Source: Cyanidioschyzon merolae
Taxonomy: Eukaryota
Reading direction: 5' to 3' (one strand)
Length of the DNA stretch: 64,000 nucleotides
Assembly: GCA_000091205.1 (NCBI GenBank)
Contig: AP006488.2
The notes under the pieces were generated by a model. The model was given only the letters and a program-made list of their open reading frames with translations. It did not search any database and had not been told where the DNA came from. How positions within the stretch are numbered: the first letter of the stretch is position 1; the number at the start of each line of letters is the position of its first letter. Positions 1 through 64,000 of the stretch are shown piece by piece. Both the position numbers and the translations under genes were made by a program.

Positions 1-2358
1 ACCTCTACACGGATTCACCGACAGGAATCCGCATCTCATTCGTTGTAGGTGTTGCCTAAGGTGGCCCGCCGACATGTTAAAATCTCCCATAATTATCATC
101 GGTTCCTGATTCCGTGTGCGGCGTTTCAATCGCTGGATGTTGGAGGCCAACTCTTTGAGTGCCTGTTGGCGCATCTCTCCGGCGTGTGGTATATAAATGG
201 AGCCCACAAGCCAAGGTGCAGGCTGACCTGGAATTGTAACACTCACAAAGACCATCCATGGAGACGGGTTGCCGACCGCATAGCAAGTGAGGCGTCGATC
301 GACAGTGAGCGCCACACCACGTGTGCGTAACGAAGTTGGCTTCTCCGTAGGGTCTACGTATGTTGGTTCAAAGGTGTTGTCGCCTGGGGTATGCAGACGA
401 TAATACGTCTTTGTGTTCTCTGAGTGTAGTGTCTCCTGCAATGCTAGGATATGGACGTCTCAGCGTTCCAGGAAGTACCTTACGTCATCTAGTATCGAGG
501 CTGTCCCACAAATATTCCATGATGCGGAACCTATCGAGTCGTAGCGCATAAGGGAATAGGAATAGCGCTGCGGTACTCGAGAGATACGTTGTCGATTGAG
601 ATGCACCCTCCACGGCGTGTGAGAACGCACATGCCACCATTGCCTCCTGCATTCCAGTCGTTCAGTGAGTGTCTGCCGCAGCGCTAGCGTAGAATCAGAT
701 GTACATTAGTCAAAGTCGATTCGAATGCGACCTTTATCTTGCCGGACGTGTGAAGCTACCTTCAACCACTGGGGATACGCTATGAACCACCCTGTCAGCG
801 GCTTCGTATCCGCTCCCCAAATACATAGGCGGGCAAGTCGCTTGTTCCAGCTTCTACCGCGAACATACTGCCAGCTGTCTTCCGAAGTATCCGCCGAGAT
901 TGTTTCCAAAGTTGAGGTAGGTACCCAAGGTAGGAGGTAAAACTGAGCCCGATTTCGAGGATGGATCTAGGATTCGCGCCGGAACCCGCAGCGTTGTTTC
1001 GAGAGCAGCGGATAACTGCTCAGCATTCTCGTCAACTTTTTCTGCTGCTGCTGCCTCCGCCCTTCCGTTCCTTGCGGTCAAGGTTCCTGTTGTGGGCTTC
1101 CTTCCTCGTCGCCCGAGCACCCCGTGTTTACCCACTTTCAGAGCTTCTCCGGAAAAACTAGACCTCTTAGGCGGGCGTGGTGTGTGGGTCTTTAAGATAG
1201 TTGTTGTTTATTAAATAGTTTGCGACTAGTTTGTTTTTTTCGTCTCCTATCAATGCGGCAGATGCCGAGATCATTCTACGGGAAAAAATCCGAAGCGGCT
1301 ATTCAGTCGTTTTATGGTCTACCGCGGGTTCGCCTCGCCGTTTCGTGTGCGGAAACAGACCAGCAGCGGCATCACTCGTGTGCGCCTGCTTGGTATCGCT
1401 CCGAACGGCTTCAAAGCGTCGACTAGAAAAGTCGCGCATGCGTCTGGTAGCGCGTCTGGCATGCTAGTCCAGTGCCCACAAACGATGATCGTTTCCCTGC
1501 ACGCTGTCCGAGCATTGGACGCGATGGCTTCAATACCGCCTGACTCCAGCCATCCTTTCTTGATCGGCGGAACGTTTACACTGACCAGAGATACATGCCA
1601 CTGTGCAACTGGATATCTGCATCCGGGAAAGCGTCCGTGATAACTCGCGCTACGTCAAAGTTCCACGACGCGTACTTATGCTCGGAGGGTGTGGTCTATG
1701 CATAGGTTCCGCAGCACACCGAGTCTGCTGTGAGCGCTCGCCAAGACGCCTGTAGCGCCGGCGCTGATGCAGCACACTGACAGAAAAGCTTTGCAAGAAC
1801 GTTGAGCGTGTCGGCTCGAGGCGCCGTTCATCGATCGCAGGGTCGTGTCTCGTCGTCCGTGGGTGCTCGCCCAGTCTGCGTATGCAGACCTGCCTTCGCG
1901 GCACGACGGGTTTGAGAAACCCCGCGATGACGAAGAATCCAAGAGGCCGAGTCTCAACTTTGCTCGTTATCCACCAGTGAGGTGGTGTACGAATCGCTGG
2001 ACTCGCGTGCGCATCTAGTTCGTGGAACCATTCGCCTAGAACGTTGCACACAACGACTGGCCCAGAGATCCAGAGTAATTCCAGCGGATTCACTCCAGAG
2101 CGATTCTTTCTCGCACAAGAACGGGCGTCTAGAATCCGATTCCGCGGATGTGCAACTGCTGCTTGTCATCAGAAAAGAGATCAGGATCCTTCACAGATGC
2201 ACCCCGTGCGCCAGCTCTACCAGCATCATATTCATCTTTTGCTTGTGAATCGAGGCTACCACTCCCGATCGAGATGCATCAGCGGATACGAGCAGGAAAC
2301 TGCCCCAAGGCGTACATCGTTGCAAGTGAACGCTGCCCATACGAGTGAGGCCATAGCG

Positions 2359-2859
2359 CTAACCGGAGAAGTAGCGCTTTGCGAGATTTTTAGCCACTTC
2401 GTGGAACCGCTTGCTCGTAATCGGTGCATCCTCTTCTTGGAATGGGTTGCACACCACATGAGGCACATAGGCCTCGTACACGGCGTGCAGAAACGCCCGT
2501 ACGTTCCGTGACGCATCGTCGCTAGCCCCATGCACTAATACGAAGCGCGTGGCTGCGTTCGGCGTGAGCTGAACCGATGCAGACCAGTCACGGAATCGGA
2601 AGATATGCTTCAAACTTCGGGCCGAGGTTAACCAATATTTCTCCTCGATATGGTCCAGAGCGCTGTAGGCAACGAACTGCAGGAGAACCTGGATGCTCGG
2701 TATGAAATGATGGGGCTCGAAGTCTCCACGCTCTGCCGGACTCGAGAGCTCTGAGCTCGTTCTCCAGTCCAGCTCGGAGAGCGATGCCGGATACAAGAGA
2801 TCGTAGAGAACACGGTCATCTCGTCCGACGATCACAAAATAATAGAGCCGCTCGCTCAT
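2359..2859 (-). CDS. TRAPPC2: TRAPP complex subunit 2 (sedlin/Trs20-like)
   Basis: 166-aa ORF. The N-terminus MSERLYYFVIVGRDDRVLYD matches the sedlin start MSGSFYFVIVGHHDNPVF. VAYSALDHIEEKYWLTS and the C-terminal CNPFQEEDAPITSKRFHEVAKNLAKRY align to conserved sedlin blocks, and the size is right. Confidence 0.85.
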   Translation of the reverse strand: MSERLYYFVIVGRDDRVLYDLLYPASLSELDWRTSSELSSPAERGDFEPHHFIPSIQVLLQFVAYSALDHIEEKYWLTSARSLKHIFRFRDWSASVQLTPNAATRFVLVHGASDDASRNVRAFLHAVYEAYVPHVVCNPFQEEDAPITSKRFHEVAKNLAKRYFSG

Positions 2860-3288
2860 GGTACGACGTTATCGATCTTCCCCGCCTGCCGCGGTTGCCT
2901 CTAAAACCAAGATGATGCCGGGTCCGCAACACCGCCAAAAGACGCGGCAGTTCCCCAAAACCGGGATCAATCAGCGCTCGGGGAGTAGCGCCCCGCCGAA
3001 AGCACCGAACCCTGCTCTAGGTTCAAGAGCAAATCGCAAACAACCCGTCTACGTCTTTTCAAACGTTTGCCGAACCAGGGCAACGAAAGATACGTCAAGT
3101 GCTGATCAGGCTCCAACGACGGTCGTCGTAACAGCAACGATAGCAGTCGTAATGATATCAGCAGCAGGAACAGTAACAATAGTAGTAGCCTGAACCTGTA
3201 CCCAGTGCCACTAGTGCCAGTCAACGGAGCCAGGACAGCTGAACTGCACTTTCCCAAATTCAGGTGCCCTGCTTCATACCCTGCCTTT

Positions 3289-3572
3289 GAAATAAGACAC
3301 AAACTCAGCTCTAAACCCTGAAACAGAAATAACAGCAGTTTTACTGAACGTTCCCACAGCTCTTGTTTCCTGACAAGTTGAGGCTGCTGCTAGGCGTCAC
3401 ACCTCCGAATTGTACAGGCACGTGTGCGCTGAAACAAGACACAAACTCAGCTCTAAACCCTGAAACACAAATAACAGCAGTTTTACTGAACGTTCCCACA
3501 GCTCTTGTTTCCTGACAAGTTGAGGCTGCTGGTAGGCGTCACACCTCCGAATTGTACAGGCACGTGTGCGCT
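3289..3572. repeat. Tandem duplication, 2 copies of a 142-bp unit (3 mismatches)
   Basis: Direct reading: unit gaaa(t/c)aagacacaaactcagctctaaaccctgaaaca(g/c)aaataacagcagttttactgaacgttcccacagctcttgtttcctgacaagttgaggctgctg(c/g)taggcgtcacacctccgaattgtacaggcacgtgtgcgct occurs at 3289-3430 and 3431-3572. Confidence 0.9.
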
Positions 3573-4629
3573 CTTAAGAGAAACGCCGCTGCAGGGCGTC
3601 TGGGCAAACAGCACAGCGGCTCTGGAGGGAGCGACGCTGTTGCGACAACGAGTTGAGGTTTGTTTCGAGCGAGAGTTTGCTCCTATGGTCCAAGATACAG
3701 CTTGGGTAGCTTGGGGTTGCAGGCCAACTTGGTGTACGCGGACGGTCTCAAGCGGGCAAGGCCATAGTCGAGACGCTGGGTGCTGCAGGTACGCCGGCAA
3801 CCGCCAGCAGCGGTGGCACCCAAAGCTGCCAGCACGCGGTTTTCCTCTGGTTGAAGGTAAACGGCTCTGGTGCCGCAAGCTTGGGGCTTTGCGCGGGCGC
3901 TTTCGAGCAACAGCAGACCCACCAAGCGATGATAAAGACGGCGCTGAGGAGTCGTCGTCGGACAAGCACGAGGAGGACGCTCAGCAGCCGCCACCTGGCG
4001 AGCGCCCGTTGCACCAGATTCCTGGCACTTCTTTGCCGTTAGAGGAACTTCAGAAACGCATACAACAGATGAAGCAAACTAGGGCGAGCGCTGATAGCCC
4101 CGAGGACGCCGCCAGAGACCAGACCACCCGTGCAGGTAACAGCGAGCGCTCTGTATTCGAAGTCGAAGCGACTGTTGTCGAGGGATCGCAAACGCCCTAT
4201 GACGCTTCGAAAGAGGTCTGCGTGCTTGTGTTTCGCTCGTCACCTCGTGGTGACGGGATCTACAGTCTCCGGCTGGGCGACGAAGACATTATTTTGGCCT
4301 TCGAGCGGGACGTGGAGGCCATACGCTACGCGCGTTTACTAGCGGCGCAGGAGTTTCCCGAGCCGCACGTCGAAAAACTGCAGATAGGTGAGGTCTATGC
4401 GTTCTGCGAACAAGCCGGCCTGCGTATGGGACTGGTTCCATCCGGCATGATGGTGATCCCTCCAGAGGACAACATGCCCGGCTATGAGCGGTACTTCCGC
4501 GACGCAAAGGATCAGGGGCCTCCAGATCGCGAATACGTGGGAGAGCTCACTGAACGTCAACTGAATGAGCTGAAAAATCGCCTTGGACGACTTGTGGACG
4601 GCGATTCAGGGCCAAGCAGCCTCGACTAG
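3505..4629 (+). CDS. Hypothetical protein with a conserved C-terminal domain; 5' extent uncertain, alternative start at 4069
   Basis: 374-aa ORF whose first ATG lies inside the tandem repeat. The C-terminal ~180 aa (VCVLVFRSSPRGDGIYSLRLGDEDIILAFERDVEAIRYARLLAAQEF...) looks like a globular conserved domain, possibly a plant/cyanobacterial DUF-type. The N-terminal part is low complexity and overlaps antisense ORFs. Confidence 0.5.
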   Translation: MFPDKLRLLVGVTPPNCTGTCALLRETPLQGVWANSTAALEGATLLRQRVEVCFEREFAPMVQDTAWVAWGCRPTWCTRTVSSGQGHSRDAGCCRYAGNRQQRWHPKLPARGFPLVEGKRLWCRKLGALRGRFRATADPPSDDKDGAEESSSDKHEEDAQQPPPGERPLHQIPGTSLPLEELQKRIQQMKQTRASADSPEDAARDQTTRAGNSERSVFEVEATVVEGSQTPYDASKEVCVLVFRSSPRGDGIYSLRLGDEDIILAFERDVEAIRYARLLAAQEFPEPHVEKLQIGEVYAFCEQAGLRMGLVPSGMMVIPPEDNMPGYERYFRDAKDQGPPDREYVGELTERQLNELKNRLGRLVDGDSGPSSLD

Positions 4630-5480
4630 GGTAGCGATCCGACACGAGCGTGCCGTTCGAGTCGGTCGGAGCCGCTCGCGCTCTGGTACGAATGGCGGCA
4701 CATGCATCATGACACGCTACCTTATGGAGTACTTGGGAACGAATGGATTGCTCACGATGCAAATCAAGGTTACGGAGATGGGTAGGGTTGTTTGGATTTC
4801 GGGTGCCTGCTCTACGCTGGTACATAAGCACAAAGCGTTTATCACTGTGGAACGCGGTGATCAGCGTAACCTCCGGTGATTGCTCACGATTACCGGAGCC
4901 GATAGTGATAATGATGATGGTGGTGATGATTTCAGCCGAATACGGTGAGACTAGCAGTCCGTGCTTGGTTACGTGAACGGTGTGCAGACGCCTACTCTGG
5001 CGACCACGCGCGTAGTGAACCAGTTCGCAGCACTTTTTCCGCGAACAGTGAACGTGCTCAAGCGAGCGTCTATGGATGGCCGCTGATGATGCTGTTGTTT
5101 TTGTATTTGCTACGACTACGACTACTACTGCTGCTGCTGCTGCTGCAATATGTTGTTGTAGGGATCAATTGCTAAAAGACCGATCGACGGGGGATGCTGA
5201 TGCTGGCGTCCATTCAACGAAAAGGTATGCGTTTCTGGATGTTCCAGATGCTTATCCCTTTCGATAAAGAATCCTCGATAGCTTCGATACCGTGCGTGAT
5301 GAGTCCTACACCAGTGAATCCCAATGCATGCCGAGAGTGCGAGGTTGGCATGCTCCTGACAGACACATCATCAAAGAAAAAGTCCATTGGCGTCATCGCT
5401 GGCCCTTATTTCACATCCGAGTTTCCGCCATACCTTTTTGCGGAAGGTGAAAACGCTTCGCGGGATACACGCTAACGCCT

Positions 5481-6428
5481 CTAAGATTTCTCGGGCGATC
5501 GCGGGTTGCTTGGAGCTGCACTTTTCGACACCAGCTCTACAACTTGATCGGACATTTTCCTCTGCTCGATTGCGGGCGCAGACTGTTCGGCTGACAGAGC
5601 GCCAACGCTTCCGTCAGCGAAAAAGGTGGTACCCTGCCCTGCTCTTCGAAGCAGGGGTAAAACGCGTAATGCAGTACCTGCCGGACATGGCTCGCCGATG
5701 CTCACTGCGGGTAAACTCTTCGTGGTCGTTCTCCCATGAGCCAATGATGCCAGCGCTTTGGCAGCGGTAGCCTGCGCAAGAGAATCCAACCGAGACTGGT
5801 CAATGGAACGGCTTTTCGGCTCGGGGTAGTCATACATGATGTGCACCGTCCGTGGGATATCCACCGCTGAGGCGCTGGTCCGCCATCGCGTGTGACTCGC
5901 TGTTCCATCCGGGTAGCCGGGTTCGCCTCCAGGTCGCAGTTTTCGTGCCAGAAGTTCCTCCTTGCGCGGACGGCCACGTTTTCGACGAGGTAGCTGTGAC
6001 GCCACAGCCGGCAAAGCATCTCTACCCGTTCGACTCGAGCGATACATCATGTCTGTCACAGCGGATTCTCCGTTTGCGTTCGTGTTCTCCCCGAGCTCTT
6101 TCGAAGCCCCACCTGACGCATTGGATGAAGAAAACTCCGTCTCCTGTTCCGACGCCAACGCTTTACTCGGGGCGTCACTTGCGATTCGGTTGCTTGCGCA
6201 GTCCTGGATATCTGCAGACTGATGCGGCGGCGGTCGCTTCGTACACAAAGTCGGTCTCTCGGCGGGCACAAATGGCATCTGTGTTTCTCGCGCATCGTAT
6301 TTAGCGTCTGTCAACGGGGGTACATGGACCGCTTCGTCTGCTCCTTCGCCAAAGACTGGGCTGTCTGCGTCTGCAGAATCTGGGTCCCTCGAGTCCCGGA
6401 CGTTCTGCGCTCCCTGCAACTCGCCCAT
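5481..6428 (-). CDS. AT-hook motif-containing low-complexity nuclear protein (hypothetical)
   Basis: 315-aa ORF containing the AT-hook core PRRKRGRPRKEE. The ORF is Ser/Ala/Pro-rich with no other recognisable domain. Confidence 0.45.
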   Translation of the reverse strand: MGELQGAQNVRDSRDPDSADADSPVFGEGADEAVHVPPLTDAKYDARETQMPFVPAERPTLCTKRPPPHQSADIQDCASNRIASDAPSKALASEQETEFSSSNASGGASKELGENTNANGESAVTDMMYRSSRTGRDALPAVASQLPRRKRGRPRKEELLARKLRPGGEPGYPDGTASHTRWRTSASAVDIPRTVHIMYDYPEPKSRSIDQSRLDSLAQATAAKALASLAHGRTTTKSLPAVSIGEPCPAGTALRVLPLLRRAGQGTTFFADGSVGALSAEQSAPAIEQRKMSDQVVELVSKSAAPSNPRSPEKS

Positions 6429-7389
6429 ACACGCTACTTGTCCTTGACCTTGCAGGACCTAAATATCGTTGTAAAGGGGCGTGGACAATGCCCCAAAATG
6501 CCCCCCTGACCGCAGACAGATCGCTGACGTTTGTGACTTGACAAGTATACGGACGAGCGGAGCGCGCGAGCCAGCCCCGTGCCGCACGCGCGCTCTAAAG
6601 ACGCTTTTCTTTTCCGGTTTTTACGTAATACCGTAGCGCGTACGCTTTTCGACGCACTCCTGAATATCTCTGCCCCGCCTTGAGGTCTTTATGTACACGT
6701 GCCCCGCACAAGTCCGAAACCCGCGAACAAAACCGGGAAGCGCGACCGCGAACGCTGACACAGCGTAGCCGGGAATGCGCGCTCTCCAGAACTTGTACGA
6801 AGTTGACACCAACACAACCATCCGTCGAGAAATTCCCTAATTCGTAAGGGAATTTCGTACCTTGTTTGTCAATCGCTTCCCGCAGTGCCCAGCTGACACC
6901 CGATCCGCGTCCCTGCACCGTTCTCGCGTCGACTGGGTTGCGGGTGAGCGTCCCAAGCCACAATGCGCTAGCGCCTCGACGAGCTACGCGTGTCGTCTAA
7001 CAACGCTGGCACCATCAGTGTACAGTTTACCGCGAAGAACGCATGATCCGCTTGATGAAACTCGCATATTCTGAAATGTGTGCGCACTAGATCAGGACGT
7101 TGACTTCATTTCACACCACTCGGGATTCCTCCGTTGCACACGACATCATGGCACAGGCGCTGAGCAACATACGTGGAAAACACCGATTTCCAGGCTATAC
7201 CCCGTAGCAGCGGGCAACGTCCATCTGACAACGACACCCCAGCAGTGCGCTGTTCCGAAGCACCGACGCAGACGCTCCGCGCCACGGCAGCCGACAGCAA
7301 GCAGGCAATCGTCGCTGCGGGTGCAGTCCCAGGGGACCGTTGGTCTCTGTGTACTCAGCGAGACCGCGGTTCGAAACACAGTTGCTTGT

Positions 7390-7809
7390 ATGCAGTCGTC
7401 GCGGTTTGGTTGGTCTAGTACTGGTTCAGATCAAACACCGGTTCCGGGGAAGGCCCCAGGGCTTGCAACGCACCTTGACGGGAGCAGTGCGGAGAAGGAA
7501 CGAGCCGATGAAGCTGCTCGCCAAGCGGCTGCCGCGGAGGAAGAGCGAAGGCGTTCGCTTCTGCGTCTGATTCTCAGTGAGGAAGCTTCTGAACGCTTAG
7601 CTCGTGTCGCGCTCGTGAAACCGGACAGAGCAAGGGCGGTAGAAGACTACCTGCTGCGAGCTGCGCGCTTTGGGGAACTAGCTCCAGGCTCGCGGGTTAC
7701 CGAAGAGCAACTGATTGCGCTCCTGCAACGGGTGCACACCGAGTCGGAACATAGGCCATGCGTGACGATTGCTCGGCGCAGGACCTGGTCTGATGACGAA
7801 GATGAGTAA
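7390..7809 (+). CDS. PDCD5: Programmed cell death protein 5 (PDCD5/TFAR19 family)
   Basis: ATG at 7390 in frame with ORF 7078-7809. The C-terminal region RRRSLLRLILSEEASERLARVALVKPDRARAVEDYLLRAARFGEL...VTIARRRTWSDDEDE aligns to the PDCD5 consensus ([28 protein letters not shown]...RRKVMDSDEDDD). Confidence 0.85.
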   Translation: MQSSRFGWSSTGSDQTPVPGKAPGLATHLDGSSAEKERADEAARQAAAAEEERRRSLLRLILSEEASERLARVALVKPDRARAVEDYLLRAARFGELAPGSRVTEEQLIALLQRVHTESEHRPCVTIARRRTWSDDEDE

Positions 7810-8297
7810 GGCAAGCAGAGGCGGTATTGACGTGCGCCTTGGAGCAACGGTCGCTCGGCTGCTGCGGGGGCCAGGCGCTCGCCCGCACTATTGCCACGCG
7901 AAGGCAGCGCCACATGATCCAGGCGTTTTCACCGAAAGCACCGCATGTTCGCTAGTGACGGATGATGCCCGACGACTGCTGTGCTGGGCAGGGTGGTCGC
8001 GCTACGCCGCAGAGGCGTGAAGCTGCTCGTCAAGTGGTTGGAACCTGGGCGTCGGCCTGTGCGGCACGCTTGCGAACACACACACGTACATACATAGATA
8101 CACACACAGCAAAGCGTAGTGCGTACTTGGTGCAAGGAAGCACGCCGCGATCACATACCAGTCCAACCGAAAGCGCGAGACGTGCACACCAATGCACTGC
8201 CTACCTCACTAACACACCAACGCACATCAGACTGGAGGAACAATACCGCAGATACCGGCTGTGTCGGCTTCGATTCAGACGTTTGACACGTGGACGT

Positions 8298-10043
8298 TTA
8301 CGCAGTGTCCAACCAGGGCGAGTCCAGGGCGGCGACCCCGGCAGCAACTCCACCGTCATCCTGCCGTGCTAGCTTAGTCCGTAGGAGATGCCCAACTGCC
8401 TGATTCAAAGTCTCTATCACACCGATGGATCCAGGCGACCCGGCATTCTCAGTGCTCCCGAAAAATATCCCGAAAATACCGAGCTCGGAAACACAGTCGC
8501 TCTGTACTGGTGTGTGTCCGTTTCGGAGGATAACATTCGGAGATATACCTGGGTGAATTCTATCCATGAGTACGTAAGCGCAAAGTGGGTGGTCTGGGTC
8601 CTGTCGATGTGCCAACATGTCGGGAGCATTCCACGTGCGTTCAATGAATGTTTTCATCTCTGCTCCATAGAGATTATGACCGCCACCTTCACGTTGTGGC
8701 TTGAGAACATAGTTTTCCGGCTGATCCAGCACGCGCTGCACCAGCGCAGCACGCGTACTTGGATCATCGAACGCATACATCCCTACGAAAGTCTCACGCA
8801 GCGCCTCGGCTTTGGGATGCGATGGACGAATCGTTGACGCTGCCGCATGCCCATGCGTCATGCGCTCCGACCCGCGCGTATCGTCCAGATACCGCTCTAG
8901 GACACCAGGTTCGCCCAGAATCTGTTGCATGCGCTTCGTTCCGACCAACTGATACGAGGCGTTTGGGCACTCTACCGCATTGGAGCGCGCAATCATCGCT
9001 CGAGCTTGCCACTCGCGATCGCTTGCATAGTCCTGCGGCACGTAACCGGCGCGATAGTAAACAACCGAGATGAACGCCTGCTCCGTTTCCGCGTTTGAGG
9101 TGCTGCGAAGCTGCAACGTCGGACGTGATCCTTCTGCTCCGCCGACGAGTTGTCCGTTCTGAGCAATCTCGGTAAGCGTTGCGCGCCGCACCCGAATATT
9201 GTGCTCCTTCCACAACGTCAGTTCGATCCACTTCTGATCGTAGATATTGCGCTCCTTCGGTTGGACCACGAAGAGAATCACCGTGCTTCCAACGGGTGAC
9301 GAATAGCGCTCGTGCTGGGCGCGCCACCAGCGGTGCGCATGGGCAAGTGCCTCCGCAATACCCTCGAGCGCTCCGCTCTCGGGCATGTTGTTTTCGCACT
9401 GCCCCCGTCGCCATGAAGCAAGCTGCGCCATTGCCCCGTCGAACTGACCGGATCCATCCGAATGTGAACCGTGTCGGAGTTCGCTGGCGAGTCCGAGAAT
9501 ATCCGCGCGGTGCAGGACGTGTGTATGGAGTGCCCGTAGACGGCTGCCGAGTGCTCCAAAGGAGCTCGCAATGGTATTGATTTCCACCAGCTGCAACCGG
9601 CCGTTTGCAGTTACAAAGTAATCCGCACGCGTAACGCTCAAAGCCGGAACATCCGCTTTCAAGGGCTGCTGTCTGACAAGGTCACATAATCGAGCGGTGA
9701 AATCATCTTGAGAAGCAGTTGAGTGCAAGCTCTGGAGCAGAAAAGGAGTATCTCGGGCGAGCCCGTCGATGCAACGGTGCAAGGTTGCCACCAGGCTCCG
9801 GGCTTGGTGGTAGCAGGCGCGCGGAATGACCGTTGGGAAAAGCGTCATGGGCACCGGCACCGCCGTCCAGGTTTGAACTTGATTGCATTCAGTACCGGAC
9901 GACGTTTCTAGGGCCATAACCAAGCCATAGAGCACTGCCGCACACTGGGCGTATTCGGCGAGCTCATGAACGTCGGCTGGTGACGGCACACGCACCAGAA
10001 AGGGTAGCTTCAGCTCAACGGCCGACGACGACGACGACGACAT
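8298..10043 (-). CDS. GSS: Glutathione synthetase, eukaryotic type (ATP-grasp)
   Basis: Hallmark blocks: QDDFTARLCDL, QLVEINTIASSFGALGSRL, ILFVVQPKERNIYDQKWIE, YVLKPQREGGGHNLYGAEM, SELGIFGIF, HLLRTKLARQDDGGVAAGVAALDSPW. All are near-identical to human GSS motifs. The start is taken at the internal Met (MSSSSSSAVELK) because the upstream 54 codons show no GSS similarity. Confidence 0.9.
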   Translation of the reverse strand: MSSSSSSAVELKLPFLVRVPSPADVHELAEYAQCAAVLYGLVMALETSSGTECNQVQTWTAVPVPMTLFPTVIPRACYHQARSLVATLHRCIDGLARDTPFLLQSLHSTASQDDFTARLCDLVRQQPLKADVPALSVTRADYFVTANGRLQLVEINTIASSFGALGSRLRALHTHVLHRADILGLASELRHGSHSDGSGQFDGAMAQLASWRRGQCENNMPESGALEGIAEALAHAHRWWRAQHERYSSPVGSTVILFVVQPKERNIYDQKWIELTLWKEHNIRVRRATLTEIAQNGQLVGGAEGSRPTLQLRSTSNAETEQAFISVVYYRAGYVPQDYASDREWQARAMIARSNAVECPNASYQLVGTKRMQQILGEPGVLERYLDDTRGSERMTHGHAAASTIRPSHPKAEALRETFVGMYAFDDPSTRAALVQRVLDQPENYVLKPQREGGGHNLYGAEMKTFIERTWNAPDMLAHRQDPDHPLCAYVLMDRIHPGISPNVILRNGHTPVQSDCVSELGIFGIFFGSTENAGSPGSIGVIETLNQAVGHLLRTKLARQDDGGVAAGVAALDSPWLDTA

Positions 10044-10460
10044 GCCCCCAGCCGATAACTTTACGCCCAAAAATGGTGTCCCGTTGGAAACGTTTCGTGT
10101 CGGGACGCAGGCGGGGTCCACGCAACGAAAGTCGACTCCGCTGCAGCAGCTAAACGCGACTCGCCGCAGCGCTCTTGACGACGCTGCGTCGCACGCGTGA
10201 AACAACTGACACCCAAACTGGCAAACTTGTTGCCAAACTCGTCACAATTTACCACAAACCGAGTTCCAAAAAGCAGTCCCCTCACGTGACTTCGCCCGAG
10301 ACAAACCGCGGCAGCGTACGCTTGTTTGCAGAGCCGAACAAGCCAGCGCCCCGCTGAGTCGGCTCCAGGAGCCCCGCTCGGACACGGGGCAATGCTGCGG
10401 GTCCAGGGCCTGGACTAGACCTCTGGATGCTGTACAGGTTGCTGGTGGATTTTCTGCTGG

Positions 10461-10500
10461 TCTGTGTGTGTGTGTCTGTGTCTGTGTCTGTGTCTGTGTC
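10461..10500. repeat. (GT)n / (GTCT)n microsatellite
   Basis: tctgtgtgtgtgtgtgtctgtgtctgtgtctgtgtctgtgtc read directly. Confidence 0.9.
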
Positions 10501-10978
10501 ACTTTTTCCGTACCTCCACTCCGGTTCCAAGAGCCAACTGGAGTACTAGACCAAACAAATTTCAGAGACGAGCAAGAGTTGCCCCATGATGTTGACGCAC
10601 TCCGCACCTGGCAGACGCCGAGGCGGCTCCAGAGTATAGCGAGCAAGCCCAGGATCCAGCGTCTAAGCGTATGAACGATTTGAAGATTCACCTCCATACA
10701 CGATGATCTTCTTTTGCCGAATGCCGACGACGATGCGATACAAGCGCGAACTACGGATCGCTGTATCTTCCTGATGCATTCCTGCCATGCCGACGAAACG
10801 AGCCATGATACGATGCATTGCCGCTGTCAAGTAGCAGGTCATTCGCGCTACGCATGCCGGTCCACAGGCGTTGGGTTCCACAATGAACTCACGGAAGCGC
10901 GCTCCCTTCTCGGGAACACACGACGCTAGTGGCCTTCTGGGTCGCTCACGAAACTCGTCGGAGGGCGTTCCAGGTGCG

Positions 10979-12964
10979 CTAACGCTCCCTCGAAACGCTC
11001 ATGATGCGCAGTGGATGTGCCTCGGTGTTGAAAACCCATTCATTCTTGATGTCAAGCGCTGCATCGTCCGAGAAGAGTAAATACGCGTACTTGAGCGTCT
11101 CTGCCAAGAGAAAACTTTCCATTTTGTCGATCGGTATCCGGCAGCCGTTGTCTGGATCTCTACAACCAACGTAACCGCCCGAGGGCACGCGGGTGTACCA
11201 TTCCATGGCCTGGAATATTGTCCATCCCCAGTCTCGGTATTTGGGGTCATGTGTCGCTCTCCAGAGATAAAACAGCGCCTCCAAAGTCTCCGGGCGCTGA
11301 TGGTAACCGCGCACATAGCTCCGAATCTGCACCAGGGGACGATCCGCGTAAGGCGAGTCTTGCGGCGAGGATGGCTGCACCTCGACGCTCTCGCTACTGA
11401 GGCCCGCATTCACCAGATACATTTCGAAGCAGAATCGAGCATGTTCACCGGCTAAGCGGAGAAGACGCTCCGCGCGATCGTTTCGAACGGAGGCGTCCCA
11501 TTGCTCGGGCGGCACCGCCAAGACAAATAGACTGGACGCGAAGCACGACAAATGATCGGGCTGGTGGATTTCTTCGCTATTCGAGAGCACGACCGGCCAG
11601 CTCACGTTCACAAAGCGCTTCAGCGGTTGCTTGAGTTGGTGTTGGCGTTCAGTCTGACGCGCTGGGTCGCTCGGTGACTCGAGCGTCTCGATCAGAACGC
11701 CGCGTCGGAAAACAATTCGTTCCAAAGCGTCGATGATGCGATCGCTTTCACGTCGCCAAAAGGGATCGGTACGACCGAGTTGAATGTAGGATTTGAGAAT
11801 GTATTCGTAGTATGAGTCACCGGCAGCGCCCAAATTCACAAAACGTACGATTTCGGCGGACTTGTTCACAAAGCTGCTCCCATCCGCACTGCTAAGGATG
11901 TTGTTTGGCAGGCCATCGAGCGGAGCTCGCGCGATAATATCGCGCAGAACCTGGTCAGCGCGTTCGGCAAGTCCTTTTAACAGAGGGTCCCGCGTGGCTG
12001 CGCCCAGCGCTCGAAACTCCAGTTGTAGCGTACCGCACTCGCTCAGGACGACTCGTTCCGCAGCTCGACAGGTCACGATGGTTCCGTTCTCGTCATCGGA
12101 TCCCGTACGCTGACTCCGGACTCGAAACCGACAAGATGGATGTGGCATGCGAGGCGGTGGACGCCCCAGGAACGCATGGGCAAATAAATGTCCCAGTTCT
12201 TCAGCCTTCTGGAGGAAGAGCGGGTCTCCACTAAGTTGGTAGGTAGAGAGGAGCCCCCCGAGCAGACGAATATTCATCTCGAAGATGGATACTGGCTCCG
12301 CTTTGGGTCTCGCAAATCGGTGCTCGGAACGCGCAAGCCAAGCTCGAGCGTCTCGAAACTCATCATGGAGCCCCATGAGGTACAGTGTGTCCAACGCATC
12401 GATCAGGGTCAGGCCGACTCCATTCATGCTGTCCTCGTAACTGTGCGAGAGCGGACGCAGTTCGTCGTGATCCCAGGCGTACTGGCGATACCCCCGCCAC
12501 GCGTGTTGCATCGCTCGACGCACCGCTTCCCTGCGCCGCTCGTTACGAGTCACGTCGTCCAAGAAGAGTTCGTTTCCCAGCGTCAGGTTTGGCCGCAGCG
12601 CCGGGGGCCACCGCGAGTAGGATTGATGGCGCCGCTGAGTCGAGCCCGCCGACAACGCCTTCGCCAAAAGACCGGGCAGCCTCGGCTGCAGACGCCCAGC
12701 CAACTCGTTTTCGTCATCAAGAGCTTGAGGACGCCCCACTCGATACATCCACAGAAGCAGTGTGAATACCGTGAGTGCGAGCAGCTGGCGATAGTACCGG
12801 AAACGGCTGAACGTGCGTTGCCAGCTGTTGATCGTGCGGTGCACCGTACGCCTTGTCAGACCAGGATTCAACCCGCAAAACGTGTTCATTGTTTTGGACC
12901 CACAAAAATCGAGCTCGTGGTAACTTGCCTTTGGGACATGTTGCTCGACTGGGCGCCACTGCAT
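10979..12964 (-). CDS. Mannosyl-oligosaccharide alpha-1,2-mannosidase (glycoside hydrolase family 47)
   Basis: 661-aa ORF with GH47 signature blocks VSIFEMNIRLLGGLLSTYQLSGDPLFL, GDSYYEYILKSYIQLG, EAHPLR and an N-terminal TM/signal anchor (LLALTVFTLLLWMY). This is the typical ER/Golgi class I mannosidase layout. Confidence 0.9.
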   Translation of the reverse strand: MQWRPVEQHVPKASYHELDFCGSKTMNTFCGLNPGLTRRTVHRTINSWQRTFSRFRYYRQLLALTVFTLLLWMYRVGRPQALDDENELAGRLQPRLPGLLAKALSAGSTQRRHQSYSRWPPALRPNLTLGNELFLDDVTRNERRREAVRRAMQHAWRGYRQYAWDHDELRPLSHSYEDSMNGVGLTLIDALDTLYLMGLHDEFRDARAWLARSEHRFARPKAEPVSIFEMNIRLLGGLLSTYQLSGDPLFLQKAEELGHLFAHAFLGRPPPRMPHPSCRFRVRSQRTGSDDENGTIVTCRAAERVVLSECGTLQLEFRALGAATRDPLLKGLAERADQVLRDIIARAPLDGLPNNILSSADGSSFVNKSAEIVRFVNLGAAGDSYYEYILKSYIQLGRTDPFWRRESDRIIDALERIVFRRGVLIETLESPSDPARQTERQHQLKQPLKRFVNVSWPVVLSNSEEIHQPDHLSCFASSLFVLAVPPEQWDASVRNDRAERLLRLAGEHARFCFEMYLVNAGLSSESVEVQPSSPQDSPYADRPLVQIRSYVRGYHQRPETLEALFYLWRATHDPKYRDWGWTIFQAMEWYTRVPSGGYVGCRDPDNGCRIPIDKMESFLLAETLKYAYLLFSDDAALDIKNEWVFNTEAHPLRIMSVSRER

Positions 12965-14040
12965 GACGGGAGAAACGGTGAGACGCTTTTCTCCTCCAAA
13001 GTGTGCCCAGCCTTCAGTGGCACTTGCGTCCGCACTTCTTGATTGAGGATCCTAGCGCACGATGTACTGTAAAAGTCACCAAAAGATAAAATGATGTTCG
13101 TATAAAAGTTCCTTGCGTCCAGTATGAATACGGAAAAGCCGGGTGAAACAGTCCTGTGCCACGATTCGAAGAGAAAACGGGACAATTGCGGATTTTACGA
13201 ACGGCTCGCACGGACGGTAAGGCCCATGCGCCGAGAAAGCGCCGCGAGATCTCTCGCCACCACCAGCCCTGAAACGGATCGGAACGGCCGTGCTCAAGGC
13301 CTCTGGATAGATTTGACCAGGAAGATTTATTTTTATACTACATAGGAAGGTCTCGGGTAGAGACGCTTCCAGTTGGCTTTTTCTGTTTGCAATGTACGGG
13401 CCTCGACGAAGCCAGTCCACAGCCGATTCGCAGATGCCTCCGTGTTTCAGAGAAGTCAGAACATTGCAGCTTCTTATATCTGAGCAGCTTGACACTCAGC
13501 GCAACTTGTCAGTCGTCATCCGTTTCGGGCGGCTGCGCAGAACCATGAGGCGGCAAGCGCATTCGACGGCGCGGCACACGCATGCGACACCCCAGCGTGC
13601 ATCCGTGCACGACAAACGCAACGCCCCCAAGTATGACCTTCCACACTGGATCACTGGGAACTTAGAGGCATTCTGGAGGCAGCGGCCGTCTTTCCGCTGG
13701 TCACCAGCAGCATCCTCAGCACCTGTGTACCCGGATCAACGCAGGGCCAGTGCAAGGTTGCCGATCCTTCGAAAAGACGCTGGCGTACCGCCAGCGCACA
13801 GAGTGTAACCCGTACGAACAAACGCGCGCGCGTGTGCTGCGGCGGCTCGCGGCAAATGCGCCCGCGATTTTGAAACGCCGATCGGTGTGTGCGCGTCGAC
13901 TGCGCAAGCGCCGTTTCTCGTGGGCGAAAAAACCGCCAGTAGCGCTGGTTTTCTGTGAGTCGCCTAAGCGGTACTTGAGGACTGTCCAAACGCAACATCA
14001 GTGATGTATTCATGCACTTGCAGTCGAGTACGATGGGCAA

Positions 14041-14679
14041 GTGATGACTCCGGTGCGACCTCTGAGCGTGAAGACGTCTTTACGCGAGCCAGCGGGCTTT
14101 CGGCTACCGTTGACTCTAGATGAAGGCCGCACGCTTTTCGAAAAGCGTTCGGCGACGATGAGCGCCTCACGACCGAACACTTGCATCAACTTAGATACGC
14201 AGTGTAGATCCATTCTACGCGATAACAATCACCAAGCGATATCCTCGAGTGAAGCGACGCTCGCAAAGCGCGTGGCGACACTGAATGCGCTCATCGAAGC
14301 CATCGAGTACAGCAAGGCGATTTACGTGCACTACGACTACAGTGCCGCAGCTCGTGCTGGCGGTGCGATCGATTTGTTGCGCGTGAAGCAGGCAGTGGTT
14401 AAGGCTGCCGGTGCACTCGGTCTGCGTCGCTCCGTTGTGCAGACGTTGCAAAGCTGCTCACCAGAGACGCTGACCAACGAGTGGCTTCTGACGGTGGTGA
14501 TAGACGGCTGGTATCGACCGCCGTCGCCGTTACCGCGACCCGAGGAGGCATCGGGGAAATCTCTATATCCAGGTTCGGAAGCTGCAGAGCCGACTGTCGA
14601 GACGCAAACGGTGCGCAAGCCGCGCGTATCGCAGTCTATCGAGCGAACACGCGGTTTCTGTTGTTGTCGCTGCATGTAG
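14041..14679 (+). CDS. Hypothetical protein
   Basis: 212-aa ORF in a gap between flanking genes with no recognisable domain. The actual start may be an internal Met (MSASRPN at ~14158). Confidence 0.3.
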   Translation: MMTPVRPLSVKTSLREPAGFRLPLTLDEGRTLFEKRSATMSASRPNTCINLDTQCRSILRDNNHQAISSSEATLAKRVATLNALIEAIEYSKAIYVHYDYSAAARAGGAIDLLRVKQAVVKAAGALGLRRSVVQTLQSCSPETLTNEWLLTVVIDGWYRPPSPLPRPEEASGKSLYPGSEAAEPTVETQTVRKPRVSQSIERTRGFCCCRCM

Positions 14680-14705
14680 GATCGGTGTCCGCATTCGAGC
14701 CTCTG

Positions 14706-17700
14706 CTAGGCGTTTGGCTCCTCATCCAGTGCGTCGAGCTGGTGAATCAGTGCCCTGCATCTTGCGTGGATGGTTTCGTGGGTCCGGCAGCATTCGTGGA
14801 ACATGTTATCAGCTCTCGGAATGACAGCTAAAGCGCAGCTATAGAGTTGACCGAGAATCTCTTCATCGAGCCAGGAAAAGCGGCGCTGCAACAGTGCCTC
14901 GACGACGGATGACGCAATGTTCCGGTGTGCTGGGTACCAGCGTAACTGGATGGCTGCAGTGGCTGCCCCGCGTAATCTTTTGGGGTCCTGCGAACGCTGA
15001 GCGTATACTGAGGCCAAAGCCAGCGCTTTTGCACCACAGTGAGTATCCAGGAACTCGACACAACGCCAAGTACGGGGCAGAAGCGAGTACGCTCTCAATG
15101 CCGGCCACTGTAAACGCTTGAGCTGTGCTGAGGCTTCCGCAGGGCAGTCCCAAAACTTGTTGAGATGCGCAGCGATCACCAATAAACGTTCAGGACTTGC
15201 AAGCGCCAGCGATTGCACGAAAGACTTCAGTGCTAGCTTCGCACGTTCGTGACCGCCAGGGCTGGCAGAGGCCCACAGCATCCCGTCCAGAATCGCCAAA
15301 ACGCAATGTGCTGGAGTTTCATCAGCAGCGAGCGCTGCTTCAAAGACGCTGAAAATGTGCTCTTCTGCGTCCGTCAGTGGCTTGCGAAAATCACGCGAGA
15401 GAGGCACTGTCCCGTCTGCTAGCGCGAACAACTGCGCTAAACGCTCCCTTGCCAGTGCCCGGACACTGTCAACTCGATCGAAACAGAGAAACAAGAGCGA
15501 CGGTACGAGCGCGGAAGAAAGAGCTTCCCGTTGCGGTCCCGTTAACGCGGTCTGCCATAGAAACGGCAGCACCTCGAGTGCGGCTTCGCGTACCCAGCAG
15601 CCACTGTCACCTCTAGCCGAGGTGATGTGGAAGCACAAGGACGCCGTCCAAGTCTCTAGAAGTGCGTACCAGGCCTCTGTGCGCCTCGTAGCGTCCGTGT
15701 CGCTGCATACTTGTGTCTCTACCAGCAGCGGCAACGACTCGACGATAGCGCGCGCACTCGCATGGTCCTGGGCATCTGCACAACGCTGGAGCGTGTCCTT
15801 CAGTAACGCTATATCGGTCGAGTGCCCGCTTACGGCAACGAGGACACCAAGCAGGACACAGGCTGCGTACCTGCACGGGTCCGGAACAGACGAGCGCGAT
15901 CGCTGCAACTTATTGACGAGAAGACGACGCTTTCTCGGCAGGTGAATTGTATGCACACATTGTTGGCGCCAGTGCGAAACAAGATCCGAACGCAAGCGGT
16001 TATGTTCAAAGTAGAGGAAAAGTGCCCGGCGCGCAACGGAGGCCAAGGCTGCAGCATGGTGCTCCAGCGAGCGCAGCAAATAGTCCGGTACGAGAGGATT
16101 GCAGCTGATGCACTCATGGCCGACTTCAAGCAGGGCAAGCAGCAGATCACAACGTGCACGTACGATATGCTCTGCCTCGGACTCGGTGTGAACTTGAACG
16201 GCGCATTCCATCCAGAGTGGTAGGTTGTCCAGCGGAAGCGTCATTGGCTCCGGCGTTCGTCGTGCAAGCGCACCCAGAAAGCACAGCGCTCCGTGATGCG
16301 CAGCCGCCGTGTTCTCCGTAGCCTTTCCTGTTGCGTACATCCAACACAGCTCCAACACCGCAGGCAGCGCCGTTGATACGTCTCTCGCAAACCCGCGCTC
16401 TGTGCCATCTGCCGCCGATATCGCAGCAACAGACGTCCCTGCGGTCGATACCGATCGTTCGGGCGGTGCCGCAGCAGATGCGCCCGTGAAGACATCAACC
16501 AGGGCTCTGGCTGCTCGGAATCGGATCAACGGGTCTGGTGAAACGAATAACTTGTACCGGAGCAAGTAGCACTGAATCTCGCCGGCATATTGCTGCCCGG
16601 CAGTGGCGCACAAGGCGTTGGTGAGTAAACCAAACGTAGCGTCACAGTCGGCAACACTGTAGAAGTTGACGCGATCTGCAAGGAATAGTGCGCATGGTAC
16701 AGAATCACCCCAGCGACCAGCGCATTCCTGGAGCGCTGCTGCTGCCGCTCGTCTGCATTGCACTTCACGATCATAGAGTGCGGTACATAGCAGAAGGGAG
16801 GCGATGTCGCGGCTCATCTCGCTACATGCTGTTGATGGCAAATACCGCGCGAAGGACCAGAAGACGTAGCAGGCCGCATCGCGAAGGGCCTGGTCTTCAC
16901 GCCGCAGATGATCGGGGCGTTCTAGTCCAGCTGTGAGCGCGCTGGACGTCCAGTCTATCAGGCCGCGGAGATCACCCAGAGGAACGAGTTGTGCACGCGC
17001 CAGTTCCGCGAGAAGCACACACGCACTTTGGCAGGCAATGACATCGCTTGTGCTGGTGTTTCTAATCATGTCCAGCAACTGCACAACGAGGTCGCTGTGT
17101 GCTTCCGCCGGCATCAGCCTGACCAGACCGGCGACAGCAGCAGCGGCAGCCCAGCGCGAACGGGTGTCCGCAGATAACCATATTTTTACCAGGTTCTCAA
17201 GTACCTCGAGGACTTGTGCGAGCACATCGCTTCCCCTCTGAAGCGTCAACAGACATCGACCAAACTGTTTCAGAAGCTTGACACGGGCATGCCCTGTGAG
17301 GATCCGGTACCCTGCACCGAGAAACACTTGGATGATCGGCATCATGGACTGCAGATCCTGTTCATTTCGGGCATGTTTCAGGAGCAACGCGAGATGATAG
17401 CAGAGATTCTGGAGAGCATGGGCTGCGTCATGTGCCAACTGCCTGTTGATTTCGCTGGCCAGCCAGCGCAGGTGCTCGTCGAATAGCCTCGAGGTGGAAG
17501 GTCGCATGTCACGCGTCACCAGTCGACTCATGAAACGGGATGCAGGTACTGCAGCAGCGCTGGCGGCGATCAGCCAGCTCCGTGCAACACCCAGGAGGCC
17601 ACTCGTCAGCTGTTCGTCAAGTGCGAACGGAGCTTGCGCCGCCAACTCCGCCCAACCGAACAACACGTAGGCGACTTGCCAAGGTGTCGTAACCGGTGTT

Positions 17701-18062
17701 TGAATGGGATGTTCCTTCAGCATCAGTTGGAAAAGCCAAAGTACTGTCGGGCGCTCGACTGGAAGCAGTTGGCAGACAGAGGCTAGACCTCGGACCTTGC
17801 ATAGCCGGTAAAACGCGTCGCAGGCGAGGTAACCGATGTTGTCGCATGTTATAGGCTTCTCAAGCGCGCTTCTGAGCACTCCAGCGAGTGTCGTTACAAG
17901 GCGCTCAAGAACGGCGTCCAGTACCGTCCCGTCCTCTTGAAAGGTCTCGATGAGCGTCGCGAGTTGCGCGTACGCATCGCTCTCGCCCAAGCACGACGTT
18001 CGTAACCACCGCTCAATCGCTGCACACTCTGGAACCGCCGCAGAAGTTTCGCTGTCCGCCAT
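14706..18062 (-). CDS. TBCD: Tubulin-specific chaperone D (tubulin folding cofactor D), HEAT/ARM repeat protein
   Basis: 1118-aa all-helical repeat ORF. The block LLCTALYDREVQCRRAAAAALQECAGRWG matches the TBCD-diagnostic [22 protein letters not shown]. Length and repeat architecture are consistent. Confidence 0.8.
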   Translation of the reverse strand: MADSETSAAVPECAAIERWLRTSCLGESDAYAQLATLIETFQEDGTVLDAVLERLVTTLAGVLRSALEKPITCDNIGYLACDAFYRLCKVRGLASVCQLLPVERPTVLWLFQLMLKEHPIQTPVTTPWQVAYVLFGWAELAAQAPFALDEQLTSGLLGVARSWLIAASAAAVPASRFMSRLVTRDMRPSTSRLFDEHLRWLASEINRQLAHDAAHALQNLCYHLALLLKHARNEQDLQSMMPIIQVFLGAGYRILTGHARVKLLKQFGRCLLTLQRGSDVLAQVLEVLENLVKIWLSADTRSRWAAAAAVAGLVRLMPAEAHSDLVVQLLDMIRNTSTSDVIACQSACVLLAELARAQLVPLGDLRGLIDWTSSALTAGLERPDHLRREDQALRDAACYVFWSFARYLPSTACSEMSRDIASLLLCTALYDREVQCRRAAAAALQECAGRWGDSVPCALFLADRVNFYSVADCDATFGLLTNALCATAGQQYAGEIQCYLLRYKLFVSPDPLIRFRAARALVDVFTGASAAAPPERSVSTAGTSVAAISAADGTERGFARDVSTALPAVLELCWMYATGKATENTAAAHHGALCFLGALARRTPEPMTLPLDNLPLWMECAVQVHTESEAEHIVRARCDLLLALLEVGHECISCNPLVPDYLLRSLEHHAAALASVARRALFLYFEHNRLRSDLVSHWRQQCVHTIHLPRKRRLLVNKLQRSRSSVPDPCRYAACVLLGVLVAVSGHSTDIALLKDTLQRCADAQDHASARAIVESLPLLVETQVCSDTDATRRTEAWYALLETWTASLCFHITSARGDSGCWVREAALEVLPFLWQTALTGPQREALSSALVPSLLFLCFDRVDSVRALARERLAQLFALADGTVPLSRDFRKPLTDAEEHIFSVFEAALAADETPAHCVLAILDGMLWASASPGGHERAKLALKSFVQSLALASPERLLVIAAHLNKFWDCPAEASAQLKRLQWPALRAYSLLPRTWRCVEFLDTHCGAKALALASVYAQRSQDPKRLRGAATAAIQLRWYPAHRNIASSVVEALLQRRFSWLDEEILGQLYSCALAVIPRADNMFHECCRTHETIHARCRALIHQLDALDEEPNA

Positions 18063-18770
18063 AGAGCGACTTTCAGTGGCTGTTTTCCGGTGGACCTGCT
18101 TTGACAGGTTGAGAAAGGTGCAGCGGCTGTCTCAGATCGCTTCGCCGAGAACACCGAGCGCCGTCGCAAGCAAGCCCAAAGGCCGGCGTGCAACGGCCTC
18201 GAAACGCCTCCGCTACAAAGCTCGTTTTGTTCCAGTGCACACTGGACGCGTCGAATTCCACTGATCTGAGGGCGCGATCACCGCCACAGTCGATGTGGCA
18301 AGCGTCCTTGGCTAGACCGCGGTCGCGCCTGCGTTCCTGCAGAGAAGCACCCCAGAATGGGGATGATGTGCGCAGGTGTTTGCGCGCGCACTTTTGCCGC
18401 GCGCGATTTCGATTTTATCGCCTTCAACGCTTATCTGCTTCACTCTGCTGCGGTGTAGAGCCGGAGATCGACGTCACGGTAGAATGTACCCTATAGACCG
18501 TAGACGGACTGCTTGTGGGATATATATTGTTTAATGGTCAGTACAAGAAGGACTGCATTCTCTCTTCAGCATGGTCACACCACAGTACTCAGATGGGTAC
18601 GGAAGACTGCGGGAAAAAGAGTATGCGCTTGGCCCCATAAACCGATATTATGAAAGACTGGCTGCGGTCAATGGTCGAAATCGACCCGTTAATGACCTTA
18701 CGGAATGCAAAACGAGGTGGTGGCCGACATGTACGTTTCTGTTTCTCAACAGATTGTTCATGTTGTCTTG

Positions 18771-19627
18771 AAAACATATGAATACAATCGCGAAAGGAGC
18801 GTCAGATTTCACCCGAGGTCATCTACCGACATCGAAACGACAGCGTTCCTGGAACAAAGGGATCAATATGGAGCACAGGGACGTCGATTTGTTTTTCTCA
18901 GACGATGGGACTTGTTTCGGACGAAATGGTCAGGGCGCGAATGGGTACTCGCGGAGCAGGGAGCCCGTTGTATGTACAATCGAACTAGAAGGTAGCTAAG
19001 GCATCATCATCTGTTCTAGATACAGTTGGTTCACGTAGCGGCCGCAGTATCGTTCGTACAGGAGGCTCATCCAACAGCATCAACGACTTTGTCGAAGTAC
19101 TCGAACTTCTTTCCTTGACGTCCAGAAACGCACTGCTTTGGATGCCGTGGCATCTCATCGTTTCCCTTGCGTTCGAGCTTTTGCCGATTCTATCGGGGTA
19201 GAGCTGCGTTTCATTCCTTCGTACGCTTTGTGGTCCAATCGCATAAAAAGGAGTGTTGCCTGTCGTGAAACGTAGTGATCGCTCCACTGGACGAATCGCT
19301 GAAGCGTTCATCACACGGGGACATATTAAGGCACATTTCGTGTTCCTTGAGCCAGTCCTGCTCGCTCCGGGAACGTCCTCACCACAACCTATAAAAAACT
19401 GCGTTCGTTTTCAAAGAATTAAGGTAGAGCCACGATGCATAATTCAGAAGTTCGACATGGAGAGAAGGCAGCGGAACGCTTCGGCGATAGCAGAGGACGC
19501 AGAGCTGACACAGCACCAAATGGTTCAGAGGGCGCGAGTTCTACGACACTTTGCACTGGTGAGTACAAACAGCGGCAATAAATGCATGGACTTCATGAAC
19601 CGCGACTTTAACGCTGCTATCAAGAAC
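18771..19627 (+). pseudogene. Degenerate TnpB/Fanzor-like (RuvC-fold, IS605 OrfB family) nuclease remnant; frameshifted
   Basis: Motifs appear in the expected N-to-C order across three reading frames: KTYEYNRERSVRFHP (cf. TnpB N-terminus KAYKFRLYP); RDVDLFFSDDGT (cf. RuvC-I GIDLGL...LSDGT); AIAEDAEL (cf. RuvC-II vvEDLn); LVSTNSGNKC (cf. vdPxxTSqxCsxCG); NRDFNAAIKN (cf. RuvC-III DRDxNAAxNI). The element sits in a locally lower-GC island (18.5-20.9 kb). Confidence 0.3.
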
Positions 19628-20968
19628 AGACGATTTGATAAGATGAAGACGAGACCCGTGGAGCAGACGCGAGCCAACCTTGTAGGGCAGCCTCTCAGTC
19701 TCGTAGTGTGCATGCAGATACTGAAACCGATAGCAGGCGGCCAGTCGACAAGCGCCCGGAGGAGGCGCCCGCGGATGGGCATCCATTTACCCTGCACGGT
19801 CGTGAACGTATTTTTGTTTCACTCAGGATTGCAAGGTGGAAGATCGAGGCATCGAACTGGAAATCCCGAACGTGTGACTGCTGCTGCTATACCCGGCCAC
19901 ATCGAGCGATGGAAACACCAGAATCGTTCACTGCTTGTCCGGCAGAATCGTTCGCAGTGTGTAAATTCGAGGATCTGCGTCTGTGCTGGACTGTTGAACC
20001 GTACCATACCAGTGCCATGATCCAGGCGAGTATCCAAATGGACTCCCTCACGGTTACTGAAGTTAACCTTATCGAAAATCTCCAGCGCTTCCGAGCAATG
20101 CCCCTACTGGGTACCAAACGAGTGCTTGGAAACGTTGTTCGATAAACAGATGCTACAAGTTCCAGAAGCGCGAAATGCTTCCGGATGTTGATCGAGGCGT
20201 TCAGGGCGCGGTGTGCAAAGTGTGGCGCGCATCGGGTCCTGGTCGACTCGTACCGTGGCAAGTCTGTCACCTTCGATTGCTTTGCCGTTCGGCGTTCGGT
20301 CAGCTTGCCGTTCACCACCTCGTGCGACAGTCTCTGGCTCAGCTGCTTCTTCTGTATCTAATTCAGGGTGCATCTGAGCTCGGTATGTGTGAATAAAGTA
20401 CAGGACGCGTGAAAGAAAACCGGTTTGAATCGATTCCTGCATCCGTGACTCATGATCACCATTCGTATCAACCGTACAGAAGCTTTCCATCTTGTGGCTA
20501 CTTTGATAGTCTTTTTTGGGAACGTATGGAGTAGTATGGATTGACGGAGAGTCAATCGCACAGAACGAGTTTTGCCACCTTCTGCTTTGGGTGCACGACA
20601 TTCAGAATACGGAGCACGAGAACTGCGCTTTATCTAATGATTGAACGCAGAGTGACTGGCGGGCAGAAATCAAGCCGGTTTGCGCAACCTAGCAGTGATA
20701 GCATGCAGACGTTCTGCTCGACATTCCTGCAATCTACAGCATACATTCCTTTTCTTGCATACCTGCAAGAAAAACAAACAGGGCGAGCTGATATAGGTAT
20801 TCCAGAATTCATTACCCTGAGTATCGCAACGGACCTAGAGGCGCGGGCACCCACTTCCGGGCCAAGCCATCTTTCGATGACGCCGCTCTGTGGTATGCGC
20901 AACATTCGCCGCAAACGAACATGAAATGCACACCGCTCCGTCGATATCGTACCCGAGGGCATGTACTC

Positions 20969-22105
20969 CTAGGTCGACGTTGTTTCTATCGTCTCCAAGG
21001 GTAGTTCCATGCAGGCACCATACTCTGCCCAGCTCCCGTCGTAGATGGCACACTCGGGAATCCCTAATTCATGTAACGCTAGCGCTATGATAGCTGCAGT
21101 GACCCCAGAGCCACACGACGCAACCAGCTGTGGCGATTGCGTGTTCGCGTCTGCTGCTGGAGACGGCACCGCAAGATGCTGGACGCAAGATGAGAAGATT
21201 TGGCGCAACTCGGATACGGGTCGCAGAGAGCATCCCTCATTGCATACAAGTGACTCGTACGGGACGTTGTAGGCTCCGGGAATATGGCCCAGTCGTAGAC
21301 CTGGTCGAGGTTCGGGTTCCTCTCCGCGAAAGCGACCCCGTGAACGCGCATCCAGAAGCCGGATTCGTCGACTTCCCGCAAGATAATCGCAGATTTCCGT
21401 ACGCGAACAAACGAGCTCTCGTCGAAAGCGCAGCGGGAACACGGCACTCGAGGGTGCGGCCTCCGAGTCGCCGCTTCGCGGCGATGGCGTACCAGTTTCT
21501 AGTTCATACCCAGCATTTATCCAGGAACGAAAGCCACCATCAAGTACGAACACTCGATCAATACCAAAGACGCGAAACATCCACCAAGCCCGAGCAGCTG
21601 CAATGAATGCCCCGTTCCGGGCATAGCAGACGATGGCGGTGTCAGCAGGGTCAGGTGTTCGAGGACGAATACGAAGACGTTCCAAACACTCGCGAAAGGC
21701 TTCTGCGCTTCGCGGAAGCATATGAGGGAGCGGGGTTTCTTTATCGGCTACTTCGTCGATGTCAAAGCGAATCGATGTGGGTATCCGCGCCTTGGTGAAC
21801 TCGGCAGCAGCGTCCTTTCCAGCCGAAGGCATGTACCACGTCGCGTCCAGTACGCAGCAGCGCTTCAGTTCCGCTCTGAGCCAGGCTGGAGAAACCAACG
21901 CTGAAACCCACATTTTTTTAAAAGCAAAGAGCAAGAGCGAACGCAGGTTGCTCTGGACGTGACCTGAGTCAGCGAAATGCCTTCGCAAAACGCCGCGTCT
22001 GGTGCGTTCGAGCAGCGCACTTAGAAACGGTGCCCGAAGCGTCGAGGCCAACGACGACGACGCGTCCCTGTCGCTTAATTCGAGGCTGAAGAGCGTTCCG
22101 TGCAA
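20969..22105 (-). CDS. MPST: 3-mercaptopyruvate sulfurtransferase (tandem rhodanese domains); mature start may be the Met at 21913
   Basis: Two rhodanese domains: VLDATWYMP...ARIPTSIRFDIDEV...VLDGGFRSW and LLDARSRGRFRGEEPEPRPGLRLGHIPGAYNVPYESL. The active-site loop CGSGVTA is the MST-type CG(S/T)GVTA, not the TST-type CRKGVTA. C-terminal IYDGSWAEYG. The 64-codon N-terminal extension may be a presequence or UTR read-through. Confidence 0.85.
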   Translation of the reverse strand: MHGTLFSLELSDRDASSSLASTLRAPFLSALLERTRRGVLRRHFADSGHVQSNLRSLLLFAFKKMWVSALVSPAWLRAELKRCCVLDATWYMPSAGKDAAAEFTKARIPTSIRFDIDEVADKETPLPHMLPRSAEAFRECLERLRIRPRTPDPADTAIVCYARNGAFIAAARAWWMFRVFGIDRVFVLDGGFRSWINAGYELETGTPSPRSGDSEAAPSSAVFPLRFRRELVCSRTEICDYLAGSRRIRLLDARSRGRFRGEEPEPRPGLRLGHIPGAYNVPYESLVCNEGCSLRPVSELRQIFSSCVQHLAVPSPAADANTQSPQLVASCGSGVTAAIIALALHELGIPECAIYDGSWAEYGACMELPLETIETTST

Positions 22106-22113
22106 CCAGAAGA

Positions 22114-22563
22114 ATGGACCTTGACCCGCACACCCGCCCGGGCGACGTCACGAACTCGTGCAGCAGCGGTGTGGAGCACGCGAGGGAAACGGAGATGATA
22201 CAGGCGTGCAACCTGCGTCTCAGCATGCCCGACACTTGTGATACATCTTCGGCGGCGATGCGTTTGTGTTGCAACCACCGCTGCAACCAGCCTATGATAG
22301 ATTTGTTTCAGGATATCAAGGCCAGAGGCATGAGTTCATGGGCTTACGGGGATTTGCTGCAATCATTCGCTGATTCGAGAGGAACTTGCCGCCGAGGCAG
22401 CGGTCATGCGTACGACGCCTGCCGACGGGGCTCGCCTGGTACACCAGCTGCAAGGTGTAAAATTCGGGTTTCACGGTACGGGAGCGTTGTACGGAAAAAA
22501 GACTATTGCCTGCTTCACAGACGCTGTGACGAAGATTCTGCGATGGACGCTGTCGCCAGATAG
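22114..22563 (+). CDS. Hypothetical Cys-rich ORF (weak)
   Basis: 149-aa ORF with no recognisable domain. It is retained only because it fills an otherwise empty interval. Confidence 0.15.
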   Translation: MDLDPHTRPGDVTNSCSSGVEHARETEMIQACNLRLSMPDTCDTSSAAMRLCCNHRCNQPMIDLFQDIKARGMSSWAYGDLLQSFADSRGTCRRGSGHAYDACRRGSPGTPAARCKIRVSRYGSVVRKKDYCLLHRRCDEDSAMDAVAR

Positions 22564-22580
22564 TTGCCACAGGCAGGGGA

Positions 22581-22606
22581 GCTCGCTCGCTCGCTCGCTC
22601 GCTCGC
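22581..22606. repeat. (GCTC)n microsatellite
   Basis: gctcgctcgctcgctcgctcgctcgc read directly. Confidence 0.9.
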
Positions 22607-24377
22607 GTGCTGTTGCCAACAGGATCCGTGATGCAGCTCCCCCGATCATCGCCAAAGCGGCGCTCACTACTGCGATAGACAGTAACATCCTATACAATGT
22701 TACTTCATATCGTGACGCTCATGGAAGAAAGCGAGTGTCAACGGGGAGCTGCTCTGGCTCTAGCCGACAACACGCAAGCGACTGGTGCTCATGCACCGCG
22801 GTTCCTCCTCGGCTCGCATGCACAAAGCCAGGGACCACGCTGTCTCCGCACGGCGGCTCCAGCGAGACGGATCCAGTGCAGAAACAGGCACCACGCCAGG
22901 CTCGACACCCGGAGACTCTTCTAGAAGAACCATCATCCATAAAGTTGCGACCGGTCCGTGGTTTTTGAAAGCAGGGATCTAGAACGGTGTATCCGTTGCT
23001 TCTCCGGATGCTGATAACAATGGCGCATTCGGGAGATCCGCGGTTATATTCATGGACTCCGAACCGTAAAACCCGGAGCTTGAGCGTTCGTGGTGGCGCG
23101 GCGACGCTGAACGTTTCCAAAATATCGTAGCCGTGTTGCGTATCTCTCAAGCAAATCGAGGAAAAGCTATGGGGTCACTGAGCCCGACCAGACTTTCCTG
23201 AATTCGCAAACGCTACCGAGCACGAAGGAATATACTTCAACTTCGTTGACAACGTCGCATCTTGCCTTCAACACCAGAAGCGTATTCCCTTCTGGTATAG
23301 AGGCCGGTTCGATCAAGCGACTCGGCAGGCGCTGCTCAGGAACAGACTGGCGCTGTGATGCCTCGATCCAGCGCCAGCTCAAAGCGCACAGGGCCCGCCA
23401 CACGGCGAACACGCATCCTTCGTTGGCGCCCGTGGAAGCTGGACAGGCAGCCAGTCAGGAAGAGCCGCTGTCGGCGGCGCGGCACACTGGAGAAACTCAG
23501 CGACTAGCGCAATAACTGTGCTTTAGGTGCGTTGTTCTCGCGATTGCGTCCAGAGTAATCGAAATCGATGCGCGTTATCGGATTCCGGTGGGAATGCCCC
23601 AGCTTGGTGCGTATTCTCAGCGTTGAGGCCAGGATAGCACGTGTCCCGATACCGCTTGTGCCCCGCACCATGCCGACCTATACGTCATGCGGACGCATCC
23701 GAGCATGTCCAAAACAATACACATTCTTTGGGATATCACTCGCTACCGATCGAACGTAGCTATCGGTGAAGCGCATGCGATCTGCACGACGATGCAAAAG
23801 CGCACACCAGAGGCCTCACCTCGGGACACGTTGCACGTTTTCAGCAGACACCACCGACGCATCCCAATATGGATCCAAAGAGCACGCGTCCCGCCAGAGA
23901 CCATCTGGATCGGATGCGAAAAAGAACGAACCGGCCAACAGAAGCACCCGTAGCTTGTTTGCGTTGTTCTGTCCTGTGCGTGCTGGCACTCGATCCACCG
24001 CGATCCCGCCGCCAGTAAAGTGCGCCCCGGGCAACAATGCGCCGCCGATGCCGATGCCGCCGCCATCACACGCGGTTTGCGGTGAACAGCGGCCGGCGAT
24101 GCACCGCATGCGTGACGCGTGTGTGTGCCTGAGACGCGCGGTCCGCTCAGCGCGCGCCGCATCCGCAGCCTGCGATCATGTACGGCCGAGCGCGCACGCT
24201 GCCTGCAACACGGAGGCGATTTATCTCGCTACTTGATTCACGGCGGATCATGGACGAAAAGGACTGTCGAGATGCTGGGTGCGACGAACATCTTCGTTGC
24301 GCTCCGCCATACAAAATTTTTTCTATGTGTTTCTACAATAAACAATACATTGCCGTCGTTGTGTTTTAGCTGAGGTC

Positions 24378-25466
24378 TTGAAGATGACTGGGTTCTTACA
24401 CAGCGCAAAGTTGTTTTTCCTGTCAAGCTCGCAACGCGCGGGTCTTGAGAAGGGCGAGTTTTCTGAGGTACAGGCCGAGTGGGAGGCGAAGCTGCGGCGC
24501 ACCATGCGGCACGCCGAGCGGCTGGAGGAGGGTCTCACGCAAGTGACACCGGCCTGGAAGTCGGTCATAAAGTCTGTGCGAACGACGACGAGGAACGCGA
24601 AAGTGAAAGTGGCGAAAGGGACCGGTCGTAGAAAGCAGGTCGTGGAAGACTCGTTCCATGACGTAGACCCCGGGTACCTTGAGTTTGTGCAGCTGTCAGA
24701 GGAAGCGCTGAGCGCACTCGAGAGCCTGTGTGGGCGCGAGCTCTTCACGGGCGGCACGACGCTGTCGCATATGCTCAGCGAGGTACGCCAGTACATCGAG
24801 GGATGCCGCACACTCATCACCTACATTGGACAAGACGTAGAGAACGCCCGTCTGGAGTTTGACCACTACTACAACAAGTGCGAAGCGCTGAGTCAGCGCG
24901 CTCGTCAGCGTCGTTTGACAGAGGCGGAATCAGAGCGCATGATTCGGAATCGCGTGAAACTCGAACGCGCCCGCGATCGTTACGTTGCTCGCAAGCGCAA
25001 CTACGTCGACAGCGCGCGTGCGATGTACTACAAGTATCCACCGCTGTGTCGCGCCGTGTTGGCCGCACTGTGGTCATACCAGATGAGGGCATCGGAAGCG
25101 TTTCAGGAAGTTTCGGAAATGGTCGAGCAACATGTCTCGAACAATATTGAGCTGGCGAAGACGATCGATGTGCAGAGCATGGCGCCGGCGATTGCGGAAG
25201 AGGACAAAGAGGTCAAGCATGATGACCCCGAGATTCCGCTGACGTCCTACGAAGCAGCGACCAAGTTTGAGAAAAACGTATCGGAGGTGCCGCTGCCGCC
25301 TGGCTGGGAGGAACGCATCGATCCGGCTACCGGGCGCATCTTTTACATCTCGCATGCGGAGAAGAAGACGAGCTGGGTACCGCCGACGCCGCCAAAGTAC
25401 GAGAAGGCGCTTAAGGCACCGAAGCCGCATATTGAAAAAATGACGCCAGAGTCAGTACGTGTCTGA
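24378..25466 (+). CDS. WW-domain protein with N-terminal coiled-coil/BAR-like region
   Basis: 362-aa ORF. The C-terminal LPPGWEERIDPATGRIFYISHAEKKTSWVPP is a canonical WW domain (W...G..YY/F..H.....W..P). Upstream is a ~250-aa helical region. Confidence 0.65.
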   Translation: MKMTGFLHSAKLFFLSSSQRAGLEKGEFSEVQAEWEAKLRRTMRHAERLEEGLTQVTPAWKSVIKSVRTTTRNAKVKVAKGTGRRKQVVEDSFHDVDPGYLEFVQLSEEALSALESLCGRELFTGGTTLSHMLSEVRQYIEGCRTLITYIGQDVENARLEFDHYYNKCEALSQRARQRRLTEAESERMIRNRVKLERARDRYVARKRNYVDSARAMYYKYPPLCRAVLAALWSYQMRASEAFQEVSEMVEQHVSNNIELAKTIDVQSMAPAIAEEDKEVKHDDPEIPLTSYEAATKFEKNVSEVPLPPGWEERIDPATGRIFYISHAEKKTSWVPPTPPKYEKALKAPKPHIEKMTPESVRV

Positions 25467-26858
25467 AATCGGATTGACAGGGACAGATGTAACAGCAAAC
25501 GCCGGCACGATGGGCGTCATTGGAACATGATGAGCACCGCGGCATGCTTTTCAGTTTGGAGAGCATCGCGAATACATGACGAACCCCGGGAGGACACGTG
25601 TATTTCATTGGCACCATCGTGAGGTGCAAGGTTTCAAAGATAAAAGTTGAGATGTTTCAGTCATAGAGTCAGGTATGCCAGTGCCAGAATGACATGCGGC
25701 GTGGAACATGTCCTCGAAATCGGGCGCTCACGCGAAATTTGAGTCTCTTTCTGCTGTCATGGAGAACAGGCTCTTGGGGGCTTTGTCGGCGACTGCTTCC
25801 CTTTCCTCCCTCGTATCTCCAGCGTTCAATGCCGCGGTCTGTCCTTGGCTTTCGGACCCGCTGTCCGCAGTCGCAGGATGTCGATGGCAGCGCCAAAGAC
25901 TCGCTTTCGGTGTCTCTTGATGTTGTAGATGCATTACGTGCACAGAGAGAACTTGGGATCTACGCTTCGTTTCCTATTTTCCTCTGATTGTTATCTGGCC
26001 TCAGTGCACCCTTCGCAGAGATGACACTTGTCCGTGGTGAGACGTTCCCATGTGTCCACCATGCTTCTCCTTCTCCGTGCGCCGCCCTGCCGCGCATTAT
26101 TGAAAACTTGAAGAATGCGTAATTCGAGCTCGCTCAATGTAAGCAGCAGGAGAAGCGTGGACGCCTGTATGTATGAATCAATAAAAAAATATCGGCGTTT
26201 TTTGTTGTAAAACACCTTGCTCGATGCCGTCGCGGATCATCTCGATGACGATAACGTAACGAATGCCATGGATGAACTGTCGCGGGATCCATTCCGAAAG
26301 CATCACCCGAAACCCTAAACCCTAACATGAAACCGTTATAACCCGTTGATGTTCTTACAATGCGGATGCTGTTCATTGCAAACAACCTCCAAAAGTCTCC
26401 AAATGCAAGAATAGAGCGAGCTCCTCCGTGCCCCGTTTGAACCTGGGTTCGCTGGAGGTGCCACTGGTACACCGACCGGGGCTCCAGTCGGGCACTCGCC
26501 TTGAAGCCAAACTGCATCGCTGCTCCAGGAGAACCCTACCACTAAACCGACGCTCAAAAAGCCTCCACGAAACCGTCCGCCCTCCGAACAGCATTGTCGA
26601 CGACGCTAACGCCCGATCGCAACGAGCACCCAGCGTACGCGCTGCACTCTGTAGACCGGTGCTGTCGTCAGAGGGAACGAAAACCAGGCTCTCATTTGGA
26701 ATGGCTGATTCGACGTTCACGGAACAGAGAAGCGTCTAGAGACGTACCTCACATCCGCGTTCTTGGTTCCCAAATATCCAGCCCACATCCAGAGAATAGG
26801 CAGATGACCCCCGGGATCGTCCACGACCAGGTACCAATGCAGCGTTTGAGCTATCGAC

Positions 26859-28451
26859 GTGCGTGCGTGCATGCGTGCGTGCATCCCGTGTCACGCGCGT
26901 CACGCGGGCGACCAGCGCGCCGGTCGAATCCAGCGAAAGCGCGCTGCAGCGGCAGCTCTAGTATTCAGGGGGCTTCTTGCGCTGACAACAGGTTTTTTCG
27001 GGCTGCATCGAACAGTGTTGCCGGTGAATCTAGCGTCCAATTCAGTGGACTGTGCGAGGTCTATAAGTACACCCATGGACTGGAGTTTGAATGGTGTCGG
27101 AGATGACGCGGACTTCCGTGCGCGACGGGGGCGTTACGCTGGTGCCGCTGGCGCTGCGGTGCCGGTGGTGGCGTTCGCGGTACCGCCGGCGCACCTGCAG
27201 CTCCGCAAGAACCTGACACCCAACGCTTGTACGGTGCCTTTTCGTCGAAAGGGTCGTGTACTTGGGAGTCGGCGCTGTTTTGTGGTGGCAGAGTCTGACT
27301 ACGCGGCGGACGACGACTCCGAGACAAGCTATTCTGGTACAACAAATCACGGGTATGCGCAGCCGGGTACCGCGCGAGGTTTTGGGGTATTCACGCGCAG
27401 TCAGGACAGCGAACTAGAGCGTGGACGAGGACGGAGGCAGCAGGCATATCGGTTGCTGTCGGATAGTCGCACGTTTCGGTTCTACGACTATCTGAGAGAG
27501 GCGCACTTTCCAAAAGTTGCGCTAGCTGAGGTTCCAGTGGATGGTGCGTCGTCGTTGAAGATGCGCGGGCTCGTTGCTACCGCAGCCATTCGAGCTGGCG
27601 AGGTCATCTGTCGGATACCTCGTCGGCTTGCTATCTGTCTGGGTAGCGAGGGTGAGAACCCCGGTTTGCCCGCACTCCATCTCTTGCGCATGATGACGGA
27701 CGGCGAGGCCGTGCACAAGTATAAGGCGTACTTTGACGTTTTGCCGCGCCCGGAAATGTGCCAAATGACTACCGACTTCTATAACGATGAGGAACTGGGG
27801 CAAATTGCGCACACACCGACTGTTGAGGAGACGCGGCGACGTCGACAGCAGTTGCGAGACACCTTCCTGCAGGAGTTCCTTCGAACGGGAGCGGATTATC
27901 TGCATCCCCAGGTGGCTGCCCAAAATCTTGATCATATGCCAGAGTTTCAGCGTTATCTATGGGCTGTGCACTTAGTCGTCAGCCGGGCGTTAGCAGTGCG
28001 CACGGGCGACGAGGCTCAGCGCTACCTCATCCCGCTCCTCGACATGATCAACTGCCGTATGGATTCGAAACACGAGCTTCGTTACCGTATTGCAACTGAT
28101 GAATTCGTACTCATCGCTGGTGAATCTGTGCGGCGCTCGGAGGAGATTCGCATCCCATATGGCGGGGGTTTCGTCAGCAACGATCGACTCATTCAAGATT
28201 ATGGGTTTATCGTTGAACGGAACCCCGCCGATCTGTTGCTCTTCCTTCCTCGACATTGTGTCCAACGGGCGGACCTCCTGTCCTCCGAGGAACGCGAAAA
28301 CGTCCGCCAAGAATGCGCGGCGGTACTTGCGCGGCAGCAACAGGTTCTTAGTGTTCCGTCCGAGCGCATTCGTGCCTTTAATCGAGCTGTCGTGGACGCC
28401 GCTCGAAAATGCATTGAGTTGCTGGAAACCGCCGAAGAAATTCAGTCTTGA
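26859..28451 (+). CDS. SET-domain lysine methyltransferase, Rubisco LSMT/SETD-like; start probably internal (~27075)
   Basis: LKMRGLVATAAIRAGEVICRIPRRLAI (SET N-terminal), YLIPLLDMINCRMDSKHEL, EIRIPYGGGFVSNDRLIQDYGFIVERNP (SET C-terminal and LSMT-type signature), followed by a Rubisco-LSMT-like substrate-binding region. The first ~70 codons overlap a GCGT/GCAT-rich simple repeat and are probably not coding. Confidence 0.7.
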   Translation: MRACMRACIPCHARHAGDQRAGRIQRKRAAAAALVFRGLLALTTGFFGLHRTVLPVNLASNSVDCARSISTPMDWSLNGVGDDADFRARRGRYAGAAGAAVPVVAFAVPPAHLQLRKNLTPNACTVPFRRKGRVLGSRRCFVVAESDYAADDDSETSYSGTTNHGYAQPGTARGFGVFTRSQDSELERGRGRRQQAYRLLSDSRTFRFYDYLREAHFPKVALAEVPVDGASSLKMRGLVATAAIRAGEVICRIPRRLAICLGSEGENPGLPALHLLRMMTDGEAVHKYKAYFDVLPRPEMCQMTTDFYNDEELGQIAHTPTVEETRRRRQQLRDTFLQEFLRTGADYLHPQVAAQNLDHMPEFQRYLWAVHLVVSRALAVRTGDEAQRYLIPLLDMINCRMDSKHELRYRIATDEFVLIAGESVRRSEEIRIPYGGGFVSNDRLIQDYGFIVERNPADLLLFLPRHCVQRADLLSSEERENVRQECAAVLARQQQVLSVPSERIRAFNRAVVDAARKCIELLETAEEIQS

Positions 28452-29662
28452 ACTGATGGACGCGTCTCGTTACGGGCTGTGGCGCAGCTGCTGCGGCATC
28501 CGCACCGCCTCTGGGTCTTGAAAATATCTTTCGGGTGCGAATCGAAAAACGGCGTCAAAGCGAATCTCGAGCTGGTTTCATGACCAGCGCTATTTGCTCA
28601 TACATCGGTTGCTGTTTGCGGCAGGCGTGAGCATCTTGATATGCCGAAGAGCCTGCATCGTTCATGGGCATCGTCGGCAGCGGCACCGATAGGCGCTGCG
28701 GTAGAAGCAACTACGTTGTGCGAATCGTAGCTCACTGCAAGGTTCACTGAAAAATCTCTTGTCAGTGATGTTGCACCCAGTGCATCACATGGCGTTTCCA
28801 TAGCGCCATAAGATGCTCCGCGTGGCGGTATCGCGTGTATGCAGTGCCGCGCGCACGCCAGCCTCGAGAACCCTCGCACCGCCCGGTGCTGGCGTCACGC
28901 CTGAGCGGCTCTGTGCAGGCACGGCGTCGGTGTAACAGTCACTTTTGTGTGCATGTAGGTTTGTGGGAGTGTAATTCTATGCGTATGTGCGTTTGTTTGC
29001 ACTTGCGTGTTTGTCCTGATTATAAACGTTTCCTGCACTGCCGAGGGTGCAAACAATAGCTGCACGGTACACGCTGGAAGCGGTTTGTGATGCGCACAGA
29101 CTTTGCATCGTGACTCGACAAGATGAATGCGTTCCGTTGCGCACGGCAACAGAGCACGAGCTGCGTCACCAGCGTGTTACAGAGGCGAGCGAGGAGCGGG
29201 CTCCGTGCCTGGCGTCGTCACGCGTGGCGTCATGCGATGTGTTCGCGTTGCTAGCGAATCCTTAGCATGGCACAACACACAAGCATATATGTATATACAT
29301 ACACGCGTGCGTACCCGTCTACCAGACGCAGGAAAGAAAAGAGATGCAAGCATGGTCGTTTGGGTATGAGCGGCGCGGTCGCGGGCGGTACGCGTCTCGA
29401 ACACAGTCCAGAGGACGCCCGACTCCACAGTTGCATGACCTGTCCGGGTCGTGGCAGCAGCAACAATTTTCCATCCCCTATAAGCGTACTGAAAGCAAGG
29501 CCCGCCGACATTCTTCGTTTACCTGATGCTCGCCGGAACGCCCCCAAACAATGTCGCACACGGGATGCAACGCGGTGTGCTGGCCCTTGCATCGGCCGCG
29601 ATTCTGAGGCGAGAAACGCGCCCCACAAAGGTCCTTTCATGTGCGTTTGTGTCTGTGCCGAT

Positions 29663-30976
29663 TCACGCTTTGGGTTGCATATCGATGGTCTCGAGCTCTT
29701 TGGCAAGCTGCGCCATTCGCGTACCCTGCGCAGCTGCTTTGACTGCTGCTTTCATTTTGTTGCGTTTCGCCTCCTGCATGGCCCTCAGACCTGCTGTGCT
29801 AGAGAGACTAGCGACCGACAATGTATTTGACGTGCACCAGGGATGCTTCAGTGCCTCCTCAGCCGAGAGGCGTTGTTCCGGGTTCACCTGGAGCAGTGCC
29901 CGAACCAATTCCTTGGCGTCATCGCTGACTTGTGCCCATTCGGATTCTCGGAATTTGTATTGCGCTCGTACGATGCGGCGCATGATTTCGTAGTCGTCTT
30001 TTCCGTAAAAAGGCATTTTTCCACTCAACATGATAAAAAGAATCACACCAGCGCTCCAGCAATCTACCTTGCTCGTGTAAGGTTGATGTTTGACGATCTC
30101 GGGCGCTACGTAGCCCGGTGTACCAATACAGGTTCGCATGAGCGCTTCTGTGCCCTTGCCAATCACGTTCGCCAGACCAAAGTCGGCGATTTTCAGGTGC
30201 ATTTTGGAAAGCGGCGCAGTCGGGTCTGTCGTCAAGAGGTTCTCTGGTTTGAGATCACGGTGTGCAATGCCGCGGCTATGCAGGTACGCAACGCCGCGCA
30301 TCAACTGCCGAAACACGTGAGCGGCATCGCGCTCACTAAACGCACCAGCCACGGCGATGCGGTCAAAGAGTTCACCGCCTTTCATTTTCTCCATGACGAT
30401 GTAGATGGCATCCGGCGCATCATAGATATCGTAAGTCTCGACACAATTCGGGTGTTGGACCGTCAATAGAATATGAACCTCTCGCGCGAGCAGGGCAAAG
30501 TCCGCCGGGTCTAAACTCGCCTTTCGAATAACTTTCACTGCTGCCTGCTCACCGGTGACTTTGTCGTAGGCGTCGTAGACGACGGCGAACGCACCTTCCC
30601 CGATCTTGCTGCCAAGCTCATAATCGCGCTCAAACGAGCGGCTCACTGCTTGGCTGAGGGCCACGAACCAGTCCTCTGCCTCTTTGTCGGAGGGGGCCAC
30701 GAACTCCAACTTTCGCTCGGTGGTCGTGATGCGGAATCCACGTTTACCCACGCGCTCTAGCTGTGCGCCGAGGATGTTCAGTCTCCAGGTCGGCTCGAAG
30801 GCTTCGCGACTCGTGTAGTTGCTGAGCGTGGAGCCGGCTGCCACCATCCAGCGTTTCGTTGAGGAAAACGTTCGACACTTTTTCTGGACGTAGCCACGGT
30901 ACTGAGCGGGTGCCCCGTGGCGCATCGTCACCTGGCGCACATTGTCCATGGCTGACATCGCGCTCAACCGGTACAC
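29663..30976 (-). CDS. Ser/Thr protein kinase, CaMK-like catalytic domain with N-terminal PH-like domain
   Basis: PH-like region: YVQKKCRTFSSTKRWMVAAGSTLSNY...RITTTERKLEFVAPSDKEAEDWFVALSQAV. Kinase subdomains: GEGAFAVVY, AVKVIRK, HRDLKPENLL, DFGLA, GTPGYVAPE, DCWSAGVILFIMLSG. Confidence 0.9.
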   Translation of the reverse strand: MYRLSAMSAMDNVRQVTMRHGAPAQYRGYVQKKCRTFSSTKRWMVAAGSTLSNYTSREAFEPTWRLNILGAQLERVGKRGFRITTTERKLEFVAPSDKEAEDWFVALSQAVSRSFERDYELGSKIGEGAFAVVYDAYDKVTGEQAAVKVIRKASLDPADFALLAREVHILLTVQHPNCVETYDIYDAPDAIYIVMEKMKGGELFDRIAVAGAFSERDAAHVFRQLMRGVAYLHSRGIAHRDLKPENLLTTDPTAPLSKMHLKIADFGLANVIGKGTEALMRTCIGTPGYVAPEIVKHQPYTSKVDCWSAGVILFIMLSGKMPFYGKDDYEIMRRIVRAQYKFRESEWAQVSDDAKELVRALLQVNPEQRLSAEEALKHPWCTSNTLSVASLSSTAGLRAMQEAKRNKMKAAVKAAAQGTRMAQLAKELETIDMQPKA

Positions 30977-31533
30977 GTTCCGCGAGTCGCAGCGTCACCC
31001 GACGTGCGTTTTCGCTCTGTGCTGCGCAGCACCGTGCCGTGTCCCGGCCTGCCGTACTGGAAGCGCTGCTATCCGTCGTGCCGCTCAGGGAGTATCCTCG
31101 CCGATGCGCGCCTGCGTCCAAAGAAGCAGCATCTCAGATTCTCGACATATATGGACTAATCGGCATTCAGCATATCGCCCGCAATGCCGAGAGCCAACGC
31201 TACCGAATACTATCGCCAGGGGCAAAGCACATGCGGCAAACAAGGAGCGATACGAACGCTTCATGTATGGCGCACGAAAAGAAAGCGTTGCAAAGCATGA
31301 CGTCCGCTCCAGTATCGATGTCGTTTGCGTATGTGCGGTGAATCGCAAGTGAGATGGCGAATATGTGCCGAGTGCGCAACTCGACCCTGATCGCGCGAGC
31401 ATCCCTGTCTAACCGCGTGTTTTCGTACTTGTACGAATGATGATACTTTTCTTTTCAACGACACTGCTCGGGATCAGCACGGATACACACTGAGAAGATG
31501 TAGTCGACTGTGAGCCCAAGTGACACCACGATA

Positions 31534-31568
31534 CCGACCGACCGACCGACCGACCGACCGACCGACCG
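31534..31568. repeat. (CCGA)n microsatellite
   Basis: ccgaccgaccgaccgaccgaccgaccgaccgaccgg read directly. Confidence 0.9.
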
Positions 31569-32579
31569 GAACTGCTGCCGATACGAGCAGCAAAGCTCCG
31601 GGTGGCATCCCGGCGTCGTTTTCATATCCAGTGCCTTGGTCGAGGGTGAAACCACCAGCTTTATGCTTCGACTGTGAATGTTTATGGTTTATAAGCGTGT
31701 TCGTGAATATGAAAAGGCAGCCTGGGGGGAATCACGGTTTCCAATGGAATACGCGTTTCAGCGAATACTCTGTTGACTGCGCAACGTACCAACAGACATA
31801 CTCCGAATGCAGCATCAAACTCGTAGTAGAGAAGATACGATCTATACCATCAACATTGCGGACTCGGTGACTCGGCATTGGCTGCTGAACGGATGAGACG
31901 CATGCGCGACGCTCGTGCAGGTACCAGGTTCCGCCGGCGCCTCCTTGAACACTGCTACTGCAATCGAGACGAGTCGCTCGAAGTACCAAGTGATTCCGGA
32001 CAGCGCGCACCATTCATGCATGATGACCATCTGCCACGTACGAAAGCCGCAGAACTAACTTCGGCAGCACACTTCATCTTCAAAGCGCGCATTCTTGAAA
32101 CGCAGTGCAGTCGCTGCCCGAAAATCAGCGCGCTCGTCTGGCAACGCCTCGAACTCGACTGAGGTTACAGCCATAGCTGACGCCAGTCAGCATACTGCAC
32201 CACCGTACCACAAGCACTGAACTACGACCGATCACCAGACTGGAGGGACGCGATCAGCGGTTCGCACCCGACACCCGTGTCGCTGCAAGTCTGCAGGGCG
32301 ACAGCGCCGGTGTCCTCACGACCTGGGTCCACGCGCAACAACCGTCGCCAGACGCTCGCCGTCATCATCCTCGCCACTATTCATTCCAAGTGCCCAGTCG
32401 TAGCTTCCGAAAGAGTAACAGCGTCTTGGAAACAAATACCAAGTAACCTGATGGAAGAATGCTCCAGCATCAAACGATAGCACAGCAGCGCTGCCTACGC
32501 TCTGCGCGGGGAATGAAACGACCACAGCGCTTCCATTTCGCGCCAACGTCGTTTTCGCTGCGACTTCCACAGCTTCGCT

Positions 32580-33344
32580 ATGGGCTGCTGTGGAAGTTGC
32601 CTCTATAGAGCCTCTACCTTGGTCTCTTACCGAAGAAAACCAAAACGTCGACCATGGAGAAGGGTGTTTCTCACAGAAGATGCCGACATACTGGAGTATA
32701 GCGGGGGTTTTCACTGGGTCGAGGCGCCCAAGGCATCTGGGCGCCCGCTCAGCGCTTCCCACGGGGCACAGTGGCCCCAGGCTGGGGTCTTCGCACAGTG
32801 CTCACAGGGCACACCCAATATCACTGGGTCGCTACAATTGAATGATCGAAATGAATGTAGCAACGACGATGATAATGAGACCCCGGCGGCTGACCGTCCC
32901 GTTGAGTGGCCGCTGTCCAGGCAGCTGGACCGGGTCTCGAGGGCCGCAGCCAGGCGCCGCGACCGCACTCTGGAACCTTCGCACTGTACACGAAGACGTT
33001 TACAGAATGTTGCAAGTAGCTCGTCGAGCTCGACTTTTATGGCTCATCCCGAGGAGGCAGGAAGCGTGACGGAGTCGAGTTTGGCTGAGGCCGCTCATCG
33101 ACGGGGTCTGTTTCAGGAGTGCCCAGTCACCGAGCGCGTGCTCCCATGCAGTCGAGACCGAGAAGCGCCCCATGTGCCTGCCCGCGCAGACCCGCTAGTG
33201 CCGACGGAGAGCGGGTTTCCGGCACGAACGCCTGAATGGCGTCGGTGGTTGCGCGAGCATCCATCAGACGCTGAGGATGACGGCGAGGAATCCTTACCAC
33301 CGGTGGTGCGACGGCTGGAGTTTGCGGATCAGTCACCTCGGTGA
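32580..33344 (+). CDS. Hypothetical low-complexity protein with N-terminal MGCCGSC (putative N-myristoylation/palmitoylation motif)
   Basis: 254-aa ORF. The N-terminus MGCCGS fits the MGxxxS/T myristoylation consensus with adjacent Cys residues. The remainder is Ser/Arg/Pro-rich, and an overlapping antisense ORF (32316-32762) is an alternative. Confidence 0.3.
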   Translation: MGCCGSCLYRASTLVSYRRKPKRRPWRRVFLTEDADILEYSGGFHWVEAPKASGRPLSASHGAQWPQAGVFAQCSQGTPNITGSLQLNDRNECSNDDDNETPAADRPVEWPLSRQLDRVSRAAARRRDRTLEPSHCTRRRLQNVASSSSSSTFMAHPEEAGSVTESSLAEAAHRRGLFQECPVTERVLPCSRDREAPHVPARADPLVPTESGFPARTPEWRRWLREHPSDAEDDGEESLPPVVRRLEFADQSPR

Positions 33345-33498
33345 AACAGGTTGACCATGCTGTGCGCACATCGCACCAAGATAACGAAGCATATGCGTAT
33401 TTATGCGCAATGGGGATACGAGTTCGCAGCGCTCACGTCATATTTGCCAAAGTGTTTGCAGAGACAAGGTCATCGATAGCGAACTGGGTGCCAAATGA

Positions 33499-34128
33499 TC
33501 ACAACAGTTGACCAGCGACACTGTTTACCCAGACACGCTCACGGATAGGGAACTGGGTTCCAAATGATCGCAAAAGTTTGCCACCTGCCGGGCTGCAACA
33601 ACGGTACCAATCGTCCATCTCGACTTGGGCGCTGCCTCGCGGACGCGTACTGGCCGCTGCAGGCCGGTACGTCATCGGCTGAACCCCGAACACCACGCCA
33701 TCGGGCCCTGGATAACCTTTAAGCTCCGCCAAGGATACAATGGTGCAGCTTTTCTGGCTATCCTCGCGCGAAGCAGTTCCCGATCTAGCAGCGAACAAGA
33801 ACGAAGCAGTTCGGGAAGGTAGCGGGCCCAACGCAGCTGCACTGCCCATGTTCAGCGACGTCCAACGCCGAGTCGCGCTAGAGTGCCCGCGCTTGCCGGA
33901 ACGCTGCCTCAGTATCGAGTGCACTCGCCTGAAGGGGTACGGTCCAGCTGGTGCCATTCGCCGGGCCTTGCACTGGACGCTGGTAGAGGATTTCCGGTGT
34001 CTGCATACGCGCCAGTACGCTTGTATGAATCGATCTGGGGCGCTGGAATCATGACGCCCGCCTATACCACACTGCGGGGAGTTTCCGCTGTCGCCTACAG
34101 CAAACCCTTCAAACCGTAATCCAGACAA
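33499..34128 (-). CDS. Hypothetical protein
   Basis: 209-aa ORF with no recognisable domain. Confidence 0.25.
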   Translation of the reverse strand: MSGLRFEGFAVGDSGNSPQCGIGGRHDSSAPDRFIQAYWRVCRHRKSSTSVQCKARRMAPAGPYPFRRVHSILRQRSGKRGHSSATRRWTSLNMGSAAALGPLPSRTASFLFAARSGTASREDSQKSCTIVSLAELKGYPGPDGVVFGVQPMTYRPAAASTRPRGSAQVEMDDWYRCCSPAGGKLLRSFGTQFPIRERVWVNSVAGQLL

Positions 34129-34168
34129 AAAAAGCTCGTCCGTACTGCGTCATCGCATCCAATGAACT

Positions 34169-36082
34169 TTAGCGCTTCTCTGGGGGTTGTATAACCTCCA
34201 CTTGAACTGGCGTCACGTTCTCCTCCGTGGTATGGTTGCTCGCCTGAACACCTTGCTCGTTCGCCTCATCAACGTGAACATCCCTGTCCACAGTGTGCGC
34301 TGATGCTGCGGACGTCGAGGACGATCGCGGTACGCCAAGTGGAAACATCCGCGTCAGAGAAGTCATCGAGACGATAGAATCGATATTGGGCGCTTTGGAA
34401 CGCAGCGCCTGTGACGACGACGAAGACGACAACAACAACAGATCATCGTTGTCCGCGTCGACATAGGCCTGGTATTGTACGCCGATGTGGAGGCGGCTCT
34501 CGGCAGCAACGGAGCCGCGCAACGGAACCCACATATCCCGTCTCTGACCGTCTCTGAGCGCCGACACAGCCATGCTGAAAGCGCCGATGATGCGGTGTTT
34601 CAGTCCGTATCGATCTGCGACTTCGATATGCAGACGTGCTGTATTCGGATTTCGCACGGGCAGCTCAAACAGCTGATTCCAAATTGGCTGGCCTCGCACG
34701 CTCCGCGCACTTGTGCTCTTGTCCGGCTTACTCCGCACAGTTATCCCGTCCACAGAGATATAACAGAATGGATTGCTCAGCCCGAGCGATGTTGTGCCGC
34801 TCAGATTCCGCGCGCCGTAGAGCATGACGATGAGAAGGCCGTCGTCGAGACTCGGGTCGTCAAGAATATCGGGTTCTGATTCGCCAGCGTCGGACAGGTC
34901 ATCGGTGCTGAGGTCGTCACGACCAGGCGCTGCGGACTCCGAACGTCGTCGAAAGCGCGCTTTGGTCAGAGCGCCCATGCAGGGATCATTTCGCGAGCCG
35001 TCCCAGGCACCCATGCGGGCATAGCGCTGCAGTTGCTCGAGGCTGCTGAGGCGCAGGATCGGCATTCGCCGCGGCAAAACAAACAGGTCTGGAATATCGC
35101 ACGTGAGCAGTTTGCGTAGAAACGGGCGTAAACCAGGGATTTCCATCACATCAACAACTTTGAAAGGTCGCAGCTGTAAATCGATGAGCGGTCGTCGCAG
35201 CAATGCCACATTGACATCGCCCAAGTAGGGTGCCTCTGGGATCATCCGGGCTCGAATCCATAGCTGCGAATCGATATCGAGGCCACTGACAACAACTGGT
35301 ACTGCAAAGGAGGCCCGCTGGGTGACCCCGAAGTTCACGCGCAGATGCAGCTGGGCGTCGCCATCATAGCGAACGCCTACCAGCAGCACAAGGTCGCCAT
35401 CCGAACGAGTCGGTAGCTTCTCCACCGACGGTAGCCGCAGCGCTCTCTCGTGCAGCTCGAGTCGCTCCACCGTCACCGACTGCACAAACGGCGGTCGATT
35501 GTTCTTCAGATTCGCGTCGATCAAGTCCTGCAGAATCATCTTTCCGGTGACAGATAGCTCCGTGTTGTACAGACGCCACATTTTCCGTATTGCCGCATTA
35601 ATCCACTCTGCCGACTCCGCTTCCGTGGTTTCCCGCGCTGCGATCGCTTGCAGACGCTGACGCTCTCGGGCAGCACTGCTGGAGCCCAGCGTATTCATGG
35701 AAGCCGAGTCCTCAGGTATCGCTCCTCGGCCGCCGTCTGCAGAGGTCGCTGCATCGACTTGAAGCTCTGCCGTCTTCTTTGCGCGCCGTTGTCTAGCCTG
35801 ACCCGGCACGTAGAACACCGATACCACAATGGCTACGATGAACGCAAGCAAGTCGCATACGAATTGTCCGAGGCGAACGACCAAATACGTCAGTATCCAC
35901 ATGCCCAGGAGGACATAGAGTCCGTCGGGGTAGAGCGGCGGACGGTTTGCGGCAGCCGGGTCCACAGGTTGACGACGTCGCGCATCGGCAAAGCGCTTCG
36001 AGACTTCGTCTGTGAAGCTCCGGATCTGTATCAGCGTCTGCGTCCACCAGGTTTTGATCCGCGACTCCGTCTGCGAAAACAT
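34169..36082 (-). CDS. Extended-synaptotagmin/tricalbin-like lipid-transfer protein (TM hairpin + SMP domain + C2 domain)
   Basis: Hydrophobic hairpin LYVLLGMWILTYLVVRLGQFVCDLLAFIVAIVVSVFYV. SMP signature AEWINAAIRKMWRLYNTELS. C2 domain LLIVMLYGARNLSGTTSLGLSNPFCYISVDG...GQPIWNQLFELPV. The ORF continues to 36655, but the upstream 191 codons are low complexity and run into a GGT/GCT simple repeat. The start is therefore taken at MFSQTESRIKTWW (36082). Confidence 0.75.
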   Translation of the reverse strand: MFSQTESRIKTWWTQTLIQIRSFTDEVSKRFADARRRQPVDPAAANRPPLYPDGLYVLLGMWILTYLVVRLGQFVCDLLAFIVAIVVSVFYVPGQARQRRAKKTAELQVDAATSADGGRGAIPEDSASMNTLGSSSAARERQRLQAIAARETTEAESAEWINAAIRKMWRLYNTELSVTGKMILQDLIDANLKNNRPPFVQSVTVERLELHERALRLPSVEKLPTRSDGDLVLLVGVRYDGDAQLHLRVNFGVTQRASFAVPVVVSGLDIDSQLWIRARMIPEAPYLGDVNVALLRRPLIDLQLRPFKVVDVMEIPGLRPFLRKLLTCDIPDLFVLPRRMPILRLSSLEQLQRYARMGAWDGSRNDPCMGALTKARFRRRSESAAPGRDDLSTDDLSDAGESEPDILDDPSLDDGLLIVMLYGARNLSGTTSLGLSNPFCYISVDGITVRSKPDKSTSARSVRGQPIWNQLFELPVRNPNTARLHIEVADRYGLKHRIIGAFSMAVSALRDGQRRDMWVPLRGSVAAESRLHIGVQYQAYVDADNDDLLLLSSSSSSQALRSKAPNIDSIVSMTSLTRMFPLGVPRSSSTSAASAHTVDRDVHVDEANEQGVQASNHTTEENVTPVQVEVIQPPEKR

Positions 36083-36833
36083 TAAGCTTGGATTGAAAAA
36101 GCCGGTGCGGGACGCTTTTCGAAACGTTCGTTTCCCGTCCAAGAAACAGACAACGATGCTCTTGTGCGAACTGCGCTGCGGACGGGTCCATGTTGCCCGA
36201 GTTCGCTGCCCTGTCGCGTCCGCTACCACGCTCGGGAGACGCGTGCACTGTTCAGATTGACGCGGCACAGAAACCGTCCGTTTCATGCCTTGACAGGTCG
36301 AGAAACTGTGACGGCGAAAGTGTTGTTGTCTGTGCTGCAGCTCTTGATGAGGTAACAGAGCGTCTAGCGGAAGCGCACCGCGCAGCCACGTGAACGGCCC
36401 TCGCCTGCGAGACTGGGGTCGACGTTTCCCGTGCACAGAAAACTGAGGTTTTCGCGTTCCCCTACCACGCGAAACCGCTTCATACATTGGCCCCAAACCT
36501 GTGCAAAAGCAAACCGACACCTGAGAATGGGAATGGCGCTCCATTGGCGCGTTTGTACCCACCTGCACACTGCCGACTGCGCACGGAACTTGACGTTCCA
36601 TTTCCTGTACCAGTACCACCAGCACCAGCGCCACTACCACCGCCAATGTAGCCACCGGGTTTCACGTCACCAGCTCTATACTTAGCACGAACGCTCCAGT
36701 TATAATCTAGCGTCCAACTAGAGATGCAAGTTGTTCATTCGCGTTCCGCTTGGAGCGTGAAGCCAGTCCCCGCCAACAGAATATTGTAGGTGCGACGACA
36801 GCGCGCGTTGAACGCCTTCCAGTCTTTCCTGTG

Positions 36834-37064
36834 GCGATGATTGAAGGCGATGATGGCGATGATGGCGATGATTGAAGGCGATGAAGGCGATGATGGCGAT
36901 GATTGAAGGCGATGATGGCGATGATGGCGATGATGGCGATGATGGCGATGATTGAAGGCGATGATGGCGATGATGGCGATGATGGCGAAGGCGATGAAGG
37001 CGATGAAGGCGATGATGGCGATGATGGCGATGATGGCGATGATGGCGATGATGGATGGCGATGA
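36834..37064. repeat. Minisatellite, (GATGGC)n with GATGAAGGC/GATTGAAGGC variants, ~230 bp
   Basis: Read directly. It lies between the divergently oriented E-Syt-like (-) and lipase (+) genes. It would encode HRHHRH.../IIAIIA... only as antisense artefacts. Confidence 0.9.
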
Positions 37065-37228
37065 GCGCCAACGCCGCCCGCCGTGCCGTCTAAACGGAAG
37101 CAATTACCCTAAAAGCGCTTACCGGATAGCATCAAAGCCATTCGTTCTGTGAAGCATACGGTGCTTAGACGTACGTGAGCAGCGTCGCTCTAGCTGTTTA
37201 TGGGCGTGTGGGTGCTCACTAGTGACCC

Positions 37229-39187
37229 ATGGCGAACAGGGAGAGCAGTGATGGACCTTTTGTAGCATATACGTTGGCGTTGACGCAGAGTGTGCGTTCT
37301 AGTTTGGTGCTCGTGCGTGACGCCGCAGCGGAGCTCGCCGTACGCATCGGTTGCCTCTTGTGTGAACCCAGTGACGGTGCCAGTGGAAACGCTAACTCGG
37401 GCCTCAGTCCGCTGAAGAAGCATTCGCGCAACTATGCGACGGCTCAGCGGGTACAGCGTGAGGCGGAGTCGCTGAAGCTGACCTGCGACGCTATTTTCCC
37501 CGAGGTGGAGCAGCTGTTGGCTGTTGTGGCGGGGGAACCATCTTTGTCGCTTTCTGACGCAGCTTTGAGCGTGGATGCGAAGGACTTTGCGAACTGCTCG
37601 GTGCTGCACGCCACAGGGAACGTCGAAGCTGCTGGATGCGGATGTTGCGGGGCACGGCGCCGTTCCCCGCTTGTGGGACGTGGCTGGGGCGGTGCCTATG
37701 GTTGCCCCGGCAACGGCTACGAGTCACTGCTGTGCATCCTCTGGCGTTTGCTGCAGCGTCTTGAGGTCGAGACAGCACTCACCAACCAGGAAGCGGCAGA
37801 GCGTCGTGCGCGTCAGCGTTCGTTGCGACGTTCGCCGCGGCTGGTGGCGAACAGCGGCTACGGGCTCTCGGGCGGTGCTGATGAGCGTCCGAGCCAAGCG
37901 ACAGCGCCCAGCGTGAACTGGCGAGAGCTAGAAAGGCGCTGGCTTGCACCGCATTCGAGTGCTAACCAGCTGACGCCGTTGGGTCGCCTAACTGGTCATC
38001 ATTTGCAACTGAAGCAGTTCTATGCGATGATCCACCTAGCCTGTCGTTGTGTGCGACAGAGCGATGTTGGGCGAACGCTATTCGTCCCGATGAGTGCCGA
38101 GTTCGATCATCGGGTTTGGGCGCCCGTTGTGAAGCTGGACAGTTTTCAGGGAGTTCATTTCGGTTTTCAGTACAGTCGTGAAATGCGGACGGTGCTGCGT
38201 ATTGTGCAAGTTATTCGCAGTGCAGTGCGACGTGCAGTAGCCAGCGAATACTTTCGAAGAAGCGCTTTCGCTCGCAAACTAGCATTCTTTTCGTGGGGAT
38301 GGTTCTATATTCATATGGCGCTGCTGGAGAACTATGGGTACAGCACGAGCATGGCCCAACAGATTGTAGAGAAGCTGGCAAGCGCGTTCGGAGCGAGCCT
38401 GTCGACAGTGGAGCGACCAGCAGGTCGTCGCGAGGCTGCAGATACCCCTGAAGTGGCAGCGCGCTCACCTGTCGTGAGCCTTGACGAGGCACGCATGTTC
38501 TTCAATCTTTCAGAGGATCCTTTGTTCTTGGGATTCGCACTTATTCGGGACAAAGACGTTGCGCTCGACCAGTTCTTCGAAATCGACGATGCAGCGGATG
38601 CATTGAAGCGCGCGCCACACAAGAACGCGCAGCACCGAGTGCAGCGGAGCGTCGACCACTCGACCTCATTGTCGCGCGGAGATGCGGAAATGTCGCCAGA
38701 AGCAGCTGCAAGTGGTACGCGATTAAAACTGCCCGCTGCGCTGCATGGACCGTTGAAAGCACGCCTTCTATCGTCGGTTGTCCGTTGCGTGCAGATCAAG
38801 TCGCAACGAACGACGGCGCCGAATACCGCGGAGCATAGCGCCTCTGGTACCGCGACATGTGCAAGCGCTGCCGAAAGCTTTTCCCCAGCACCGATGACGG
38901 ATTGCTGGCAACGTCCACACGAAATGGACGAAACGATTGACGCTTCCGCGGATGCGACTGCAGCCGCGATGAGCCCAGATCGCTTCTGCCAGCACGCCGA
39001 TGATCCATGGAGAGCATCGAACCTAACTGTAAGCGCAACCGAACCGGTTGCTGCAACTGATGCGTCACCACGTCGCGCTGGTGCGGCGGCAACTGGACCA
39101 GATAGCGAGTCAGGTTCGTCGGTTTGGGCAGCAGATAGCGCAGCTTTGCAGCGGGATACCGCTGACGCCGATGGAGCTCTCGGAAAT

Positions 39188-39233
<46 letters not shown>

Positions 39234-40498
39234 CCAATGGAATCGACCGCAGCCCGCGGGCGCTTTCCACCACGCCTGCCGAGGCGGACGCTGGGGATCC
39301 TCCACAGTCTAGCTCGCGAGCGGCACGCAGCCTCCGACGTGAGCGCTCGGGTTCACTCTTGGCATCCGCGATAAGCTCATCCATGCGAAGCATAGGCGCT
39401 CGGATCGATTCGCTATTGCGGCATCAAGCCGACGAGGGGCTAGCGCGCTCCCTCATTGTCTTCTTCCATGGTGGCGGCTTTATTGGCCAGAGTTCGCTGA
39501 CCCACACCAGCCTCCTGAAACAGATCGCTCATGACATTCCAGATGCAATGGTCGTATCCATGGACTATAGATTAGCGCCAGAATATCCCTACCCCACAGC
39601 GGTGAACGAGTGCTTCCATTTCTATATCTGGGCTCTCGAGAACGCACATCTTTTGGGTACGCACGCTGAACGGATCGTTGTTGCAGGCGACAGCGCTGGC
39701 GGGAATCTGGCGGTGGTGCTCACCATTCTGCTTATCCAGCACGGTCTGCGACTACCTGATGGACTGGTGCTGGCATACCCGGCGTTGAATTTGACATTGC
39801 AGTGGTCACCGTCGCGACTTTTGTCGGCTTTCGATCCACTGCTCTCGATCGATCTGTTGGAGTTAATTCTCCAGTCGTATGTGCCGGCCGATGTGGATGC
39901 GAGTAGGGATCCGTATCTGAGCCCATGCATCGCAGCTTCAGATACGCTGCTGGAGGCGTTCCCACCCGTCTACATGGTCTGCGGTGCATACGATCCACTG
40001 CTGGATGATACGGTCGAGTTTGCGCATCGGCTGCGGCTCGTGAAGCGCGACACCCATTGCGATCGAGATGCCGTTCGGTTGCGAGTCTACGAGGGCATGC
40101 CGCACGGTTTTCTCAGTATGAGCAGCGCAATCCATGAGGCATCTGCTGCCGTTAGCCAAGTGACCCTGTGGATGAGCGAACTACTGCAGGTGTCGTGGGC
40201 CGGTGACCACGAGCGAAGCTGCCGCTCGGCACCGTCGTCACCGCGACTGCCGCTGCCAGCGCCGTCTGGCGCAGACGCGAGCCTATCCACATCGACGGAT
40301 TCGCTGCAGCACACCGAACGCTCCGGAGTCGATCTGCAGGCCTCGATGGACACCACGAAAGCCGCTGCTGCTCCTGCTACTACTGCCGCCGCACTCCGTC
40401 AAGCTATGCGTGAACTCAGCGTGGCATTTTCCGTATCTGAATCAAGTGACAGCGACTCGGATGAGGATCGTGCGGAACAAACACCGCGTTTCGCCTGA
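37229..40498 (+). CDS. Hormone-sensitive lipase family protein (HSL N-terminal-like region + alpha/beta hydrolase fold-3 with HGGG and GDSAGG motifs)
   Basis: The block LIVFFHGGGFIGQSSLTHTSLLKQIAHDIPDAMVVSMDYRLAPEYPYPTAVNECFHFYIWALENAHLLGTHAERIVVAGDSAGGNLAVV...PDGLVLAYPALNL aligns position by position to the human LIPE catalytic core (HGGGF...IDYSLAPEAPFPRALEEC...GERICLAGDSAGGNL...PDGIMAAYPA). There is a long N-terminal helical region and an internal poly-Ala tract. Confidence 0.9.
39188..39231. repeat. (CAG)n/(GCA)n trinucleotide repeat inside the lipase CDS, encoding poly-Ala
   Basis: gcagcagcag... x15 read directly. It is in frame as GNAAAAAAAAAAAAAAAASNG. Confidence 0.9.
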
Positions 40499-41433
40499 GC
40501 TCGCATCGACGCCAACGCACCGGGAGCAGCGTGCATGTAAGGATGAATGCTTTTATCCCTAATTGTCTTTGTGTATTTGTGCGCGCGCGTGTGTGTCTAT
40601 TTGTGTGGAGAGATGTCCGTATGGCTCGTTGCGTACGACAGTACGGATTCGTTTGCATGGAAGCAGCCAGGCACTCGCGAGACTGCGAGCAACGACGAAC
40701 ATGCATCGACGCGTCGCGTTGCGGTATCTGCAGACGACGGCTTGTTCTGAAACCGGGACGCTTCGCTTTCGCTGGGTTAGCCTCCATAATTCTTAACGTA
40801 TACGTCCGTAAATCGACATGCTCGACTCGTCGCTGACGCAGAGCGATGAATCGGCAGCGGCAGGCTCGGTGCGGCGTTGTACGCAGCGTACACGCGGTGA
40901 TCAACGAGGCACCGTGTGGCGACCTGACAACCTGGAGAGGATTCGGTGAACCTACAATAAATCTTACCTGTTTCCCGCGATACCCGCGTCCTGGGGACTA
41001 CTACGGAAGCGGCGCATGTGCGTCACGCCTCGATCCGAACCTCGTTAAGCGAATGCAAAATGGCGCCAGGTCCGTATGGTATCCAGTGCGTCAATGGATT
41101 GATCAAGCGTCTGGGGCATGCTCGACTAGGGTGGATCGAGCGCGGGTATGTTTGACGTAGAGCCTGCTTCCCGGGCCCAGGTCCCGGGAGTGCCTGCGAA
41201 CATCTGAGAGACTGCTGGTTCGATGCAGCGCACCTACACGGTGACAAGCAACCGGAGCGCGTCGCAAAACCTCCGACGCTGCTGGCAACGTCCTTGCGAG
41301 ACAGACTCGTCGATTGCGTCGTCCGCGGCTCGAGCGGTCACCGTTGATGGGATTTCCATACGTGCCGGCGAGCTTTAGGCGCTGCCTTTCTCCACAGTTC
41401 TATATGCTATTCGATTTTACTGCAACGGGCCCC

Positions 41434-41438
41434 AAAAA
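41434..41438 (-). terminator. Pol III T5 terminator directly after tRNA position 60 (end of the permuted 5' half)
   Basis: Minus-strand ...TTCGATACGATTTTTGGGG. The T5 run starts 2 nt after the T-loop. Confidence 0.5.
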
Positions 41439-41441
41439 TCG

Positions 41442-41522
41442 TATCGAACCCGCGTCCTCCCGCTTGCAAAGCGGGCGCTATAACCCCTAAGCCACGCCCC
41501 CGTGAAATGTGGAGGCGGCGGG
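41442..41522 (-). tRNA. Permuted tRNA-Ala(UGC) gene: 3' half (positions 61-73) lies upstream of 5' half (positions 1-60) with an 8-nt linker
   Basis: Minus-strand reading: tRNA 3' half CCCGC-CGCCTCC-A (pos 61-73), then linker CATTTCAC, then the 5' half (pos 1-60): GGGGGCG-TG-GCTT-AGGGGTTAT-AGC-G-CCCGC-TTTGCAA-GCGGG-AGGAC-GCGGG-TTCGATA. Acceptor stem pairs 1-72...7-66 all form, including the G3:U70 wobble that is the alanine identity element. The anticodon is UGC, the T-stem is GCGGG/CCCGC, the T-loop is canonical, and GG18-19 is present. Confidence 0.7.
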
Positions 41523-41557
41523 AAATTCTCGAATGATCGGAAGTAAGAGTGGAAAAT

Positions 41558-41568
41558 TTATATATAAA
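41558..41568 (-). promoter_or_regulatory. TATA-like element (minus-strand TTTATATATAAA) ~36-46 nt upstream of the permuted tRNA-Ala transcription unit
   Basis: Plus-strand tttatatataaag read directly. Upstream TATA elements are typical of plant and algal Pol III tRNA promoters. Confidence 0.4.
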
Positions 41569-42957
41569 GGGTTGCGCAGGTTGTCCACGGACGAGCGTCC
41601 CGTGTCCGTCCAACATTCGATTTTTTTCCGGTGAGTCTTCGATCCTTTTTCCCAGGATCCATTCACTTGCGTCCAGCCTGCAAACGTCCGCGCAATGTTT
41701 CAAAGTCTCAGCACCTTATATGTGCCCGATAGCCGCTGGTGATCGGCTTGCAGCTTGCCGATAAAGGCGCTCGCCGAGGCTGGAGCCGCTCGCTGACGCA
41801 GCGTTCGCGCGGTGCTTTCGACGACTCAGCTCTGGGCGAGGGCGCTCCCGTGTCTTTGTAGGCTGTGCATAGCATCGCTGCCGAGTGGTCGCGTGATATT
41901 GCGGCTTGGTGTTCCTTGCCGAGTGTACGGCTTCACCGTGCGCACCGCTGCATACCCGCAGTCCTTGGGGCGTGACGATTACTTGACTCTGGGCAGGGCG
42001 CGCTGCTGATCAGTCCAGAACGCTTCTTCGGCGCATCAACTGATTCTCACGTGCGCCAAAAGTTCCGGAAAGCGAGGTCACGTGCGAAGCTGTACCGCTC
42101 CGCTGCACCGACTGCGTCACAACAGGTACCTTCTCTAGCCAAATGGACTTGAATCCTCTGCCTACAGTCAGGAGCGGATGTCGTCTACGATAGGATTCGC
42201 TCTGGATCGACTTTACGCAACTTAGGTGCGCGATATGGTGTTCACTCTGCGGTTTCGCTGCGAAGCATGAGCGATGATGAATGTGCAGTTCTCCGCGCTG
42301 CTCCATCGCGTGGCGTACACGCGCCCTCCGAGCAGCGCTCAATCACGGTCAAAGACAAGAGTTGCATCAACACGCTGCGAACGTGCGTCGCTCGCCTCCC
42401 GAACACCCGGAGGCTCGCACTGCAGTACATCGTGGTGCAACGGGCTAAGATCAACGTCAAAAGGTCCGTTGCGACCTTCATTGCCGTCGCGAAACGACGG
42501 GATTATCTGACAGGGCATTTGCGGCAGACGAAAACAAACGTCACGCATATATTCTGTGAACAATGAGCACCATAACAACCTCCGCGCTCATTCGGACTGG
42601 TATGCGTGCTGCGAGCATTCAGCCGGTGACAGCCTCAGCGGAGGCTGGTCGTCCCTCGAAAGACGCTGTCTTCGTGGTATCGCGGGATGAACATATTCGA
42701 CCGATTCGTCCGCCGCATACATCCTTCAGAGATGTCGTCCAGCTACTCTGTCGTAGCAGGGCGCCCCATGCACCTGGGGCACACCAGTAGTGAAATCGAT
42801 GCCCCAGAGGCCGCTCTGCATGCAACCAGTCCTTGCCCAGGACGCAGCACGCGGGTTGCAGGGAGCAGTGATAGGCCCCAGGTGCAGGTCGATACCCTGC
42901 CTTGCCTGGTATCTACAGCGCTGGCGCATCAGAAAGTTAGCAGGTACGCGCGATCTA

Positions 42958-43845
42958 TTACCGTTTCACGAGGTCGAGAAACTGTTCCTGAAGGCTGCGG
43001 TCGGTGGCAAAGACGCCCCGTGTTGTGATCGTGGTCGTTCTTGCATCCGTTTTTCGAATGCCACGCATCGACATACATAAATGAGTCGCCTCGATGTAGA
43101 CTGCAACACCGCGTGGCTGTAGGTATTCCTCAATGCAATCCGCTATCTGTCGAGTGAGACGCTCCTGCACCTGCAAACGACGCGCATACATTTCCGCGAC
43201 TCTGGCGAGCTTGCTCAGACCCAGAATTCGTCCCTGTGGAATGTATGCTATGTGACATTTTCCAAAAAAAGGCACCATGTGATGCTCACACAGCGACCAA
43301 ATATCAATATCACGCTCTAGAATCATATCAGAGTAGGTTTCCGAGAAAACAGCATCGCTCAGCGTCTCCTCTGGCGAGAGCGCATACCCGCTGGTGAACT
43401 CTAACAGCGCACGCGCGTACCGCTCGGGTGTGTCGCGCAAGTTCGAGCGCACAGGGTCTACGCCCAGCTCTTGCATAATTACAGTCACTGCTTCGGCAAT
43501 GCGTTGGCATCGCGCCTCGTCGCTCCCGTGATTCGCACTGGTGACATACGATCCGGAACCTCCTAGTTTCCGAGCTCGAACGTTCTCTGTGGCATTCTCT
43601 GGGGCTACGTCTGGTCCGTTTTCTACGGCACTGCCTGAATCGCGCGACCGCGGAAAAACACCTGCTGGCTTCATGGAGGCGTGCTCGTCACCATTCACTG
43701 CGTCTGCCGGGGCCGACGCCTGCGGAACCCGCCGCCAATCCACGGAAGCGCTCGCTACACGTTGCACCACCGACAAGTCGCAGTTTTCCTTGGGTGACTG
43801 GCAGCTAGGCATTCCCGTCAGGTCACCCAAAATTGGGTATTTCAA
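42958..43845 (-). CDS. GCH1: GTP cyclohydrolase I
   Basis: Blocks [99 protein letters not shown]. Both the zinc-site Cys-x-His-His and the Cys are present. Confidence 0.9.
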
Positions 43846-45618
43846 ACCACCAAGTCTGAGTTGCGCGAAAAGAAACGACGATTCTCAATGATGGCGTTAT
43901 CCGGGCGTCGCAGGCGATTCATCAGGAAACTGCACTGGTTGCGGGCGACGAGGCGGCGGCGCCACAGACCGAGGTGCGATGAAAATGGAACACTGACCTG
44001 TTCGCTTTGTTCTTGTGTTGCGCTTTTTCCCCGAACCTTTTTTATGAAGGTATACAAAGGCCACGTTGTAAGTAGAGCGATACGGGCTTACGGATTCATA
44101 CATTGTTTTGGGATTCTCGGTCGCCAGTTTGTACCGGCTGCTTTGACGATTTACTGTTGGAGTTCGTTACGTCATTGTTATCAGGATGATTCGTGATGCC
44201 CTTGAACACGGGTTCGTACCATACCCGATACCATTATCGAAGACCCGGATCGCAGACACTACGCTTCTCGTTTTCTTTCAGGATGCTTGCTCGTATCTGG
44301 CATTTATGAAGCGTTCTATTTTTCCCATTTCATTGCATCGAATGGGCACAGCATTTTTCTTCGCTGGATTGACCAGGTAGATGAACCCGACGTCGTCCGT
44401 TGACAAGTTGCTCACGAGCTCATGCCGAATGTTCACTGAACTTGTGATAACGAACAATCGATTCGCTGCGAAATACAATTCTTCTTGGCATTGTTTCTAT
44501 CAACGAAACGGGATTCGATACCAGCATGATACTTGTCACGGAATGTGCTTCCAGAGGCTTCCTCTCCGCTCTATCTGCATAAAAACGTGCTTTGGACTCG
44601 GAATTCTGTTATTGCAGCGATCGCTGCGAGAAGCGGTAGTGTCAACGCTCTGCACGAACGGGAGCATCGACGGATCGAAATCTCTCGACTTGTTCTCCAG
44701 TCGGGATTCTAATTCCGATACATGTTTCATCACTGGACGACATTATGCTCCTCATATCCTCCGTTGAATGGGATGGCGTGCACCTGCGAGCACCGCGGAT
44801 GACCTGCTTGTCGAAGGGATCAATAAGATGCAGCTGGTGATCAGAGGATGCTGCATCGGGCAGCGGACACGGTATAGGGCATCGAGATTGGCCTTCTGGA
44901 TCGATCACGAGCGTAGACCTGGCGATAAAGTGGGCCATCACGCGCCACAGGGAGGCGCTCCAAGGAAAAAGTAAGGTTTTTAGAGGAGATCACCTAATAA
45001 AAATCCAGTGTCACCGCTGCAATGGGCGCACCGAATCTGTATGCAAACCATGAAATAAGAATTGCGATTGAAGCGTAGATCGCAATTTCTGTCTGCACAT
45101 GAGACATGTCGACAGCTGCCAGAAGCGGCGATATCGGGACCTGCACGCTGCCGGGAACATTGCCCGCCAGCTGGGAACGGAACAGATGGGGAACGAGGGA
45201 CAGGCACACTTAAAAGCCGGAGATATGATGGATAACGAGGATGCTGTCGCAGGTAGACGCCTTAAAAGCTGATAGTGATGACAGCGGGAACGAAGTCAAA
45301 CTTTAGCATGGACGTTCGTGCACGAAGACCCGTTCCTTTCTATTCTGACATGGGCTTCGTACAGGCATTCTACGCACATCCATTCGCAAAAACGCCTTGC
45401 ATTTCTGGAATAGCTCACCGATATGTCTCAACAGCTGTGAAGCTTGGGAGCAGCCCAACACTAGGATACGCTGTGCATTCGCTCTGACCTCTTACCGAAA
45501 AGATACCACTTTCAAGTACCCCCATTCATACACGCTTTAAGAACTGCGCAAAGGAACCGACCAGTGCATGCCGCACTCAACCGGAGCACTCGGGCGCCGC
45601 TCGTAAAGTTGCAGCGTT

Positions 45619-47874
45619 TCAAAACTGACTGATATCTCGCCCGAAAATAGCCGCTTTGATCCAGTCAAACGTAATCAAGATCCGATTGCGCATACTGACC
45701 TGCTTCACTGCATAGACAGAGCGCCATATCAGATAGGTCAGCGTTCCGCTCAGTTTCACCGAGGTGTCGCCCATTTCTATCTGGGCCATTGCACGCTCGC
45801 GACCGATGTAGGCAAGAAGACCGAACGAAAGGAACTGGAACGGCTTCGCAAAGCGAGCCCGATCGATCCAGGTGCGCGTGTACTCGGTGCGTTCCGGGAT
45901 GTCGCAATCAAGACAATACTCGCGGTTCAAGAGACGGGCGAGATACGCGCCCTGCTGGCCGGCGACCTGGGCAGTTGCAGGCAAGGGTTCGTGCAGGTTC
46001 GTTGCACAGTCGCCGGCGGCGAACACGCCTTCGGCACCAATCACGCGGAGCCAATCATCGACAACAAGTTGGCGCTTCTTAAAGGTCGTCTGGGCGGGAA
46101 TCGACTCGATGAGATCCGTCACGAGTTTCTGAGGACCGACCCCCGCGGCCCACACACACATGCCATAGGGTATCACTGCACCATCCTGCAGATAAATCTC
46201 GGTCTCGGTGATGCGAACGACTCGACTGCCAGTCCGAACGTTGATCTCCGCGTCGCGCAGGTTCTGCAAAGCCCGATCTTGCAGGGACTTGTCGAACTGT
46301 GTCAAGATACTTTGCCCGGATTGCAACAAAGTGACCTGTACATATTTCAGCAGCTTCTTGTAATACTTCACAGCATCCTCTACGAGAAAATCATGCAGTT
46401 CACCAGCGAATTCGACGCCGGTTGGACCACCGCCAACCACTACGAAGTGCAGTAAGCGACTGCGCTCCTCGTCGGAGGTCTCGGGTAGATTCGCCTCTTC
46501 GAAGATGCGCACGACCTCAGACCGGATTTTCCGCGCGTCTGGGATTTCTTTCAAAAAGAAACAGTTCTCCTTGGCACCCGGGGTGTTAAACGTGTTCACC
46601 GCGGAACCTACGCCGACCACGCAGTAGGTGTACGGCACTTCGAACTCGCGTATGCCGATGATTTCATCAGTATTGCTTTTCGTCGAAAATCGCGGTTGCA
46701 ATGCGTGGACATCTTGGCTTGTTTCCGCCAGAGACGGTGCACCGACGTCGCTTTCAGAGCCCACGGAGAGCGCGCCCCGACGCCGGACTTTGGCCCGACA
46801 TTTCACCACCCGCCTTTGGATATCGACCCCGACCGCCTCTGCTTCATAGTAGATGATGAAAGGATTCGCCCGGAGTATCGGTTCGCAGCACGAACGAAAC
46901 TCCACAATGCCCAGTGCTGACGACGGCAGCATAGGTTGGAAGAGGAAGTAGTTCCGGGGCGAGATGACGATTACCTCGTACTTATCGATGTCGATGATTT
47001 TCACCATCGCGTGACCAACCCAGCCGGTTCCCAAGATCACCAAGCGCGGCTTGGGCCGACCGCTCGAACTCAGAAACTCACCCTGCCAGAAAAACTGACG
47101 CCTAAGATGCAGCAGAGCGTCCTCAAAGGTATCGAGGGTGCGGTCCCAGACCAGACCAAGGTAGGTGCGCCGGCGCCCTCGCGTCTCGACCGGAGGCGGG
47201 GGAGATGGCGGCGCGGGACTCTCTTTTCCATCACCAGGTTTAAGAGGTTGTGTATCCGGCTGCACTGCTGGCTTCTCGTCGGTTTTCACCAAACGTTCGC
47301 CTTCACACAGACGTAGCCCGCGGAGCTTGTGCGTGCGCTGCACCACGCGAGCGCTCCTCTGGGGCCGGAAGTTAGGCGTGTTTGGTTTTCTCGAAACAAG
47401 CGGTACCTGTCTCTGTCGACCAAGTGCATGAACGGAACTGACAAAACCCGTAATCAGGTATCCCTCATCCATATCTGAACACGATGCGCCATACAACAAC
47501 GGCATGCAAACTGCAAGCTGCAACAACAACAGACGCGCGCTTGTGCATGCACGATGCCCGCATCGCGATCGCGTCATCCATCGATCGATCGATCGATGGA
47601 TGCACGGATCGCACTGGGCGCGGCGGCGCTTTGGTGTCGATGCGAGGCCTTCGGCGGCGCTACGCTCTATATGCCGAATCGACGCTCTGGATCTGGAGAG
47701 CATCCACGGTCTGCGAATGCGACGCCCCGCGGATGCATGAACGATATCCTGGTCGCTGGGGGAGCGATCTTTGCTGCTTTTGTTTTTCTGGAGAAACCGT
47801 GCGATATCGTTGCGGAATGTGTTGATCTCAGTCATTGGATTGACTTCAAAAGAACAGCGACGAGGTTTACACAT
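45619..47874 (-). CDS. Type II NAD(P)H dehydrogenase (NDH-2, alternative NADH:quinone oxidoreductase); true start probably well downstream of 47874
   Basis: First dinucleotide fold PRLVILGTGWVGH, second fold LLHFVVVGGGPTGVEFAGELHDF, quinone-site GVFAAGDCA, and a C-terminal membrane-anchor helix. The ~270-codon N-terminal extension contains a (ATCG)n palindromic microsatellite and the Pro-rich tract PAPPSPPPPVETRGRRR, so part of it is probably UTR or presequence. Confidence 0.85.
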   Translation of the reverse strand: MCKPRRCSFEVNPMTEINTFRNDIARFLQKNKSSKDRSPSDQDIVHASAGRRIRRPWMLSRSRASIRHIERSAAEGLASTPKRRRAQCDPCIHRSIDRWMTRSRCGHRACTSARLLLLQLAVCMPLLYGASCSDMDEGYLITGFVSSVHALGRQRQVPLVSRKPNTPNFRPQRSARVVQRTHKLRGLRLCEGERLVKTDEKPAVQPDTQPLKPGDGKESPAPPSPPPPVETRGRRRTYLGLVWDRTLDTFEDALLHLRRQFFWQGEFLSSSGRPKPRLVILGTGWVGHAMVKIIDIDKYEVIVISPRNYFLFQPMLPSSALGIVEFRSCCEPILRANPFIIYYEAEAVGVDIQRRVVKCRAKVRRRGALSVGSESDVGAPSLAETSQDVHALQPRFSTKSNTDEIIGIREFEVPYTYCVVGVGSAVNTFNTPGAKENCFFLKEIPDARKIRSEVVRIFEEANLPETSDEERSRLLHFVVVGGGPTGVEFAGELHDFLVEDAVKYYKKLLKYVQVTLLQSGQSILTQFDKSLQDRALQNLRDAEINVRTGSRVVRITETEIYLQDGAVIPYGMCVWAAGVGPQKLVTDLIESIPAQTTFKKRQLVVDDWLRVIGAEGVFAAGDCATNLHEPLPATAQVAGQQGAYLARLLNREYCLDCDIPERTEYTRTWIDRARFAKPFQFLSFGLLAYIGRERAMAQIEMGDTSVKLSGTLTYLIWRSVYAVKQVSMRNRILITFDWIKAAIFGRDISQF

Positions 47875-49106
47875 TGGTTACTGGTTACGTATGCGGACGG
47901 CGGTGAGACCAGCTTGATTCGTTGGTTGACACAGTTTCAGGAAGAGAGAGTGCTCTGGGTATCCCGTCTGGACAGGTGCCAGAGGCATCGCATGCCGAAT
48001 CACAAGCATATATGAGGCCATCTGTCGTCGTCAACCGTGACCTCTGTGTAAAGACAATGTCATGGTGTGTGTAAGATGCTTCCGGATGGCGCACATCCGA
48101 CAACTGGGACCTCAGTTCTGGTACGAGGTACGCTGACGGGCTCGGATGCACATCCCAGCGAGGCGCTATTGCGAACGCGCAGGTTTCCTGGGAAACAAAA
48201 CAGCGCGTCGGCGGGATCGGCTGTGCAGTCTCTGGCAGGCTGTCCGCCGAGCGCTGTTCGCGATCGTGCCTTGCTGCATGCATTCCGAGCGTGCGAGACG
48301 AAGCGCTTCTTGAACGTTTCCTCTTCGTCAAGCGGGGTGGCGTTTTACGATACGCACTTCGAGCGCGGCAAATGAAACGCTTCTGGAACGTTTCCCATTT
48401 GCTCGATGAATATCCGCTGGTCTTTCTTGTGGCACTCTCGATATCGCAGCGGCTACGACAGCTCGTGATACCAGAGCGTGCACGCTCTGGAGCTCTTTCG
48501 TCTTGTACTTGACTTCATATCACCGCGAATCCTCTGCACACGCATCCAGCGATAACGCGCACACACACAAACAGACATGAAAATTTTTGAATGTAACAGC
48601 GATCGACGATCTCCGGGACAACTAGGAACCGCCAGTGATCAAGAAAAAGGCAACGTTGTAGCATCGTATTCCGAAATCCAAGCGTCAAGAACGAAAAAAA
48701 GAATCAACGATGTCTTGGCTCTGTGAAGCTACGCGAGCGCGAAATGCATCAACGACACTCTGGCGCTTTCGATGTGTAAACACAAGCGCATCGAAGCCGC
48801 AACCAACGCGGTATCGCGCAGCCAGATGCCGCCTCAACAATGCATATACGCTCTATCATGAACGTATTTCTTTTCGCACTTTGTACGCAGCGCGCTGTTT
48901 TCGACGGTCTTGTCAGCGTCAGGGCCCCGAAAACTTTCCAGTAAGCGCAATGGTGCTCGAGTCAGATCCGCTGAGGAACGATAGTTCGCACGCATATGTA
49001 TGGTGTTGGCGAATACCCCTTACGCACGTCGTGCATGCACTGCCAAGACCCCGTTGCTTCGACTACAATACCGGTACTGGTGCGCTCCCCGAGCGTTCGC
49101 GACGTG

Positions 49107-50489
49107 TTACCAGCGGCGCTCGTATTCGAACTGCGGTGCGGGTTCCTCCTGATCCGCGAAAAGTCGCCTGACGTTCATCACCCGCAGATCGTCAAAGTCT
49201 TCAACGGTCAAGTCGGCCAATCGTAGGTCAAATGCGGGAAAGAGGCCAACCAAGCCGATAGCTTTGCTGAACACCTCGTGTGCAGCTAGGATACCCTTCG
49301 GCGTATCTTCGTACACAACACATTTCTGAGGCGCTCGCTGCATCTTCACACACGCGACAAGAAGGAATTGGATTGCGGTCTCCACTTCGGATTCGGCGGT
49401 GATTCGCTCCTTGAAAAAGTCGGCGACACCCATGTCGGTCAGCGCCTTTTCGACGCTTACGCGATCCAACCGACTGTAAACCGCACACGGCATGTCGTAC
49501 CTTTGGAGCAACTCGAGCCATCGCAAAAGTCCTCGCGTCGGTCGATGCTGCTCAGCTAGAAAGCGCTCCCTGTAGATTTCCTGCTGTCGATAAACGATGC
49601 TAAGTACCTCGCGCCAGCTGTCGGTCCATCGCAGAACTCCTTGCACAATCCGCTCCGGGCGAAGATGGTAGGTTTGCTGCACAATATCCTCATCAGGTGG
49701 CTCTTTGTCGAGCTCCTCCGCCAGCTGTTTCCATGACGCATACTCAATTGCATGCGCATTCGCACTGAGAACGCCCTCTAATTTGAAAATGTTCGCAAAT
49801 GCTTCCTCGGGTTGAAGTATAACTCGCAGCCGTTGCCAGTAGTCAGGTCGGAATCGTTCATTAAGGTCATAGGCATCGAAAAAAACTTCCTCACTACCAC
49901 GCATAGCGCTCAGCGACTTGCGCTGTGCTTGTGACTTCCAGGTCTCGTAGCGCTCGGTGATATCGGCGAGTAGCTCCTGCTCGGCATCGAGCTCCTCGTC
50001 GTCGTCGTCGTCAACCTCGTCGACTTCCAGGTCGGCATCGTCACCGTCCGCCTCGTCTGCGCTGTCTCTGTTGCGGAACCGACGCTCTCTCGCTCTCGGC
50101 GACGACGACGACGACGACGACGAACCTGAGTCGGAAGCGCGCCGTCGAGGCATCGTCTTCGCCTCAGAGGCGTCCGGATCGTTCTCGGGGGCTGGCGTCG
50201 CTGCTCGGAGCTGCAGCGGCGCCAGTGGCGAGGCACTGACCCGTAAGCGTCTTGCGCTTCGCGTTGAGAGCTTATGGAAACCCAAGTGGCACCGGTGGCT
50301 GCCCCAGCGAGCCTCTGGTGCCAGTTGTTGACGCGGTGCGCTCGCAACCCCGAGCCGCCTCGACTGCAACTGCAAAGTCCTGCACCGGCGAGCGCTCGCT
50401 GTGACCTGCTCCCGCGTCGCTACCGAACACGCCCAGGTGTGGAAGACGAATGCCTGTCCGCTTCGTTCTCTTTGTTTCGTGTCAAGCAT
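49107..50489 (-). CDS. HAD-superfamily (CbbY-like) domain protein with acidic/Ser-rich N-terminal region
   Basis: The C-terminal half aligns to CbbY-type HAD motifs II/III (...DMPCAVYSRLDR..., ...KCVVYEDTPKGILAAHEVFSKAIGLVG). Motif I (DxDG) is not evident, so it may be a pseudo-hydrolase. (GAC)n/(GTC)n repeats encode poly-D and poly-S tracts. Confidence 0.55.
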   Translation of the reverse strand: MLDTKQRERSGQAFVFHTWACSVATREQVTASARRCRTLQLQSRRLGVASAPRQQLAPEARWGSHRCHLGFHKLSTRSARRLRVSASPLAPLQLRAATPAPENDPDASEAKTMPRRRASDSGSSSSSSSSPRARERRFRNRDSADEADGDDADLEVDEVDDDDDEELDAEQELLADITERYETWKSQAQRKSLSAMRGSEEVFFDAYDLNERFRPDYWQRLRVILQPEEAFANIFKLEGVLSANAHAIEYASWKQLAEELDKEPPDEDIVQQTYHLRPERIVQGVLRWTDSWREVLSIVYRQQEIYRERFLAEQHRPTRGLLRWLELLQRYDMPCAVYSRLDRVSVEKALTDMGVADFFKERITAESEVETAIQFLLVACVKMQRAPQKCVVYEDTPKGILAAHEVFSKAIGLVGLFPAFDLRLADLTVEDFDDLRVMNVRRLFADQEEPAPQFEYERRW

Positions 50490-51822
50490 TTTCCGCTAAG
50501 CTGCAACTTGAACGCTCAGTAAGCACCGAAGCAACGTGATTGGTATCAGGAGGCGATCGGTTGAGATTCGAATCGAAGCCGTCCGTTGACGAGAGCGTCG
50601 CAGCGCTGTAGCACAGCAATTTTTTTCGATGTCATATCGTTTACATAGACCATGGATCCCAGATTGCGAGGTGGATAATGGTAATTGCAAAAGCGTCCAT
50701 CACGCTGCTACAGCCTACCTCCAAGTTCCATTAAATATACTTCCGTTGGGATAAACTGGTCGCTTTGTACGTTGTATCGCACACCTAATGCCTGCCCTCA
50801 GCGTCCGCAGTAGCGCCTGTACCTTTGGTACAGGTGCATCACGAAGACAGGACGGCTTTTCTATACCGCAAAGAACATTGGCTCGAGGCGTGGTGCACCC
50901 GATGTAGAGTCGGGTCTCGTCGTCAGTTTGTGCTTGGACAGTCTGCGGATGCAGGCTTGCCTTCGCTGCACGACACGCTGGAGAAACTTGGCTGTTTGGA
51001 TGAATCCTGGGAGCGGCCTCCCTCCTTCGTGATCATGCATGGAATGCGTTGTTGTCGGTTGGCAATGCGGGTTTGTGCTTGACACCCACCACAGTGGGTA
51101 ACTGCAGAGAGCGCGCTGAACCCGTGTGCGTATCCGATTCTCTGGAGCTTCCGCCCAGAAAGTAGAAAGGCAGCAGATGCTACAGTTAGCGTACGCGAGT
51201 GTGCGGATTCGTTCGGCGGTGGGTCAGTTACTCAGTTCCCGATAAGTCAGGATAGTGCAGCATGCACTCGGGTTGCTGCCTCGAAAGCTCCACATCATTG
51301 ACGCCCCACGCATCGACTTGTGGAGGACAACGGTCCACAAGAGCATCCGTTTTCCACAAGGCGGCCAAGGGATTCTACGAGGCCCCACTCCGATGCTGCT
51401 GCTGGCTTGTACATGCCCATGCGATGCTGCTGGTTGCAGATGCGCTATGCGCCGTACCTGGCGCTCTCTGATCAGCGCCCGAGTCTCACAAGTCGTGCAC
51501 AGCAACGTCGGCTCGCTACGCTCTGCTTGTCTCTACTGCAGCGGTTCCTGGCGACACCTCGCATTGGGCGCTCTCGGAGACCAACTTGCGATCCACGCTA
51601 CCAGAAGCGTACGAAGAGTAAGCGTCTCCGCACGCGATGCGCGAAGGATCTCACTGGCCCTCGTCGCGCTTGTGACAGCTCCAGTGCGGCGCTATCGGTG
51701 GAACTGCTCCTCGTACAGCCCATCTCACAACCCTGAACCGATGAACGATAGAGGTGCTGCGGAGCAACCATTCCCAATGCCTCCGCACGGATTCGCGCGC
51801 TCTGCGGAGGATTCGAGTGCCT

Positions 51823-53142
51823 TTACATTCTGCCGGGCGAAGCACACTCAACATGCTCGACTGGCGGACAACACGACAGATTCACACAATTCACTTGAAT
51901 GGTAGCGTGCTCGATTCCAAAATTCTTCAAACAAACCTGTTCAGCTGCCATGGTAATCTGATGCGCGTCTTTGACACTGGCATCGCACCGCAACTTTGCA
52001 CTGAGCGCAGTACGGCCCACGGACAGGCTCCAGATGTGCAGATCCTGGACCTCTGAAACGCCATCGATCGAGATGAGCGCCTCGTACACGTCACGCACAC
52101 GGATATTGGCAGGGGTCCCTTCCATTAAAACCTGCACGATGTCACCAATCATCCGGAGAGTTGTATAGAGCACGATAACGCTAAACAGCAGCGTGCACAG
52201 CGGATCGGCCAGAGACCAGCTGGGGCGCCACCAAATCACAAGCGCTGCAATAGCGACGCCTATGCTCTGGATAAGGTCACCCAGGACATGCAGATATGCC
52301 GCGTGAACATTCACACTCTCCGAGACCGGATGCCGGTGCGACATGTCCGCCACTGAGAGCGGTGCTTCAATGTCATCCGTTGCCGTTGCTCGCATGTCGT
52401 CATGTCCCGGCTGCTGATCACGCGGGCGGTTGAGGCCGCTCTCCGATGGACCTGCTTGATCGGGTTCGATACTTTCGACATTGCCACTGCGCTGACGATG
52501 ACGATGACGACCGTGGCTGCGGTGCTCCTCGCTGGTCGACGACTCGGCTTCTGCGTTGACCTGGGCAAAATGGTCGTGATGATGGTCGTGAGCGTGTCCA
52601 TGGCCATGACCATGTCCCAAAACCGTCATCATCACTAAATTGATACAGATACCCATCACCGCAATGATGAACATGAGGCGGCCTTTAACGGGCTCTGGGG
52701 TGATGATTCGTCGGATAGATTCAAGCACCAGCACTGCTGTGAGCGTCCAGATCAACAGAATGCTCGTGAATGCCCCGAGTACCTCCGCTCGCCCATAGCC
52801 ATAGGTCAGCAACTGATTCGCTCTTCGCTGACTTTTCTGCAGCGCAACGAGCGAGATAATAAAGCTTGCAAAATCAGATAACAGGTGGCTGGCGTCCGTC
52901 ATCACCGCGAGTGAACCGGTGATGTAGCCACCAAGAAGCTCCGCAACCATGAAAGCAAAGCAGAGAACAGCGGAAAAGAGCAGCTTTCGGCGGGCGCGCT
53001 GATCCCGAGCCGCCCGTTCCTTTCGCTGCTCCCGCTGTTGTTGCCACAGCTTTTGCGCTTGTTCAGGCGCGGTGGCGTCTGACATGGGGCCTCGGGCTCG
53101 CAGCAGCGGCTGCTCCTCGCCTAGCATGCGTCGTGGGATCAC
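51823..53142 (-). CDS. Cation diffusion facilitator (CDF/ZnT/MTP-type zinc transporter) with His-rich cytoplasmic loop
   Basis: TM helices I/II LAVMTDASHLLSDFASF and helix V HAAYLHVLGDLIQSIGV carry the HxxxD metal sites. His-rich loop GHGHGHGHAHDHHHDH. C-terminal cytoplasmic domain VSEVQDLHIWSLSVG. Confidence 0.9.
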   Translation of the reverse strand: MIPRRMLGEEQPLLRARGPMSDATAPEQAQKLWQQQREQRKERAARDQRARRKLLFSAVLCFAFMVAELLGGYITGSLAVMTDASHLLSDFASFIISLVALQKSQRRANQLLTYGYGRAEVLGAFTSILLIWTLTAVLVLESIRRIITPEPVKGRLMFIIAVMGICINLVMMTVLGHGHGHGHAHDHHHDHFAQVNAEAESSTSEEHRSHGRHRHRQRSGNVESIEPDQAGPSESGLNRPRDQQPGHDDMRATATDDIEAPLSVADMSHRHPVSESVNVHAAYLHVLGDLIQSIGVAIAALVIWWRPSWSLADPLCTLLFSVIVLYTTLRMIGDIVQVLMEGTPANIRVRDVYEALISIDGVSEVQDLHIWSLSVGRTALSAKLRCDASVKDAHQITMAAEQVCLKNFGIEHATIQVNCVNLSCCPPVEHVECASPGRM

Positions 53143-54310
53143 CCAGAGCCTGGGAGAGAGCGCTCACCAAACCTCGCACAGTACCGTAGAAGACGTCAAA
53201 GCGATAGAGCCTCTCCACCGCTGTGTACGGTAACGCTTTCAAACGTGTTGCAAACGCGTGTACGTTGGGTAAGGAGCAACCCGCGCACGGCACCCAAGGT
53301 ACAGGTTCCAGGTGCAGTAGCAGCAGCTGCTGCTGGTGTTGCGAGACTGTCGTCTCGCGTACTGCGTAGCCGGCACACTGCGCGTCGTGCTGGCGTCGCG
53401 AACGTTCCCAAACGAAGCACGGCATATTGGTAGACGTTTTGCGCATCATTTGTCGTTTATGGTATTGCTATGGTGTCGTGACGTCGATGGGCAAGCCAAG
53501 ACGTTCACGATGAACGAGATAGCTGGCTAGATTGGATCCTGCACAGGTCATTGAATGCGAAGCCCAGGGGTATGCCCTGCGTACCGTCACCGGGATCTTG
53601 AAGGCGACTCGGGGATCGCCTGCAACGACTGTGTCAAAGACGCAAACGCTATCCGTAAATATGGTGAGCATGCGCAGCATACGCTATGCCTCATGGTCTA
53701 GAATCGATTCGATACTGAGCGAATGCAGCAGGATGGTCGAGTACCAACGTTCGTCTGGCAGCCTGCGATCGCTCCAACGTTGTGCGAGCACCTGCTGTGA
53801 GCGTCTCGTAGCGACATTCCGTCCGTAGATGCGCACAGCAGCGACAGCAACAGCAATCGTGCTGCAGTATTTGCGAGTCGCTTGCTATTGATATCGGAAA
53901 CTCACCGTCAGGCGTGCGAAAGATAGCGCGGCATCCGCTCATATTCCGCAGCAAGGCGCTGCAGCAGATATCGCTGTGCTTCCCGGCCTGCGGATGATCG
54001 CTTACCAGGTGCCGATACCGCTGCAGATGCGCGCTCTCGACTCGATGGATGGCAGGTTCGGGTACCAACATCTTGGGTAATGTTTTGCATGGTGTCTGCG
54101 TGCGGAGGTGGATGCTAATGGTTAGCGCTGGTTGCATCCATTCGAGGCAGATGGCGAACAGCTCATGCGACGCAGTATCACCGAGCGAGAAAGCGTCGCT
54201 TGATCACGAACTGGAGCACTGCTTCGCGCGTGTTGCCTACTGCTTTCTCGTACGGTTGCGATACGCGGAGTCTATCTACCGTCAGTGAGACGCATTCCAA
54301 GTCCTGATGT

Positions 54311-55051
54311 GTGCTGAGCCTCAGGGGCAATGGCTACATGGTCTCCGACAGTAGCTGCCCACGTGTAGAGAAAGCTCAGTTTCCATGCCGCATTGAACTG
54401 GCATGCAGAGATATGCTTGTGGCGCTGCACAATGTTCATGACCCGTCAAAATACTCCTTTGTCCCACGTTCATGCATGGTGAACGCTTGCTTTCTCATTA
54501 CATGGCTTCAGATTCGTTTCAGCAGCGATACGCCGGAAACGCGCTCTATCCACATACGATACGGGATTTGTCCGCAGCACGTACCGCGTGATCACCTCTT
54601 ATCGAGGCATCGCTGCGATGCGCATTGGCTGAACACAAACGAGAACGATGAAGGGATTGCCTGGAAGGAAGCTCTCAACAAAAATAGTCGCTGGCGGCAA
54701 GTTTGCATCAGAAGGCAAGCTCGTATAAGCTTCTGGTTACGCCTGACTCAGAAGGAAGTATGTGCAGAAGCACCGCCTGCAGGCATGCAGCGATTTCGTC
54801 AACAACGACCTCGACCATGCGATTCGCATACGTCCGGTGTCGAGCACGTGCTACAGGCGGCGCTTGTCTCGAGTGCTCATCTGTATCCTTCGTCTCGCAT
54901 CGACTTGAGTGCCATTGAAAACCGCAAGGGCAGTTTGCATGCTATACTCGCGATTCACGTGCTGACAAATAGACTGGTAACCAGGGCCGCTGTCGTTTCG
55001 ACGCATAACGTGCAGCACTCGCCACCAACTTGCAGGAACACAGACTCCTAA
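54311..55051 (+). CDS. Hypothetical ORF (weak)
   Basis: 246-aa ORF with no recognisable domain. Confidence 0.15.
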   Translation: MLSLRGNGYMVSDSSCPRVEKAQFPCRIELACRDMLVALHNVHDPSKYSFVPRSCMVNACFLITWLQIRFSSDTPETRSIHIRYGICPQHVPRDHLLSRHRCDAHWLNTNENDEGIAWKEALNKNSRWRQVCIRRQARISFWLRLTQKEVCAEAPPAGMQRFRQQRPRPCDSHTSGVEHVLQAALVSSAHLYPSSRIDLSAIENRKGSLHAILAIHVLTNRLVTRAAVVSTHNVQHSPPTCRNTDS

Positions 55052-55858
55052 ATCGGCTTACACCGTTTAGAATTATTATATGTGGTGCAAGCGACCCATA
55101 TGCAGCCGCAGGGACGTGTACGCTGCGCCACTTGCCCTGCGACGCGTGAAATGCGGCGCTAGCGACCGATGTGCAAACAAGTAAACTCGTAACCTAGGCC
55201 GATGCCACCCCGAAGTGTTCGGTACTCGACGGTGGTGTGGCAGGTCACCAATGCCGCTGCCGCTGCCGCTGCCTGCACAGCTCCCCTGACCATGAAGGCG
55301 CTTTGCAAGCGTTAGAAGCAGGAAGCGTCTATCCAGAAATCAGATATGTACGCGCTGTAGCAAACAGGTTCATGCACGATTCGGGGATTGTGCAGTGCAC
55401 CAGGCGCTCCGCTTACGAGCGCGGATGCAGCCACCACAGCGTTCAACACTGTATTCGAAGCAGCTGCTGATCAGACAGCATGTGCGACACCGCGAGATTC
55501 TTGTCAAAGACGCGTACATGAGAGGAAATCCCCGCTCAACCTATAGATTATCTTTCAGCTACGCAGATACAATGAGAGCACTTCCACAATGCTCCAGATG
55601 GATCAGCTCATGCAAGTCTTCGATTCTGTCGCTGACCAGAGCGAGAGCTGTGCTCTGGAGGCTGGCTCCGTACCTAGGAATGACACGAGTACGGCGATGC
55701 GAGAGCTCCAGGTAAGCGTCAAACATCAGGAACAAATTCACCAGTGGTGACGTGCAGCGTTTAAATACACTTCGCGCGTGAAAAGTTGCGCCTTAGCGCG
55801 ACGCAGAGCGGCGTCACCGCAGCCCAGGGCGTCACCAGTGCCTCCGCAGCGCCAGTCG

Positions 55859-56473
55859 TCAGAATCGCTCCCGGAGCCGAGCGCTTACTCGCCGCAGCTT
55901 CTCATAGGTCTTTCCTGGTGGCGTACCCAGAATTAGTGAGCAGATGGCGTCTCGTGCGAGACGAACCTGCATATGGCCTCCGAGAATGTGCACCTTCGAG
56001 CCCGCTAAGACGATCCGCACACGACACGCGTTCTCTATGGCGAACTTGGTTCGCCCGCCAGTCCCTGCTATTCGCCCTATCGCTCGGGAGAGGTGATCAC
56101 CCTGCAGCCGACGCACATCCTGTACCTCAAAAGAGTCGATCCGGAGATCATCGAAGCGGATCAAGGCGATAGCGTCCTCGACAGCAAACCCGAGAAGAAA
56201 CGCTTGCATGAACTCGTACCCCCGCTGAAGTGCGGTCCGGTCTGGCGTCTGAGGACTACAGCGCAACTCAACGGCGCGTTGCTTCAGGTTCATTCGAACT
56301 TGAAGCGCTAGTTCCTTCGTAAGCGGCTCATAAAGCGCTAGCCAGTTGCTTTTCAAAGCAGCGAAACGGTGCTGAGGAACGGGTATCCTTCGCAACTCCC
56401 CAGGACTGTACGACGGCCCGTTCCCAGTTGCGTCGCTTGGCGGCACCTTATGTACACTCAGTGCAGGTTCCAT
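55859..56473 (-). CDS. PNO1: RNA-binding protein PNO1 (partner of NOB1/Dim2; KH domain, pre-40S ribosome biogenesis)
   Basis: Near-collinear identity to PNO1: RIPVPQHRFAALKSNWLALYEPL..., FLLGFAVEDAIALIRFDDLRIDSFEVQDVRRLQGDHLSRAIGRIAGTGGRTKFAIENACRVRIVLAGSKVHILGGHMQVRLARDAICSLILGTPPGKTY. Confidence 0.85.
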   Translation of the reverse strand: MEPALSVHKVPPSDATGNGPSYSPGELRRIPVPQHRFAALKSNWLALYEPLTKELALQVRMNLKQRAVELRCSPQTPDRTALQRGYEFMQAFLLGFAVEDAIALIRFDDLRIDSFEVQDVRRLQGDHLSRAIGRIAGTGGRTKFAIENACRVRIVLAGSKVHILGGHMQVRLARDAICSLILGTPPGKTYEKLRRVSARLRERF

Positions 56474-57508
56474 ATCGTGGTCAAGTGAACCTGTGCGACG
56501 TGTTCGAAGCGTCTCCTCACAAAGTCGCCGGCAGCGCTCGACACTCCCTAGACGTGAGCATCGTGCGCGCAGGCCGCGCGCCGAGGCACGATCATCCAGC
56601 GCGCGGCGACGTCGAATGCTGAATGATTTTTCCGATGACGAAACGTTGACATTGAGCAGGGACCCAGATTGCGGTATGGGTATTGGAACTCGGGAAAGCG
56701 TTCATTCTGATGCAGCACCAATGCCGTGACTGATGCTCTCTGCGTGCTGCATTTTCGATGCGAAAATTAGTAGCGAGTGGCGGGTGGGGGGGCCCACGCT
56801 AGCATGCCCCTGCAAGGGCATGCGATCCGTGCGAGCGCATTGCGCTGCTGCGCATTGAACTGCACTCAGCGCCGGGCAAGCTGCTGTATTTGCGCTAAAG
56901 CATCAACTGTGCGCCAGTCCGCATGTCGACAAGCGCATAGTCCCGCTACAGGTGCCATTCCTGACCAGAGCAATGACCGTGCGAGAGCCAGCCAGGGCGT
57001 CCGGTGCTCCACCAAGTCGCTGCGAAAAACGTGTTTTGACAATCGATGCAGCCACAGCGGTGCCTACTTCGACCACGAAGAAATACGGGTCCTGCCAATA
57101 GGCCAAGCACCAGTTGGCCAGTGTTGAGGCATCCGCCCGCCCGTTGCCCCCGGATATGCGTACCCTAGCGCTGCGAAAACGCCCCCTTGGGCAACGACAC
57201 CGCTTCCAAGGCAATGCACAAGTCTGCCATGTCGTCGATCGCTGGGCGCTGTTGCCTGCACCCAGCCACCGCACCAGGGTGAAGACACAACAGGGACAAT
57301 ATTGTACAGTTCATATCACCACCGACGTACATCGCGTCCATAGCGGACCGTGGCGCTACGCTCGAAAACGGACAACGTTATCCAACCCAGATCATCATTA
57401 CCCCTTATAGCCCAGACGACCGTCCCTGGCGATCGTCGCAACACAACGTCTTGTTAGAAATAATGGCACATAAGAGACATCGATCCACATATCCGCCGTT
57501 TCGATTTC

Positions 57509-60500
57509 ATGAACGCCAGCAGCGCGATACCGGCTGCAGGCCGCGCACCGATCGGATGCATCGGGCGAGCGGGTCGAGCGCGCGCCTCGCCGGACGCGAT
57601 GACGGCAGGCGCTGGTGTGCGCAGCCCAGCGCGGAACGCCGACGCGAACAGCACCTATGCGTTATGCCTTCGACTGGAGCAAACACCGCAAATTGCCGCC
57701 TTCATGAAGAAGCTTCTGTGGAGTGGGCGATCGAATGCTTCCAGTTTTCCACAGAGTTTAGCAGAGTCCTTTCTATCGACGATAGGTATTCATCGCTCAA
57801 AGGCTGGTGCTTCACGAGTGCACACGGGAACGGGCAGTACGAGTGCGTACCTCGTGGACGCTAGCCGAGCCCGGGTGTACTGCGGCTGCTACGATGCGCT
57901 CTCGCCAGAGTCATTTTTTCATCTCGCGGGAAAACTCAACGGGAAACTTGAGCGCGACGAAGCGCAGAATGGTCAAGTGAACTGGTTATACCTGGATGCG
58001 ACGCCGACGGGCTTCCTCACACAGCACGCTGGAACTGCCTTCTTCCCCAGTGCTGGCGATGCCGGTAGTTTGGGCTCCGCAACGACAACTGTGATCCCGC
58101 TTGCACCATTTCGTAACTTGATTGTCCCCGGAATCGACCAAATGGTGGAACTGTGCGAGTTGGTGTACAAGTGGATTCTCGGCGGACACGCTGCTGGCGA
58201 GTGCTCGTGCGTCTGTGTTCTCACCACGTCGGGCAGAGCGCACCGGGGCGTGCTGGCTAGGCCACACACCGTGGCGACACTGTTTGTTGCGTGTTATTTG
58301 CTTTTTATTGGACTGTTCGATAGTGGGCTCGATGCTATCGAATACACGGTGCGCCGACAGCTCAAGGGTCTCCGTCGCCACCGGCGAAAGACCCGTGCAC
58401 GTGCCCTGCCGCGCCGCGAGGACCTCGTCACTGCTGCTGTTTGTGAATACGCTGCGCTCTTCGGTTACCTCATTCAAATGTCAACGATCCTTCCGCAACA
58501 CCTGCAGCAACTGAACCCTTCTGAACTACCGAACCGCGCACCGGTGCTGCTCCGGAGGGCCATCGTCAATGGCGAGGTGCTCCTCGGAGACAAACCCGCT
58601 CACTTGACGTTACGAATCCGCAACCAGGTGGGAGATGGCGACGAAGTGCTACTCGATGAGCGCTTCGAAAACGAGTGTGCCCCCGGTGATGGTATCATGA
58701 GTTATCGCCTGCGGGCTGTAGTCGTAGGCGACGTGGCGATTCTGCTGGAGCTCAACGGCTGCCTAGCGCTGCTGGCAGTCGTGCGCCATACGAGCACGCT
58801 GCGCGCCCCGGTTTGTCGCATTCGACGAGAAGATATGGATATATGCAATGGGTACGAGCAGCTTCCACTCCATGTTGCGTCGGACTTTGCGATGGACCTG
58901 TATATCGAAGAAATGACGAGCGAAAGCTGTGCAGATGAGCCGATTGCCGTCACGGAGTTGGAGCAAGCGCAGCATGTCGCCGAAAGCGAAATCGCTGCCC
59001 TGGAAACAGCGTTTTCTCGAGCGCCCCTACTGGATCCCAAGTACATTGCTCGGAATCGAACGATGCAGGGGTCGCTCTCCCATCGCCGAGGACGTGGTGC
59101 GGGTGCCTGGCGAGCACGTCCGCATGTCCCATCTCCGTTTCTCTCCGAGTTACGCGATGAACAGAGCCGACGCAAGCTCGCGACCGGTGGCGAGGGTACG
59201 ATCTCGCTCCACGCATTGCTCCAGGAGAGCGTTGCGGAGCGTGAGCCTGTGGGTGCTCCGGCAACGCATTCGACTCTGGACGCTGGACTCGATGGAATCG
59301 TTGCGAGAAGGCACGTGAGTACGAGCGATGACTTGGACCAGGCTGCAGATCAAGACTGGAAACAGAGGTGTTTGGAGGCGGATTCGGCATCGATGGTTGA
59401 ATCAACCAACGAGGAAGCGAGCGATGCATCGTCTGGCACAGGGGTGTTGACGTCCTCGTCTCGTTCTTCGTCGTCTACAGACTCGTCTTCCACCTACTGG
59501 GCGAAGCGAGCGGCGCAACGGAGTGCTCGTCGACGACGACTTGATAGACGTCGACAGCAGCTGCTGGAATCCGAGACGCAGTGGGAAACGTCTCCAAGGA
59601 GGATGGCGCACGATATGCAGATCGACGAAGACGCTGTTGCCGCGTTCTTGTTGGGAGAAGAAAGCCAACGACTTTCGCCCGCTCAGCGCAGTCTACTGGT
59701 CCAGACGGCACGTGAAACGTTGCAGAAACGTCGCGAGTTGCTGTTACAGAGTACAGAGCGTTCTATGGGTGCATCTCGGGATCAGAATCACCGCGAACTC
59801 CTCGGCGATACGCAGAGTGAGCACTGCTCTAGCTTCGTGACGAGCGTCAGCTTCATTGATGAACATGCGGTGAGCAACACGGACTTGGAGACTGCGCACA
59901 CACCGCCACGAGCATGGCATCAGACAGCGCAGGAGGCTGGTGCTGCTGCTGCTGCTGCTGCACACGGACCCGCGAGTTATCAGGCGTCAGCAACTGTTCA
60001 CGTGTCAGATGCTGCGCTTGAAGGAGCACAGGAGAGCAGCTTGTCGATAGCCGGCGCCACGGAGGAGAGCTTCGCTTTTTCGAAGACTCGCTGGATCGCA
60101 GGCGGGGATGGTGCTCTGCTTCGAAGCAGCGAAACAACTGCGGACGCATATTCACTGAGCAGAGGCCCATGTGCCACTGAGGAACCGAGTGCCATGCGAG
60201 CTTTTCAAGTCGCAGGTGCAGGCGCTGAGGCATTCGGAAAGTGCGCGACCGACGCAGATGCACAGACCGCACCCGGAGTCGTTGCTTCGATGTCATCGGA
60301 CCGCAAGGATTGGAAAGATCGTGGCAGTCCAAGGGCTCCGGTTTCGACGCGGTCGAGTCCACGAGTGATCTTGCCGGTGCACATAGGGGCGTCCGAGAGT
60401 TCACCGCCATTCGAACTCCAGGACGAGCGAGATCGACTGCAGGTACAAGCACCAACCGCGCCGCCGCCGCCACCACCACCACCGCCGCCACCACCACCAC

Positions 60501-62293
60501 CACTTCTTGACACAGCCGCGTTTGATGTATGCCCGCGAGATACAGAGTCATACAGTCGTGATCATGGTGACCGTCAAGGTCTTGCAAACGAAGCGAACGG
60601 AATGGGTGTACCACCGCCACCACCGCCACCATTGCCGGCAACTGTACCTATGGCCAACGGTGCTCACATGGGAGGTATTCTGGGAGCGGCGCGTTTTGCA
60701 CGCAAGCCGCGACGAAACGTCAAGCAGCTTCACTGGAACACAATACCACCACATCAGGTTCCCCAAACGATATTCTCTCGGGGGTTGCATCGAATGCTTG
60801 ATACAGACTTGGAAAACTCATCCTCTGAAATTGATCAAATGTTCATGAATCGACCAACAATCGAACAACGCCGCATGGACAGCCAACGAACCGCATTCGA
60901 CCTTGATGAGACTGCGGACCAGAAGGCGAATGCACATCGCACGCAACTCCACTTTCTTGAGAGCAAACGAGCCACCAATTTTGAAATCATGTTGAGCAAA
61001 TTTAGTGTAGATGTCGGAGCGATCGCGAACGCAGTCATCGCACTGGACGCAGCGGAGAAGCCGGTACTCACGACAGAGAACCTGCTCGCTCTGAGAATGA
61101 ATATGCCTAAGCAGGAAGAACTAGAAGTAGCCCTTCATTGGGCGAAGCAAGCGCAGCCCAAAGCATTGGCGCCGCAGAATCACCCAGAAACGGCGAGCAT
61201 GGACCCCGGAAGTCACGCAGACCCGCGTCTGGACGCAAAGTCAGACGTTGAGGAGCTCCTGAAAAGCCGTGCCGAGCGACTGGTCTACAGAATGGCCACC
61301 AGTCTCGAGGTGCTCGCACCTGATTCTGCAGAACAGGCAACACTCCATCAACGCTTGCGCGCAAAGCTCGACGCTGCGATCGCGATACGTCAACTGGGTC
61401 ACCAGGTGGAGGAGGTTCAGCACCTCATCGAGGTTGTGCTCACTGCTTGTCGCCAGGTTTTTGAAAGCGACCGCCTGGCATCGGTGTTGAGCGCGATTCT
61501 GGCCATTGGAAACTATCTGAATCAGGGCACAAATCGTGGCAATGCCCTGGGTTTCCGCCTCTCCAGCGTATTGAAACTAAGTGAGACTCGAGCTACTTTA
61601 GATCGCCGCACAACCCTGCTTCACTATTTGGTCAAGTTCGTGTCGCGTCGAATGCCAGACGCGGCGCTCTTTACCAGTGACCTCTCGGCGGTAGCTGCGG
61701 CAGCTCGCGTCGACCTCGGGGAACTCGACGCTGAGATACGTGCCCTGCGCCTCGCGCTTGCCCTGGTGCGGAAGGAATCGCAAGACCATCCATCGGATGC
61801 TGTGAACGGCTTTCTACAACGAGAGACGCCCAAGGTCGAACAAGTTGAGCAGGCGTACGCCCGAATGCGTCGACAGCTGGAGCGAACGACGACGTATCTG
61901 GGGGGCCACCCCACGAGCGTACCGGCACCGGCGCTGCATACCGGCTCTGTGGCGTCGCTCGCCGAAGAACACGACATTCCCGAAACGCTGTTCTTCACGC
62001 TCCATCGCTTTATGGACATGTTCGATCGATGCCGAGCAGAGCTGCAGCGACTCGAAGCGACCATGCAGCAACACGCGAAACGCTTTGCGCGATCGTATGT
62101 AACGCAGGTGATTCAACAGGCGATCGGGCGAGCTACACAAGGAAGCAGTCTTCTGGCGACACAGTCGAGTCCGAGGCGTATCGCGCCGCATGAGCGAAAG
62201 GAGCGCGTCTATGCGCACCAGCCGGAAGAAGCAGGCAAGTCGGGGGTTGCATCCCTGGTAGCAGGGGTAGGGGTATCCCGAGCGTCTGGATGA
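57509..62293 (+). CDS. Formin with N-terminal PTEN-like pseudo-phosphatase + C2 region, FH1 poly-Pro tracts and FH2 domain (plant class-II-like architecture)
   Basis: FH1: PPPPPPPPPPPPPPPPLLD and PPPPPPPLPATVP. FH2: KQLHWNTIPPHQV..., LGNYLNQGTNRGNALGFRLSSVLKLSETRATLDRRTTLLHYLVKFV. The N-terminal region resembles the plant class II formin PTEN module (PLAPFRNLIVPGIDQMVELCELVYKWIL...CVCVLTTSGRAHRG...ACYLLFIG) but lacks the catalytic HCxxGxxR cysteine. Confidence 0.85.
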   Translation: MNASSAIPAAGRAPIGCIGRAGRARASPDAMTAGAGVRSPARNADANSTYALCLRLEQTPQIAAFMKKLLWSGRSNASSFPQSLAESFLSTIGIHRSKAGASRVHTGTGSTSAYLVDASRARVYCGCYDALSPESFFHLAGKLNGKLERDEAQNGQVNWLYLDATPTGFLTQHAGTAFFPSAGDAGSLGSATTTVIPLAPFRNLIVPGIDQMVELCELVYKWILGGHAAGECSCVCVLTTSGRAHRGVLARPHTVATLFVACYLLFIGLFDSGLDAIEYTVRRQLKGLRRHRRKTRARALPRREDLVTAAVCEYAALFGYLIQMSTILPQHLQQLNPSELPNRAPVLLRRAIVNGEVLLGDKPAHLTLRIRNQVGDGDEVLLDERFENECAPGDGIMSYRLRAVVVGDVAILLELNGCLALLAVVRHTSTLRAPVCRIRREDMDICNGYEQLPLHVASDFAMDLYIEEMTSESCADEPIAVTELEQAQHVAESEIAALETAFSRAPLLDPKYIARNRTMQGSLSHRRGRGAGAWRARPHVPSPFLSELRDEQSRRKLATGGEGTISLHALLQESVAEREPVGAPATHSTLDAGLDGIVARRHVSTSDDLDQAADQDWKQRCLEADSASMVESTNEEASDASSGTGVLTSSSRSSSSTDSSSTYWAKRAAQRSARRRRLDRRRQQLLESETQWETSPRRMAHDMQIDEDAVAAFLLGEESQRLSPAQRSLLVQTARETLQKRRELLLQSTERSMGASRDQNHRELLGDTQSEHCSSFVTSVSFIDEHAVSNTDLETAHTPPRAWHQTAQEAGAAAAAAAHGPASYQASATVHVSDAALEGAQESSLSIAGATEESFAFSKTRWIAGGDGALLRSSETTADAYSLSRGPCATEEPSAMRAFQVAGAGAEAFGKCATDADAQTAPGVVASMSSDRKDWKDRGSPRAPVSTRSSPRVILPVHIGASESSPPFELQDERDRLQVQAPTAPPPPPPPPPPPPPPLLDTAAFDVCPRDTESYSRDHGDRQGLANEANGMGVPPPPPPPLPATVPMANGAHMGGILGAARFARKPRRNVKQLHWNTIPPHQVPQTIFSRGLHRMLDTDLENSSSEIDQMFMNRPTIEQRRMDSQRTAFDLDETADQKANAHRTQLHFLESKRATNFEIMLSKFSVDVGAIANAVIALDAAEKPVLTTENLLALRMNMPKQEELEVALHWAKQAQPKALAPQNHPETASMDPGSHADPRLDAKSDVEELLKSRAERLVYRMATSLEVLAPDSAEQATLHQRLRAKLDAAIAIRQLGHQVEEVQHLIEVVLTACRQVFESDRLASVLSAILAIGNYLNQGTNRGNALGFRLSSVLKLSETRATLDRRTTLLHYLVKFVSRRMPDAALFTSDLSAVAAAARVDLGELDAEIRALRLALALVRKESQDHPSDAVNGFLQRETPKVEQVEQAYARMRRQLERTTTYLGGHPTSVPAPALHTGSVASLAEEHDIPETLFFTLHRFMDMFDRCRAELQRLEATMQQHAKRFARSYVTQVIQQAIGRATQGSSLLATQSSPRRIAPHERKERVYAHQPEEAGKSGVASLVAGVGVSRASG

Positions 62294-62839
62294 AATGGTG
62301 TGCGTGGGAGCCAAGCGAGCTCGATCACGGGACGATTCGAGGGGTACCTTACCGAGTTGTCCAATGTACCCGGAATGGGGCGCCTTCTTGACAGTGTTCC
62401 TCTGGTACCGTTGTCGATGTTGATCGACATTGCAGCGCTGCGATGCCCATGGAATTCGTTTCGTTGAAAGCCGGCTGGCGTGTGTCGGTAGAGCGCCGTC
62501 GATGCGGGTCAGGCACCGGGTACAGGTGCCAGGGGTCTGCGTGAAGACCACCGCTGCTGCTTGCACTCGATAAAACTGTGTTGCCGGTGATGCTGTCTGT
62601 TGTGATTTCCAGGCGCTTATCATGCATGCGGTGGTCTGGGCATTGTACGCCAGCAACAACAATACCAGCAAAATCAGCAAGAGTGCTTGACGCTGGCGCA
62701 ACGGACCCGGGCCTAGGCTTCGTACAGAAACGACCGCATTGGCGTGACTGGTTCAGAGGAATCGATAATGCAGTGTATATGGAATGCGCTCTCAAGGCTG
62801 CGGAGAAAGCAGATCTACATGCAGGGCAACTCTTCGCGT

Positions 62840-62872
<33 letters not shown>

Positions 62873-62918
62873 CAACAAGAGCAACTTTGACGGAGATCTG
62901 GCGTATACCAGTATTTTT

Positions 62919-63509
62919 TCATGTAAAGCGGGTAAGAGATTCTAGCAGAGACGGCGGAAGCCGCTGTTTGAACCTGTATATAGTATGCGAATGCTTTCCG
63001 CTGGGGAAGCGTTGGCTCCAACCATTTGCGCATGCCGCACCGGACACCTCCTCAAGGTGGTGTATGATCTGTGCATCATGCGAAACCCGGTCCATCCAGC
63101 AGATGAGCCGGACGCACAGTCCAGAGTTCTCGTCTTGTACAGAATAATCCTCGACAGCCTGCTCCGAAATGCTGCGCCTGTGCTCATTCGGGTCATCTGT
63201 GAGCTTCTGAATGGACATCCAGCTCCGCACTTTGTTCACGATGTCAAGAAAGATGCCTGTAAGCGATGAGAGTTTGCGTAGAACGCGTGCCGGCTCCGTA
63301 GCGTGCATACCGAGCAAACACACGCGCACTGATTGCCATCGATTTCCGGTGCCCTGTTCAAAGACACCAGCATCCATTGAGAAGCCTTTGATACAGACGC
63401 TTTGTAGCAAGTACGGTTTGCGAGATGTCTCCAGGAGAATGGTGCATCGCTCGCGCGCTACACCCGTGACAGCATACAAGCAAACATGTCCGCCAACACG
63501 GGTATTCAC
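62919..63509 (-). CDS. Hypothetical protein
   Basis: 196-aa ORF with no recognisable domain. It overlaps an opposite-strand ORF of similar length. Confidence 0.2.
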   Translation of the reverse strand: MNTRVGGHVCLYAVTGVARERCTILLETSRKPYLLQSVCIKGFSMDAGVFEQGTGNRWQSVRVCLLGMHATEPARVLRKLSSLTGIFLDIVNKVRSWMSIQKLTDDPNEHRRSISEQAVEDYSVQDENSGLCVRLICWMDRVSHDAQIIHHLEEVSGAACANGWSQRFPSGKHSHTIYRFKQRLPPSLLESLTRFT

Positions 63510-64000
63510 GCGAACGTGTGGACCGCGTGCGACTATCCTTAAATGAAGCGTTTCTGTGCTTTTTCTGTGACTGCTTCCTTCGCCTCTTTCATATCTCGAG
63601 CTTGAAGTGAGCAGGTCGCTCCTGTCCCTCCAGATCGCTTATCAGAAACAGAACGATGCTGATGGCAGCGGGCAGGTCCCGATTTCGCAGCTCTCGGCTG
63701 TTGGCAACGCGTTGGATACACAGACGATGATTGCGGTCTACGATTCGCTTGCCCTGTTGCTCTTCTTTTGTAGAGCCGCGGTGCGCTCGTCGCAACAGTG
63801 ACACTTGACTGTGGTCAGGTGTCTTCGTACGGGCACCTCAATGCCTCGCACCAGCGCCGTCACGTGGTATGCACTGGCTTGCTTCACCGTGCGACCCATG
63901 TCTTGGACGGGTACCGAACGCTTTCCTTCGATGCCATGCTCCGTTTCCCACGCCCGGTGCCGTTCACAGCGATCACGGGCTGCTTGTTCTGGGCGATATG

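Follow-up and report, generated by a model that had tools for sequence, protein, structure and literature searches.

Evidence for two convergent, truncated Fanzor1 element fragments in an intergenic spacer of Cyanidioschyzon merolae

Two Fanzor1 fragments between TBCD and rhodanese

The interval between the TBCD and rhodanese genes on chromosome 6 of C. merolae 10D very probably holds two independent, convergent fragments of Fanzor1-encoding CMe-1-type elements, each truncated at its 5' side and retaining only the 3' terminus, and transposon debris in all likelihood accounts for about 2.4 of the 2.9 kb of this spacer. The homology of both fragments, their extents and orientation, the absence of upstream protein blocks and the unconstrained state of a 255-aa open frame were observed directly in the sequence. 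Judged from their surviving residues, neither fragment can make a nuclease, since both lack the WED/REC part and RuvC-I, neither has the RuvC-II Glu and, in the minus copy, the RuvC-III Asp is gone as well. An earlier note on this DNA had proposed an old, dead insertion of the Fanzor/TnpB superfamily spanning the length of a gene; the nature of the insertion stands, and its length gives way to two fragments of about 110 codons each, together with unrelated repeat DNA. The features referred to below are as follows.

18063-20968, TBCD-rhodanese spacer, 2.9 kb, GC 0.517
18063-18419, unique host-like spacer upstream of TBCD, outside the repeats, GC 0.597
18420-19833, plus strand, copy of a composite repeat of 1.4 kb, in which a 5' part of about 1 kb, unclassified, is joined to a CMe-1-type Fanzor1 3' fragment of about 400 bp
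19253-20020, plus strand, open frame of 255 aa through the Fanzor fragment (from the ORF list)
19433-19771, plus strand, Fanzor1 (CMe-1)-derived part of the plus copy, corresponding to about 2739-3077 of the 3169 positions of the CMe-1A consensus
19598-19627, plus strand, RuvC-III remnant NRDFNAAIKN (family consensus NRDFNAAINI), aligned to CMe-1 and the family HMM
19887-20446, minus strand, second, independent 5'-truncated Fanzor1-type fragment, very probably of a more divergent subfamily
20444-20109, minus strand, protein-level match of the minus fragment (tblastn and HMM)
20213-20178, minus strand, RuvC-III remnant HRALNASINIRK (HRALNASINI), with the catalytic Asp replaced by Ala
20429-20780, no strand assigned, third, unclassified repeat abutting the truncated 5' end of the minus fragment, GC 0.458
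20781-20968, unique spacer directly downstream of the rhodanese ORF, GC 0.559

The window, that is, the whole 64-kb stretch of DNA analysed, belongs to a nuclear chromosome of this red alga: its TBCD protein is an exact match to XP_005535715.1 of C. merolae 10D (chromosome 6), and three further window proteins are identical to 10D entries (XP_005535714.1, XP_005535724.1 and XP_005535711.1). The two ends of the spacer lie outside the repeats. Among the loci that we fetched, the segment 18063-18419 matched only the same locus in other strains and presumably holds the promoter and 5' UTR of TBCD, and 20781-20968, which gave no repeat match against these loci, is presumably the 3' UTR of the rhodanese ORF. 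The same arrangement was found in environmental strains (L001, L003-L005) at 97-99% identity, indicating that the insertions are old and fixed.

The plus-strand fragment

The translation of 19433-19771 corresponded to residues 615-725 of the 734 residues of the CMe-1 protein (tblastn, 46% identity over 111 aa, E=3e-21) and included the FVNRDFNAAINI motif of CMe-1. At the DNA level, the same segment was 67.6% identical to the CMe-1A consensus (blastn, E=1.7e-43) and was recovered with E=5.1e-50 by nhmmer using a DNA profile built from 41 full-length elements, and the protein family HMM aligned its positions 575-678 (of 681) with 19406-19717 on the plus strand (i-E=3.3e-19). Compared with CMe-1A, the plus copy represents only the last approximately 11% of the element, is more diverged from the consensus (68% identity) than typical copies (about 80%), and has unrelated sequence of about 1 kb joined to it. 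The surviving segment, which keeps only the last 110 or so codons, was aligned by tblastn in a single frame, with one 1-aa gap, no frameshifts and no stops, so that the frameshifts previously described for it were not confirmed.

NRDFNAAIKN, which the earlier note had picked out by its resemblance to RuvC-III, lies inside this C-terminal match and is a true RuvC-III remnant in which the catalytic Asp is kept. The silence of Pfam in all six frames would fit a short motif that had arisen by chance in non-coding DNA; the probability of such an origin is nevertheless vanishingly small, given the 111-aa alignment to the CMe-1 protein, a DNA match with E=5e-50 and the existence of 407 related loci.

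No other catalytic block accompanies it. The RuvC-II Glu (VDEFRTS) is missing from the plus copy, whose alignment begins with the R that follows the Glu, unrelated sequence lying upstream. With filters off, the family profile found nothing on the plus strand N-terminal to HMM position 575 of 681 in any frame, and neither the interval nor the 64-kb window had, in any frame, a match to the RuvC-I block (G.DPG..N) or to anything N-terminal to position 561. The DNA profile of full-length elements matched nothing here beyond 19433-19771, and the plus and minus fragments were the only segments to pass E<=1e-3 when the 64-kb window was searched in full, in six frames, with the family HMM. We also considered extending the plus fragment upstream to about 19290, where GTSSPQPIKNCVRFQRIKVEPR resembles GTTPAPTTRTYKECARRFVTIPVDEFR by eye. 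This extension was rejected because, ahead of position 2737 or so of the consensus, the sequence common to the window, L050, L018 and L002 bears no relation to CMe-1A in the multiple DNA alignment; neither the protein HMM match nor the nhmmer match reaches 19290.

Apart from its own locus as present in other strains (P0001), the 255-aa open frame running through the fragment had a single match in the protein database, a paralogous fragment (P0002). When it was compared with four strain variants, the nucleotide differences that change an amino acid were 5 of 5, 6 of 6, 7 of 7 and 6 of 9, showing that this frame is not a conserved gene and is free of selective constraint.

The 1.4-kb composite repeat

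The plus fragment very probably came in with a 1.4-kb chimeric repeat (18420-19833), of which it forms the 3' end. This whole segment was 68% identical over 1435 bp to positions 3979-5389 of L050, which was rejected as an orthologous locus because its flanks contain neither TBCD nor rhodanese, and which is paralogous. Two further loci, L002 and L012/L018, have the sequence from 19289 onwards in common with the window, and multiple DNA alignment showed that the junction with the Fanzor part is identical in L002, L012/L018, L050 and the window, at CMe-1A position 2737 or thereabouts. The 5' kilobase (18420-19289) had no similarity to Fanzor with the family profiles, either DNA or protein; its comparison with L050 gave no coding signature, all frames scoring alike; and its six-frame translation returned zero hits from the protein database, from which the locus's own short ORFs were likewise not returned.

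These data bear on the suggestion that the interval is one gene-length Fanzor/TnpB pseudogene of about 2.4 kb on the plus strand (18.5-20.9 kb), with frameshifts, deletions amounting to about 250 bp and signature blocks in order in three frames. Such a pseudogene is very unlikely, even though its C-terminal block is real and the plus repeat copy reaches upstream to 18420, roughly the proposed start: the N-terminal, RuvC-I and RuvC-II blocks are absent in every frame, only the C-terminal segment being found, in one frame; the profile of full-length elements is confined to 19433-19771; and the sequence downstream of 19833 is a different fragment in the opposite orientation. Furthermore, the kilobase that precedes the junction in the window recurs, likewise without Fanzor similarity, ahead of this junction in the paralogue L050; the part upstream is therefore sequence of another kind and not a decayed gene body.

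The minus-strand fragment and a third repeat

A second fragment, convergent with the first so that the tails of the two face each other, matched residues 558-676 of P0035 (tblastn, E=4e-13), P0036 (E=4e-9) and, less strongly, CMe-1 (E=2.6e-5), and positions 561-673 of the family protein HMM (i-E=1.9e-13). Its homology to CMe-1 is seen at the protein level only, and it is nearer to the divergent branch formed by P0035 and P0036, which are 43% identical to CMe-1, than to CMe-1A; it very probably derives from a more divergent subfamily. The stretch aligned with RuvC-II reads VFFHASCT, in which the Glu is lost, and the fragment contains one in-frame stop. Its DNA homologues L053, L072 and L049 contain decayed Fanzor bodies that are longer. 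This minus-strand match (20444-20109) had been missed by the earlier note.

The adjoining third repeat (20429-20780) was 64% identical over 358 bp to L041, L033, L034 and L040, which represent at most two independent loci, L041/L040 and L033/L034 each being the same place in different samples. It gave no Pfam hit and no hit with the Fanzor profiles.

Relationship of the CMe-1 family to Fanzor1

The CMe-1A element and its CMe-1 Fanzor1 were described in C. merolae by Bao and Jurka (2013, Mob DNA 4:12, PMC3627910), who reported about 150 copies in the genome, each about 80% identical to the consensus, and left the family unclassified. The traits that we measured agree with that description: elements of about 3 kb, copies about 80% alike, no TIRs and some intact ORFs. 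The 407 related loci come from metagenomes and have open frames of up to 778 aa, with intact relatives of about 750 aa present in related metagenomes, and the elements of the family, about 2.7-3.2 kb long, carry a single ORF and no transposase.

A PDB search with one intact member as a single sequence gave only noise, and a profile search was therefore needed. In hmmsearch, a 13-member (A3) profile matched SpuFz1 (8gkh, E=5.5e-5) and GtFz1 (9cer, E=0.024) and no other entry. With an AlphaFold model, Foldseek gave its best matches with SpuFz, PpFz and GtFz (1.7e-10 to 7e-6); Cas12, TnpB and Fanzor2 ranked below them, with TnpB at 2.6e-3 and ApmFz2 at 7.9e-3; the model had a mean pLDDT of 53 and was confident in its RuvC half alone, and its TM-scores to the Fanzor1 structures were low (0.24-0.32). 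By sequence profile and predicted fold, the intact relatives (P0003, CMe-1, P0035 and others) are assigned to Fanzor1.

The Fanzor1 structures of Spizellomyces punctatus (SpuFz1, 8GKH) and of Guillardia theta and Parasitella parasitica (9CER, 9CF0/9CF1) are the best solved relatives of the intact family and, at the level of sequence, the only ones. The two groups are collinear in DPG (RuvC-I), DE.(R/K)TS (RuvC-II) and NRD (RuvC-III), with a sequence identity of only 12-14%; unlike the solved enzymes, the CMe-1 clade lacks the two zinc-ribbon Cys pairs and has a variable linker of 25-aa tandem repeats. By analogy with the solved Fanzor1 enzymes, the intact proteins are presumably RNA-guided DNA endonucleases. 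At the superfamily level, bacterial TnpB (ISDra2, 8H1J) and Cas12f have the RuvC fold in common with the family (Foldseek E=2.6e-3 to 3.6e-3), but this similarity is far weaker than that to Fanzor1, and the family differs from the prokaryotic TnpB of IS200/IS605 or IS607 in having no TnpA (Y1 or serine) partner and a eukaryotic nuclear host. In Chlamydomonas, Fanzor1 elements ride Helitrons, which encode a Rep/Hel protein, have 5'-TC...CTRR-3' termini and form a hairpin just inside the 3' end. Copies of the present family have a terminal hairpin and end in ...GGCG followed by TT, not in CTRR, and they contain no Rep/Hel ORF.

Zinc ribbon and Pfam searches

The earlier note had read missing cysteines as decay. 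However, the CxxC...CxxC pairs of the zinc ribbon (TNB), whose place is between RuvC-II and RuvC-III, are absent or degenerate (THHELGC...EKC; GLLALVST) throughout the 13-member alignment, in the intact members, and in the published CMe-1 consensus as well, and the absence of the zinc-ribbon Cys is a trait of the whole clade and not of decay in the window copy.

When 18063-20968 was translated in six frames, stops being masked, and searched with Pfam, there was no relevant hit, and PF07282 (OrfB_Zn_ribbon / Cas12f1-like_TNB) matched none of these translations at E<=10. An intact member itself scored only 11.9 bits against PF07282 (E=0.26), at the RDxNAAxNI positions only, the gathering threshold being 26.3 bits. 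Since even intact members fall below this threshold, the Pfam profile check that had been recommended for the interval would have led to the wrongful rejection of a correct idea; it takes a profile specific to the family to reveal the homology.

Base composition and origin of the interval

As the earlier note had observed, the spacer is AT-richer than its surroundings (GC 0.517 compared with a mean of 0.574 for the window genes), but it is not unique in this respect, other spacers of the window being equally low in GC (0.503, 0.517 and 0.527). The low-GC part coincides exactly with the repeat-covered tract 18420-20780 (0.46-0.53), both unique flanks being host-like in composition, and the CMe-1A consensus, with a GC of 0.523, equals the interval (about 0.52). 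The alternative that the interval is a horizontally acquired island, for instance of viral or bacterial origin and recognisable by a foreign GC, draws on the GC being below that of the flanking genes, and is extremely unlikely in view of this equality with an endogenous element, of the equally low GC of ordinary spacers, of the approximately 150 copies about 80% identical to the consensus in the C. merolae genome (PMC3627910), and of the absence of prokaryotic or viral genes from the interval (Pfam, six frames). Thus, of the two origins that had been suggested, a past transposon is upheld, in the form of the CMe-1 family, and horizontal insertion is not, the family being endogenous and the GC its own.

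The two fragments are presumably tolerated as neutral relics, in a spacer with a 3' UTR on one side and a promoter on the other. The family has no TIRs or recognisable TSDs, and the search for TIRs and target-site duplications around the interval that the earlier note had suggested yielded only short repeats at chance level.

A mobile element retaining only the CMe-1 3' end?

The guide-RNA scaffold is expected in the 3'-end region of CMe-1 Fanzor1 elements. A further alternative to simple truncation is that the 1.4-kb composite, and maybe other 3' fragments too, is a non-autonomous mobile element retaining the CMe-1 3' end only, which we consider unlikely; the plus fragment would then be the last 400 bp or so of CMe-1, attached to another 5' body always at one and the same junction, in a small element family whose existence is equally doubtful. 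The retained end might carry the omega/fRNA scaffold and the terminal hairpin and be mobilised or used in trans, which again seems improbable. The one junction, at CMe-1A position 2737 or so, recurs with different flanks at four independent loci, which is consistent with such an element; these four, however, are the only copies, and they come from a sample selected for containing the Fanzor C-terminus, so that the excess of 3' fragments is an ascertainment effect. Similarly, the 3' ends of the family fold at their terminus into long hairpins, of which there are two sequence variants (mean z=-1.6, with 16 of 44 copies below -2), and in the consensus stem-loops 75.9% of cells were paired as against 35-50% when the partner was slid, but RNAalifold and explicit pair counts on the 44 family 3' ends revealed consensus stems with no covariation beyond that of shuffled controls, and the hairpins of the window copy itself are degraded. 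Rfam gave no match at E<=1, and no termini, TSDs or empty sites could be defined.

There is a precedent for derivatives that have one CMe-1A end in common, namely TE-N2_CMe, a 635-bp non-autonomous element with the same 5' end as CMe-1A (Bao and Jurka 2013, PMC3627910). Unlike TE-N2_CMe, the composite has the CMe-1A 3' end, and it shows no similarity to the 635-bp module. Copies of the TE-N2_CMe 5' module were seen elsewhere in the 64-kb window. If the composite were indeed a mobile element, a Fanzor guide-RNA or cis-acting end could spread without its nuclease gene.

Implications

On the reading that we favour, two independent 5'-truncated fragments, the biological weight of the locus is small, since it holds two dead spacer fragments of a family whose presence and abundance in C. 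merolae have been in print since 2013 (Bao and Jurka); these copies are real but ordinary. Their practical value is methodological. Checks based on Pfam are blind to this Fanzor1 clade, intact members included, and the absence of zinc-ribbon Cys cannot be used as a sign of decay in the CMe-1 clade; for remnants of eukaryotic TnpB/Fanzor, family-specific profiles or structure are needed. In addition, where spacers of C. merolae show patches of low GC, transposable element debris, and not foreign DNA, can account for them.

Fanzor1 remnants between the TBCD and rhodanese genes

The window DNA is eukaryotic, with few introns and ~56% GC, and carries ordinary eukaryotic genes recognized by Pfam (glutathione synthase, GH47 mannosidase, PH-domain kinase and SET-domain protein). 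Four predicted proteins, the TBCD-like protein among them, exactly match entries from strain 10D of the red alga Cyanidioschyzon merolae, and the features described here lie in a spacer on its chromosome 6.

Features of the spacer and its flanks
14706-18062, minus strand: TBCD-like protein XP_005535715.1 (exact protein match)
18063-20968: TBCD-rhodanese spacer, 2.9 kb
19253-20020, plus strand: 255-aa open frame, containing NRDFNAAIKN
19598-19627, plus strand: NRDFNAAIKN peptide (RuvC-III)
20444-20109, minus strand: second Fanzor1 remnant, absent from the earlier note (HMM 561-673, i-E=1.9e-13)
20429-20780: third, unclassified repeat, GC 0.458, 64% identical to L041:8601-8952 (a metagenome locus)
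20969-22105, minus strand: rhodanese gene

The earlier note had read 18.5-20.9 kb as a frameshifted nuclease gene with signature blocks in three plus-strand frames. We found that NRDFNAAIKN is indeed a RuvC-III remnant, lying within a match to CMe-1, the Fanzor1 protein encoded by the published transposon consensus CMe-1A. The translated fragment aligned with CMe-1 residues 615-725 at 46% identity (tblastn, E=3e-21), in a single frame with one 1-aa gap and neither the proposed frameshifts nor any stop, and window 19427-19762 matched CMe-1A positions 2739-3077 at 67.6% identity (blastn, E=1.7e-43). When 41 full-length elements were built into a DNA profile, it matched 19433-19771 alone (nhmmer, E=5e-50), and with every filter disabled the match to a protein HMM on the plus strand covered HMM positions 575-678 of 681 and no others; in this family-profile search the RuvC-I, RuvC-II, WED and REC blocks were absent from every frame, so the signature blocks do not extend across the interval. 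Both profiles match the C-terminal part alone, so what survives on this strand is just the 3'-most ~110 codons of a Fanzor1 gene. The "missing cysteines" taken as decay are uninformative, since all intact members and the published consensus also lack them. Compared with four strain variants, the 255-aa frame showed no constraint (5/5, 6/6, 7/7 and 6/9 nucleotide differences being non-synonymous), and as a protein-database query it returned only two proteins, its own locus in an environmental strain (99% identical) and a paralogue (43% identical) bearing FVNRDFNAAINIRRC.

Family identity

Scanning metagenome contigs with an alignment of the 255-aa frame and its two matches yielded 407 related loci, a sample selected by match to the Fanzor C-terminus; some hold open frames of 570-780 aa with the three RuvC motifs in the order DPGNTNI, VDEFRTS and FVNRDFNAAINI. 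Against the whole PDB, a 13-member profile matched only the Fanzor1 proteins of Spizellomyces punctatus (SpuFz, 8gkh; E=5.5e-5, collinear across ~350 residues) and Guillardia theta (GtFz; E=0.024). An AlphaFold model of a family member was poor overall (mean pLDDT 53) with a confident RuvC half, and its top Foldseek matches were SpuFz, Parasitella parasitica Fanzor1 (PpFz) and GtFz (E=1.7e-10 to 7e-6), with Cas12, TnpB and Fanzor2 ranked below the Fanzor1 structures. The literature settles the identity, which was already known from the same genome: CMe-1A, of ~3 kb and without TIRs or recognizable TSDs, has ~150 copies in C. merolae, each ~80% identical to the consensus, and encodes the 734-aa CMe-1, whose supplementary consensus ends ...MEFVNRDFNAAINIRRCAVLEKRPPELTRENFVGQPL... 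(Bao & Jurka 2013, PMC3627910). P0003, the fullest relative found, shares 71% identity with that protein. By homology, the parent element presumably encoded an RNA-guided endonuclease.

Six-frame Pfam searches of the interval gave no relevant match even at E<=10, and an intact family member matched PF07282 only at E=0.26; had the locus been rejected for lack of a significant match in Pfam, a true positive would have been lost. PF26935.1 is the precomputed Pfam label on many of the related proteins P0003-P0040, but was not among the matches when the same sequences were searched. Intact 620-700-aa relatives in Logan, ENA and JGI assemblies (P0035, P0036, P0038, P0039 and P0040; only 31-43% identical to CMe-1) show that this cysteine-poor Fanzor1 clade reaches beyond C. 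merolae.

A chimeric repeat and a second fragment

Window 18420-19833 shared 68% identity across 1.4 kb with L050, a paralogous locus with different flanking genes, in which the same non-Fanzor kilobase is fused to the same Fanzor tail. Two more loci, L002 and L012/L018, matched from 19289 on, with the window's junction at CMe-1A position ~2737. The plus-strand fragment thus forms the 3' end of a chimeric repeat of 1.4 kb, and the DNA upstream of it is repeat rather than Fanzor. In the 5' part, comparison with L050 revealed no coding signature, and a six-frame search, which likewise did not return the locus's own short ORFs, gave no protein-database match.

In Fanzor and TnpB systems, the guide-RNA scaffold sits in the element's 3' tail. 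In four independent loci the final ~400 bp of the Fanzor element are joined to an unrelated 5' body at the identical point, and the family's 3' termini fold into long hairpins in two sequence variants; a non-autonomous derivative reduced to the tail could have spread in this way. We consider this quite improbable, however: the four loci were chosen for containing the C-terminus, pair counts in the 3' stems showed no covariation above shuffled controls, the hairpins of the window copy itself have decayed, and no termini or empty sites define such a derivative. The hairpin variants, which occupy one and the same terminal position (for example, at L049:5380-5420 and L007:5395-5440), are CGTCGTTCGA-CTT-TCGAACGGCG and GACAACGTTTTTC-TTTT-GAAAGGCGTTTGTTGTC, and the L015 subfamily has a third, GCGAAAAGTTTTCGC; the structure is kept across subfamilies with differing sequences, with no statistical covariation within the alignment.

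The minus-strand remnant lies tail to tail with the plus-strand tail of the chimeric repeat, ~50 bp away (19833/19887), and comprises the family's last ~115 residues, with P0035, of a divergent branch, as best single match (E=4e-13). Its RuvC-III motif, HRALNASINI, has lost the catalytic Asp, the RuvC-II position reads VFFHASCT, and there is one in-frame stop. Its DNA homologues L049, L053 and L072 have longer decayed Fanzor bodies, and the window copy is therefore 5'-truncated at ~20446. Neither fragment can encode a nuclease. The minus-strand fragment is closest to the P0035/P0036/P0038-P0040 branch. The third repeat adjoins its truncation point and has copies in L033, L034 and L040.

Other copies and family structure

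Three more window segments matched the first ~350-530 bp of CMe-1A:

CMe-1A 5' matches in the window
1571-1903 (plus 1969-2044): 65% identity, E=7e-32
50627-50973 (plus 51133-51164): 73% identity, E=8e-60
56633-56714: 83% identity, E=6e-16

The 635-bp 5' module of CMe-1A is the non-autonomous TE-N2_CMe of Bao & Jurka (PMC3627910); the window therefore also holds several copies of that element. In a set of 40 full-length copies (L006-L082), roughly half of the long ones begin at CMe-1A ~650-690, lacking this module, and the rest have it, so the 3169-bp consensus as published may join two elements in one. Directly upstream of RuvC-I, the ORF carries a tandem array of 75-bp (25-aa) period, of type ATQKVQDNDLVVDAMKHEEKKEAS (L073:4145-4449 and equivalents), in ~1 to 5 copies depending on the element. 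Near-palindromic, head-to-head pairs of 5'-truncated copies (L016/L051:1971-2749, L030:2602-4372, L031 and L075), both arms cut at one HMM position (~540-550 or ~375), suggest inverted duplication or foldback events in the family.

Origin of the low-GC tract

The lower GC content reported earlier was reproduced (spacer 0.517, versus a mean of 0.574 for window genes), but it does not mark foreign DNA. The repeats jointly cover 18420-20780, exactly the low-GC tract (0.46-0.53), between unique, host-like flanks (0.597 and 0.559), and the tract has the GC of an endogenous high-copy family (CMe-1A consensus, 0.523); further spacers in the window have GC just as low. No TIRs or TSDs were found bounding the interval, and an Rfam search of it returned nothing. 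Environmental Cyanidioschyzon populations share this arrangement at 97-99% identity, so these are old, fixed insertions. The earlier observation is thus partly confirmed and its interpretation partly supported. The best-supported reading of 18420-20780 is neutral transposon debris, which would lie with the rhodanese 3' UTR on one side and the TBCD promoter on the other: the decayed Fanzor-family insertion proposed earlier comes down to two dead 3' remnants of CMe-1-type elements, whose transposon family was already known from this genome through its publication in 2013.

Follow-up and report, generated by a model that had tools for sequence, protein, structure and literature searches.

A circularly permuted tRNA-Ala(UGC) gene in Cyanidioschyzon merolae and its counterparts in Cyanidiococcus and Cyanidium

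The minus strand of a 64,000-nucleotide stretch of Cyanidioschyzon merolae DNA (the whole of this stretch is called the window below) carries the 3' end of a tRNA-Ala(UGC) ahead of the rest of the molecule, which raises the questions of whether such a locus encodes a functional tRNA and, if so, at which position its two pieces are joined. With a probability of about 95%, the locus is the circularly permuted, single-copy nuclear tRNA-Ala(UGC) gene of C. merolae 10D and corresponds to the published type IV gene. This reading draws on what we observed of the architecture, organism identity, cloverleaf competence, conservation, covariation and pattern of constraint; identity with the published Ala(TGC) gene rests on the organism, the anticodon, the junction loop, the spacer length and the intron status. 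The gene is already known, and its biology has been in print since 2007; the original prediction had treated it as a possible new case, in error, as it figures in the published 10D list (Ala(TGC), type IV). It was reportedly first described, as a type IV (59/60) permuted gene, by Soma et al. in Science in 2007.

According to the 2014 review by Soma, 11 of the 43 nuclear tRNA genes of C. merolae 10D are permuted, and the Ala(TGC) entry is given as type IV (59/60), with an 8-bp intervening sequence and no intron (PMC3978253, Table 1 of that work). The 43 genes cover 42 anticodons and Gly(CCC) alone is duplicated (PMC3978253), so that the present locus is the only Ala(UGC) gene in 10D; the count of other tRNA-Ala(UGC) genes, which had been proposed as a check, is therefore zero. 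A TATA-like sequence at most 50 bp upstream and a T-stretch downstream accompany most C. merolae tRNA genes, and the genome is devoid of the A/B-box-binding subunits of TFIIIC (PMC3978253). Northern and aminoacylation evidence covers the permuted tRNAs of C. merolae collectively, and RT-PCR with sequencing has revealed both a linear precursor in permuted order and a circular intermediate in which the intervening sequence is still present (PMC3978253). Substrings of the present tRNA, used in a search of literature text, retrieved unrelated papers only.

On the minus strand the gene reads, in order, TATA box, leader, tRNA positions 60-73, 8-nt spacer, tRNA positions 1-59, 4-nt trailer and T5 (Table 1). 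The interval predicted for the gene (41434-41568) was correct, and so were the predicted order of 3' piece, 8-nt linker and 5' piece and the TATA element upstream of them. The downstream piece holds the acceptor 5' strand, the D arm, the anticodon arm (UGC), the variable loop, the T-stem 5' strand and T-loop positions U54-U59. The T-run had been placed directly after this piece, which is wrong, as 3-4 trailer bases, (A)CGA, intervene. The TATA-like box is presumed to be a TFIIIC-independent RNA polymerase III promoter. With one TATA box, one T-run and a spacer that contains neither promoter nor terminator, the layout is that of a single transcription unit; its pieces share a strand and are separated by 8 nt, which is not the arrangement of a split (trans-spliced) gene.

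Table 1. Positions of the permuted gene, of its orthologues and of neighbouring genes (window coordinates, except for orthologues, which are numbered on their own contigs)
Feature	Position	Strand	Remarks
TATA-like box TATATATAAA	41557-41566	-	starts 44 nt upstream of C61
5' leader	41524-41556	-	33 nt, ending TTCGAGAATT; proposed to be lost in processing
Junction-proximal leader TTCGAGAATT	41533-41524	-	invariant within the species; would form the leader side of the relaxed bulge-helix-bulge
Upstream tRNA piece	41510-41523	-	U60, CCCGC (61-65), CGCCTCC (66-72, with U70), A73
Position 60 (T)	41523	-	within upstream piece
Positions 61-73	41522-41510	-	within upstream piece; CCCGC, T-stem 3' strand; CGCCTCC, acceptor 3' strand; A73, discriminator
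Spacer CATTTCAC	41502-41509	-	8 nt, bridging A73 and G1
Downstream tRNA piece	41443-41501	-	positions 1-59, GGGGGCG to GGTTCGAT, 59 nt
3' trailer ACGA	41442-41439	-	CGA able to pair with leader UCG
RNA polymerase III terminator TTTTT	41438-41434	-	T5, after trailer
Whole unit, C. merolae 10D	41566-41434	-	spacer, written between A73 and G1, CAUUUCAC, 8 nt; TATA TATATATA, 44 nt upstream of C61
Orthologue, L006 (Cyanidiococcus-like)	8763-8861	-	spacer CUCGACCU, 8 nt; TATA TATATATA, 44 nt upstream of C61
Orthologue, L001 (Cyanidiococcus)	14149-14242	-	spacer GUUCCAAC, 8 nt; TATA TATATATA, 42 nt upstream of C61
Orthologue, L005 (Cyanidium)	about 13118-13300	-	spacer 75 nt, G+C-rich; TATA TTTATATT, about 40 nt upstream
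BAM79425.1 (CYME_CMF040C)	5484-6428	-	full-length, identical to 10D protein
BAM79428.1	10982-12964	-	full-length, identical to 10D protein
BAM79429.1	14709-18062	-	full-length, identical to 10D protein
Esterase/lipase ORF	37229-40498	+	1089 aa; adjoins tRNA
GTP cyclohydrolase I (GCH1) BAM79436.1	42958-43845	-	encoded exactly
BAM79438.1	49110-50489	-	full-length, identical to 10D protein

When the upstream 13-14 nt were moved behind the downstream piece, ARAGORN called a tRNA-Ala(tgc) in the rotated sequence. All stems closed on joining of the halves, as had been predicted, the acceptor stem with 7/7 pairs (G3.U70 included) and the T-stem and anticodon stem with 5/5 each, and the cloverleaf consensus was present at U8, G18G19, U33, G15/C48 and UUC (54-56). 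The G3:U70 wobble pair is a determinant of recognition by AlaRS; this pair and A73, the identity elements of tRNA-Ala, were found here and were invariant in all lineages compared. The cloverleaf lies 3.6 kcal/mol above the minimum free energy (MFE) of the unmodified sequence, and unconstrained MFE folds of the primary transcript, of the Cyanidium transcript (z = +1.1) and of the mature sequence did not give a cloverleaf.

In the unrotated window, ARAGORN reported no tRNA, whether introns were allowed or not, and nothing in the whole window reached the Rfam gathering threshold; at a permissive threshold, the Rfam tRNA model (RF00005) scored 23.7 bits at the locus, compared with a gathering score of 29. 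Standard finders thus miss this gene, as anticipated, and the adjacent conventional tRNA that could have supplied the 3' half, looked for with the same programs, was absent from the window, as was any other tRNA. The permuted gene can nevertheless be recovered from raw sequence alone, although ARAGORN and Rfam both miss it. The arrangement exceeds what chance would give: a 12-mer that closes both the T-stem and the acceptor stem (G.U allowed) has a probability of about 7.7e-5 per position and of about 0.008 within 100 nt upstream, and of the 18 12-mers of this kind on the two strands of the window, only that at 41522 has no non-Watson-Crick pair other than G3.U70.

Several other calls were discarded. 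Relaxed ARAGORN settings (-ps90) produced 25 calls, with introns of tens of nt up to 2.5 kb, which are noise, and the weak snoRNA-like Rfam matches beside the locus (E = 3.5 and 6.3) are at chance level. In L006, a Cyanidiococcus-like metagenome contig, ARAGORN called a conventional tRNA-Ala(tgc) at 8759-8831 (minus strand); this call is an artefact, in which G2-G5 are paired with the poly-T terminator and a mismatched T-stem is forced. False-positive calls of this type could hide the permuted architecture in automated annotation.

The window was compared with L001 (Cyanidiococcus yangmingshanensis), L006, L005 (Cyanidium caldarium) and conspecific metagenome contigs. The slot order SMP/C2, esterase, tRNA, GTP cyclohydrolase I, NDH2, HAD was kept in four other sequences, and the orthologues found in the same slot were all permuted alike. 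The tRNA locus was the only intergenic stretch that aligned to Cyanidiococcus, with 91% identity, flanking coding DNA being 68-79% identical. The downstream piece was identical in the window, in L006 and in the conspecific contigs. The 8-nt spacers of 10D, L006 and L001 were unrelated in sequence. Next to the junction, the leader motif CGAG(AA) was kept across genera (L006, L001 and L005), the distal leader being variable; the trailer CGA was kept in the window, L006 and L001, the Cyanidium trailer UCGUG pairs with its own leader, and a T-run follows in all four lineages.

In the rotated alignment, 20/20 stem pairs were standard in every lineage, compared with 47-63% when the partners were slid. 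Two-sided changes were observed at 12:23 (U:A to C:G) and at 5:68 (G:C to A:U), a pair whose two bases sit in separate pieces. This covariation, drawn from three distinct sequences and reached by 51 of 500 shuffles, would support selection and is suggestive rather than statistically strong. Within the species, the haplotype of L012-L014 differed from the window by eight substitutions in the distal leader, one in the TATA box and two in the spacer, and by none in the two tRNA pieces, in TTCGAGAATTT or in the trailer. The constrained elements are both tRNA pieces, the junction-side leader motif and the trailer; the sequence and length of the spacer and the distal leader are free.

That Cyanidiococcus yangmingshanensis and Cyanidium caldarium have this permuted gene at the same place in the gene order suggests that the permutation predates the split of these genera. 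We consider it slightly more probable than the contrary that the permuted Ala(UGC) gene is ancestral to at least Cyanidioschyzon, Cyanidiococcus and Cyanidium, in the same slot and with a spacer of 8 nt that was expanded to 75 nt in Cyanidium caldarium. No report of cross-genus conservation of the permuted gene was found in the searchable literature. If the arrangement is indeed ancestral, it would offer a natural comparative series for what the unusual splicing endonuclease of Cyanidiophyceae recognizes at a T-loop junction. A metagenome scan with a 30-nt query from the tRNA body returned the same C. merolae population only (L009 and L010), with no new diversity.

The original prediction had placed the junction at 60/61 and had counted this position among those known for permuted genes; the reported positions are 20/21, 37/38, 50/51, 59/60 and 15/16 (PMC3978253). 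The junction is better placed at 59/60, with U60 contributed by the upstream piece, because of the geometry of the bulge-helix-bulge motif, the published junction and the invariant T that precedes C61. In a bulge-helix-bulge, each strand provides four bases of the central helix and then a 3-nt bulge; cleavage falls between the second and third bases of the bulge, and the third directly adjoins the flanking helix. At the canonical site this corresponds to 36,37|intron and intron|38, with 39-43 next. For a 7-nt T-loop with 49-53:61-65 as its closing stem, the same geometry puts the cut at 59|60, and position 60, unpaired and next to C61, is the T at 41523. Among the four lineages, the base that follows U59 varies (A, C, A, A).

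A relaxed bulge-helix-bulge can be drawn at this junction, with a 3-bp outer helix between leader UCG and trailer CGA, a central helix in which leader AGAA faces U54 U55 C56 G57, with an A.G mismatch beside three pairs, and a 3-nt bulge on either strand, UU|U60 and A58 U59|A. With this A.G mismatch and only 3 bp in the outer helix, it does not amount to the strict hBHBh' motif, which is not obvious here; the relaxed drawing is a candidate for the motif expected at the junction. A leader-trailer helix is present in all four lineages, and the motif nucleotides are invariant within the species. The unconstrained fold favours another register, in which leader UCGAG pairs with T-loop UUCGA, with a 5-nt bulge and an outer helix GAUC:GAUU. 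This MFE register was rejected because its outer helix is not conserved, being disrupted in a conspecific haplotype and lacking in other genera; no covariation in the four lineages discriminates between the two registers.

Published work proposes that permuted transcripts are processed first by the splicing endonuclease and a ligase, then by RNase P and tRNase Z, with CCA addition (PMC3978253). The maturation pathway given here is this model for the permuted class fitted to the present sequence; transcription, circularization, the exact cut sites and aminoacylation are steps that we infer or take from the literature. One transcript would run from the leader through positions 60-73, the 8-nt spacer and positions 1-59 into the trailer, and would stop at T5. 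Leader and trailer would pair beside the opened T-loop and form the relaxed bulge-helix-bulge, both bulges of which would be cut by the tRNA splicing endonuclease, and ligation of U59 to U60 would produce an RNA circle. RNase P and tRNase Z would next act at the acceptor stem to remove the 8-nt spacer; CCA addition and recognition of G3:U70 by AlaRS would follow. The joined RNA would read ...GGUUCGAU followed by UCCCGCC with a 59/60 junction, and GAUA-CCCGC with a 60/61 junction.

Joining of the same permuted gene at 60/61 would give a T-loop UUCGAUA, with A60 belonging to the downstream piece and C61 as the first base of the upstream one. The sequence permits both junctions, either rotated version being a valid tRNA, and in the MFE register U59, A and C form a 3-nt bulge, from which a cut after A60 would follow. 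This position nevertheless appears unlikely: it departs from the published junction and from the rule that the 3' exon of a bulge-helix-bulge begins with one unpaired base before the helix (60 before 61-65, as 38 before 39-43), it would assign the variable base after U59 to the tRNA in place of the invariant T before C61, and the MFE register that speaks for it needs the outer helix GAUC:GAUU, which is broken in conspecific haplotypes and missing in other genera. Less probable still is a pathway in which RNase P and tRNase Z act first, at the spacer, to free the pieces as separate halves that are joined in trans without a circular intermediate. The shortness of the leader-trailer helix would be compatible with joining in trans, but RNase P and tRNase Z recognize the acceptor/T-arm domain, which becomes complete only once the T-loop is sealed, and the 8-nt spacer has no promoter or terminator of its own. 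Joining in trans is disfavoured because circular intermediates that retain the intervening sequence have been detected for algal permuted tRNAs (PMC3978253).

The locus might also be a tRNA pseudogene, rearranged or in decay, or two fragments brought together by chance, and yield no functional product. The silence of standard finders is in keeping with a pseudogene, and about 10 to 18 12-mers per 128 kb could close both stems by chance when G.U is allowed. However, the gene occupies the same slot in three genera while the flanking intergenic DNA is unalignable, the compensatory change at 5:68 spans the two pieces, all 20 pairs are kept, no within-species substitution falls in either piece while the spacer and distal leader vary, and a genome with a minimal tRNA set has only this gene for Ala(UGC). 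Because of the conservation evidence and of the single-copy status, we regard a pseudogene or a chance arrangement as excluded, with almost no probability left to either, and the original claim that the locus is not a broken pseudogene holds. In conclusion, these observations favour a functional permuted tRNA-Ala(UGC) gene joined at 59/60.

Five ORFs of the window encode 10D proteins exactly (Table 1), which identifies the strain. The gene lies between an esterase/lipase gene and GTP cyclohydrolase I, and from CMF locus tags we infer that it is on chromosome 6 of 10D. The esterase/lipase ORF matches metagenome proteins at 98% identity and Cyanidiococcus and Cyanidium proteins at 57-60% identity; it had no exact record in the protein collection, where its 90% cluster consists of metagenome proteins only. 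The 10D annotation may use another gene model for this ORF, or lack the gene; the flanking 10D genes are on record. Across 32763-53812 of the window, contigs 99.1-99.6% identical to it were found in JGI, ENA and Logan environmental assemblies (L002, L003, L007, L008, L011, L013 and L014), and the environmental contigs show two or more haplotypes at the tRNA locus. The recurrence of such near-identical contigs indicates that close relatives of 10D are widespread in sequenced samples. In one contig (L012, positions 1-6308, JGI 3300050748), the alignment to the window ends at 47504: beyond NDH2 this contig carries PsbP, a 926-aa ORF and an actin gene, and the window carries HAD phosphatase and cation-efflux genes instead. 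The divergence of L012 beyond 47504 reflects either a strain-level rearrangement or a chimeric assembly.

Compared with known systems, the locus is closest to the published type IV Ala(UGC) gene of C. merolae 10D: organism, anticodon, T-loop junction, 8-bp intervening sequence, lack of an intron, TATA-like box and T-run are all shared, and no difference was detectable at the level of these attributes. Other type IV genes, C. merolae Arg(CCU) and Lys(UUU) and Thermofilum pendens iMet and Tyr, have the same 59/60 T-loop junction with the 3' piece upstream, and are likewise proposed to be processed via a bulge-helix-bulge. Their spacers are 23, 38, 7 and 1 bp long, compared with 8 here; all but Lys(UUU) contain an intron, and the archaeal ones encode CCA. 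The type II genes of Ostreococcus, Micromonas and the Bigelowiella nucleomorph have the same order of 3' half, spacer and 5' half and the circular-intermediate pathway that is also proposed here. Their junction is the canonical 37/38, with an hBH motif that suits the standard eukaryotic endonuclease, whereas the T-loop cut proposed here would require the broader specificity that has been proposed for the C. merolae enzyme. The split tRNAs of Nanoarchaeum equitans and Caldivirga are joined, as is proposed here, at a bulge-helix-bulge by splicing endonuclease and ligase; their halves are separate genes at distant loci, whereas in the present gene a single unit holds both pieces, with 8 nt between them.
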